From assembly GCA_951406725.2 (NCBI GenBank), contig OX597817.1:111724001-111788000 (forward strand): a DNA stretch of 64,000 nucleotides, written 5' to 3'. The stretch comes from Octopus vulgaris (lineage: Eukaryota). Below the pieces are notes generated by a model that worked only from the letters and a program-made list of their open reading frames with translations, was not told the origin of the DNA and did not search any database. This document shows positions 1-64,000 of this stretch, piece by piece; position 1 is the stretch's first letter, and each line of letters begins with the position of its first letter. The position numbers were made by a program, and so were the translations under genes.

Positions 1-130
1 TTATTATTATTTTCATATACACACAACAAATTAGACTGTTGGTAAAGAAAAAACTCCTAACATTGGGCTACAAGTAACCTTAGATGCCAAGAACCTGCCT
101 AAGTATCCTAGCTGTCCCTAACAACACTGC
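1..130 (-). mobile_element. Short 5'-truncated 3' end of an R4/Dong-like non-LTR retrotransposon, embedded in (TAA)n
   Basis: 17-130 is clearly similar to 231-385 (tacac.caaca.attagactg.tgg...gctacaagta.ccttagatg..aagaacc), the 3' end of the adjacent long element; flanked on both sides by TTA repeats. Confidence 0.75.
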
Positions 131-178
<48 letters not shown>

Positions 179-230
179 CATCATCATCATCATCATTATC
201 ATCCTCATCATCATCATCATCATCATCATT
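131..230. repeat. Compound microsatellite (TAT)n changing to (CAT)n; tail/target of the R4-like element
   Basis: Direct reading of the sequence. Confidence 0.95.
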
Positions 231-2810
231 TACACTCAACAGATTAGACTGCTGGAAAAGAAAAGAATCCTAACATCAGGCTACAAGTAGCCTTAGATGT
301 TAAGAACCCTCTTATAGGGTTACAGCAAGTAACTTTAGATGCCAAGAACCATCCTATGTATCCTAACTCTGCCTAATAACACTGTTTTCTGGAGCTGTAC
401 TAAACTGGCTTTTATGCCTGTTTCCTCTATCTATCTGTTCAGATTTTAAGAATAATTCCCAATGCACCTATAACTACGGGGATACATTTTACCTGCACTT
501 TCCATAGTCTCTGTAATTCAATAGCTAGGTCCTGGTACTTAGCTATTTTCTCTATACCTCTCATATTGATGTTTTCATCATTTAGGACTGTAAAGTCAAT
601 TATCTGGCACTTTCTATTCTCTTTATCTATTACTACCTTCTAACTCAGGCCGTCTAACTTCTGTTACTCTGACAGTCTGGATGTCAAAGTCCCACAACAT
701 CTTGTATTTCTTATTTCTAAAACTTTACTAGGTTCATGTTCATACTGTCTATCAGTATGTTCAAATCCTAGCTTTCTACATAGCTCCCAGTGGATTGCTC
801 TCTCTAAATTGTCGTTCTTTTCTTGTATTCTTTCTGCGCCAGCATGTTACATTCACTTTCTGTATGAGTAACGTTTTCCACTTTTGATTTGCATAATCTA
901 CATTGGGAATCTAGTTGGTTTTTGTCATCTTGGCTTTTATCCAATTAGTCCTTAATGCTTGATCTTATGCAGCTACTAACAAACTTTCTGTTTCCTTCTT
1001 CAGCTTTCCTTTCTGCAGCCATAACTATGTCTCACTGCTACTGTTTGCTGAAACTATCTATGGGAATCTACTATGCAACGCTTTCTCCTGCTAGTCAGAT
1101 AATTTCTGCACTTTTTTCTGGTTTTTAAGTTAGTTTGGTGTTTTGGTTTCCCTATGTCTTGCTGTGACTCTAGCAGCTTTTAATAAACTTTTTTCACTAT
1201 TACCTACATAGGAGTTTATATCTACTCTAGCTAACTCCACACAGTCTGCTACTAATATTAACCCTCTTCCACCTTCCTTTTTAGGAAGGTATAATCTTGC
1301 TACTCCCGCCTTTGGGTGGAATCCTCCATTCATATTGAATTCCTTCCTGGTTCTTCTGTTTAGCTTTGCTAATTTAGTTTTTGTCCAAGCTACAAAAGCT
1401 GTTGATTATCTAAGTAATGATACTGCCGAGGAATTTACAGCCTTCACTAGATTCGGACCATTTGGCTTTGACTTCATTAGCTTCCTCACCCTTCTGGTGT
1501 ACTCCTTCTCAAATTTCATTTTCATTTCTGTAGTTAGTACTCTGTCAGATAGATTCTGATACTCCTAGATACTTATCACTCTCCTCCGTTCAATGATTTT
1601 AATGTCTAGCCATCTGGTAATTGAATGCTTTTCCTGTTGACTACCAGTCCCTTTCTCATGACGAATATTTGACACTTATCTATGCCAAATTTCATACCTA
1701 TATCATTGCTGAAGAGTCTTACAGTTTGTATTAAGGAATCTATCTCTTTTTCATTCTTACTAAAAAGCTTCAGATCATCCATGTAGAAAAAATGGTTAAT
1801 TTTTCCCTTACTATTTCTAAACTGATACCCTGCCTTTGCCTTCCTAAACTGAGAGGGATCAAACATAATACATATATCAAAGGGGACAACGAGTCACCCA
1901 TGAAAAATTCCTCTGTTGCTATTAATTTTCCCTAAGAGTATGTCACCTGAGTAGAGATCTACTTTCCATTTCTTCATGCAACAGCTAATTAATTCTCTTA
2001 TGTTGTCTGCTATACTGAATATACTCAAACATTCACTTATGCATGAGTGTGGGATCATGTCATAGGCTTTCCTATAATCTATCCATGCTATTGTCAGATT
2101 TTTCTTTCTAGCTTTTACTTCATTTAGAACAGCTTTGTCTAGTCTATATATAATAAATTATATGTCCCTTGAACCTTCTTCTTGTAACCTTTCTGTTCTG
2201 GTAGTAAACTCTGGTTGTCAAGGTGCTCGTAAATACTTTCTGAAAACATTCCTGTTAACAGCTTCCACACTAATGGGATTGGTCTATAGTTGGTCTATAG
2301 TTGCTAGCTCTTTACTCAGTACTTCCTGCAACTCATCTAAAATCTTCTGACCTTCCTCACTTAAATCACTTAAGTCGTTGGTACCAGCTGTCCCTTCCTT
2401 ATTGGTAGCGCTATTATTATTGTTTCCTTTAGGTTCTTCTTTGGTTTGTGCTGTATCTCTTATGTTGTTTGTTTTTCCTTCTGCCTGGTCTTTCTTTTCC
2501 AGTTCTCTTGTGATCTCTTCTACCTCCACTTCTGTCATCCACTTTCTTATCCTAATAGCATTAGCTTCATCAACTAATCTCTTCTCAGTCACTTTAACAT
2601 ACCCTTCTCTACCCAAAGTGTTAACAACCGTTTTCTATAGCCTCTTCTTTTAGGTTCACTTTCTAAGTAGCACTGTATCACTATTCTCTTTTATTCACTG
2701 GCCCCGCTTCCTCCTACTTGCTCTATTATCTGCTGATGCTATATTAGGATGACAGCTGTAGTCAGTCTGCATCTTTACTGATCCACTGCTGAGCGAGAGG
2801 CCTTCCCTTA
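231..2810 (-). mobile_element. Degenerate R4/Dong-like non-LTR retrotransposon (RT plus C-terminal restriction-like endonuclease), many stops and frameshifts
   Basis: Minus-strand fragments: HFFYMDDLKLF (RT YxDD), GMKFGIDKC, GFHPKAGVARLYLPKKEGGRGL, and C-terminal KYQDLAIELQRLWKVQVKCIPVVIGALG...LQKTVLLG (about 545-375); (TAA)n-type tail. The 5' part may continue to about 3400 beyond the MITE. Confidence 0.85.
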
Positions 2811-2813
2811 AAG

Positions 2814-3014
2814 CAGTGGTTTTCAACCAGAGTTCCGCCAGTACAGTCCAGGGGTTCCGCAAGAAGTTACAAAACTGCTAAAATCGGCAGTAATTTTTAA
2901 TTCTCCTGTGCAGATATGTGTGCATAAGACTATTAAATTATTACACAGGGGTTCCTCAAGCCAGTGGAATGTTTCCTTGGGGTTCCGCTCCAGCAAAAAG
3001 TTTGAAAAGCACTG
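2814..3014. mobile_element. hAT (Charlie-like) MITE
   Basis: TIRs cagtggttttcaa / ttgaaaagcactg and a perfect 8-bp TSD ccttaaag at 2806-2813 and 3015-3022. Confidence 0.9.
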
Positions 3015-3423
3015 CCTTAAAGGTTCAGCTTCATTTTCGCTGTTACAACCAAAGTTCTTCGGAAACTCCTGTCTCTCATAAACTGAAGTAAGGTAACGTT
3101 CGTCACCATTCGTCATCACCACTTTTATTTTTCGACATCTGAAAGTTTCAAGCAACTTCTATTGCATCATTTGTTGCACCTTTGTACTCGTGGTGTGGTG
3201 TATGCTGCAATTTTTTTTTTTGGGGGGGGGGGTATTGTACCAGTACATTTTATCTTGGAATTTTGTTTGATTCTTCTGTTGTATTAGCTTGTATATTTTG
3301 TCTTGTTAGTGTAGCACAGTTTGTGTTCTTCTGTCGGGTATCGGCCTTCTATGACACATGTAGTGGGTTTTCATTTTGTTGGGTATTTACAGTCTGAATG
3401 GTTTTGGAGGTGTTGCATAGTAG

Positions 3424-3462
3424 TGTGCGTGTGTGTGTGTATGTGTGTGTGTGTGTGTGCGT
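3424..3462. repeat. (GT)n microsatellite
   Basis: Direct reading. Confidence 0.95.
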
Positions 3463-3544
3463 AACTCCTAAATCAACTAGTTTATAGTATTTGTGATTAT
3501 CTGTCCGTTGTTCTTTTGCTTGGATTTGTTATAGGTTCTGTTAA

Positions 3545-3962
3545 TTATTATTATTATTACTTTCATTATCATTTTCTTTCAAATCTGTTTCCTTTTCTCG
3601 CCGAGTGTCTTCCTGACACCTAGGGCAGAGAAATGCACTGTATACATTTGTAGGCCATTAAAATAATCACACTAGATTGTCCATTTGCAAAGTCATGTGA
3701 TAGAATAAGGAGGGAGAAAGACAGAGAGAAAAAGAAAAAATATATAAAATATAAAAGTAAGCAAAAGGTAAAAAAAGAAACAAAATTCACCGCAACAATG
3801 CTCTCCTCAATACGTGTGATGTACCAGTTATTACAATCTTTTGCACCTCCTGCATGTATGGTAACCCAGGGATCATTCTTAAATAATTTTCAGCTCCATT
3901 TTTGATCATTCCACGTACTCCTACAATCACTGGTATTGTAACAGTCTTGAGATGCCATCTTT
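3545..3962 (-). mobile_element. 3' fragment of a second R4/Dong-like (RLE) retrotransposon family
   Basis: Minus-strand WHLKTVTIPVIVGVRGMIK...IPGLPYMQEVQKIVITGTSHVLRRAL* (about 3960-3788) followed by a 3' UTR ending in (TAA)n. Confidence 0.75.
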
Positions 3963-4017
3963 GCTCCTACTACTGTGTGGTATTATTAAATGTTGTTTAG
4001 TTTCGACTTTATTATTA

Positions 4018-4049
<32 letters not shown>

Positions 4050-4051
<2 letters not shown>

Positions 4052-4277
4052 GGTGGCGAGCTGGCAGAATCGTTAGCACAACGGGCAAAATGCTTAGCGG
4101 TATTTCGTCTGTCTTTGCGTTTTGAGTTCAAATTCCGCCAAGGTCGACTTTGCCTTTTATCCTTTCGGGGGTCGATGAAATAAGTACCAGTTATGCACTG
4201 GGGTAGATGCAATCGACTAGCACCCTTCCCCAAAATTTTAGGCCTTGTACATATAGTATAAAGGAATATTATTATTA
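4050..4277 (+). mobile_element. tRNA-derived SINE, family A (box A/B head, gcctttcatcctttcggggtcgat core, (ATT)n tail)
   Basis: Head ggcgagctggcagaatcgttagc...gagttcaaattcc; core resembles the Deu/Nin-domain SINE core; many further copies in the window. Confidence 0.85.
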
Positions 4278-5466
4278 CTAGCGGGACCCGTGAATATTTC
4301 ACGGAATTAATATTAAACCTATTGGGTTATTCCTGAATACTTTATCCAAAAAGCCTGAAAGCGCAGCCTGTGCTGTATCTGTATCAAAAGATAGTCGCTC
4401 ATCTGCTATTCATTGAAAAGTGAAGGAAACTAAAATGCAATGATTACTTGAGGCACTTTATATACATACTTCATATACTTTATGCACAATTTTATAGACT
4501 TAATACACAGCATTCATACAATAAATATTCACTCTTATTTTTCCATTTTCCCTATAAAAAGAAAAAATTACATTTTAAATTTTACATGGTTACAATTCCA
4601 AATATAGAAAACAAAAATTTTATAGTAAAAAAAATTATTTTATATGTAAAATATAGGGGTCGCAATTTCACGAGGGTCAAAATTTAATGCAACATGGTAT
4701 ACTCTGAAAACCACATCGTTGGTAACTTGTAAGCCAAGGTGATGGGTCAGAGCCAATACACATTTCAATTTGCCTACACTTTTCAATCCAATACTTCTTT
4801 GCAGACTATGTTCTTCGTGTAAGTTCTCTCTCTTCTTTTCCCTTGTTTGTCAGTGTTGTCGGTTAATTTGCAAGCCCTTGGGAATGCTGCATACAGCTGA
4901 CCATGTCCGAATACAGGTTCAGGAAAGAAGAAACCCACTTCATCAAATGTCTGCTCTTACGATTTATTGATAGCCATTGCATATAACAGGCAAAATGGCA
5001 AGTTTGGGATACCCATGCGTTAAGTGATAGGTGATATAAAAAAACTTTGTTCAATTTTTTTTTAATTCACTGTTCGCTATGCACTCACCATCATCTCTCT
5101 CCCTTTCTTTAATCTCACCATCAGAACATCACCCCTCTACTAAAATTATATTCCTAATTCTCCTCTGTATCACTACCTTCAACTAACTTTTTAAACCACG
5201 TAATAATTACGTTCCCCCACCACATGTCATGGACGCTTCTCTCTCTTTCTGTCTCACTCATCGCCTTATTCTCTTTTCTCCCCTTTTTCTTTCTCTTGTT
5301 CTCTCTTTTGAACAAATCACGTCAAAGCGTTACAATTACATTCCCTCTTCCTCACGTCACGGACGCTTCTCTCACACTCTTTATCTCTCTCTCTTTCTAC
5401 CTCTAATCACGTGGAAGTGTTACCGACGGGATAAGTAATGTAATGACAACCAGAATTATTTTAAGA
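4278..5466 (-). mobile_element. Internally deleted Helitron carrying a PIF1-helicase C-terminal remnant
   Basis: Minus strand starts TC (5466) and ends CTAG (4281-4278) with subterminal hairpin ccgtgaa-tat-ttcacgg; inserted between A and T; about 4990-4870 translates YAMAINKS*EQTFDEVGFFFPEPVFGHGQLYAAFPRA (helicase motifs V-VI). Confidence 0.85.
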
Positions 5467-5509
5467 TTATTATTACTATTATTATTATTATTATTATTAT
5501 TATTATCAA

Positions 5510-6322
5510 TAAGGTGGCGAGCTAACTGAATCGTTAGCACACTGGACAGAATGCTTAGCAGTATGTCATCTGTCTTTACATTCTGAGTTCAAATTCTGCC
5601 GAGATTGACTTTGCCTTTCATCTTTTCTGGGTTGATAAGTTAAGTACCAATGAAAGACTGGGGTGGATGTAATCGACTTGTCCCCTCCCACAAAGTGGCT
5701 ACCCTTGTGGCAAAATTTGAACCCATTATTATTATTATTAAGACATGAGCAAGCAGAGTCGTTAGCATGCTGGGCGAAATACTTAACAGTATTTGATGAC
5801 TTTGCCTTACATCCTTTTGGAGTCAATAAATTAAGTAGCAGTGAAGAAATATTAGGGTTGATGTAATCGACTAGTCCCCTCCCACCAAATTTCAGGCTTT
5901 GTGCCTATAGTAGAAAGGATTATTATTATTATTCTGAGTTCAAATTTCACCGAAGTCCACTTTGCCTTCCATCCTTTCAGGGTTGATGAAATAAGTACTA
6001 GTTACATGCTGGGGTTGATATAATCGACTACCCCCCCCCCATCCCCAAAAACTTTTCAAGGCCTTGTACCTAGAGTAGAAATTATGATTATTATTATTAA
6101 GGTGGTCAGTTGGCAAAATCATTAGCATGCTGGGCAAAATGCTTAGCGGCATTTCATCCTGCTCTTATGTTCTGAGTTCAATTTCTGACAAGGTCGATTT
6201 TGCCTTTCATTCTTTTGGGGTCAATGAAATAAGTAACGGTTGTGTACTGGGGTTGATGTAATCAACTAGCCCCTTCCTCCAAATTTCAGGCCTTGTGCCT
6301 ATAGTAGAAAGAATTATTATAA
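5510..6322 (+). repeat. Head-to-tail array of about four family-A SINE copies separated by (ATT)n
   Basis: Units at about 5510-5735, 5740-5930, 5931-6097 (5'-truncated), 6098-6322, each with the core and ggccttgtgcctatagtagaaag-type tail. Confidence 0.85.
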
Positions 6323-8279
6323 TTATTGTTACTGTTGTTATTGGCGCTGTTTTTGTTGCCAGACTACCAAACAAAATACTTTGTAGTATTTAGCTATACT
6401 CCTTTACATTGTGATTTCATATCCTGCTAAGGTTGGTTGACCTTTCTTTCTTCTGGGGTAGATAAAATATATAACTGTCTTGAATGGGAGTTGATTTAAT
6501 TGACTACACCAATCCTCAAAAATTAAGGCCTTGTTAGAAATCATTATGATTTGGCAATATAAAACTTTTATCTGAAAATATTTTGAAATGCCAAGCAATG
6601 TCTCCAAGAAGCTTGTATGTGTTCAAGTGTAAATCATATATATAATTTCTCTGGCAAATAATTATTCAGAATTATTTTCCTACATATAAAACCTTTTTTC
6701 AACTGGACAAGTAGATATTATGATGAGGCTTAATAGACAGAAACATGTCCATATTGGTCTCTTACCGATGAAAATCAGATTTCCCTCTAAGCATATAAAT
6801 TAACTGTAGTTTCTTATTTTCTGGAGAGTTACTAAGAATTGCCACTAGGTTTTTGTTGTCTTTAACCAACTGAGGGGGAAATTTCAACTAATTAGGAATT
6901 ACTTTATGTACAGCATTCAATACACCACTTTTTCACTCATATATTAATAGATGACATTTTATTCACAATTTCTGCTTTAGAAGTTGTTTTTAATGTTAAA
7001 TACTGAAAAACTTCTAATTCTAATCGATTATAAACAAACTATTTATGGAACACCAATTTTTTTTCAGAAGTTTTGGAAACACAGTTTTAATGCAATTTCT
7101 TACAGATGCAAAACATCCACATACAAACAAGAAATAAAGGGGGGAAAAAAACAATTAAAGAGAATATATTTTATTTTATTTTATTAATATACTACTATCA
7201 TCAATACATTATTAAAATTTCAAATATCACCTTAAGGCTTTTGATGATATCTGCTGATACCTTTGTACAATAAAGCTTCACAACCATCCAATAGCAAAGA
7301 TGTAGCAGTTACTTAACAAAAAATAGTTAAGAGATAAAAGATATAAAAGTTAACAGCTGTATCTGTTCCTATGAAACTTCTCATTATCCAAGAACAGCTA
7401 CATGAAAAACAACTCATAACAAGAACTTTTTATTATGGTCCCATAAATTGCTCCATTGCATTTCACTGGTCCAAATCACAGGAAAATATTTGAATATTTA
7501 CTCCTCCATTGCCAAATAAAATTTATAATAAATATTTATGTATCATCTGAACAGTTATGTACAATAACTAGTTTTATTTTTGTTGTTGTTGTTTTTTTGT
7601 TCTTGAAAAAAAAATATGGTAAAATGATTTACAAATTTCAGTGTTAACATAAAAGCAAAATTATAACAAATTACTTTTTTCATAATGGCAAGGGTTTGAA
7701 AAAGACAATAGCTATGAAAATGTTAATGGTACAAATGCAAATAAAATCCTATATGTAATAACATAACATAATATAACAGGTATATTCCTGAGATTAGTAA
7801 AACAATTAACCTTGTGCAATAATATTGGAATTCATATAGTGGTTACTGTTTTTCAGAAGTTAATTATTATGATGGAAATTACACAAAAACTGTTTTGGAA
7901 ATTTTCATCAATATTACCATATATGAAATTCCAAAATAGACACGTTTATTTTAGGTGTAAAATTTATGCCACAGATGAAATTGCAAATTTGATTTGTTTA
8001 TATTTTGCCTTGTTTTTCAGTTACTTGTTTTGAACCTATAATCCTGAGTCCTTAGTCCAATAAAATATTAATTCTTTGTACATGTTAACTTGAAAAAGTA
8101 TAAAGAAATTTAAAACATTTTACTCTTGCATGTCATCATATGTGGAAATTGAAAACTTAATATTTTAAGGCAAGTACCTTTCTGTCATAACATAACTTTA
8201 TTCTTTCACTGCACAAGTTTTTATATTATTATTCAAATAGCAGAAGAAACAAGGAAATAATAAAAGCAGTCTGTGTATG

Positions 8280-8425
8280 ATCATCATCATTTAACATCCA
8301 TTTTTCATGCCAGCATGGGCTGGGTGGTTTGACAGGATCTAGCAAGCCACAGGACTACATCACACACCAATATTATCTTTGGCATGAGTCCTATGGCTGG
8401 ATGCCCTTCCTTATACCAACCAGTG
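8280..8425 (-). mobile_element. Short RTE-type 3'-end fragment or RTE-derived SINE
   Basis: (CAT)n tail followed by ttaacatccattttcatgccagcatggg...ggctggatgcccttcc, typical of RTE 3' ends; family call from recollection only. Confidence 0.5.
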
Positions 8426-9060
8426 TGCATAATGAAAGAAATTTAAAAGCTAACATTATGGATACAGCAATTTATAGAGACTTAACAGTTATGCTAGACA
8501 ATGCATTATCACAATTATAAATATAGATTTTTTTTTTTCTCTTTCAAGTAATTATTTTTAGTATCTGAAATACATAATAGCATTTCTCTAGTTTTAAAAA
8601 AATCTATATTCACCTGAAACTCTCAAGCCCTATCAACTTTTATTGATATTTTTTCTTTTTATCATTATTCCATTGACTGAGTGATCAGTTTTGACAGATT
8701 AATCTTCTGATAGTTCAATGCACAACTTTTAACATTATTATTAACTACATGCACACTGAAAGAACAATCCACAAAACTCTCTGAAATCTATAGGTACCAA
8801 TAAACTGTAAATATAAATGCATGCTCATATTTTGGGCCATGAATCAACTTGGTAAACTACCAAATAATAGATATTCAAGAAAAATGTTAAAAACCTGGAA
8901 TGTGAATCAGTTCCAGGACATAAAATGGAGAAAAAAATTATCAATAATAAGCATTATTATATAGGTCATTGCATATTCTGTGAATAAACAGATTTTAAAT
9001 AAAAAGTAAGAAATATATGAAGTTACAATTCATAAATTGAAAATATCTTCAAATTTTTTG

Positions 9061-10292
9061 CAGATGTACTGCTATTTGAGAAGAAAACTTTTAAGAACAA
9101 ATAAGTGGCCCAGACTTTAACTAAATATCTCTCTTCTTTTCCAGCCCCAACATGGAAGCTTTGAATTTACTGCAAATAATGAAAAAGCATACCATGTTTT
9201 TGTTGTCTTTAACCACAGGGATCTGAGATTGAAACCTTAAATGTCACCAGGTCCTTCATGTTTAAAATAAGAAAAGAACTCCTGGATTTTAGCAGGAATA
9301 TTTTCTGTAGCCAAAAGAAAAACATTCTTGACTGTCAGACATTGTCAGAAAAATCAGGTTTGTCCAGTAAGTCCAGGACATCATCAATGACAATCTTGGC
9401 AAGTCAATGAGGGCCATTACTAATCATTTTCATGTGTCATAGTCAACGATTAGATGCACAAAGACAGATACAAATCCTATATTATGATAACAGGGCAGTT
9501 CATGTCTGATAAAAACAAGAACTATCTGAGTCAATTGAAGAACTTGCTGAACAAACTCAAGTAACCCGAGGAGCCAAACATGCTCTGATTCTCAGATGAG
9601 AAGAGTTTTGTCCAAAATCCAAAAGTGAAGAGGGAGAATGATAGCTGGCTCTGTACCAGCCCTACTGAAGTCCTCACTGTTATGCACACCAAGTTCCTAT
9701 CATCTGTGATGGTCTTTGGGAGTCATGAGAAATGAGGGCCATGTCATGCCTTCTCACTTTTTCCTGCAAGATATTAAGATTAATGTGGCAGCTGACATCG
9801 AGACAACAGAGACAGTTGTCAAGCTTTGGATTAAGAGAGTTGCTACGGGGAGGTGTACGTGTTCCAGCAAGACTCAGCTCCCTTTCATACAGCTTGCATA
9901 ACACAGGAGTGGATGACCAAAAATTTTCATAATCATATTACTTCTATTTAGCCTCCTAGCTCTCCTGGTTTAAACTCTCTGGGCTAAACCTTTGGGGCAC
10001 CATGAGAGGGAAGCCAACAAACCTGCCCATGATACCAAGGATTTGTTGATGTCTGTTGACCTAAGGATGTTATGGCCAAAATGAATAATAATCACCTGAT
10101 CAATGCATTTAGAAATTTCAGAAGCCATATCAAGGCAGTAATTGAGGATGATGGCAGTTTTATTGAATAGCCTTTCGCTATAAATATGTAAGAATGTTTA
10201 CCAAATTCTATGAAAATATATTTGTTTTTCTAATAAACAATTTTTGTTTTCTTTAAATAAAAATTTTGGTCTCAAATAGCTGATGCACTCTG
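9061..10292 (+). mobile_element. Decayed Tc1/mariner-superfamily DNA transposon
   Basis: Imperfect TIRs (cagatgtactgctatttgaga / tctcaaatagctgatgcactctg, TA on the right); remnants GVMRNEGHVMPSHFF and *PPSSPGLNSLG (WPPSSPDLNPLD motif, about 9948-9985). Confidence 0.75.
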
Positions 10293-10960
10293 TATGCATT
10301 TTAACAATGAAAAAAGCAAAAGAATACATTGCTCATATATCTTTTGTGTTGAGCAATAGAAAACTTAAGCATCCATAATTTGATAATAAAATGAAAATAT
10401 GTTGTATCTTGGGAGGTTCATTTTGCCAATAAAAATGCATGCTCACATTATATTTTACTTCTTTTAATTTTTTCTAGTAAATTAATTAACTAATTAACCA
10501 ATTAATTAATTGATTGTTTAACTAAACATTTGAACAATTAATCAATCATTTGATTTGTCAAGAGTCCCTTTGTCAATATCCTTGAGCGCATCACCTCATT
10601 GCTCCTGGTCTGTTAAACCTGAGTATACTAAGGTTTAATATTGTATATTTACACTTTTGAGAATGTGTGTGAGCAGCTGAGTGTGTGCGTATATGTTTTT
10701 CATTAAGATTTTTTTTTTTGTTTTGTTTGGTTAGTCTCTCTTTACACAGATTATGTATGTGCATATGTGCATGTTTTATTTTGAACATGATTTACAATAA
10801 CATATATATGTGTGCTAAGTATTGTCATGTGTAATTTAATGGATAAGTGAAAAAAAAAATCCAAATATTTAAAAAAAAAAAAGACCTCTCCCAAACAAAA
10901 CATTTGTAAGTACAACTTTCATCTCCAAAAACCTGACAAAATCACATGTTCATTTATCAT

Positions 10961-11791
10961 TCAAATTGGAACCATCTGGAAAAGTTTTTCACATATCTGA
11001 AACTCAAAAGATTTATCTCCTGTGTGTGATCTCATATGTACATTAAGGCTAGAATTATGGGAAAAATTTTTCCCACATAGTTCGCAGTGAAATGGTTTTT
11101 CTTCGTTATGTGTCCTCATATGCTTTGTTAGATGGGAATTCTGTGAAAAACCCTTTCCACACATTTGACAACTAAACGGTCTTTCGCCAGTGTGTATTCG
11201 CATGTGTTTTGTTAGATGTGAATTTTGAGAAAAATCCTTTTCACATATCTCACAATGAAAGGGTCGCTCCCCAGTATGGGTTCTGAGATGTTGTGTGAGG
11301 TAAGAATTTTGAGAAAAGTCTTTGCCACATACTTCACAGAGGAAAGGTTTCACCCCAGTATGTATCCTAAGATGTTTGTTGAGGGTAGAACCATCTGAAA
11401 AATCCCTCCCACAAACCCCACAAGAGAAAGGTCTTTCACCAGTATGTGTCCTCATATGTTGGGTGAGATTAGAACTGTGAGAAAAATTCCTCCCACAAAT
11501 TTCACAGTGGAAAGGTTTCTCTCCTGTATGTACTCTCATATGTTTAGTTAAATTGGAGCTCTCTAGAAAGTCTTTCCCACAAACCCCACAGAAAAATGGC
11601 CTTTCCCCAGAGTGTATTTTCATATGTCTTGTAAGATTGATGTTTCTTAAAAAGTCTTTGCCACATGTCTCACAATGAAAATGTAATTCTTCTGTTGATG
11701 ATCTCTCATTACTTTTCTCATGTGATCTCAAAGGTAAATCTTTTCCTTCAAATTCGCTGTGAAAAGAATCTTTTCCATTGCAAATTTCCAT
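10961..11791 (-). CDS. Tandem C2H2 (Kruppel-type) zinc-finger protein, 8 intact fingers plus a degenerate 9th
   Basis: Eight CxxC-x12-HxxxH repeats with TGE(K/R)P-type linkers in one open frame. First in-frame ATG at 11791; the frame is open to about 11890. Confidence 0.92.
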
Positions 11792-11845
11792 GTGCACTCG
11801 AATATGCAGTAGATGGTTTTTGGTCAATCTTTTTACATTAAATAA

Positions 11846-11931
11846 AAATTGAAGACCCTATTGCTAAAAGTGCTTAAGTCACATTAATTTGCGTGTGACT
11901 AAAGCACTTTTAGAACTAGGGTCTTCAATTT
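11846..11931. repeat. 86-bp hairpin (38-bp arms, 3 mismatches, 10-nt loop) immediately upstream of the ZNF ORF
   Basis: aaattgaagaccctattgctaaaagtgcttaagtcaca ... tgtgactaaagcacttttagaactagggtcttcaattt. Confidence 0.92.
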
Positions 11932-12146
11932 AATCAATTTTTCACAAATGTAATTACAATTGACAAACTCTCAGTCTTTTCTTTTTTATTAAGAAGAAAA
12001 TGATCTTGACTGAACTGTGTAATCCCATAACATTAATTCTTAGTTTGTAACTTGGATTTTTTTTTTTTCATACAATATTGTGAAATTCAAACATATTCCA
12101 TAAAACTGGAAATCTATTGATATAAGCTGTCTTCACTTGTGAGTTC

Positions 12147-12162
12147 TGAAAAAAACAATAAA
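12147..12162 (-). other. Candidate splice acceptor for the ZNF terminal exon
   Basis: Minus strand ttattgtttttttcag|aactcac: polypyrimidine tract plus CAG, about 355 nt upstream of the ZNF ATG. Confidence 0.55.
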
Positions 12163-13177
12163 TAAATACCAATAAGTCATTCAATAGATACTATTCAATT
12201 TCAGATATTCACACACAAAATAATAGGTTTTCTTCAACAAAAATGCATAGTACAGTAATTATAAATACACATAAAACAAGAGGAAATACACTGTTTTAAA
12301 CTTCCAAAAACAGAAAATAGAAACATACCAATCAAAAGCTTATATGATTGTTCAATTAGCAAACAGCATCTAAATTTCCCCCAAAATCACAGTCATTTTT
12401 TTAAGGACACATTGGATAATGCTAGAATGATTTTGGCAATAGATCTGTTCAATAAGGATTGACCTGAGATTAAATAATAACAATTCCATACATGCTACAG
12501 CAATTTTTCTTTCTGTAGGTTACTTAGTGATGAATACTCATTTTTATTAAACACTACCCTTACATATGTCTAATGTTACATTCAAGATTTAAAGAAAACA
12601 AACACAGATTAAAGTTAAAATGCTACTTGGAAATTTACTACAATAACACTTAATAAGGTACAAAATATACAATATTATACAATACAAATGTTATTCCACA
12701 AGGAAATGATAATCATTAATATTGCTGGCCTGTTTTGAATGTTCACACTATAATATATCCAGAAAAGGACACCAAGTGAATAGAATATACACAAATAATC
12801 ACCAGTAACAGTCCAGTTGATGCTCAATATATATTCACTAATGATGAATCCAACCTCTCCTGATATCAGATCAGCACTCTCCTCATTTCGCATGTTCTCA
12901 TGAGTTTTCTCTGTCCACTGCCCTTTTTAAAGGCTATTTTTTTCCTTCTTTCTTTTTCTCACAGCATGGACTATCCATTTTTTTTTTTTTATCTTTCTCT
13001 TTCTTTTTGCTTTAAAAAGGACTTAGTTTTTTTTATTTCGAATGCATGGAATGATGTCCGTGTTACATGAATGTTAAATCAAAATTTTTTTTCATGTTCG
13101 TAACACTAAGAAAAGCAAACTCTGCCAAGGTCTTCTAACTAAATATTGACCTACAATAATTTCAATAAAATATTAAT

Positions 13178-15357
13178 CATACTGTCACACAATATTTCAA
13201 GTTGAACACATTTTTAATCTATTCCGGATAAATTAGTAATAATTTTTCAAGGGTATTGTTTATCAATCCATTTTTTCTGCTGATTCCAAAAATGAAATTA
13301 TTTTTATGTGTCATCAACAGTCGACTTTCAATGTTATTTTATATTCGGTATTATTATAATGCTCCGCTACTAAATGTATGTCTAATTTTCTCTTTCAGAC
13401 CAATTACTAAGTTCTGCTACTTTCAGGATGGCTACTAGAGTATGTAAAAATTCTCCAGATACATTTTGATATGTGTGTGGTTATTATATTGGAAAAAAGG
13501 AGGTATTACATAAGATCGTGAAAAGTGCCAAATTGTGGATAGCGTACAAACCCCATTTCAGAATGCCCATGGGTGACCAGGACAAACTATGGGCCCCACA
13601 TGTGATATGTAGAAGGATGGTTAAGCGGTACAGGAAGGTCAATGCCTTTTGCCATTCCAAGGGTATGGAGAAAGCCAAAGAACCATCACGATGACTGTTA
13701 CTTTTGTATGATCAATGTGACAAAGTACAGAAAAGTGAAAGGAAGACAAGCTCTTCAGTATCCAGACATACCATCATCTAGAGCACCTGTCCCACATGAC
13801 AGTTTACGAGTACCACTACCACCAGAAAATATTTCATCTGAAGAGTCAACAAGTAGCAGCAGCCAAGAAATGGAGGAAGCTTTAGTATCAAGAACAACTT
13901 CGAAACCTCATTTTCCAAATCAGAGTGAGCTAGATGATTTTATCAGGGATCAGGGTCCAAGTCAGGAGCTGAACTTCTTTCATCAAGGCTGAAGGAATGG
14001 AATCTACTGGGGGAAGACTGCAAGACATATGTGTACTGGAAACGCGATGAAGAATTTCAAATTTACTATGAAAATATTAATATATTATTGTAAAGGTGTG
14101 ATTGGTTTGTTTACTGCAGAATGGCGACTGTTCATAGATAGCTCAACACAAATTCTCAAAGCAGTGTTGCTCCACAATAGAAATAAATATCCTTCTTTGC
14201 CCCTTGCACACTCCATACAGAAGAAAGAAAATTACGATAATATCAAAGAACTTCTCGACAAAATAAATTACGCTGAGTTCAAGTGTTTGTGGTGATTTCA
14301 AGATGCTTGCCTTCTTGCTTGGCTTGCAAGGGGGATACACAAAGTATTCATGTTTCCTTTGCTTATGGGACAGCAGAGCTGATGATCATCATTACAAGAG
14401 AGTACATTGGCCCCCACAAGTGGAACTGCAGCCAGGAATATTAAATGTTCTCAAACAGCCTCTAGTAGATTCCAACAAAATCTTATTACCCCCACTTCAT
14501 ATCAAACTCGGATTGGTGAAACAGTTTGTGAAGGCCTGAGATTATAGAGAAGCTTTTCAAGAAATTTGTCTTATGTTTCCAAAGCTATCGAGGCTAAGAT
14601 TAAGGGTGGCATATTTGTTGAGCCCCAAGTAAATGCAATGTTAAATTAGAAGAAACTGGAAAGAGTGATGACAAAAGCTGAAAAAGAAGCTTGGTGTGCA
14701 TTTTGTGATGTAGTTCATGGATTCCTAGGAAATCACAAAGATCCTAATTACAAACAGCTGGTAGCTAAGTTTATTGAAAACTTCAAGAAAATGGGTTGTT
14801 GAATGTCCTTAAAGGTTCCTTTTTTGCACTCTCACCTAGATTTTTTCCCCGAAAACTTGGGTGATGTCAGTGAGGAGCATGGTGAGAGATTTCGTCAGCA
14901 CATCGCAATTATGGAAAGAAGGTACCAAGGACGATGGGATACTGCTATGATGGGAGATTATATATGGTCTCTAGTCAGAAGAAATGAAGGTATACACTCC
15001 AGAGAATCTCGATCATCAAAGCACTTCTCATCTTAAGAAAAGAATTATCAAGGCATTTACAGTGCAGAGTTTTATTGTTTCTTTTTGTTCTAACTAATAT
15101 TATACTTCCTAAATACCTTTCAATATATGAAAAAGTACTAAATGTTGTGTGATTATCCTTTACAATACTAGAATAGATTGAACTAACAATGTGGTGTAGA
15201 GAAAACTTACACATATAATGAGCAAATATGAAATTAGGAATAAATAAATAACTATCGATGTTACGTCAAAACGAATGTGATTTTTTTAATTTAGTGGCAA
15301 AAAATGCATATATGAACATTGAAAAATACAAATAAACAAAACATGTGTTACATTGTG
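13178..15357 (+). mobile_element. Chapaev/Chapaev3-type (CMC) DNA transposon with near full-length but disrupted transposase
   Basis: Transposase from ATG 13428 to 15036: GDQDKLWAPHVIC, MPFAIPRVWRKPKNHHDDCYFC, GLQGGYTKYSCFLCLWDSRA, LPPLHIKLGLVKQFVKA, HSHLDFFPENLGDVSEEHGERF; imperfect TIRs catactgtcacaca / tgtgttacattgtg with flanking taat on both sides. Confidence 0.82.
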
Positions 15358-15424
15358 TAATTAATTGTTGATAGATATCATTAATATATAAAAATATTAA
15401 TAAAAGTGAAAGTGCATGATTAAT

Positions 15425-15715
15425 TGGTGAGAGTGTTGCACACACATTCACAAGATTATGATTTCAATTCCCAGACTAACAGTGCCTTGCATTTTTTTTA
15501 ATAGCAAAACACTTCAGCTCCTGTAGCGCCAGTTCACTCTGTTGTAAATGGGTAACTCTGTAACAGACTGGCATCTTGTTAAGGGTGAACATTTGCCTGC
15601 CTGTCTGCCTAGCCAGAAGGGTGGCATCATTCAGAAGCTACAACAATGTGAGGAAGTGCATTGAACCAGTGGTGTATAACATCCAGATAATCTGGTCAAT
15701 ATAATGACCATTAAC
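15425..15715 (+). mobile_element. Degraded SINE-like repeat (CORE-like)
   Basis: ttcaattcccagact...agcaaaacacttca...cactctgttgtaaatgggtaac...gactggcatc; a related copy lies at about 22265-22430. Confidence 0.45.
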
Positions 15716-17270
15716 ATGGCACCTAATATATCACAATTTAAATATTAATTTTTACATATTATATGCAGACATAATTAAAAACATCAGATAAAATTAATCA
15801 AGAGACAAACTAATTCAGTTAAATTCCTGAGACAGCTGACAGAAATTTGAGAGATACCTATGCTACTCTGAACCTGTACTGTATACAAATGATATCTTTT
15901 TATCTGCATATATTTCCATAAATGTGAAAACTCCTTTCCATAGCCTTGAATCATAGACAGCCTTTTGTTAGAAATCCTGCAACATTGTTATATTGGTCAC
16001 TATTTAGCCCATTAGTTTTGTAAACAGATTGGTTAAATAGTGCTCATTCTGCCAAAATCATATTTTTCATACAAGAATAAATCTTAAATTCATTAGCAAT
16101 TTTAAATGATAATGAAAAATTTTTAATACTCCAGTTAATTTAATTATTTTGTGTTAGCAAATTATAACTGTAATCAATATCCTCAGAAATAACTATTTTA
16201 TGATATTAACTACAGTTACCCAATGATGAATAAATTTGTTTTACAATGAACTCACGATCATTTAATGTTCAACTCTATACCATGTTATGCAAAAATCTGA
16301 AAATATCAAAATTGTAACTTGTCCTCAATAAAATTCAACCATCTAAAACAACAATTTCAATATTTTCTTTATGAATAAGTTAAATGAGAGTCAATGCCCA
16401 TGACTTACAACTGTTGAAGGCCCTCTCTTGAACTAGTCAGAAAAATGCACTTTATTTCAGTCTGAATATCTGTACATAAGTGTCTAAAGGGTAAAATGTG
16501 GGCTGAAAGTGACTTCCATAAGGCTAGTTCTGAAAGATTGTAATGAGTAATGTGTTTAACAAAAGAACTAGAAAATGAGGCATGATGGGAATGAGGAGAG
16601 GAGAAATGGATGTGTCAGAAAAAGCCTGGATGGAAAGAGTATGCAGTTTAGCTGGTTTGCAGAAAACAGGTATCATAATATGTAGTTTGGTGGTTGCTAA
16701 GAAAAATTATCTAATGTATCCTGTCTTTTTGTAAGCCAATGGATGTAGTTTAGGATAGATTTGGCTGTTATTTCTAGTTGACAAATGATCACTTAGAAGC
16801 TCCCTCATCATTTTTGGTGAAGAAGAAAACTGTTCACTGCTACATTGAAAGTTACTACACTCACCCATTTTTTTGATAGACTAGAACATCTTGCCTATAT
16901 ATCTTAGACGAGTACTATACTTAATAATGACAATAGCCATGATACTTTACATCAGTAGCATCTTACAGAAGAGACTGATGGGTAGATTTAGTAAAACTGT
17001 ATCAATGAAATTCAAACGCTCAGCCAATGAAGGACCATGTAAGCAACTAATCTTGCCATGTTCTCTTAAACCCACAACTGACTGAATAACCATTAGCAAG
17101 TGGTCTTCCTTGTAATAAAGTTGTCTTCCCTTACACATGCTGTATAATATATACGCACACAGAAAACCTGGGCAAAATAAAATGAGTTTGCTACATACAA
17201 TTTAAGAAAAAAGGTGAACAATCTGATGTGTTACTTAAATTACTGCCATATACTAAACCCAGTTAGAATA

Positions 17271-20200
17271 TGGTGCCAGGAATATTGGTTGAATTGAATT
17301 GGTGACTTCATCAATACATATATTACATGTGCTAATAGTTTTTTGATGATCCTATTTTCATTGTTAGTAATGTGGTTAATAGAGAGTCACAAATGAATTC
17401 TAATCTTGCTGATGTACTTTAATGACTGTTAATGAATATTATCAAATATGTAAATATCAACTCTTAGCATCTAACCCTTTCTCTGATATTAACTTGCCTG
17501 ACAAATAGCACTTATTGCAGGAGGATTTTAGAGTTTCTGATGGTTAGTGAGAAGAATGAGTCAGCTGATAAAAATTAAAATTGCATTACTATTACACATT
17601 GTTAGTAAACAAGATAAAGATACTTGGGGCAATTTCAAATATTAAAAGGCCTTAGTGAAAATATGCATGAGAATGCCAGAGATAATGTTGACAATTTCTG
17701 TGTTCCTAAAATTCATCTCTTTGATGCTAGGGACAGGTTCCTTTACTCTGAAGAGCATGATAGAGATATTGATGAATATCCAATAGATCTGAGGAAACAG
17801 ACATGTATATGTTAGTTTAGCAATTTGACTAGCCAATTGCTTTTGCATACATTGACCCTTAGTCTGGATGATATCTCATTAAGATGCAAATTTAAGGAAA
17901 CTCATCATCTTGAACTGGTTAAAGCTGTAGCTATTGTAATGAAGAGCCAAAAGGAAGCAACAGAAGCCCAAGGTAGTTGCTTTTGAATATGCCAGTATTC
18001 ACAGATGTTGTAAATACAAAGCTGTCAGAAAGCCCCAAATACGTATATAAAAAGAAAAAAAAGAAGAAAAATTAGTGCAGGTCATAGATATGGAGTTCAG
18101 TTTTGTCCTTTACATCACAAAGAGTATTATAAATGTGATAACTCAGGCTATTTTGTGTATGCTGCTCCGCCAAAAAATAAACATAAAATCAAATAATTTA
18201 ATTATCCTAAGAAAACAGATACAATGTTTATTGACATACTAGACAGAGACAACACTTGATGGGTATGCATAGTGCCAGTTAAAAGTATTAAACATGAGGT
18301 TGTGTTAGGCACATATGCATAATGCAATGTTACCATTGACAATTTCTGAACAGCTATTGAAAGTCATAACCAATATAGAATAAAAACCTCTTTTCAGATC
18401 ATATAGTGACACTTGTAGAATGACCAGTGGTATAAGTACAGAGACTGCACTGTTTTTATGCACTTCATAGCAAATGTGTCTAATTTAAGAAACCAGTGAC
18501 TGGAGTTAAAATTGTACAAGTCTTGAATTACTTCAAAAGGTTGAAAGAACTTAAAACAGAAAACACAAAGTCTCAAAAATATATTAGAAAAAATTTGCCG
18601 GTGTCTTTGCAGGATTCCAGAAGCATTAAGAAAAGCTGTGACACAATAACTAAAATCCAAAGAAATACTATAATACAGTGTGCATAAGCCTTGATTCAAT
18701 AGATTTTAACTGAGATACTTAAAATAAATATTACTTCAAACATACAATTTTGCAAGCTTCAGTTAAAATGCCATCTCCTAAGATTTCACAGTATTGAAAG
18801 CACAGATATCTTATCTAATAAATGAAGAAGAGTAGCAAATTAATATCATTCAATTCCATAGGCAAGATTTGCTAACAACAGTTTTCCTTTCAAAGTGAAA
18901 TCAACTTCTGGGTTGTTCTAAGCAACTTTGGAACATTTGTTTGAAAGTATGCAATGTGTATTTGTGGTTATAGACAATATAATGATGTTTTATGAATCAA
19001 AGGTTGAACACTGCAAATGTTTACAAGGTATTTTACAATATAGAGACAGCGGTTAAAACTTGAATTCAAAGAAACTTAGCTATGAGTTACATGAGTAAAA
19101 TATGTTGAATATCTGCTAACCAAAGTAGTAAAACTGCAACTATTTTTTTTTTTTTTTCATCTAGTTTCAGCTCACTAGCTGTGGCCATGTTGGGGCACCG
19201 CCACTTGGTGTTGCTACATAATTTTACTTCACGAATGCTTTTTAGCAATTGACATTTGGTACATGAGAGAGTTTGATGCAGCTGCCCTCATTTGCACCTC
19301 CTGCCGCGAAGTTGGTTCATCTGGGACACCTTACAGGAAGAGGTCCAGCTTTATTGTGAAGACACTTACATCCACCCCATGCAGGTCTCTCAGGTCCTTC
19401 GGGAGGATATTGAAGAGCTGTGGACCTCTGAAGCCTAGGCTATTGCAGTATCTTGTCCTACATCTTGATGGCAAATTTGGAGTCCTTGACACTATACAGT
19501 GGCGCCCAGTTCTAGTACCTGTGTAACTCTCGATGCTATTCATACAACTGTTTACTGATTCCAGTGGAGTCAGATTATTAAACATGGTGACATACCTGGC
19601 CAAGATTACTCTACATCTGTGAAAATGAGAACCTCTGAGAAAGTTTACAGAAGATCAAAAGCATGACAACAGGCTAAAGTTGAGCAAAAAATGTTTGAAC
19701 CAGAATAACTATTACTATTTCACTTTGACATAATAAAGTCTGTACTATGAAAGTAAATTCACAGTTGGCACAGTTTCACAACAAGCAAACTATCCAACTG
19801 TATAAGCATCAAAAAATTTTTTTTAAAAAGAGCTAAGCCCAGTAGTTTTGGGGGCCGAGACTTTTCACAAGCATGTGTATAGTTTTTCATTCGTAGGAGA
19901 GACAGACAATAAACCCTTCTAAATATTCTGCACAAACTCCTTACAAGTTCCTTCCAGGGTTGCAGAAAATTAGGTATAGACTGTGCAAGTATGACTGCAC
20001 ATCAAAATATGTACAAAGTGATAACTGCAAATACACTGGTCTTTCACTCATAAGACAAACTTGATTTAAAATTGATTTGTCACCAACAAATCAATTTTAA
20101 ATCAATGATGAATGACACAAAAATTGCAGAAATGAAAGCCGAGACTGCTAATGATAATTAACTGGCTGAATAAGTACAAATTCTAGAACAGGACTGACCC

Positions 20201-20900
20201 GAAAAACACTGTCTATTACCAGAGGTTATTACAAGTTTCAGGGACTGCAAAGATAAATTAACACATGTCCAGGGAAATATTAGTCAACAAATACAAAATT
20301 ATTGTTCTTCTGGTAACAAAACAACAAATGCTTAATTTATTTAGATGACTTGCAGTACCTAGAGAAAGAGAATTAATGTATTGGCCTAGGATATCAACAG
20401 ATATCACTGAACTGGTTGACAAATGTGGTATGGGTATACAGCATCAGAGAAGCCAGTAAAGAAGAGATACTTGAATCAATACCAATACTGGAATTACTAG
20501 GACCAACAGTTAGAGCAGATTTGTTTCATTTACAAGAACTTTCAGTTTTTCATTCTTGTGAATTACTACAGTGGGTTCACTGAATATAGTGAACCATCAG
20601 ACACAAAAAAACAAAACATCACAAACCACTGTTAATTTCAGTTTATAAGACATGGTCTTCCAGTGAAACCTGGTAGACAACTACTTGCAATTTAGCAGAT
20701 AATTGTTCAATGTATTTTCCAATATTGAGAAGTTTGAGCACAACACTTCAAGCAAAGAGTGGTCCCACACTCTCCTAGACACATATCAGAAAGAGCTATT
20801 GGAATTTTGAAATCACTGCTACTGTAAGTAGATGATCCATATCTTACACTTTTAGACTACACATTAGTTCAGCATTTGGTCTAAAACCTAGAACCTTATT
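17271..20900 (+). mobile_element. Heavily decayed Ty3/Gypsy LTR-retrotransposon internal region (gag-pol)
   Basis: PBS-like tggtgccagga at 17271; gag-like remnant (DNFCVPK...ARDRF...IDEYPIDLRKQ), eroded zinc knuckle (about 18125-18165), integrase remnants (ADLFHLQE, NYYSGF, HGLPVK, SERAIGILK at 20515-20815). No paired LTRs recognised. Confidence 0.7.
19143..19535 (-). mobile_element. 3' fragment of a CR1/L2-group LINE with poly(A) tail, nested in the Gypsy element
   Basis: NSLGFRGPQLFNILPKDLRDLHGVDVSVFTIKLDLFL*GVPDEP; poly-T at 19143-19157 on + strand. Confidence 0.8.
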
Positions 20901-21959
20901 GTCTATCATTTAACTTCAGTTGAAATCTGATATATCTCACAACCTTGTCTATTCATAGAGTGAGTAAAGGCTAAAATGTATTTTAAAAGATCGGCCAACA
21001 ATCTATCCCCATTAAAGACAGAGAACTTTGTAAATGACTATCAGTGAGCATGACTGGGTAACTGTAAATGTAACCAAATAGGTTGGTAAAAAAAAAAGTT
21101 ATATAATGACAGAGTGAGGAAAGTTACCATTGAAACATGTTGAAATAAACCTTTATCCAATAACCTGCACTTAGCAAATAGTAATGTTGACAAGTCTAAT
21201 GATGCTGTTTCATATGTGGTGGAAGAATTAACCATAAACCATTTTAACTAACAAAAAAAGTTATCGATGTTAGATGTGCATCCAAAACCTTGTTGTATTG
21301 TTAAATTGTTATATTTGGAACTTGGAAATGCTGTGAAGTAACACAGAATCTGGTGAACCAATTTTTTTGTTTTTAAATACCATAAACAATACACAATCTG
21401 TTGAAAGGAAATGGGATGGTAAAATTCTGGTTAGGCAAGATAGTGATTTGAAGTCACAATACTGACCTAAACTGAACAACAGGTGATCAGTTCAAATATC
21501 TTCAGTTCTGAGTATAAATCCTGCCAAAATTATCAGCCTTTCATCTTTCCACAATCTGTAAGAAATAAAAGTCATTCCAATAGCATATCCAAAGAGAAAT
21601 TTTAAAAAAACTAAATCAAATTCTATATTTCAGAAGCTTATTTCAGTAGCTCTTATAATCCTTTATCATACAATGGAATACCCAAAAAAATCATATTTTC
21701 ATTAAACATTCAAAAATGCAAGAAAAAACTTGAGTTAATAATTGCTAATACTAATTCTTCTCAAACTGCTCTAAAGATTATAATCTGTCAAGTTTCTGCA
21801 TAATGTCACCATGTTTAAGAAAAAGACAGTTGATATTTTCACTTGCTTTGATATATTTCAAGATGTGATACATTCAAAAACTTATAATTAAAAATGAGCT
21901 AAAATAAATAATTCAAATGATTTATATCAAAAAGGTTATATAAGTGGTAAAGTACAAAG

Positions 21960-23350
21960 TGATAGTGGCATTTTGTCTATCTTTACATTCTAAGCTCAAA
22001 TTCTATTGAGGCCAACTTTGCTTTTCATCCTTTCATGGTAAATTAAATAAGTACCAGTTGGGCTGCATTTCATCCGTCTTTACGTTCTAAGTCCAAATTC
22101 CACCAAGGTTGAATTTGCTTTTAATCCTATTCAGGGCCAATAAATGAGTACCAGTCAAGTACTGGGGGTCAATGTAATCAATTAGCACCTCACCAAATTT
22201 CAGGCCTTGTGCCTATAGTAGAAAGGATATTATTATTCAACAATGTTTTTGGCAGTGAAAGCTCATGGCCTAGTAGTTTGGATGCTGGGCACACAGCAGT
22301 GAAGTTGTGGGTTCTCATCACAGACTGGGTTGCTTTGAGTCCTTGAGCATGTTGTTCCAGTACACTCAGCTGGAAATCTGTACCAGTAGCACATATGGGT
22401 TAACCCTGCAAAAGACTGGTATCCCATTCAAAAGAAAGTTTTGTATATTCTGCCCAAACACCTTGAAAATCTGAATGAATTCCAGCCTGAGGAAACCTGC
22501 AGGCTCAAAACAGAAGAAAGATGCTGCACTAACAACATTGTTAGAGCAGTGGATATAGTGCCTTGTAGTATACCTGTCAACTCTCTATGTTCTGAGTTCA
22601 AATCCCAAAGCAATGGATGGGCAGAATTATTAGATTATTGAATAAAATGCCTTGCAGTATTTCTTGCATCTCTTTAAATTCTGAGTTCAAATTCCATTGA
22701 GATCAACTTGCCTTTCATCCCTCTAGGGTTGATGAGATAACATATCAAGTACTGTGTTTAAAAATATCAGCTTAACTTCTGTGCAGCCCCTCTCTTAAAA
22801 ATTTCAGGTCTTGTACCTATATTAGAAAACAATCATTTTAAAGGCAGCAAGCTGGCAGAATTATCAGCATGTCAGGCAAAATGCTTAGTGGAGCAGTATT
22901 TCATCCATCATTGCAATCTGAGTTCAAATGCTGTCAAGGTCAACTTTGCCTTTCATCCTTTCGGGGTCGATAAATTAAGTACCAGTTGCATACTAGAGTT
23001 GATATAATCGAATGCGCCCCCTAAAAAAAAAATTTCAGACCCTGTGCTTATAACAGAAAGGATTATTATTATTATTATTATTAAAGCAGCAAGCTGGCAG
23101 AATTGTTAGCATACCAAGCAAAATGCTTGGTGGCATTTTGTCCATCTTTACATTCTGAGTTCAAATTACACCAAGATCGATTTTGCCTTTCATCCTTAGC
23201 AACATTTCATCCATTTTTATGTTCTGACTTCAACTTCTGCCAAGGTTTACCTTGCTTTCCATCCTTTTGGTGTCAATGAAATAAGTACTGGGTTGCATTG
23301 TGCCTTTGAGCATGTTGCTTTTTGATCCTTTAGTAGAAAGGATCATTATT
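21960..23350 (+). repeat. Cluster of at least six degraded family-A SINE copies/fragments
   Basis: Recurrent ctgagttcaaat...tttgcctttcatcct...aagtacc motifs and (ATT)n tails. Confidence 0.8.
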
Positions 23351-23409
23351 TTATTGTTATTGCTGTTGTTGTAGCCACTATTGTTGTTCACTATACACAA
23401 TTATATTTT

Positions 23410-24310
23410 CAGAGTTCTGTGCAGAAGATATTTTTTCAAGACTATATTATGCAAAAAATTTGGGGGAAATTCATTTTACCATCAAGAGAATTCAAAAATA
23501 TTGGACATCTAACCAATGACGAAGAAGTAGAGGACATAGCCAGGGACATCAGTACAGACATAGACATGTGGCTTGCCACCTTTGCAACAACACTGACAGA
23601 TGATGAGCATAGAAGTGATACCCAACACCACATAGTCTGCACAGACGTGCAGCTCTTGATGTCATTCGACTTTGAAGACTCAGAGTTGTACACTGATATG
23701 GAAACAGAGCAGAAGGCAATCAAACTGATATCACAAAGCAGGAAGCCCAGTTACTATTTGTGTGGAAATAAGAGCAACTTGAGGACTCTCTGCCCAGAAG
23801 AGAAAGAAAATTGACTGAAGAAAGAGGATGATAGAAAACAACAGCAGCAGGTTCCAGAAGCTGTTTCTAGTATATCCTCAATCAACTCCAAGGATAGTAA
23901 GAGTGAAAAAAATCACTTCAACCTCGCCATCAAGAGGCTCAGGGGGCTTTCCTCCCAGCAAAGAGCCAAATAGAGACCATAGCTAAGAGTGTAACTCCAT
24001 TATCACAAGATTATGGAGAGATGGAAACTGGAAATAAGTGGAAAACTACTAAAATACTAAAAAGGGGTAAGAAAAATAAAAATTGAACTTGACCAGAAAA
24101 TAAAGAAAGACTGGGGAACTCTCATTAAAGGCCCCCATCCCCATGGGGCTTTGGAACTTTACAGTAATTCAAAAGAACAACTCTACCTAGTTGACCAAAC
24201 ACTGGCCCTTATAGGGGACCCAGATACTTTGCTGATTAAAAAAGGAGTTGAGTGACAAGAACTAAGAGCCTATAAATGAAGGACATTTAATAAAAACCAA
24301 AGTGGTGGTC
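23410..24310 (+). mobile_element. Old ORF1 (gag-like) remnant of the Tx1-type family
   Basis: KLISQSRKPSYYLCGNKSNLRTLCPEE aligns by eye with EGRKPRCFKCGKKSHVRSEC of the ORF1 at 43550; no ORF2 follows. Confidence 0.55.
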
Positions 24311-24319
24311 TACTAACAG

Positions 24320-24748
24320 CTTAGGAATTATGCCTTCAGTTCAACTGAACCTTAGCTCTTCATAGCTCAGCTGGGGCTAAAGAAGCTTACAGGCAGCTTT
24401 AGAGTGACCAGTTTGTAGAGATGAATGGAACAAAAAGTGGTCAGTCATGGACTGCCTTGAGCCTACTGAGCTGACAGCTTCTCGCCCTTTGTATATGTGG
24501 TTTACTTTTGTTTTCATCGCATTATAGACGTGATTAGAATGTCGCAGATTCACAAGATGAATTCTTCTAAGTGAGCCAACCAACAGGAGACCTAGAGGTA
24601 GACCAAGAACAAAATGGTTGGATAATATCCACAGTCCCAATTGGCCATGCTTGGAAATCCAACTGGAAAGTGTAATGACAGTTGCTTTTGATGGGATACT
24701 ATCCCCACAACTCTACCAGGAATAGTAAGTAGAGAAGATGGATGGATA
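24320..24748 (+). mobile_element. RTE-clade LINE 3' fragment
   Basis: C-terminal RTE motif ILLSEPTNRRPRGRPRTKWLDNI and a (GATG)n tail. Confidence 0.7.
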
Positions 24749-26559
24749 ACATTACATGCATGCAGATTCCCACATATTGTCGCTCCTTTCGAGGTATTTT
24801 GTTTTTAAATAATGGGCCCTGATGGCAAAAAAGAAAGAATTATTATTATTTTGGATTATTGTTATAATACTGATGAAAATGCCATGCAGTTCAAATACTG
24901 CCATATTTAAATTTGCTTCTCATCCTTCTAAGGTTGATAAAATAACAAAACTAGTCAAGTACTGGGGTTGACATAACTGACTGCCCTCTTCCTTCAAATT
25001 TCTAGACTTAACCTATATTAGGGCCAGTGATAACAGTGGTATTTCACAACTGTATAACTACTACATTTCATTACAAAGCTTTTAACAGTTTTGTTTCCTA
25101 TGTTAGACTTTCCCTCCAAGTTCATTTTAACATATGCAGCTCCATATTTGTTGTATAATATTTCTGATATCAAAATCAGACTGCACTTCAAGGTGGAACT
25201 TCACACATCACTTTGAAGTGAACATTAGTTTCACATTTAGGATATTTCTGTAGGCAACCATTGGTCATTGGCTCATTTATGCATATCTAAAAGGCATGGA
25301 ATAAGGTATACAGAGTTTAGTGAATGGCTCCTGAGTTAATGAGCAAAATTTAATAGTGTCATACGTGGAACAGCCAAATGTACATCCAAGGACAATGCTA
25401 GAATAAGCTTTGCAATGTGCACTCCCCACTTACAATTGTTTGCCAAAGACAACCAGAAGTGGTAGCTTACAATGTATGATATATTCTAATTCAGTATTAT
25501 ATCAACACATCAGTTGATGATGATAGTTTTCTGCTACTACTAAAGCACTATTCTGGAAATGTCCTCACTTACTTTCTTTATTACTAAGTTTTTGTGTTTT
25601 TCATTGGATTAAGAAATTATGTCCAAGTTATTTGGAATTTGTAAGGCACCCCCAGAATTTAGCACTCTGGGTAATTTCCAGGTTTATCTCATGTGTAGTG
25701 GATAAACATTAATCTTACAAGTGAGGAAGCTGGATTTCATACCTGCTGATCTGAATTAGGAGTCAACTGTTCTTTGATCATTGAATTTAATTCTACAAAC
25801 CCAAGTTCACCTAGCAGCTGGAATATACCAATTATACACTGGTGCCAACCAGAAATTAGATTTATCTCACACTTGTGAACACTGTATAGTCATTGCTAAG
25901 TACTAATTTATATTGACACTTCAAGGCTTGTGAGATGGGTAAAGGACTGCTTAGAATTCCGAAAGTAGAATTTGCCTCGTTTGTGTACATGTTAATTTCC
26001 ACAGCACTAACAACTAGTCTTTGTGGTAACCACAAGATGTGTCTTTCAATAATAAATTGTTAGCCTGCATTCTTACAAAATAAGACATGTACATTCTGAT
26101 CCAAAACAATTTTCTCAGAGTTTATACACGCAGCAAATTTTGCAGAAAGAAAGAGGGTTTTATACATTGTTTACATTTTTATGCAGAATATGCCATTCAT
26201 TTTGCATCGTGGACTTAGAAAAGCTAGCTAGAAACTTTCTTTGCACGGAGGAACGAGAGGATATATCTCTGCAAATGTGAAGTAATATAACAAATGGGAC
26301 TAGTGGGGAAAGAGCAACAAGCTGAGAGGGACACTGCCTGCTAACACCACAAACTGCAAAATATTTTAGATTGGATCTAGAAAACTGGTAAATAACTATT
26401 GCAAATAAAAAAAAAGAACTGCCTATATTAGATTTTCCTTCTCTTAAATGGGAAAAAAAAATCAGATATTAAAACGCTGATGGAAACTGAACTAACTTAA
26501 AATCAAAATATTTCTTATAAACTCAACACGTAATTTCAGAAGAAAGCTTCTGGTGACTT

Positions 26560-28080
26560 GTACTATTCTTACAACGGCCCGATTAAGGCATTTACTGGTG
26601 GTTCGACAATGACAAACTCTCCAGAAAACAAATCGTGAAATGAATAATCTTTAAACACAGGTTAAAGTTAAGCTTTAGAACTTGTTACGTAGTTTTCTAA
26701 TCCCAATTTCGTTGACAAGGTATATCATTCAATTCCAATCAGCTTAACGTCATAAAGGATACCACGAAGAGAATTTCACTATTGATTTGGCTTGAAATTT
26801 TTACTGACCCACAAGTAATAGAAGACTGAAACAATTTTAAAATCAATATTAAAATATTTTTCAATGAAAAATATACTTCGCCCAACTACACTGACACCCA
26901 AAGTCTTCGATCTTTAAAAACAGGTTAGTGCAAGTAAATATATTAAATTATTTTTTTATGTATAACTTCAATATATTCACTCAAGCTTTAATTCTTTAAA
27001 AATAAATTCGAAAGAAAATACTGTTAGGATCTTAAAAACAATAATGGCTGGAATACATTCGAGGATGTCACAAAGTGAGTGCCCATCGTCTATGTTATGA
27101 TTTTTAAGAAAAATAATAAACACGGGTTTTCAGACATAAATACATTCAGTGGCGATTTTTATGAGAAACGTATTTAAGTTGCATAAATTTAATTATTCGG
27201 AAAAATTTACGAATGAAAAAGAGAATGTATGATTATTAAGCTATGCTGACCATTTAAGTAAAGGTGGTGGGTGGGTGGGGTCATATAATGGACGACCAAG
27301 CTTTGCCGTGGGTCAAGTTGTAAACAAATATTTCACTTCGGAGAAGGCACCAATGAATAGGAAAATCTCTCGGTTTCTTACTCTATAAACATTTCTACTG
27401 ATATATAAAACAGATAACACGAAAAAAACAATTCAAATTCCAAAGCCTACAGTAAACAGAAAACTTTATCAAATTTACAGAACTACGCTTAGGAGCTGAC
27501 ATTTTAATAAACACAATTACAGCCAAATTCTGTTGGATACTTGAATGATTTTGTCGAGTGAAATCATAATTAGCAACCAAATAACGTGAGGATTTAACGC
27601 AAATCATATTATTGCCACTAGTTTAAAAAGTAAATAGAACAAAACGATGACTTACTATTTGACAAGAAAATAACGACAGTAAAAATACCGGTATGAAAGT
27701 TTCCGAGGAGAGTCCGAGGCTAAGCTGTTATAGTAGTTGTTGTAGTTGTTTACTTTATCTACGGAAGACCAAGAACATCATAAAATTATTTTGCTGACTC
27801 GTCTTGGAGATTGTGATAAATGAAAATGACAAATCTATTATTCTCCAATGTATTTTATTTACGTCGTAAATTATGATAAACGCACTTCAAGAAATTATGT
27901 TTGTGAACATTATCATGAAAATATTTTACTCTATTTTCTGCCACATCAATAGATTCGACGGAATGATAAATTACAAGTTGGCAAATCGTTTTTAAAAGTG
28001 TATTATTAATATTTAAATGTGGCAATTACATTTTTTAATACATTAATTTAAATTTCAAAATGGCGAGAATCATTATTACA
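26560..28080. promoter_or_regulatory. CpG-retaining unique region; candidate promoter and first exon of the ZNF gene
   Basis: CpG dinucleotides visibly more frequent than in the flanks; minus-strand donor-like ccg|gtattt at 27689/27688; aaaatggcg (YY1-like) at about 28057. Judged by eye. Confidence 0.45.
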
Positions 28081-29270
28081 AATGCAGTAAAAACCAATTT
28101 GGGAATTATAGAAAAGAAAACACTTTAAGGTGGGGGTGACAGTATTTATTGCAAACAGGACTTTCAGACAACTTGAATGTAACTAAGATATTTTGAGATT
28201 AGGGAAAAATAAAATTCTCTGGAATAAACAAAATTTTATTTTTGCTGCTCATCACAATGTAAATTAACCTGGGAAAAAAAAGAGAAAATTATAATTTTGG
28301 GTACCTGTATGCCTTAACAACAAAAGCAAGACATGAGATATTTTTCAAGTCTTCATCAATGGCCAAAGTATTAACTGACTATTAGTTTATTCCAAATTAG
28401 TAAATGTTGCTCAGTCTCTACAACAGAATCCCTAATTGCATTCCAAATCTTGTCAGCCAAAACATTTTTATCTAATTAATTGTATCTGTTTTCCCTTTGA
28501 TGTCTTCTTTCACTAATTCCCATCACAAAATGCATACTATCCATATACATTATAAATTCATTCTAGCAGAGCTATTTCTTTTATATCAGTCAATGCTGAT
28601 GCTCCACAGTCACTTTCTAAACAAGCTTGTTCTTAGACTTTCATATTCATGTTGCATAGCCAACTATCATATTCTAATCCTCCAGCTTTGTGGTTTATAT
28701 TTAATTAACACACACTTCAAAAGCTACATGTTCATTATGCAATCTACCTGTTGGAACATTTTAATCGTTTTTTCTTTTTTTTTTTTTTTGTTGGTAACAA
28801 AATAATAATCAGTTGCGCCTGTTAATTTTGTATTTCATACTCATTCACAGCACAAATTACATCACTTGCATCATAAAATTTTTATACAATCTCAAGCAAA
28901 CCACCAGAGAACACACCATGGCCTGCAGTCTTTGACCACACAGTATTTATTTTATCAATTTAAGCATCTGTGTGAAGCTAGAAAAGCTATATAAGAAAAT
29001 GATAAAAAAAAGAAAGAAAGAATGGACAGTTAGATGCTGCTGTTGTTGAACTTTTTTGTATCTTCCATGAATTGGAAGATCTTATTTTTGTTGGTAGATC
29101 CTTGAGAATGAAATGTACAATTTGGTAACCTTTTAAAGACTAGTTTCAAAGTGTCATCTTTCTCAGGTTGATAACTTTTGAATTGGAACAAATAGTGATA
29201 AAGTTTCTTGGTGATTTCCACTAGAACGTAATAGTGATCCTATGCAACATTTTCATACGATATATTTTAA

Positions 29271-29474
29271 CCTTTTAGCATTTAAACTGGCCATATCCAG
29301 CCTAACTGCTTTATGTCCAAACTGGCCAAATCCAGATCTCACACATACGCAACAATGTCATTCTAAAAGTAAACAATCACATCATTGAACACTCAGCTAT
29401 GAGATAATGCATAATTCAGAGCAATATGAATAAATAACCATTACATCTGACAGAGTAATCTGAATGCTAATGGA
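29271..29474. mobile_element. piggyBac-like MITE
   Basis: TTAA on both sides; imperfect TIRs ccttttagcattta / tgaatgctaatgga. Confidence 0.7.
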
Positions 29475-32049
29475 TTAAAGTAAACTGCACAATTGCAAAC
29501 AGAATAGTGATAGTGTGGAACTAATTCTGCTCTATTATACAAATAGTTGCATTTCTGCTGTGTCTATTGAGAGCACTTTTAGCATAATGATCAAGTGAAG
29601 TGGAAAATGAAACCAAATGTCTCCCTGGACAGGATGCCAGTCAACCACAGGAAACATTTTTTGTACAGTATTCTGAGCCATCGCCAATTTTACAGAACTT
29701 TTGTCCAACAGTATTTACGTGCAATTAAACAGTTATTTAATATCATATGAGAAGACCTCTGATAAAAGACATTCCACCATAACCATTTTGCTTATCAGGG
29801 ATGAGACTGTCAAGTATATACTTCCATTTATAATCACTTAGTCGAAAGGGAAAGGATAGTACCAATGACCTTTTTCAGAGCCTGTGAGACTAGTGGCAGA
29901 AAGAGAGGAAGTTATCTTTAAACCAGGGACCTGGCCTGAATACTTACAAAAGAGTGGACTCTGCTAAAGACATTCAAAAACCATGTGGCGATGTTAAAAT
30001 GAGCAACAGATTAAGTCTACTATCACTTGAGACTGTACAGTGTGGTTTGTTGGCAATTTGCTGCTGTTTCTAGCATACCTAACAAAAAATTATTGTGCAT
30101 TCTTTTAGTAGTGCAGCCTGCTTGATGACAAGCCATGTCTCATCAGTCCCACTTTTTGAAAAAAGTTGTCTGTGCAGGATGTAGAAGCTCCCTCATCTGA
30201 ACCATGGGCACAGCATAGCGTTGATTATAGACACCAAACTACTCACCTCTCAACTAGTTGACCAGTGTCCTATCAGACTCGACCACCAGTTCTATCTATT
30301 TACATTAAAATAGGTGAAACTCTCAAATGATGTTCAAGAGATGATACTTGATGTGTTAACTTATACTCATTTGTTATATCCTCTGACATCATAATTTTCA
30401 CTTCCTAATTATGAACATAGATAAAAAACTGTTTATTTCCAAATAAGGGTAACAGTTTTCAAAAATTCTTCAAATCACCCTCAACCCCCAATATTATGCT
30501 ATGATTAACTCCTTCTCTAAGGCAGAGGATTATATCCTAATAATTAGAGTTTTGAACACAATGTTTTGCAGTATTAATTACAGCTCTTTAGGTTCTGAGT
30601 CCAAATCCTACAGGGTCAATTTTGCCTTTGATACTTCCAGGGTCAATAACATAAAGTAACAGTTCAAGGCACCAAATTGATGGAATAAATACATTGGGCA
30701 AAATGCCTTCTAATGCTTGTTCCAGCTCTTTATTTTCTGAATTCACCTATGAATCGATATTTCTTTGAGCATTTCTCAAAATGTTTCTGGTTTCCTTCTA
30801 CATGAATATTCATCTTAGACATATTTGCCTTTAGACCATCCTTGTTTTAAAGTTACAACTGCTTAAATTGGAATTTTAATAAAGCTGGCTGTTAAAACTC
30901 CAATTTCCTGAGTTTCTTAATAGCTTCAATGTCTACAAATGAGATTTATGTTGAGCCTTAGTAAACTCTCACATTTAACTGAAACTCTTCACTGAGTTTA
31001 TTCTCTATCCTAATTTTGCTTTTAGTCCCTTCCATATATAGACTTGACAGCTTCTTTAAACCATTCATCTTAACTTAGTTGAACCATTGTTAAATCTTGT
31101 TATAAACATTCTCTCAGTGCAAAATAGATTTGTTTGTCCTTCACATGCTCTCTTGCAATTTCCTTTCAAAGAATATGACACCCAATAAACCAATTTAAGA
31201 TGCATTCTGCTGATCTTCTACCTATCTTGTACTAAGTTGGTCATAAATTTCTCCGCCACATACAGTACTTTACCAATGATGTTAATCTCTCTGTTACACA
31301 TATTTAAACAGTTAATAATAGTACCTTTGTATAGGCAATAACACTGTCAGAAAGAAAGGACCACAGGGTCTTCAGAATGGTTTGCCTAAAGAAAATTTAT
31401 CTTGAATATTTTTAGTAGTGTGTCCCACCAGATGATGAGCCATGTCTCGTATGGCCCACTTCTCAGAAAAGATTGTCCGTCATTTTACACCACATCAAGT
31501 CCTTAGGTGCCTTTAGCCAATTTTGCATTATTAATTATGCTAAAAAGGAATATCAGAAATTCATTGCTGCAGACTGTACAGAAACCAGGCATTGGAAACT
31601 CAGTTTTAGTGAGATAAATGCAGTAGAGCATCAAGTATGAACAGGATATCAAGCATTTGATATCCCAGTTGATTCACAAGAAACATGTAAGTTATTTTAC
31701 CTAAAGCAAGGTTGATAGTATTTTGTTTGGAATTTAAGATGGTTAAAAGTTTAAATAACTGCTTTCTATGCTAGCATATGAATGTGTCAAAAGTGTGATG
31801 TTCCATTTCTGTGAAATGTAGAAAATTAAACTGGAAGACATGCAACAATTAGAAATATCAAGTACTTCCTACTTTCATTTGTATTTAACTGATCTCAGGT
31901 TTCTGCCCTGAACTTGAGGTACAGCTGGAAAATGAGATGAGAAAACACCTGGGTACCAAATTCAGTTATACATTTCCTGTGGTAAACAGGCTAAACTTTA
32001 GGAAACACTGACTTTAACAGACCAAATTGGATTACATATGTAATCATTC

Positions 32050-32338
32050 TTAAATGAATAATCAAAGCACTCAGATATTGAATAACTTTAGCTTTACTAT
32101 TTGAGTTCATAGTTTACATTTAATAATTAGTGTTAAATGAGCACATTTACTATGATGGCAAATGATAAGAAAAACAAACAAAAAAACGACACTTGTTACT
32201 GTGTCATGTATTTTTGTTTGTTCTTTTTATTATTTACCATCATGCACTCATTTAACAGTAATTATTGAATGTAAACAATGGGTTCAGACAGTAAAGCTAA
32301 AGTTATTTAATATCTGCATGTTTTGACTATTCATTTAA
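32050..32338. repeat. Fold-back (palindromic) element with arms of about 140 bp
   Basis: ttaaatgaataatcaaa...aataactttagctttact... mirrored by ...agtaaagctaaagttattt...ttgactattcatttaa; centre gacac-ttgttact-gtgtc. Confidence 0.88.
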
Positions 32339-33514
32339 AAACGTAACATAAAAGTCTGAGTGACAGATTCTTGTGTCATATTACAGTTAGATATTGTTCT
32401 TGCATATTTGTTCCAATAAGTTCTATGTATGTAAGCATGGTCATGTGATTTTCCAGGTTCAGTTTGAATGTGAAACAAGCCAATATTTTCTACCATAGCC
32501 TTAGATTGAACTAAGCCTTGTGAGTAGAACTGGGTAGATGGGTACTATATAGAAGTCCAATAAATCTACCTGCTCTGGATTGATAGCTTAATCCAGACTG
32601 CAATCTAGTCCATAATCTGCAGATTGCAGAACTTTCTAAATTGCATGCCTAATGAAAAATTACCTTGAATTCCATTAGTAGTGTAGCCACCAGATGATGA
32701 GACAAATGCAGCCTCATATGACCAGCTTCTCAGAAACAATTGTCTATGCCTAGTGTAATCCATCACCTGGTTCTTTGGTACTTTTGGCCAAATCCATCTA
32801 CTGCAAGCATCATACCAAGACTCTTGTCTAAGTCTTGGGTTCTTCTTCTCTTTTCTCCATCAGACTGTGAGACCCTGCAAAAAAAGTGATAGGCACTTCT
32901 CTTTTTCTCAAATAAAGCCTTAAAAAATAAATACATGTTAAGTATTCACATATTTTTCTTTCTAATTGTTATACTTTTTTTTCTAACATTTTTACATTTG
33001 TTTGCCTTTGCTAGCATGAGTTGAATAGTTCTGTAAACTTGGCCATGTATGGGTTTATAGTCAGTGCTTTTCCTGATAGATGCTGATTCTAATAACACCA
33101 ACCACTCATAAAATAGAAATGATTTCTAATTTTAGTGAAATTGAGTATTTTTCATAATTTTTAGAAAAGTACTTTCATTAAGAGAACCTTGCCTTCTTCT
33201 TCTTCAAGTGGACACAACCAAAATATGTTTCACGACATCTCACAAGGAATCTCTATCATCACTTTTGATAGTTCCTCTTTTGTATCTGTTAATAATATCA
33301 ATATAGTTGAGTGGTTTTTCATTATCTATTAAGTGCAAAAGTTTCTAAAATATAACATCTAATACGACATTCTGGATTATTGCAATGACCAGTAAAGCTA
33401 CCTTACAGTGAACAACAATAGCTGAGATGGGGCGGAATGAGTCCATAAATCTCCTTGCAAATCCTGTGCTTATGCCAAAAGGTGTTTTGAGCTCTCATGA
33501 GATGCCAGATGCTC

Positions 33515-33705
33515 GTTCTAATTTTGGCACAAAGCCATCAATTTAGAGTGGGAATAGAAGTTGATTACATCAACTCCAGTGTTGAACTGGTATTCATTTT
33601 ATCAACTCTGAAAGGATGAAAGGCAAAGTTGACCTCAGCGGAATTTGAACTCAAAATATAAAATGGAAGAAATGCTGCTAGGTAACAATTTTACCAGCTC
33701 ACTGA
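33515..33705 (-). mobile_element. Family-A SINE copy
   Basis: Reverse complement of core: aggatgaaaggcaaagttgacctcagcggaatttgaactc. Confidence 0.8.
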
Positions 33706-33889
33706 CTTCAGATGCCTGATGTGTATAACATCAAGATGATTTTGAAGCTCCTTCTTCGTGGTCCAGGATTCAGTTGTCTATAGCAATGATAATAGATTTA
33801 AAATTTCATAATTCCAAGAACCAGATTTAGACTTAGAAAATTACTATTTGTAAATCTCACAATGAGATATTCAGCAACAGTACTTTGGA

Positions 33890-34156
33890 CTAAAGATTAT
33901 TTGCCAACATAACATGGCAGCCCTGGTTTAGGACGAATGTTGCTGTAATTTAGCCCCAGGAGACATCATCTCCAGCTGGCAATATGATTCTGTGTCCTTA
34001 TATTTTCTAGCAAGGGAATCTAGCACCCCAAATCAAAAACATAAGGACACAGAACATGTTGTATAGCCAGCTGGAAACAATGTCACCTGGGGTTAAATTA
34101 CAGCAACATTCATCATAAGCTAGGACTGCCGTGTTATGTTGGCAAATAATCTTTAG
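33890..34156. repeat. Fold-back element/MITE with arms of about 115 bp
   Basis: ctaaagattatttgccaacataaca...gaatgttgctgtaattta.ccccagg mirrored by cctggggttaaattacagcaacattc...tgttatgttggcaaataatctttag. Confidence 0.9.
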
Positions 34157-34589
34157 ATTTAGACTTATTTGCATTTTATGAAACTTAGCTAATATGAAAT
34201 ATACTTCTATTTTACCTCTATCCAATAGCCCTTACAGTTCTTGCTTATAGATAATGTTTCATAGAAGGAAATTCAATGAAACTTGGCATCAGTTAATTAA
34301 ATATTCAGATCTTTGAGTGGTTTTTCATTTCTATTTCAATTTATTTCCCAATTAATGCACTTATATAACAAGAATTGATTTGCTGCAAACAACAGAATTA
34401 ATATAAACATATATGCATGATGCGGAAAAAAAATGTTAGAAAACAACTTCATATAGCAGGATACAAAATTTTATTGTATTCAAGAAAAGTAATTTATAAT
34501 TGGTTGGTTGATACTTCAGTTTAGACAGTTAAATTATGTGTGCAATGCAAATGCACATACACATATATACATTCTTTATTTTTACATTT

Positions 34590-34936
34590 CTTTTCTTTTT
34601 ATTTGTTTCAGTCATTTGACTGTGGCCATGCTGGAGCACTGCCTTTAGTTAAACAAATCAGCTCCAGGACTTATTCTTTGTAAGCCTAGTACTAACTCTA
34701 TTGGTCTCTTTTTCCAAACCACTAGGTTACAGTGATATAAACAGACCAGCATTGGTTGTTATGTGATGATGAGGGGACAAACACAGACACACAAATACAT
34801 ACATACATATATATGATGGGCTTCTTTCAGTTTCCGTCTACAAATCCACTCACAGTGGCTATACTAGAAGATACTTGCCCAAGGTGCCACACAGTGGGAC
34901 TGAACCCAGAACCATGTGGTTGGGAAGCCAGCTTCT
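34590..34936 (-). mobile_element. tRNA-derived SINE, family B, 5' end cut by the adjacent retroelement
   Basis: Reverse complement matches the copy at 52290-52660 (cttcc.aaccacatggttc.gggttcagtc; ggaaactgaaagaagccc; cagcatggcc...tgactgaaacaa). Confidence 0.85.
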
Positions 34937-36530
34937 TTATTTCATTAAATTTGCCACAAGGGCAGCACACAGAGAGAAGCTTGAGGGCTAGACAGAGACA
35001 TTAATGGGATGAATGATGATGATATAAGGATGGGAGAAGACGAAAAGCGCCTGCCGACTTTCACTTCTCTAAAACATTGTTCTTTTTCCTTTTTTTAAAA
35101 AAAAACACAATGAGGCAATAAACCTCTTACACAGTTCAAAATTAAAAATAAAACACAAACACGAGGCAATATTCCTCTCACTTTTTACATTTTTAGTCTC
35201 TTTTTGAGGTAATACACCTCTTCAACTTTTCCGCCCGGCTAGGCTCCTCGCTTCATTGAAGCACCTGGTCCGTTCCGAACTTAAAGGTTTCAACATAAAT
35301 CTGAAGGAGTCCTTTGGGAAGGAGTTCGTTATCCTGCACAGATCGTTCTCCCATATGACCTCCGCAGCCACCTGCGAAGGCCACTCAGGGTCCTCCATGT
35401 AGGACAGAAGCCCCTCCCACCGACACTTCCTTTCAATTTTTTTGATTTCATTTTGCAAATTTCCTCCCTTGTGGAAGAGGACCAAAAATTCCTCCTCCAG
35501 CGGCACACCCGCCAAAGGAGAATCGGGACACGCCGGCAGCGTGTCACAACCCGCCGGCAATGTCCCTTTTTTCTTTTCTTTTTCCCTTGGGCCGCGAGAG
35601 GGTGGTGTTCCTTTGTTGTGTCCAGTAGGTCCTCCTTTTCTCCCGCAGCTCTCGGGTTCTTCGGTGGGCAACCATTGTTGCCCACCTTTCGCTCCTCCTT
35701 CTCTCTCCATTGAGGGAGCAGGGAGTGATTCCTCTGTTAACTGCTCCAGGATCCTATTTTGGTCCTTGGGGCAGTTTTTCTTGATGTGGCCGGTCTCCAG
35801 GCACAGGTGACACTTGGGGGGGGGGCGTCCCTCGAGCATCACCGGATACCTAGACCCTCAAAAAATCTGGGAAAACCAGACTTTCGGCTGATTGGGTCCA
35901 TAGGGTCAACACAGCTTTTGACCCCTCCCAATCAGCCGCAGGCAAAATTTTTACGTTGAGCAGCTTGGTACTGCTACCACCCAGACCTCGGCGGATAGAG
36001 TCCTCAATTCCGGGTGGTAGACCGCAGACGCAAGCCCTCGTTAACTTTTTCCCATAATAACTGGGGAGGAACATAATTTCATTGCCCTCGAGGGGCTGGC
36101 TTGCAAATTCGCAAGCTTCTTAGGGGGGAATCAAATAGTAACCAGACCATTGCAAATTTGACTCCCCGTGAAATAAATTTAATGGTTGGCATGTATTCTG
36201 TCAGCTCTTTCAAAATTGTGGTTTTCGGGAAGACAGTTATTATATCGAGCGACTTTGAATAAGTCCTCAATACCACCATCTTCCTTTCGAGCTCTTTTAG
36301 CCATGTTTTGGGAGGTGTTAATTCCCACACAAGTAATTCCTTTGCCATTTACAAAAAGTTCAAATACAGTGCAAAATAGAAAAATAAAGACACAAAAAGG
36401 AAGAAGGAAAGACACAACAGAAGGGAAGAAAAAATAAAAATAACAGTTCAATAAAAGTTCTTTTTTTTTAAATAAATGATAGTTGTGAAAAGAGTTCAAT
36501 TCCTGGCAAAGAAATTAATTTTCGGTCGAA
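34937..36530 (-). mobile_element. ORF1-only Tx1/L1-type non-autonomous retroelement
   Basis: Frameshifted ORF1 (36348-35222): ERKMVVLRTY, FLPSYYGKKLTR, EGRPPPKCHLCLETGHIKKNC (CCHC); T-rich 3' UTR ending gcccttgtggc...aataaag; no EN/RT. Confidence 0.75.
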
Positions 36531-36565
36531 AAGGTACTCCTGGCCTATCCTTGTAATCTAATCCT

Positions 36566-36890
36566 TGTAATTTCACTGGTGGTAAACCTGGAGGGAAAAC
36601 GTACAAGCGAGGTTGCAACTTAAATACGTTTATTGAGGCCACACATATATACACAATGGAATGATCAATAGAAAGGTTGGTGTGTAAAGGCTATGGTCTT
36701 CTGTGCTATGCTCCTATCTGGTAGCTGGTGGGTGTTGGTAGAGGCTAGATCACATCTTTACAGTTCGAGGTCCCAGTACAGAAAGAGGAAGAGATAAGGT
36801 CACGTGTCTGAACTTTAATGTTGTGTAACACCCTCTGCCCCTGTATAGCCAGCTTGTTTACCTGCTGTCAAGAGGGGTAATGTGCCTACA
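36566..36890 (-). repeat. 3' LTR
   Basis: TG...CA, similar along its length to 39534-39868. Confidence 0.9.
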
Positions 36891-39533
36891 GAGGCCCCCC
36901 TCTTAGACTGGAAATGGTCGATTAATAGTAGTGTAGGCGAAGTGTATTAGGAGGGCACAGAAGAATGAACCATGGCAAAACAGTAGTATGAACAATTGAA
37001 AAAATACAATACAAGGAAAAACATTCAGCAAAGAAAGGTGTGCAATCAAGGCATATATGTACAATGATACGGAAGAGAGAAAATGTGTATGCAGTGTCTC
37101 TAGCAGCATAAATCTATTTTCCGGAACAGTTACTGGCAAGGCAAAGTTAAGAAATGTAAATAGTCAGAGACAGTTTCTTTGGCCGATGAACCAATCTGTC
37201 CTGTAAGGTGAAGAATGTGTTTGTGTAGTTGGTGTTTTGGTGAGTGGAGGTGGAGTGGCAGTGTTTGTGGAATGATGGGTGTGTCAGCAAGTGGGCATAA
37301 ATGTTTTGGAAAAGGTTTCTTTTACTCTGCCGAATGTCCACAGTGATCAGTTTAGGTGTGCTTTTAAGATTGCACTAGGGTCCAGTGTAGGGAGGTGTGA
37401 GTGGTCCCTTGATGGCATCATTTCTTACGAACACATCAGTCAAAGGTTAGGGTTGGGGTTACTGCAGAGGAAATAGACTGGTCACGAGGAAGCAACAATA
37501 GCAGGTCAGCAAAGATTGACATTTGTCCAAGAAGTGCTTAGGTGGTGCCATACAGTAACTCAGCAGAGGAGTAGCCTAAGTAAGTTCTCCTTGATAGCTG
37601 AGCGGCACCTTAGCAGAACAATGGGGAGAAACTCGGACCAATGATGAGGGTCAGGAGCCATGCGAATAGCAGCTTTAAGCTGGTAGTGGAATCTTTCTAC
37701 TATTCCATTCATGGCAGGATGGCAACTGGTGGTGTGGATGTGCTGAACTCTGAGCAATCTCAAAAACTCACAGAACAGACAAGCTTCAAATTGGTGTCAA
37801 CAATCAGTAGTAATTCTAGAGGGTACTCTAAAGCGAGATATCCACCCAGAGACAAGTGCTCTGGCAACTGTTTCCACAGAAATGTCCATGAGGGGGATGG
37901 CTTCAGGCCATCTGGAGAAACGGTCAATGCAGGTCAATATATAAGTAAATCCACAACTGATCAGCCAAGGACCAACCAGGTTCATGTGTATGTGACGGAA
38001 CCTGGCGTCCGGTGGCTGGAATTTCCAAGAGGTGCTCTCAAGTGACGATGACCTTTGGAACGCTGACATGGTAGACAGGCACATGAGTGTCGCATATTTG
38101 GCCAGAAAAAGCGGGCCTACATAAGCTTTACTGTGGACGCGATGCTGGGGTGTGACAGTGAATGCAGTGCTTCAAAAACAGCAAGGAGGGGCGTCTGGTC
38201 CTTCCTGTGGAATCATCCCTTGAAGACGAACGATTCCTACACATGCGTGAAACCTGACGGGTCAGTTCTGCGACAGCCCGCAAGATTTCAGAGGATTGTA
38301 TGTGAACCAGAGCAGAAGAAGCAGAATCTTGAGAGGAAGATGAAGAAGCAGAGGATAGTGAGCCAGAAAATTCTATAATCCTGTCTGCGGAGGCGGCGAG
38401 TTGTTCAAGGGCCGTGTGTTCCATTATAGGAGCTAATCGACTGGTACATTAGAAGGCATCCTCAAGAAAAATAGTTGCTTGACAAATGCCTGTCCTTCAT
38501 ATGAGCTATTGGACAACTCTTCGATTCGTCGTAAAAACTGGGTGGGGATTCGGTCCCCGAGATGCTCATCCTGCAAGAGTGTGCGAAATTTACTCTCAGC
38601 CGAGGGTGAGTTACGCCGCAGAACCTCGACTTTGAAGGTTTCATAAGTCATATCTGGTGGGGTTCCTGTTATCATATCTCACACTGAAAGTGCGAGCGGA
38701 GAAAGAATGCCAGTAAGAGCGATGTGAAGTTTGCTCTAGGCCGACTGAATGTTAAAAGAAATGAAGAACGATTCCAGTTGTGAAAACCACATCTTAGCAT
38801 CTCCTTGATATTGAGGCAGAGGAAAATGACTCATCTTGGACGACAGTAGGAAAACGGAACGGCACGAAGAACAACTGGTTGAAGAAACGCCGTTAGAAAT
38901 GGCAGTCAAAACACCATAGTTGAAAAAAGACACGATGAGAAGCGAACTAGGAAAAAAAAATTTTTTTTTAATAGCAGAGGATGAAAATAGAAGAAATCCT
39001 AGCTAGTTGATAAGGAACGAATTATGGCCAACGCGTAGATAATCCGAATGGTTGGGAGAAAGAAACTCATACCTGACAAGTAGGAAAATTTTTTGTGTCC
39101 ATGTGAATTCTGGAGAAAATTCTGGACAATTTTTTTCCTTTTTCTTTTTTTTTTATAAGCAAGAAGAAAATTGTCTGGGACGCTGTGTCCTCAAATGACC
39201 GAGTTGTATTTTCGGTTATCACCCGAGAAAAACGATTTGCAGTTTCCCGCTTGAAAATGGCGCCAAAATTTTTCCTGGTGAAGAAGACAATATGACGACG
39301 AGAGGCATCAGTGGTAGCATGTTCCTATGCGAGGAGTGGAGGTCGCCAAAGTCGCGAAAGAGAAAAGGGAATGCGTATTCACTGTTCTGTATTCGCCCGG
39401 TAGTCACCATTTCAGATGAATATGTTCATCTCCCACATTAAGTTGCCATGTTAGAAGTTTGTGTTCACGTCGGGTGTCATCATTTTAGATGGTGCGGGTC
39501 GTTATGAGCCCCTAAATATGGCTCTCAGAGGGC

Positions 39534-39868
39534 TGCAATTTCGCTGGTAGTAAACCCAGATGAAAAACATACAAGCGAGGTTGCAACTTAAACACGTTTA
39601 TTGTGGCCACACGTATATACACAATGTAATGATAAATAGAAAGATTGGTGTGTAAAGGGTATGGTCTTCTATGCTATGCTCCTATCTGGTAGCTGGTGGG
39701 TGTTGAGAGAAGCTAGATCACATCTTTACAGTTCGAGGTTCCAATACAGAAAGAGGAAGAGATAAGGTCATGTGTCTGCACCTTAATGTTTTGTAACTCC
39801 TTCTATCTTTGTATAGCCAGCTTGTTTACCCGCTGTCAAGGTGGGATAGGTGGGGTAATGCGCCTACT
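39534..39868 (-). repeat. 5' LTR
   Basis: Direct repeat of 36566-36890. Confidence 0.9.
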
Positions 39869-39920
39869 TCTTCATGTCGCTAATTTGACTAAAAATGCTA
39901 TTCAAGAGCTCTGCCGTATT

Positions 39921-40547
39921 AAATAATAATAATAATAATAATTGTGTACAGTGCTCAGGTGCACTACAACTCATCTAAAGTGTATATATAATCAGGTGAA
40001 GTTTCGGCGGATTTCGGAAAGCATGAGGGCCTTAAAAGATGCAGTGTCATGGCAGTCAACAACTGACGCAGGCAGTTTATTCCATGCTTCAGCAACTCTG
40101 AGCGTGAAAAAATGTTTCCGAAAGTCATGGGAGCTGTATTGTTTTCTGACTTTGTAGGCATGTCCACGTGTGTTAGACACATGGAGATCAAAAAGGTGTT
40201 CAGTGTTGTTGTTGGTGAGGTGGTTGATAACTTTGTGGGTGTTTACCAAGTCCGTCGCCAAACGCCGGAGCTTCAGTGAATCCATGCCCAGGGAAACAAG
40301 GCGCTCAGAATATGGTAGGTGTCTGATGGAGGGTATGCGTTTGGTTGCACGTCTCTGGACAGATTCCAGGAGGTCAATGTTCTGTGCAAGATAGGGGTTC
40401 CAAACTGATGATGCGAATTCCAAGTGTGGTCGTACCATAGCTGTATACAGTTTTAAATAGATGGCTGGAGAGCGGCTAACAAAAGACCTGCTGAGTGATG
40501 CCAAGACACCCTCGGCCTTCCTGACAATCTTAGAGATATGCTTTGAT
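39921..40547 (-). mobile_element. 5'-truncated CR1-clade LINE with (ATT)n tail; ORF2 C-terminus still open
   Basis: LYTAMVRPHLEFASSVWNPY...LESVQRRATKRI...YSERL..LGMDSLKLRR...TRGH..K...FFTLRVAEAWNKLP. Confidence 0.92.
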
Positions 40548-40948
40548 GTATTCTTGACCGCATTCTCTTGAACAATCTGCGACACGTTTGTTCAATGACT
40601 ACGTGGTTCAATTAATTCTTCGCGTCAAAACCTGATGATTTTTACTGTCAAGGCATTGCAAGCTTGTGTAACATTGGCGAGAAGTCATGAACAATGAAAG
40701 AGAATATATTAGAATAAATTATTGACTGATCTGTTGAAGTTGTTGGTGAAAAATAAGGATTTTTAGCGAGACCTAGATTTGAAACCGTGTAGGTTTAGCA
40801 GCTAAAGATTAGGCATCTTCCGTGAATATGAGCCAATCATCTTGCAGCAATATCATCCCATATTATCGAAAGTATCAGATGTTTCTACCAAAATAGAGGT
40901 TATAAATGCGAAAGAGTGGTCAAACACAAGAGAGGTGCCCATAGGTGA

Positions 40949-42611
40949 ACTGTGTAGTCGTTTTTTCGAACCTGTGAGTAATTGCTTTGCCTCTTGTTTG
41001 TTAATTTTTGTTAATCGTTATTGTTGAATTTTGTCTGTCAGTATTGTGACAGACAAGAAAAAAACCGGTTTACCCCTCCCTAAGGGGGAGGGAATGGCAA
41101 GGAATAACGTATTTTCGAGCCTCAGTGAGTCGGAACTGTCGACCTCTGAGGAGGAACTGGCAAAGGCAGTGAGGAAATTGGATAGAGAACTGGGAGAAAA
41201 AGCAACATACGCGCGAGCGATGAAGCCAACGGAAAAGGAGGTAGATCTGGCTAAGTTGCCAGGCTATCGAGAATTTTTAACAAAGGTAGGCGGTGACGTT
41301 GAATTGTCGCCGCCAAGGAAAAGAAGAGACTGGTATGAGAAAAGACTATTACATACAAAGTCTTCGCTAACGAAAAAATAAGAATAGAGTTGGTCGGTAT
41401 GGAAATGAAAGAGGAAGCACTGAGAACGATGGAAGAGGAGGTAACGTTTCTCGCAAGAGGCATTGGGTTCGGTACCGTGGTTGTGCTGTTCAAGTCCGAA
41501 AAAGTTGCAAGAAGAATGGCGACAAAAGCGATAAAGACGGAGAAAGTATTCCTTCTGCCCTCGTATCTGGGAAGAAGGACGACCCGGATCAGGGTGGAGG
41601 GAATACCGCCAGACATAGACGGAGAGTATATTGTGGCAACCATCATCAGCGGCAATGAAGATAAAGTAGACATTCTTCATGTCACGGTGACGGACGAAGG
41701 AGGATGGAGAGGAGGAGTGCTGGAGATGGGTGTCCGGGCAGAATTAGAAGTACTAGAACAACTGACCGAGACGATAACAATGGGAAATATCATGATGAGA
41801 GTATGGGTGGAGGGCAGAGCTCATCGTTGTTACAAATGCGGCTTGAAGGGCCACATAAGAACTAACTGTCCTCCCCCAACAAAAGAACCAAGAAAGGAAC
41901 CAGCAAGAGAGGTAGAGGAGGAGCAGATAGAGAATACAGCGGAAGAGAAGCAAGTGGTCGAGGAGGAGGTACCAACAGAATGGGAATCCATGGGAAGAAG
42001 GAGAAAAAGATAAACTGTACTGAACCCCAACCCACCCCATCACCACCCGCACCCTGTGTGGCCCACCCTTTCCCTGCAGACACTGAACCCACCCGCTCCC
42101 CACCAACAAGAAAACAAAAAAGAAACACAAACACACAAGATAACTTTAAAAATTCCCGTCCCCATGTTTTAGGTGTAAGAAACAAGGAAGAAATACTTGA
42201 AATATTGAGGGATTGGGGAAAGGTGGAATTGCAAGACAGCTGGAATGAGTTGGGGTTGATGGATATAGTAATATCAGATGACCAAGAAAAAGAACTCAAA
42301 GAAAAACTTTAAAAAAGTTGTGATTTAATTTGGAAAACGATTGAACCGAATAGGAGATATGAACTGGAAGAAAAACATGGGACGAAACTAGAGGACTACA
42401 TGTTTTTTTTTTATCCCGATATAGGGAAGAAGGACAAGTAAGTGATGTTATCGGATGGGGCCGTTAACATCGCTTTTATTTCTCATTTTCACAATTTTTC
42501 ATTTTTCATCATACGTTCCTGTATTTTTTTTTTTTGTGTGTGTGTGTTTTGTGTCCCCAATGTTTGTGATGTCCCCCTCTATGTAAGCCCTTTATGGGTA
42601 ATAAAAAATAA
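40949..42611 (+). mobile_element. ORF1-only Tx1/L1-type non-autonomous retroelement with TSD
   Basis: 5' UTR, ORF1 from ATG 41094 to about 42441 (three frameshifts; LLPSYLGRRTTRIRVEGIPP, EGRAHRCYKCGLKGHIRTNC), T-rich 3' UTR, aataaa tail; flanked by agaggt(g/t)cccataggtga. Confidence 0.85.
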
Positions 42612-42632
42612 AGAGGTTCCCATAGGTGACAC

Positions 42633-45600
42633 TTTCCCTCGTGGTTACAAGTGTGTTTTTTTTGGTCGTGCGAAGGTAAAATTTTGTGGCTGCTATTGAT
42701 ATTGTTAAATTTGTTATATTTTGAAAAAAAAAGGGAACTGTTTATTGCTTGTTGTGAAGCAAAATCTGTTTTAATTCCCCCGTGCGGGGGAATTTTTTAT
42801 TGTGTTTATTTGTATTTTTTACACAATGGAAAGTATTGACACGCGTAAAGAGTGTATCTCCAGAGCCAAGTACGAGTAAGGATTCGTAGTGAGTAGAAGG
42901 AATATTGACGTACCCAGCCTTGCAACTGGGGAGGAACCAATAAGGAGCTTTGCGGCTGCCGCCGGAGGAAACTCAAGGAAAACTGATACAACCTATTTGA
43001 AGGCACACCTGGAGCTATTAACGAAAGAAAGGAACGAAATAAAGGTGGTCCCTCCTCATAGCATCATTAAAGATGCACTCGAAAGGACTATAGTTTTCAA
43101 AACGTATAACGTTGAAAAAAAAAAATTGACTATGTAAATGACAAAAACGTAGAAAAATGTTTAAGGCCTATATGGAAAGACATCGAATACTTGGCCAAAG
43201 AAAAAATATATGCAACCGCTGAAGTGAGAATGTCGACAGTGGAACAGGCACAAAAATATTCTGTAGAGCCGCTGCAAACAGTTGAGGTGGTACTGTTGCT
43301 TATTTATATGGGGAGGAGAACCTCCAGAATAAAGATAAGCTGTGTACCACCAGAAATAAACGCCGAATGGCTAGTAGCGGCAGTACTGTACAACTTGGAG
43401 GAAGAAATCACACTTCTTTCCGCGGAAGTCACAGAAGACAAAGTCTGGCTTGGCCAGACAATAAAAATGTTAATCCAAGCGGAACCTATGACCCTAGAAA
43501 AAATTCCAGAGGTCATAGACATAATAGATACAAAGCTAGTCGTCATGGTGGAGGGTAGAAAACCCAGATGTTTTAAATGTGGAAAGAAGAGCCATGTTAG
43601 GTCCGAATGCAAGAGTGGAGAAGAAAAAGAAAAAGAGAACAAAGAAAATAACATCGAAGATGATTCGGAAGACGAAACTACAGAAAACGGAAAAATAGAG
43701 GAAGAAAACACACAAGAAGAAAATGAGAGCGAAAATAAAGAAGAGACGGAGTGAGAGATAGCTGGTAGCAAAAGGAAGATTAAAGAAATATGAAATCAAA
43801 GAAAGCATGAAAAAGCAAAAAGATCAAAAACAAGAGAAAAAGAAGTACTGTATATGGCGGTTCGAACTTCAAACTCGAGGTTAATGAGCCGAATAAAATG
43901 TAACAAAAAAAAATTAAAAGAACTGAATACAAAAACGTAAAAGACGGGTTCGAAATATATTACGTGGACAGAACGTCTTACAACGTTCTAACAAATGACT
44001 ATCGGGACGATGTTGGCCCGATGAGGTGGGATATTTCAGACCAACTGTACGATGGCTTACTTAACACCCCATCCTTCGCCTTTTAACGAAGACACAGTAA
44101 ATTAAGGTAAAGCTTATGGCAGTTCACGTTGGATGTTTAAATGTGCGTGGCCTGACCGTGGGATGGAAGCATGGTCGCTTCTTAAACGACGTCAGGTCAC
44201 ATAATTTGGATGTCATTGTTGCTACTGAAACCCGGTTAAGGGGATCAAGCGGTCTGCTCCCACTCCTGAGCGGATACGAGAAATTTATTTCTCCAGGTCC
44301 ATCGGAGGGTGGGGTGGGTGTTGGTCATACTAAAAAGAAACCGGGTTTCAGAGAAGTTAATTTTTTCTGACCAAGAAGGTAGGCTGGTCGTCTTAGACCT
44401 GACTTTCAGTTGCGGTAAGAAAATCAGACTGGTGGCAATTTACGCTCCCAATAATGGTCAGTCTGAGTATTTCCGAGACCTAGAGAAGTTTCTTGTTACG
44501 TCGTACCTATTAGTTTTGTTATGGGACTTTAACTATTCACGATGCGCGCGTAGATAATGTTGGCTGGGACTCAAATAGGGCACCGAATGCCGGCTTCCGG
44601 GATCTACTATGTCACTTTCAGCTAGTAGATCCATACAGACTTGAATTCCCGAACACCCCAGTGTGGACATGGTTAAGTGGTGACGGGTCTTTTAAGTCCT
44701 ATATAGATAGGATTCTAATTAGAGAAATAGATCCATAGCTAAGTGTCTACAGTTCCACTTGGTCAGCTACAGTGATCATAAATTGGTCACTTGTAAGCTG
44801 AACCTAGATAAGTTACAGAATAGAGGATCCGGTTACTGGAAACTCAATAAGTCCCTTTTGGTGATTGAAGAGTACAGGAGCCGGATTAAGTTATTGATAC
44901 AGAGGTCTTTAACAGGTACCATCATTAATAATAAATGGTGGTACGCCCTCAAAAGAGCCATTAAATTTGAGTCTGTTAGATATAGCATAGATTTAGTGAC
45001 TAGAGAGCGTAAGAGGGAACTAAAACTAGTTAAGGAATTAGAGGAAGCCGTGTTGACTGGTAGTGCTGCTCGGGTGAAGGCTAAGAGACTGGAATTAAAC
45101 CAGCACCTCGAGGTCAAACACATGGAATGCATTATCAGGGCCAGACTTCATGCAATGGGGAGTGAGGGGATCAATGCCGATGGATGGGCCCAGATGGTGG
45201 AAACCCAACGTGGAATTGATTCCACAATTCGATCTGTGGAGAACCTACAAGGCGAGATTGTGAACGAGCCCGATGAGATGTGTCAGGCTTTTCGGGAGGG
45301 GCGATGGACCGGATAGTAGGTTGGACCTTTCGGACTTCCTTACCGGGCTGCTGCGTCTCTCGGGGCAGGATGCTGAGTGCTGTGAAAGGTCGATCACACC
45401 TGAGAAGGTGAGAGAGGCTATAGCTGATTGCAAAGTTGGTAGGGCGCCGGGACTTGATGGTTTTCCATACGAACTGTACAAAAGTATGCCAGTCTTGTTT
45501 GGGCAAATTGTGGCCGGGGTTTACGCGAACTGGCAGCAGAATGGGTTGATCCCCAAATCTGTACGCCGGGGAGTGGTAACTCTGGTCAGGAAGGGCCCAG

Positions 45601-46788
45601 ACAAGGGGGATAAGATAGACAACTTTAGGCCTATGACTCTGTTAAACGCAGAGTTGAAGATTTTGGCCAAGGTACGAGCAAAAAGATTGGCGCGGATTGC
45701 GAATGTCCTGATCGGCAAGGTACAAACCTGTGCCGTCCCCGGCAGAAGCATTCAGGACAATCTCCATCATATACGCTATACCTTAGAAGAGTTTGGTAGT
45801 GATTCTGGCAAAGGTGGGGCTTTGGTCTATTTAGACCAGTCAAAAGCATTCGATAGGGTTGACCATCGGTACCTGGTGTCCGTACATGGTTTACGGAGTG
45901 CCGTAAAACACTCCTACTGTTCCGTCGCTCGGGTAATGCCAGTGGTTTTGGTACCATCACATCTTTCTATAGCAGGTGGGTAGAGGCTGGGAATACCCTA
46001 GGTCTCGGAGATAACCAGTTAGACAGTCTGTTCCGAAGGACGTTCGGGCCGGGGTGTTTGGATAATTTCCAAAAATCCCTGGCCTGGAAATGTTACCGAG
46101 GAGCTTTACCCGTTCGGGATATGCTCGCACGACACGGTCAATCTAGACTTACGGACTATCCAAGACGCGGGCAGGATAGGGAAACTGTCCTGCACGCTAT
46201 TGTTCAGTTTCCGGGAGTGTCTGCAGTGTGGACTTATGCAGAACATCTGCTGTCAGGTTCGAGAAGAGTACAGCTGTCGTCTGAGTCAATTGTAAAAAGT
46301 GACCCGCCGGATTTCCTCACGAAAGAAGGTAAGCATTGTTTTCTCACAGTAGTAGCAATTGCGAAAGAGGTGGTATAGAAGACGCGAATGAAAGGTTTGG
46401 CGACAGGCGACTTCATTTCCGGTCTCGGGTTGGTGAGATTTTTTATCTTCCCTTAAAAGGAAGGTGAGGCTGGAGAGAAGATGCCTGTCAGAGAAAATAT
46501 TCAAAGAAAGATGGTTGCATGTTACGAGGGTGCTGGGAATGAAAGATTCCTCGTGAACATGTCATAAGCCTGTATACAAAGATTCCAGTAGGAGATTGGG
46601 GCTCGTGAGGTCGGAGCGTAACCCATCTCTCTGCTTCATTTCATGTTTGTATTTTGTCCTTGTATTTCATTCGATTTCATTATATCATGTAAATTTTTAA
46701 AAGTTATATAATCATTGTGTGTCTGACTCCCAATCAGGCTGTATTGTCCCACTCTGTATTCCGCCCCTTGTGGGTAATAAAGAAATAT
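42633..46788 (+). mobile_element. Tx1-clade (L1 group) non-LTR retrotransposon: ORF1 plus ORF2 (APE endonuclease, RT, C-terminal Zn finger), disrupted, with an internal RT deletion
   Basis: ORF1 about 42826-44085 (CFKCGKKSHVRSEC); ORF2 from 44116: GCLNVRGL, ATETRL, IYAPN, SYIDRIL, YSDHKLV, GSGYWKLN, APGLDG, NFRPMTLLN, LDQSKAFDRVDHRYL, then jumps to AWKCYRGALPV...ETVLHAIV; 21-bp TSD. Confidence 0.92.
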
Positions 46789-47369
46789 AGAGGTGCCCAT
46801 AGGTGACACAGACTAACAAGTCCGAAAGAAGACTGGTTTCTTGGCTGCTACTCGACCCCAATTTTTAAAAAACCGTCGACTATGAAGAACAGAGTTTTAC
46901 ATTGGTTAAAGTCACCCTTGGTTTTACTAAAAAAAATATGTATATCATTGTATAATATATTTTGCATGTTCATTCGTAGAAGTAACAAAAGAAACCAGCT
47001 TTATTCCTTCGTAAAGTAGTACACGGAATCAAAGCAAGAAACATTACAAATTCTGCTGGTTGTTGTTCACCATCATTTGATAATTGAGCTTGGGTCGTCA
47101 TTGGTTATGTATTAATTTTCCTATGAAAACAGCAGGATCTTCATAGCTCGCCTTGATGAAAAAAAAACTTGTACCTAATTGTAGCTATATTGAGTGATTA
47201 CTGTATGTCCTATTTTGCTCTATAACTTTCAGCATCTCATCGACTATCCCTGACCGTTCGGTTGCTCTCTCTCTCTCTCTGCCTTCATATACTTAACAGC
47301 TATATAGCAGTCAATTTCAATAGCTGGTCACTCTGTTACGAACCCAAATACCGCTAGACAAACTTCCTC

Positions 47370-48095
47370 TTATTCTTCAGTGAAAAGCTTCAAGACGACT
47401 ATCTTTATTAACACAATAAAAAGTAAGTCTAGAGAGGTTGTAGAGATTCTTGAGCAGAAGTGACTAGGTGCATGTTGTGCACAAGAAACAAGATGAAGGG
47501 AACCTCAATCAGATTCTCCATAGACAAGGAACACTGGTACAAATTCTTCTGAGTGGATAACAGCACTAGAGTTGGTGAAATAAGCATATTTTGGGCTGAG
47601 AAATTACTAAAGTAATTGTGGTAGTCGTATGTGACTGAATAACTAAGCTTAGATTAGTCGTAGACAAACATCAGCAGTGATGATCTCTGCATATGCACTG
47701 AAATCAGGAGATTAGCAAAAGGATCGCTTCTATGGAACCTTCTTGCAGACTACCTCAAAAACAGATGACAATAACTTCGTTAACGTGGTTGGTGTCTTTA
47801 ATAGACATGTTGAACAACACCATCCTGCCTATTCTGATGTATATGGAAGTCATAGTTATGGTACATGTAATGAAGAAGGATCAAGGCTCTTAATGTCCTG
47901 TAATGCAAATTACCGAACGCAACACTAACTTCATGAAACCGGCAAGCCTCCTCAACGCCTACCATTCAGGTTAACATTCTAGCAAAATAGACTTCTTACT
48001 TACCAGGAAACGAGATAAACAAAATGTCGGAAATATTTAGGCTTTCCTCTATGAAGAATGAACCATTAAAACATACATCCATTATCAGTGACTTG
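47370..48095 (+). mobile_element. Decayed RTE-clade APE-endonuclease fragment
   Basis: SREVVEILEQK..CCAQETR, VISAYA, VGVFNRHVEQ...YGSHSYGTCNEEGSRL, SKIDFLL remnants. Confidence 0.7.
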
Positions 48096-48938
48096 ATAGT
48101 GGGTTGGTAGTCTGAATGCGACGATGGCCTGGGGGCGACTCTAGGACTCGGGTTTATTCAACTGGATAGCCTATTTCACCGTACATTCGGGTTGAGAACG
48201 TTGGACAATTTCCAAAAGTCCTCAACCTGGCAATGCTACAGAGGTGCCTTGCCCATTTGTGATAAGCTCGCAAGACACGGTAAGCGTCAGTCGCCGACCT
48301 GTCCAAGATACGGAGTGTGGACAGGGAAACCGTCCCTCACGCTATTGTTCAGTGTCCGGAGATAACTGAAATGTGGGCTTATGCTGAACACCTGTTGTCC
48401 GGCGAAGGAAAAGTACAGCTGTAGACTGAGTCAATTATAAAAATTGACCCACCGGGAGTTTTAACGAATGAAGGTAAGAATTGTTTTCTCACGGTTGTAG
48501 CAATAGCAAAAGAGGCAGTATGGAAGACTAGGATAAAAGGAATTAAGACAGGCAACTTTATCTCTGGCCACAATTTACGATCATTTTTTTCTTTTCATTT
48601 GAAAAGGAAGCTGTGGCTGGAGAAAAGATGTTTGTCGGAGTGTACGTTCCAAAAGAGATGGAAGCATGTTGCACGAGTGTTGTGCTTGCAAGGAACCGTG
48701 TGAATAGACAGAAAAAAAGAAGAAAAAAGGTACCAGCGGTAGATGGGGGCTTGTGGGGTCGGAGCGTGGCCTGATCATCGTTTCATTTGTATTGTCCTTG
48801 CATTGTTAATTCCATTCGATTTTTTATATTGTATTTAAATTTTTAAAGTCACATTATATGTAAAATCATATCGCTTTACTGATCCCATCAGTTGTTCTGT
48901 CCATTTCTATGTTTGGCCCCCGGTGGGCAATAAAGAAA
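48096..48938 (+). mobile_element. 5'-truncated Tx1 3' fragment related to the 42633-46788 element
   Basis: Nucleotide similarity to about 45990-46788 (ggacaatttccaaaagtc; ggaaaccgtcc..cacgctattgttcag; gaaggtaag.attgttttctcac) and the same gccc..ggg-aataaag end. Confidence 0.88.
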
Positions 48939-49110
48939 TTGGTATTTCGTCTGTCTTTATGTTCTGAGTTCAAATTCTGCCGAGGTCAACTTTGCCTCTC
49001 ATCCTTTCGGGGTCGATAAATTAAGTACTAGTTGCGTACTGGGGTCGATCTAATCGACTGGCCCCCTCCCCAAAAATTTTGGGCCTTGTGCCTAGAGCAG
49101 AAAAGAATAC
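48939..49110 (+). mobile_element. Family-A SINE lacking its box-A end
   Basis: Begins ggtatttcgtctgtc, includes core and tail. Confidence 0.85.
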
Positions 49111-49253
49111 TCAGTCACATTTTCCTCTAGGGTTTCTTTAAACCCTACAATATCTACGAACGTATCAGTATCTTTCCGTCCTTACACCCAAGAGTCGTCC
49201 CATTTTTAGCACCATGCTGGTTAGATCTATGGTTAGAAACTACTGTTAGAAAC

Positions 49254-49485
49254 CAGTAGTTCTCAACTATTTTTTGTCTATGGATCCCTTTCATTCCTAC
49301 TCTACATTTCTAGCCATTCGACATATAAAAAAAAAGTCCTACTGTATTTTTATAATGAAATATTATTAGGAAATGTATAAAAAATTAAAATATTTCGTGT
49401 ATTGTAGAAGTATGAGCAATTTATTGCACATAAGATTTAAGCAGAAAATCTTACATGGACCACCAAGGGCCATATGGACCGCAGT
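49254..49485. mobile_element. Possible truncated hAT/Charlie-like MITE
   Basis: Left end cagtagttctcaac and repeated atggacc motifs; no right TIR or TSD found. Confidence 0.4.
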
Positions 49486-50941
49486 CCACGGAGTAACTTC
49501 TTGAGTACAGAGCTTAATTTTCATTAACGAACGAAATTAATTTCCATTTTGACCAGTATAACGTAAAATTTGACAAAATCACGCGATGTTTTCTAATTTA
49601 AGCTTTAATTTTGGCAAAAGATTAGAAAATGTTACCAGCTTAAACAGCATTATTAGAAATGCATCTTGAAACTCAAGTTATGGTGCGTATTGTATGGTTA
49701 ACAACTATACAATATGGGTGATGCAATTGGAGTAACAAATAGTGTAGCGCTAAAATAGTCAGAAAAGTCTAAAACTCAGAAACAACAGGACTCGTAATTA
49801 TTATGGTGGGAGAGCATTCACTTTTGTCGATGGGGTTTTGACTTCATTATGTCCGCCCAAAAATCACTACTGTTAATGATAATTCTTGCCAAGAAAAGCA
49901 AGATGAGTTAAATACAAAATTCATCGTATTGACTAAAATGGTTTGATCTAGAAATAAAGACTAAAAGTCGGAAACGAATATTTCACTACTGGTTTTCCGT
50001 ACAAGAAATATTGATCAATGCTATTTATACTCATAATACCGGAATGGTTTACTCTTTGGTAAGACAGTTCTAAATTATTTACATAATGATTATAATTGTA
50101 TTCTAGTACTGATTTGAGCTGGGGTTTTTTATCTATATATTCTTCGCTAATATAAGACACTTGAACGACAAAAGTGAAAGCTTTTAATACCGTCGCAAAG
50201 CTATTCTATTCTATCCCAGACTGACATCAGTGGTTAATTCTCCTAATTATGATGAATGATCTCAGAGAAGTCTAATTCAATTGTAGCTTTTGCTTCTGAA
50301 TATGTAACAATTGATAGATAAGGAAACACCTTTTTCGCTATCTTCCCTTAAAAGATATTAAATATTTATCCGCGTCTATATGACCAGATGTGTCCCAGTT
50401 CTTGCCTTATATACGGCACTTAAGATATTTCATATGCCGACGTCGTGGGCATTATATATATTCACCACAAAAGGTAAATAATATATTTAAAACAATTAAA
50501 TAAAACAAAACTGCGTGTAGAAATAAATATTATTATGTTCGTTTAAATAAACTTGTTGGTTTATCTTATTGTCTTTCAAACTAGGTAAGGAAAAACAAAA
50601 CATCGTTATCTAACTTAGTAACAAGGCTTCCTCCTTTGCAAAAACTTTCACGTTTGTCGAAGCTGGAGGAATAACTGATGTTTGTTGACAACAGGCTATT
50701 GTTAACAATAATCAACAATATTACTTTATGAATACTTGCTCTCTGCAAGCGTTACTACTTTTAATAATCAGAAAAGTATATTTAAATTGGATATTTGTAT
50801 AACATTGAGAGTTTTAAAATATCAATACCGGTCAAAATCTATCCAAATTTGATAATTACCGTATTTGATGGCACATAGATGCATTTAAAAAAAAAAGTCT
50901 CATAAAAGTCACCCAGGTCCATAAATGCGAAGTTGGACCTA

Positions 50942-51158
50942 CACTGGTTTCAAATTTTGGCACAAGGGCAGCGATTTCGAGTGAGTGGGTAAATTGATTA
51001 CATCGATCCCAGTGCTCAACAGTTACTTATTTATTCAACCCCGAGAGGATGAAAGGCAAAGTCAACCTCACGGAATTTGTACTCAGAACGTAAAGACAGA
51101 CGAAATGCTACTTGGCATTCTATCCGGCTCGTTAACGATTCTGCCTGCTCGCAGCCTT
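50942..51158 (-). mobile_element. Family-A SINE variant with 12-bp TSD
   Basis: aagttggaccta at 50930-50941 and 51159-51170; reverse-complement head and core. Confidence 0.88.
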
Positions 51159-51714
51159 AAGTTGGACCTAACTTTAATGCGCTAAAAACTTTTTTCTTGA
51201 ATAAGCTCTGCTCAGATTGAAGTGTGTCTTTTATGTCATCAAGTACGGTATTTATTAAAATAAGAGGAACTCTCATACAATAGTATAGTAAGAAACTACT
51301 TAATGCGCCAAAACCTTTGGAAGGGTTTCCAAAGTTCTTCGGAATCTGTATGTTTTTAGCTTCGCATATTATGAATCAAAAAAGAAAAGAAAAAGAATGA
51401 GAAAGGTTGTCTGCCTCTCCACCCTGTAATTTTTCAAATTTAAATTACTTCGTTCTTCTTCCTCTCCTCCTTTGTCTCCTCTTCCTTCTTCAGATTTACG
51501 TATAAACATTTGAGATTACGATTTTTCAAAATTGTGCATAACATAATCCCGACAAAAAATTTTGAAAATATCAAAACGGAAAATTTACAGGAAGAGGAAG
51601 GCAAAAAATTAACCCCATCTATGAGGGTTTCTTTCTTTCTTTCTTTTTTCCTTTTTTTTTTTACCCCTTTTTCTTCTTGTGACTCCGATATTCGTTATGT
51701 CTAAAACATACAAA

Positions 51715-51910
51715 TCGGCGAGCTGACAGAATCGTTAGCACACACATCGGGCAAAATGCTTAACGATTTTACATTCTGAGTTCAGCCGACTTAGCCTTTA
51801 ATCCTCTGTGGGTCGATAAAATAAGCATCAGTTGAGCACTAGGGTCGATGTAATCGACTTACCTCCTCCCGCAAAAATTCCAGACCTTGTGCCTGTATTA
51901 GAAAGGAATG
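51715..51910 (+). mobile_element. Family-A SINE copy
   Basis: ggcgagctgacagaatcgttagc head, core, ccttgtgcctgtattagaaagg tail. Confidence 0.82.
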
Positions 51911-52289
51911 TTTTGAGATGTTCATTAAGATAATATTTTCTTGTGGAGTGGGAATAGCTATGTGACTGTGTGTATGTGTGTAGTCTCCCTTTGCAACCAT
52001 AAGGTCTCTGGTTTGAACCCTTGGCTTGGTACTTTTGGCAATTGCCATTTTTCAGGTTAACAGACACTTTCTGAGTTGTACAACTTGATTCTGCCGGAAG
52101 GATTACGTCAAGGGTGTACGTATCTGTGGAATGCGCATCCATTTAGGCATCAATTCAGATCGAACAACTGAATCCTTATTGTCGAACAGCTGGAGGTCCA
52201 CGACCCTGAATTTCTTGATATGAATGTTTGCAGTAAAAAAAAAATGGAGAGAGAAATAATAAAGTCAGTAAATACATTATCAGCATATA

Positions 52290-52662
52290 GTGCAGACGTG
52301 GTTGTATTGTAAAAAGCTTGCTTCCTAACCACATGGTTCCGGGTTCAGTCTAACTACGTGGTGCCTTGTGCAAGTGGTCTTCTACTATAGCCTCTTGCCG
52401 ACCAAAGCCTTGTGAGTGAACTTGGTAGATGGAAACTGAAAGAAGCCCGTCATGTGTGTCTATCTTTATCCCCCACTACCGCTTCACAGCTGGTATTGGT
52501 GTGTTTACGTCCCCGTAACTTAGCGGTTCGGCAAAGAGGACGATGGAGTAAATACCAGGCTTTAAAGAATAAGTACTGGGGTCCATTCCTTCGACTAAAA
52601 TTTCAAGGTGGTGCCCCAGCATGACCGCACTCTGATGACTGAAACAAGCAAAAGATAAAGAT
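52290..52662 (+). mobile_element. Family-B tRNA-derived SINE, near full length
   Basis: Box B-like ggttccgggttcagtc, CORE-like ccttgtgcaagtg, tail ggtgccccagcatg...tgactgaaacaag-(A-rich). Confidence 0.85.
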
Positions 52663-54807
52663 AGCAGAGTTAAAAAGTCACGCCAGGTGGAAACTGGTGT
52701 TTCCATCACCACCACCTGGATGAGTCGTTTCATATCTTCATTATATCTATTGTATTCAGTAATGGAGATATTGGCTCATGTCTTTAGAAATAGATACCCA
52801 TAAACACCACCTGTTATCAAGGAAACCAAAATATATTTTTTGGTCCAAGGGAGATAAATCTAACTTATCAACCGGGATTATCTTAATTATTGTTCCGATA
52901 TTGGTTTCTTAAATTGGCATTTAAATTTTAAAAACAAGATACTATATTTGTAATCAACAACGAAATCGAGATGTAAAACAATAAATGAATCTGTTAGGAA
53001 TCATAATAGTAGAATTGATCAGAGGTCAGGCTTTATGTGTTTTTGAGTATATTTTTACCTTAACTTGTCTAAAATATCGTCCGTCATAAACTTTTGTTTT
53101 TTTTTGTTTTTTCCAGGATTTGCCATCACCAAAATCAAAGCGAATACAATTAAAGGTTGAGTCGATTCAGATCTTTAGCATATCTATTGTATCAAGTAAT
53201 GGAGATGTCTTTAGAAATTAATTATTTTCACGCCTTATTAAAACTTGTATGTATTAAGTGTTACCATTTTCATGTAACAATTATCATGCAAGCTCAGCAT
53301 TTAAAAATAAAGATAGTTATGAAAGTTTTTTATAAGTAAAAATGTATCTCAACCTTAAAGTAGAATATTTACGTCTTCATATGCTAAAATTATCTTCCAA
53401 ATCTTCAGTATATGGAAAAGAACTGTTTGCATTTTTCTTTTAAAATAAACTGAGCTAGTACTTCTTTTTATTTTTTGTTGTTTTTTCCTCATCAACTCTG
53501 AGGGGAAAAAATCACAATATTACATCACACCTACTCACTGATACGACACAGCTAAAACCTTTGCAATCTTTGTATTAAGTCTATGTTCCTCTAAACTCAT
53601 CATAATTATGTGTCACCTTCACTTGATGCACCTGTCTTTCATCCCCACATTATTTCCAGATTCAAAACTCTTTTCACAAACTTCCTTCTCTAAAGCCTTA
53701 CCCTTCTAGAACTCTTTTATTTATGTTTTTCCAAATACAAAACTTCAACAATTGAAAGTGAATATTATCTATTCTAATCTCATCTAGATATACCACAGGG
53801 GATGATTATGTTTTTCAAGTTTTAATGAGTTTGTAGCAAGGCCAATTTTTATAATGGCATATTGAAGACGATCAACTTTTATAGGCTCAGCATAGTAATC
53901 TGTAATGGTTGGTCATCTTACCTATCATGTGAGTGTTGAAAATTGGTTGAGTATTGCACGGAATTTGGATTACAGATCCAATCACGTTGTGCATAATACA
54001 TTCTCAAACAACTAATCTGAATGTGCTCTGGAGCTTACCCTTTTTCTATAAATTGGTGTGACAAATCATCAATGAGGATAGGGAAAAGTTCATTTCTTGT
54101 ATTATTTCCTCAAATGAACACACAACACATATTATATTATGGTATGCAAAATTTCACAGTAAAACCAAAGGAGATGTTGGTCTGCGCTGTTAAAAGTTAT
54201 TGAAACAATGTGAAAAAGAAGTGTCTTGCTCAAGGACACAATGCACCACTCAATCCAGGAACTGAACCCATGTCCTTATGATTATGTGACAAACACCCTA
54301 ACCATCATGCCATATGCTTTCACTGCATACAGCAGAAAAGCAAAAACTGTAGCATCAACTTGGCTGGCAAACATTTGAATATGTAAGTCACCTAGCTATA
54401 AAATGGTACCATGGGTGGCTATATCCTACCATAATAAGCAGCATTAGAACTGTATAGTTAATTTTTTCTTAGCTTTGCAATGCTACATTCAATCCTACTG
54501 TGGACCAGAATAATGATAGAAGCATTAATGTTGTTTCCTTATCAGTATCATATCAAAGTGATAATGGCTTCTTACATATGAACAATATCACAAATATGTA
54601 AGAAACATTTAATTTAAATTTAATGCACATGAATACATGGATGACATATATTCTATTAACCTTGAAGATATGTGAGTTGAACTCAAATATACAGCAATTA
54701 CAACACATCATGTAAGATATTTTAGTCTTGTTTACTATTGTTTCATGCTGTAATAATAATGTCTCACTTCATACTGTAATAATAACGTCAATAACAATGG
54801 TTTCTAA

Positions 54808-54920
54808 TTTAGGTACAAGGCCAGCAATTTTGATCAAAGTAGGGGTGAATCAATTATGTCGACCACAGTACTTAACTGTTACTTTGTTTTATGAACGCTA
54901 GAGAGTTGAAAGGCAAAAGA
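54808..54920 (-). mobile_element. Family-A SINE 3' fragment
   Basis: ggtacaaggccagcaatttt...gaaaggcaaa. Confidence 0.6.
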
Positions 54921-57189
54921 GAAGAAAAAAAACTTGAAAAATATTTTTACCAAAGCTCTAGTGATTCTTGCAATCCACTGCCTTCATACTGTCAAATCCT
55001 TTTCAAGACAGCTCATCTGCCACCCAGCTCTTGCATGTAGCTCTATAAACTGTATACAGCAGTGTTCCACCTCTTGGGCAATGGTTGAGAGTAGTCAATG
55101 GTTTTTCTGGCACTCAGAGAAATTCTTTGAGGACTGCCTGATTGTGTAGAGGAAACTTTCAGCAAATAATCGCTTATATCCTGTAGATTGAGTGTATGTA
55201 AAGATTTGTTGGAAAAAATTTTCCGATGGGTTGGGGTGAGGAGTTCTGGAAAATTCACAGGACCCGACCTTTCCGCCCTCATAACTTTCTGGAAAATAGG
55301 TATTTTTTAATGAAATTTTATACAAATACAATTCAAACGGTGTGGATTACGATTACATAGAAATTTGTAGGCAAAATCTTTAGAAGGGGAGGGGGGAAAT
55401 TTCTGGAAAACAGAGTTTCTGATCAGACAGCCCACATAAGTTGGAATTTCTCTGTCTTGACAGGAATTTTTTCCAATGTTTTTCACCAAAGTCTTCAGAA
55501 TGATGGGAGGTATCTTTTCACGTGAAAAAAAAATTTGGAAAATTTTTTTTTTTTTCACTCCCAGCACCCCAGTCCAAAACGATTCAGGCCATTTTTTTTT
55601 TTCACTATGCCCTTAAAACCCGTAAGAGAAACATTTTCTGTTTAAAAGAGAATTGTTAATAATTTCAGAGGAAAATGTGTGATTTAAGGGAGATCTGGCT
55701 TTTGTTTCTAGCACATCCCAAAACTTCCCTCCTTGTTTCTTTCTCACTCACACATCTATTGATATTTTTCAATATTTTCTCCTCATAAACAAATTTTATG
55801 GAATGATGCTGTCAAAGTAACACATGTAGTCCCAGCCAGGTGAGGCCGTGTTATGTGTAAGAAAAAACACCTAAAAAACATCTTTAGTGTTTATATTAAT
55901 CTGTCAAATGCTTATTCGTTCACGTTATTTTGAATTGTTTAGGTTCAAGAAGGGTGTCCACAATATTTGCTTGTAACTTTGTAAATTTTTTACATACAAA
56001 TTTGAAATTTTGTCAGTGGGTGCTTTATATACCACTGGTTTATAGTTATGTAGTTTTAGCTGAATTTGCTGAGTAAATTTTACTTCTATGGGCCGGTAAT
56101 TTTTACATATGTAAAAGCAATAACATTATAGATAAATACTAAAACTGAAATTCTTAATTATCTCTTATCTGTTTGATTTGTTACTAAAATTATCCCAACT
56201 AACAAACATTTTGCCACTTTTCAAGATGAGGTACATTAATTTGAATTAATTAAAATACAGGTATAATCGGTAGATTTTATTCATTCAGTAAATATTTCAT
56301 ACCTCGGTGTGGAATAATTTTTTTCCACAGTTTTTTCAGGTGCGTTCAACTTATCTGTACTCCAAACCTGCTGCAAGCCATTTTTTTCTGGAAAAGAAAG
56401 GTGGAAGGGGTGGTGGGAACTTTGAAGTTTCCCACCAAGGGGGTTTTGTTTCACGGTCTTTTTTTTCCCAGGTTATTCTGCATGGTTTTAACAAGTGTGA
56501 CATCGAAATCACATGTAAACAAATCCTTTTTCCAGAAAAGGAAAAATTTAGCTACATTTCTAGCATGCCCTGCTCCCATGAATCAGCTATTTGCATTCAC
56601 ACTGAAATATTTACCAACTTTTTTCCTTCCATTTATTTTTTCCATTTTATGGAAGTCAATATTTTCTCTGACATCCAGCTCAGCAAGGTCACGGATCAAG
56701 TGGAAACACATCAATCACCATTGTTCCCTCTTGACAGGACAAAGAAATTTCCCGCTGTCTTTGCAAGTAACAAGCAGGTGGCTTTGGTTTCAAATCCAGG
56801 CAGGGCCAAATGAGGTCCTACAAGTTATTTATGATAATAATTGGCATTATATCGGGGTTGAAAGAATGACGCATACAATATTAAATATGCTAAGACAATC
56901 TGAAAACAACAGAAAATTTTAAACGTTTACTGGGTTTTATACAATTTTTGGATTAACAGATTTGAGTTAAAAGAAGCTAAATGTAATAGAAGTTAATTAG
57001 TCTGATAATGATTTTCAAAGTTAACTTAAAAGTTAAATTGTTAACAAAAATGTTAACTTCCATTAATTAACGATTAACGGACTTACATCTAGCCCTGTAT
57101 ATATAGATTATATTATATATATAAATATTATATATATTGTCAGTAGTTCATATATCCAAAAAAGAAGCACACATTAGAGCTGTAATACA

Positions 57190-57356
57190 TTTTTTAGGAA
57201 GTTAAAGTTATGGCCGGTCATAAAGTGACTATTGCTTTTGCAACTATAAAGCACTTAGCAGTAGAGGAGTCATGTATACTGTTAAGCACTTTATAGATGT
57301 GAAACTAATGGTCACTCTATGACCAGCCATAACATTTAACTTCCTGAAGAAAAAAT
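57190..57356. repeat. Fold-back element with arms of about 80 bp
   Basis: aggaagttaaagttatggccggtcataaagtgactatt mirrored by aatggtcactctatgaccagccataacatttaacttcct. Confidence 0.82.
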
Positions 57357-57423
57357 ACATACATACATAATTACAAACGCACTACATACGTATGTACATA
57401 TATACATACATGCATTCATACAT

Positions 57424-58685
57424 AGGTCATTACATAAGTTCTGTCTGAATTTTGAATAAAGAAAACTAGTGATCAAATGTTATATTTAATTGAAATTTAA
57501 TCATCAATGTACTTTCCCTGATTATCTATGACAAGCTTTTTAATCCCATCAATGTAAAACTATTTTGGTTTTGAAGCAAAGATCTTTGAAATGTCAGTTT
57601 CGACCTCCTCTGAGCTTGCAAAAGTTATGTCCCCCAAATGATTCTGTAAACTAAGAAACAAATGGTAGTCTGAAAGAGCAAGGTCAGGAGAATTAAGTGG
57701 ATGAGGAATTTATTCCCAACCAAGCTCTTCGATCTTCTGTGATGTGATCTTTGCAGTGTGGGGTCACGCATTGTCTTGAAACATCACTCCTTTTCAATTC
57801 ACTAAAGCAGGTCTTTTTTTCTTCAAAGCTTGGTTCAAATGCTCTAATTGTTGACAGTAGACTTGAGCATTGATTGTTGCATTAGGTGGTAACAATTCAA
57901 AGTGAATTACTCTTTTGCAATCCCACCAGATAGAGAGAAGAACCTTTTTTCCATGAAGTTCCCTTCTCGGTTGGGGTTGAGCTTTTTCCCTTTTACCAAA
58001 CCACTGTTTATGACATTGAACATTTCAATAGAAGATCCATTTTTCATCACCAGTCACAAGTCTATCCAAAAAAGGTGAAATGAGTTCGCGATAATGGAGA
58101 GAAGAGCAGATGTCAACTTGGGCTTTGCCGTTGCTTTCGGACAATTCATGAGGCACCCATTTTCCAAGTTTAGGAACCTTTCCAAGTTGTTGAAGATGAC
58201 AATGAATAGTTGTATGGTTTGAACTAAGCTTTATTGTCAATTCTTCAACTGATAATGTAGGATTTTCTTCAAGTAATGCCTCAAGGAGCTCATCATCAAA
58301 CTCAACTGAACATCCTGGTTGATCTTCATCTTCAAGGCTGAAATCTCTTCTGAATTTTGCAAACCATCTTCTGCAAGTCCTTTCATACAAGCATTCTTTC
58401 CCATAAACTGAGTGTATGTTTCGAGCCACTTTGGCTGCAGAGTTTCCTTTTTTGTACTCATAAAGCGTTATGTGCCTTAAATGCTCTTTGGATACTTCCA
58501 AGTTAGAAAGGGTTTAAACCAAAGAAATTTTAATTCTATTATTCTGTAAAATAATATTTAATTAGTTTAAATGTACACAAATGCATAAAAATATTTTTTA
58601 ATTCTATTAGACATTCTAAAATACTATTAAATTTCATTCAATTTTAAAAAAGGTAAAATCAGACAGAACTTATGGGATGACCTGA
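57424..58685 (-). mobile_element. Full-length mariner (Mos1/Hsmar-like) element with disrupted transposase
   Basis: TIRs aggtcattacataagttctgtctga / tcagacagaacttatgggatgacct; WVPHEL, VTGDEKWIFY, FQDNA*PHTA, HPLNSPDLALSDYHLF; lies in TA-rich microsatellite. Confidence 0.93.
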
Positions 58686-59975
58686 TATATATATACATAA
58701 GTTAATTCAAACATGAAAACACAACAACGCGAGGACGTGGAACAAGTATAGTGTTATTGGACGCTCAGGAAAGAAAAGAAAGAAGGAGGATTTAACGTTT
58801 TGAGCGGAGCTCTTCGTCAGAAACAGGAAAAGGAAAGATCCAAGGAAGGGAAGACAGGAACAAAATAGGATTGTGTCTGTAAACATCACCTTGGCACAGG
58901 CACGTGGCCACTGGGGGGGGGGGGGCTATGGGGTGCTCAGCACCCCCAGTTAGAATCTCAGGCCCCCCTCCCCATTATAAGTTTCTGTTTTATCCACTTT
59001 TGAAATAATATATTGTCGCCACCTTCTTTTTTCTCATAAGCAATATCTGAAGTCGTTAAAGCTGTTATAAATTGAATTTCTTTTGATTTAGTAGTTAATA
59101 ATATGAAAACGTGGGTAAATTAGAGCTGGTCAAAGTGTTTGTTGTAGCTGTAATTTTTGTCGCAGAATTGGCTGCTGACCCGGTCATCAACTGTTGGGTT
59201 GAATTAAGGAGTGGCTGACGCTAGGTCAATTGTTGTTGTGGTGGTGGTGATTGTCCTTGTTGCTGTTGAAAAGTATGTGAAGAATTGTTGCTGTAGTTAG
59301 AGATTTATGGTAGTAAACGCATCACTACACAAGTATATATATGAACAGAGGCAGACATTAAAAGGTCATTTTATTTCTACTAGTCAGAGAGGATTATTAT
59401 TTGCGAAGAAGGAAAGAAAATTTTTGAAATTTCCCAAAATATACGTTCAGAAAGGATTTTTCAGGTGAGAACTTTCACTGAATAACTTTTCTTACTCTTT
59501 AAACAAAGTTTATACTGAAATTATTTTGTGTTTAACTAAAAAAAGCATAACTATGAAAAAATTGCTTGAACTGAAATCTCTTACGAGTTTAGTTTTAAAA
59601 TACATAAATTTTAAGAAATTGTTACACTTACGATATTCTACCTTATTGCTAATTTCAGTTCCCAAAAATAATGAATCCCTACAGAAAAAGAGAACTGAAG
59701 CAATTATTGCTGATTCATATAAACAAAAGTTTCGCAGCTCAAGGGCGGTCTTGCCGTCTTTGACACCCTCATAGGACAGGTCGACTGCCAACCAGTGCAA
59801 CCAGTTCTAGCAAAGTTTGATCCAAAAATTTATGGAAATCAAAGACGTGACTTCTCGTCAAGCTGATATACTGGTCGTTTATGGTTAGAGTATTCTCTTT
59901 CAAAGAAAGCCTTGTTTGTTTTGCTTGTCGGCACTTTAATACTTCCGCTCAAGCTGATAATTGTTTTATTAAAAA

Positions 59976-60488
59976 CTAGCAGTATCGCCCGGCGTTGCTC
60001 GGGTTTGTAAGGGAAATAACTATATAAGCATTTTTAGAGAGTTACTTCCCTTATAGATGCCAATTCGTGCTTTCTTAGCCATTTCTGTTTTGGTGTCTTC
60101 AAGCCATGAAGTCGTTGTTCTAAAAGAACGCTGGTCTCCTTGACAACGCTTTACGACGTTGATTTCCTTACACTCCCTTCCCCACAGCTTCACGAGGGAG
60201 GGAAGAAGGGGGAGAAGCAAACAGGTGCAGGTGTGACCATGGACGCCAACTCCGCAGCCATCGACACACGAAAAATTATGCATTAAAATGGAATAAAAAA
60301 TGATGTTAAATTATTTTTAAAATCGTATACTCATCGTAGACGCGCGCTAATACTCAGACGGGCTCGATATGAATCACGACTATAAGATACCCGAATTTGG
60401 TTAAACTGCACAGCAAAATGTGGGAGTAGTTAGGAATCTAAATCGAAGGGGACAGACACTCACACAACTACAGTTTTATATATATAGA
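59976..60488 (-). mobile_element. Non-autonomous Helitron inserted in the hAT transposase
   Basis: Minus strand A|TCTATATA...cccgagcaacgccggg (hairpin)...CTAG|T; no TSD; transposase frame resumes on the other side. Confidence 0.9.
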
Positions 60489-61024
60489 TGGATATTCTAA
60501 TTGGCATCACGCAAAAGAAAAAAGCAAAGGTTTAAATAAGCACGCAAACTCTGCATCCCCTATCCAAGCTATGCTAACATGGAAGGAACGCCAACAGCAT
60601 TTATCCACATCTCTGTCTTCAATCTTGCAAAATGATCAGTTGAGCAAAAACCGTTATTATATCAGTTCCATTGTTGATATTGTTCATTTCCTTTGTGCAA
60701 ACGAATTGCCTTTTCGAGGAAACAAAAATGAAGAATCTTTATTCGGAAGATGACACGCAGCCTTGTGGTCTTTTTTACACATTAGAGAAAGACTCAAAGC
60801 TAATGGAATGTTATAGCACGATTCCAAAAACTGCGATCTACACCTCAGCAGCAATGCAAAAGGAAATCATTGAATTGTTGAGAAGAAACCGTCAGCCTCG
60901 TGGTCGATGTTTATTTGAAATTATATAAAAATAATGTTTAAAGATTTGGCTATTATCTCTAGCATGTAGAAATACCTTTTAGGCTTAACTATGTGCTTGT
61001 TGAAAAGCATTAAAAAAAATATTG

Positions 61025-61110
61025 GAGTCGGTACATTCGACTAAAAATTCTTCGAGGTGATGCCCCAGTATGGCCTCAGTTTAAAGATTGCAACAAGTAA
61101 AATGAAAATA
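61025..61110 (+). mobile_element. 3' fragment of family-B SINE
   Basis: ttcgactaaaaattcttcgaggtgatgccccagtatggcc matches 52590-52625. Confidence 0.7.
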
Positions 61111-64000
61111 ATGAAATATATCAGAAGTTTTGACCAGGCTAGGCGTCAAGAAATGTGGGGGGGGGGGACCAAAACAATAAACGAAAAATATAAGCATAAG
61201 GCTTTTGTCCACTTCAGATTGGAAATTCAGCAATGATTGCTTCAGTTCTCTTTTTCGGTAGTGATAAATTATTTTTGGGCACTGATATTAGCAATAATTA
61301 ATTCTAAGGTAGAATATCGTAGTAAGAGTAACAATTTCTTAAAACTTATGTATTTTAAAACTAAACGCGTAAGAGATTTCAGTTCAAGCAATTTTTTTTT
61401 TTTTTCAATTTCTTCATAGTTATGCTTTTTTAGTTAAACACAAAAGTAGGGGCAATCAGCTGGCTACGTGGCTGCCTTGGCAAGAAACGAACTATTCAAA
61501 TACCAAGAAATAGCTCTCAAATCTCCCTTAGAAACGACAATAAGAGCTCAATGTCATAGATATAGAAAATATAGAACGGTCAGGCTGACTGAGGTTAACT
61601 AACTACAGCAATTTCATTAATATCCACTACAATACTCAGGATATCTGTAAGCCTGTTGACCACCTATTTAATACATCTGACACCTCCACTGGCCACTTCC
61701 AGAGATGCTGTTCACATATTTTCATATACCCACGAATAAGCCAACAAGGAAGTTTCTATGGTATTGCCTAGCTGGGTAGAAATAGCTGTCAAATTCACTC
61801 AAATGACTCCCTACTATCTTGAACAAAGGACACATTGGCCAGAGTATTCTTATATTAACAACAACAAAAAAAGAAAAGAAATGATCAGAGCTCAAGGATC
61901 TTTGATCATAAGATTGTTCAGTCAGATGTCACTTGTTTCTAACAGTAACAGTATACCCATAACATAAGAAGTAACATATCCTTGTTTTGCACAGCTTCAA
62001 AAAGCTTAAACAAACTTCCATTTTTCTGATTACTCTCCTTCCTGTTCTTAATGATGTTTTCAATTACAAACATTCAGGAGCATCCATAAGTTACACGTAA
62101 GGAGAAAAAAATACAGTTTAGTTTAAAGCTGTTGACTATGGTATCTCCTACTAAAAATTAGCATAATGCCTTGTTGATTAGAGACCCATCAAAATAACTA
62201 CTTTGATATATTTAGACCTATTCCTTCAACCATGAATATTTATCATATGGAAATAAAGTAAGATCAGCTTAGTAAAAATAATGATAAGGGAAAAAATATT
62301 TCTTATATGTTCAAGTTGGTATAATCAATAAGCATAATCCAGAATGTTAACGATACTTGTTTTATAAGTCTTAATGAAATTTAAAATCATAAGCTTAACC
62401 ATCTCTGAAATTTTCTTTTGGACTTTCTGATAAAACGTAAACCAATGGACATTTTATGAACCTGTTTTCGTATTAAATTTACTATGTTAAACATAATTTA
62501 GAATAAACATATAATTTCTTTTTTAAAAAATCCCATGTAGAAGATTTATTTTATAACAATGGTAAATATAGACATATCTTTAGATTTCTGATAGTGTAGA
62601 ACTAGTAAAAAATAAAATAGCTCTTGTGTCAACTTCGATCTTCCATAGTTCTCATAAACTTATCGTTAACACGTGACAGTTATTTTACCATTTGATAAGC
62701 ACCTCGTAAGGTTTTCTGTCTCTTCAGGTAAGTAATGTTCCTGAAGATTTTATCTTTTTTTTACTACGATGATCAGCTTCTTGTCAAAAAGAGCGATCTA
62801 TGCTGTTATGCACTCTATCGCTTCATTAAGCAAAAGCAACTAACTGATGTAAGAATATCAACTTAATGTTGTGACTTCTGTAAAACTTGTTTATCCAACA
62901 CGTTTTCCACTTCATAGGAAAAGTAGAAACAACACTGTTAAAAGTTAAGAAAAGCCTTTCGTGTGTGCACCTTCACTGAATCGAAACATTTGTTTACTCA
63001 TGATCAAACACCATCGTCCATTATACGATCGCTGGTCAGTCGATTTCCCAACATTTCATTTCCACAAAACTATAGAATGTTAGCGTATTTTATCTTATAT
63101 TTTGTTGTTAGCAGTATTTTGACCCGTATATTCAGTTACCTAATGATATTTTGCTTTTGTGTTTATTGTCATTTTATTCTTTACCAATCATTTTTGTTTT
63201 TCGATACACCTCTTTATATTCTTTAGAACATGATGTTAACTTTATCTTATAAACACGTAATGTCTCCAATTATCAAATTTTTAGAATATCATCGTGTTTA
63301 TTTCCTCTATATATAAGTAACAATTTTACAAACCCCGAAGACAAGTGCCTAAGTTCGGTTTATAAAACATTGAGATAATCTCCCTCTTGGTAGGACTCGT
63401 AACTTTTCATAGCTAGTTAAACCAAGTAAAGTAAAATTTTCTGGACAAAAATATAACTGAGTGATTTCAGATCTCTATGAACCAATTATCTAAGTAAGAT
63501 TAGTGCGGTTTTCACTGGGTTACAAGGTTGCACTTCTAGAATGTACCCAAGAAAATAACGCGGACGCGCGGATTGTCGAATTTTTAAAGTACCGGGCAAC
63601 CAGACAAGAAGTTGAGTAATTCATCGCATCTTGACACTAGAAAAAACACATAACCAGTACCGCCGTCTTAAAGCATGGCACACTAGAAAAGTTGCCCGGG
63701 ACACAATTTTGATCCATGTATTTTTGTGGCTTTCGATCATTAAAGGGTCCAGTGCATTGATTTGCCCTGTGACCTATAACGCTTGTCAGACGGCCCTGCA
63801 CCTAACTCTCAAATCCCCAAAGTACATCTCTAGCTATAAATAAGTATTGTAGAGTATAAGTGTAACTTTGGGAAAAAGTTACGAGCGTTTCAATCGATTA
63901 AAATCCGGAGTTCTGCGAGGAAAGGAATGGGTTCCAAGTTTGATTTGCTCCAATCATTATTGCTGTTCTTATGACCCAAGGTAATGACAGTCATTTATTC

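Follow-up and report, generated by a model that had tools for sequence, protein, structure and literature searches.

Can a LINE that encodes ORF1 and nothing else found a lineage of its own, copied by enzymes that other elements provide? The question is raised by a short insertion, here called element A, within 64,000 nucleotides of Octopus vulgaris DNA (the window). The first-pass annotation had read it as an ORF1-only, HAL1-like retrotransposon with its own target-site duplication, a possibly intact ORF1 and an ORF2 borrowed from its neighbour. Our analysis retains the core of that reading and alters several of its parts. Element A is a decayed copy, probably of a self-propagating ORF1-only non-LTR family from an octopod Tx1-like lineage that is likely copied by ORF2p acting in trans, a reading to which we assign a probability of roughly 0.74.

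Anatomy of element A

Element A occupies 1,663 bp of the forward strand (40949-42611) and consists of a 5' UTR, ORF1 and a 3' UTR, within the boundaries originally proposed for it. The 5' UTR is also as described, a T-rich leader of 145 nt (40949-41093) that runs up to the ATG at 41094. ORF1 lies on the same strand in three pieces. The first (41094-41381) opens with this ATG, has the N-terminal homologues P0032 and P0020, and is broken near 41341 by a frameshift where one base is missing relative to the sister copies described below. The second (41339-42013) encodes a predicted tandem RRM, a CCHC knuckle (about 41828-41872) and an acidic/basic linker, and is broken at about 42003-42010, where 13 bases fewer are present than in the sister copies. 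The third (42013-42441) encodes a Pro-rich stretch and a C-terminal domain (P0001, 55% over 53 aa, E 1.5e-11); it is interrupted by an in-frame TAA at 42310-42312 and ends at its last TAA at 42439-42441. An ORF1 profile match spans 41285-42145.

The 3' UTR (42442-42611, forward strand) is 170 nt long and ends with a terminal motif that is common to two neighbouring elements, B and D, closing with a 4-bp hairpin, AATAAA at 42600 and a tail. The annotation was right on the T-rich 3' UTR and the AATAAA, but the tail itself is short and A-rich, with no long poly(A). Its claim that endonuclease and reverse transcriptase (RT) are absent is confirmed by a search in which 0 of 120 ORF2 homologues matched element A (tblastn, E<0.05); a 300-bp segment of element B, used as the control, returned 26 hit rows. 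The loss of ORF2 is clean, in that ORF1 extends into its C-terminal region and 170 nt of 3' UTR remain, where B and D have 232 and 234 nt. Element A keeps a LINE 5' UTR and 3' end and is bounded by a target duplication.

The ORF1 protein and its relatives

ORF1 piece 2 gives a confident predicted fold (mean pLDDT 88.4), and a structure search with it returned 13 PDB matches at E<=0.001, the top-ranked being tandem-RRM proteins, with low TM-scores. The CCHC knuckle seen in the first pass is upheld by a zf-CCHC match that falls under the family cut-off (E 0.0021; 18.5 bits, cut-off 20.8), and Pfam gave no Transposase_22-type match in this ORF1. The predicted protein is thus of type I (RRM + CCHC), consistent with Tx1; in the accessible text of PMC5203782, type I ORF1s are those of Tx1 in non-mammalian animals and the mammalian ones are of the Transposase_22 type.

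The best named relative is O. sinensis LOC118767527 (62% identity, E 1.6e-60). Seven of the 10 ORF1 matches checked are named proteins of Octopus or Argonauta, and several of the top matches are octopod proteins named uncharacterized. Element A is therefore not a mammalian HAL1 proper: its relatives are octopod and its ORF1 is predicted to be RRM-RRM-CCHC. Piece 3 aligns with the O. sinensis protein and, weakly, with a C-terminal profile of five database ORF1s (4.2 bits, a score reached by 2 of 200 shuffles), so that ORF1 is probably full length. A search for longer ORF1 homologues yielded none among 1812 candidates, and when metagenomes were scanned with ORF1, 0 of 280 stretches were confirmed.

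A decayed reading frame

The three interruptions of ORF1 had been attributed to possible assembly indels in A-rich runs, with no other in-frame stop, which would have left the ORF1 possibly intact. Two of them are indeed frameshifts (about 41341 and 42003-42010), but the third is no frameshift; it is the TAA at 42310-42312, and the statement about in-frame stops was wrong. We compared the locus with aligned short-read contigs from 4 of 24 runs, X1 and X2 (organism A), X4 (organism B) and X10 (organism C), the three organism labels being likely octopods. Coverage of X1 was about 80% of the run, and X1 or X2 may come from the same sample as the window, a circumstance that leaves the check on assembly error just as strong. 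The second frameshift is spanned at single-copy depth with 0 differences and 0 gaps (X1 record 5, X2 record 22), as is the TAA (X1 record 8). Among the contigs listed, no single-copy contig of organism A covers the first frameshift; in organism B it is retained (X4 record 27, net -9 nt). In contigs of organism B, about 1.6% diverged, both frameshifts are present (net -9 and +9 nt).

These contigs bear directly on a reading in which ORF1 is intact, masked by long-read indels, and perhaps serves as a domesticated gene like L1TD1 or ZCCHC3. Both frameshifts do sit in A-rich sequence, the O. sinensis relative at 62% identity is an annotated protein, and atlas features resemble the RNA-binding domains of ZCCHC3 (score 0.90). 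For this copy, however, a hidden intact ORF1 is already contradicted by the gap-free contigs over the second frameshift and the stop, by the retention of both frameshifts in organism B, and by the target duplication and tail that the element still carries; we consider such a reading to have practically no chance of being right. Assembly error does not explain the breaks, and since the frameshifts and the stop recur in short-read contigs, this copy of element A is a pseudogene. The junction between elements A and B is likewise spanned by contigs, in X2, X4 and X10.

Purifying selection may have acted on part of the frame in this lineage. In the RRM region (41342-41484), 17 of 18 sister differences are listed, 8 synonymous and 9 not; plain site counts give a dN/dS of 0.26 (p 0.017), and a dN/dS of about 0.45 (p 0.08) once 14 transitions are allowed for. 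After the 42310 stop, 2 of the 11 differences listed (of 30 in the contig) are synonymous, a count that leaves out the row at 42250, upstream of the stop; dN/dS is about 1 or more, and this C-terminal region looks neutral. With the two regions pooled, p is 0.24.

Neighbouring elements and a shared 3' end

Element B (42630-46788, forward strand) is a decayed element with an ORF1 core at 43116-43751 and an ORF2, encoding endonuclease and RT, from the ATG at 44116 to about 46560. An internal deletion at about 45880-45900 has removed some 290 aa inside the RT (residues ~380-674 of the best homologue), and there are many stops and frameshifts besides. P0153, a homologue of this ORF2, contains Exo_endo_phos, RVT_1 and zf-RVT, and the best PDB match of the ORF2 is L1 ORF2p (E 1e-72, versus 6e-29 for R2). 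Element B belongs to the L1/Tx1 group, its ORF2 being of the endonuclease-RT type closest to L1; since the close ORF2 homologues bear no informative names, the designation Tx1 rests on architecture and site preference.

Element B had been taken to represent the family from which element A borrows its ORF2, a proposal that is not borne out. The ORF1s of A and B have 33% identity (E 4e-36), and in a quick ORF1 tree of 28 rows, from which element C (see below) was left out, element A pairs with the O. sinensis ORF1 (SH-aLRT 99) and element B with three other proteins (97). Because the ORF1s fall in different clades, element A is not a deleted B, nor, on this sequence comparison, is B its parent. 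Since about 290 aa of ORF2 are missing inside its RT, this B copy cannot be a donor either, and a donor whose ORF2 is intact did not turn up.

What the elements do have in common is their 3' end. Element D (48045-48938) is the 3' end of a 5'-truncated ORF2, with 71% identity to B across 757 columns of the alignment; it carries the 3' terminal motif and adjoins a SINE-like repeat, not the target sequence that flanks A and B. The last ~66 nt are common to A, B and D, including the 4-bp hairpin before AATAAA, with alignment scores of 59 for A-B (19.9+/-4.1 in shuffles) and 48 for A-D (21.1+/-4.3), neither reached in 2000 shuffles. By folding energy the hairpin is not significant (z-scores -0.8 to -1.2). 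Nor is the similarity of the A and B 5' UTRs, whose score was reached by 168 of 2000 shuffles. A scan with ORF2 returned 80 distant loci, the best segments mostly 24-32% identical; weak ORF1-profile matches occur at 28 of these loci and the 18-bp target, at <=4 mismatches, at none.

A probable sister family without ORF2

All four runs hold sister contigs that are 9-10% diverged from element A (about 90% identical) and stand at 3.1-5.4x single-copy depth. Contig depth is not copy number, and several copies is what we infer from it; the contigs are short and collapsed, and the family was pieced together from them, with none covering a whole sister copy. Within these limits the ORF2-less structure recurs in several copies, as collapsed short contigs at 3-5x in 4 of 4 runs. 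The central piece is X1 record 7, which aligns over 329 of its 329 nt to 42151-42483 at a depth of 287 and is unbranched. It crosses the end of ORF1 and runs 42 nt past the last stop into the 3' UTR, where its 3' part lies in a stretch alignable with the UTR that follows ORF2 in B and D; among the contigs listed, it alone goes more than 31 nt past the stop. With the end of ORF1 and the 3' UTR on one unbranched sister contig, a deletion confined to a single copy becomes improbable, and the first-pass preference for an ORF1-only family is supported.

The sisters also differ from element A in length. They have 1 nt more at 41341 (X2, X4) and 13 nt more at 42003/42010 (X1, X4), and so have open-frame lengths at both frameshifts. 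X10 record 10 has its first aligned position at 40960, preceded by 58 letters that do not align, which suggests a different insertion site, and depth arithmetic places the sister starts in three runs at 40947, 40952 and 40953, an indirect estimate that agrees with the 5' end of A. In two X4 contigs a different ORF1-end-like 30-mer adjoins the same 3' UTR start at 42430 (30 letters judged), hinting at more distant ORF1-only relatives.

Summed X1 contig depth rises to about 49,000 at 41790-41871, about 100,000 at 42036-42117 and about 11,500 at 42364-42527, though low complexity may inflate the latter two. This suggests that the DNA coding for the knuckle, and the start of the 3' UTR of A, occur in many further elements.

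Two other origins must be weighed against a lineage that propagates as such. ORF1-only copies could arise time and again from an autonomous parent, as by-products of RNA that lost ORF2 before insertion, through a template jump or through splicing as in the idea of spliced L1, in which case they would form no lineage of their own. The clean loss of ORF2 at both ends would suit this, as would a donor-like AAG/GTAAAG just before the ORF2 ATG of B and a CCAG a short way upstream of the motif conserved in the 3' UTR in B and D, both found by eye. A near-identical ORF2-bearing parent would be expected, however, to break the collapsed X1 contig at the end of ORF1, and record 7 continues past that point. 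Nor is there a third contig class over 42320-42349 in X1; the depth there (347.9) is the sum of the sister contig (287.3) and the locus (60.6), which together explain all of it, so that no ORF2-bearing near-copy is left in this run. Element A and its sisters are, moreover, 9-10% apart and yet have the junction in common. We therefore give the by-product reading little credence.

Much the same small weight falls to a single ancient deletion of ORF2 in one inserted element, followed by segmental or tandem duplication. Collapsed sister depth could be segmental duplication, the sister copy number is low (3-5x), the contigs include no complete sister copy flanked by a duplication of its own, and internal deletions do occur here, B having lost about 290 aa of its ORF2. 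Yet the left target-site bin is at single-copy depth in X1 (53), the sister contigs are estimated to begin at the 5' end of the element in three runs, and the upstream flank of X10 record 10 seems unrelated. A random deletion would also rarely remove all of ORF2 while sparing ORF1 and most of the 3' UTR. Propagation of an ORF1-only family thus remains the reading that we favour.

The target site

The 18-bp duplication claimed for element A is present in three copies on the forward strand. The left copy (40931-40948) and the middle copy (42612-42629) enclose A and differ by one mismatch, at 42618; the middle copy is common to A and B; and the right copy (46789-46806), at the far end of B, has 21 bp in common with the middle one when the next 3 bases are counted. 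In the 64 kb there are no other matches to the repeat at <=3 mismatches (expected number 0.00, 100 shuffles). X4 and X10 read the G form at 42618, and the T in the window is therefore probably derived.

The presence of two distant families, A and B, at one site points to a site preference. The idea that A inherits the targeting of its neighbour accordingly holds for this site. It is not supported for the family as a whole, since the sister starts estimated indirectly from depth (about 40947-40953) seem to lie outside the repeat and D lies elsewhere. A strict version, in which the family of A depends on that of B and always inserts into the 18-bp sequence, could appeal to the occurrence of two families with 33% ORF1 identity at exactly one site, and to their common 3' end. 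The indirect evidence runs the other way: D has the shared 3' end without the target, the sister contigs seem not to reach into the 18-mer, and 12 contigs of X10 depart from the alignment after 42608, their sequences beyond it being mixed (agreement 0.47). Such a rule seems to us unlikely, and targeting looks like a preference.

By analogy with HAL1, a master copy would have been transcribed from its own 5' UTR, and its RRM-RRM-CCHC ORF1p would have coated the RNA in cis. ORF2p of an autonomous Tx1-like family could then have acted in trans by recognizing the shared 3' end, trans-mobilization being suggested by that 3' end together with the shared site. The ORF2p would have nicked the target and primed reverse transcription, giving the 18-bp duplication; as insertion would regenerate the site, A and B could come to lie head to tail at one favoured sequence. 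The donor would be some family of the shared 3'-end group, not this B copy. This copy would have acquired its two frameshifts and its nonsense codon once inserted, and at least some of these lesions would predate the divergence of organisms A and B.

The target itself is not a known RNA gene, given that Rfam at gathering thresholds gave 0 matches in the 64-kb window. A motif resemblance suggested that the target might lie in a decayed Tc1 N-terminus, but this idea gained no backing, with no Pfam transposase family and 0 PDB matches, and no transposase match was found in the immediate target flanks. About 210 bp upstream of the target, at 40592-40720, lies a fragment resembling a mariner transposase C-terminus (Mos1 in all 4 matches, E 0.097), in a repetitive stretch that reaches up to about 25x single-copy depth. 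A second possible mariner scrap near 39860 was discarded, having 0 matches with a query that was not in the intended frame.

Relation to known elements

HAL1 is described, in the accessible parts of PMC5753468 and PMC3627910, as an ORF1p-only non-autonomous LINE derivative of several origins, whose ORF1p is believed to work in cis, with ORF2p supplied in trans. Element A resembles it in encoding ORF1 and no ORF2. It differs in that its ORF1 is predicted to be of type I (RRM + CCHC), whereas that of HAL1 is of the Transposase_22 type (PMC5203782, accessible text), in that its host is a mollusc, and in that its 3' terminal sequence is common with ORF2-bearing partners. Bipartite non-autonomous LINEs that retain ORF1 are named in the accessible text of PMC5786205 as HeT-A, HAL1 and Ag-Sponge, derivatives of the Jockey, L1 and CR1 clades, with no Tx1-derived case there. 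HeT-A (Jockey clade) and Ag-Sponge (CR1 clade) are elements of the same ORF1-present kind as A from other LINE clades, and no telomeric role is suggested for A. HeT-A forms head-to-tail arrays with its autonomous partners.

A further parallel is the crocodilian Tx1-Mar, which, in the accessible text of PMC4494074, carries passengers that are non-autonomous to a site it prefers, tandem insertions of SINEU-3 enclosing the target duplication. As a family Tx1-Mar inserts into a Mariner transposon, and the mariner-like fragment some 210 bp upstream of the A target may be a likeness to this, the match being weak (E 0.097). In a post hoc comparison, the SINEU-3 duplication given there matches the target at 9 of the first 10 bases and 1 of the last 6 (10 of 16 in total), and matches the middle target copy of the window, with its probably derived T at 42618, at 10 of the first 10 (PMC4494074). 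The passengers of Tx1-Mar are snRNA-headed SINEs, whereas A codes for ORF1 (PMC4494074, same text).

Candidate donors exist in octopods, in that O. vulgaris has 13 recently active L1-Tx1 families with 421 insertions (PMC13282606, accessible text); the main text of that paper, as available, mentions neither ORF1 nor non-autonomous elements. We found no ORF1-only case from Tx1 or from molluscs in the accessible portion of the literature searched, which excluded subscription journals, Repbase, Dfam and supplements, and nothing on ORF1-only elements in the available texts of PMC11203168 and PMC7140322. PMC4176376 was set aside as irrelevant, TX1 being the name of a mutant there. The strategy is thus known from HAL1, HeT-A and Ag-Sponge; its use is possibly new for the Tx1 branch, and no new mechanism is involved.

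If our reading is true, a Tx1-type case in a mollusc would make the loss of ORF2 with retention of ORF1 a general LINE strategy. Such elements and their partners would also offer a natural pair in which to test the need for ORF1p made in cis, and whether the 3' tail alone licenses trans-mobilization and site choice. Octopus genome annotations probably list copies of this kind as orphan CCHC 'genes'. One might go further and speculate that octopods host long-lived, self-propagating ORF1-only Tx1 lineages of more than one origin, the family of A and element C among them, which ride the autonomous Tx1 pool by means of the 3' tail, and that the site into which A inserted betrays an endonuclease preference akin to that of crocodilian Tx1-Mar. 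This wider proposal is a long shot.

Surroundings of the locus

The region 35000-49000 is a nest of transposons. Element C (35088-36456, reverse strand) contains a more distant ORF1 of the same type (profile E 2e-12 to 6e-9, with CCHC), and 0 of 120 ORF2 homologues match it. It has a T-rich 5' region and a 3' end unlike that of A, B and D, and a low-complexity sequence of 9 bp is directly repeated at 35079 and 36457. Element C could be a truncated copy or else an ORF1-only element of independent origin. Next to it, on the same strand, lies a decayed LTR retrotransposon, likely Gypsy-type (36566-39858; LTRs 89.6% identical over 307 bp, integrase core E 1.1e-5). A 3' LINE fragment (39920-40591, reverse strand), which carries an open frame of 199 aa and ends in a trinucleotide tail, has no Pfam support; by its motifs we presume it to be CR1-like. 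Farther away, a heavily decayed ORF1 remnant of the same type as that of A lies at 23470-23862 (tblastn E 9e-4, profile E 1.5e-6), and a 298-aa open frame on the reverse strand (10961-11857) contains an 84-bp tandem repeat, the period expected of a C2H2 zinc-finger array.
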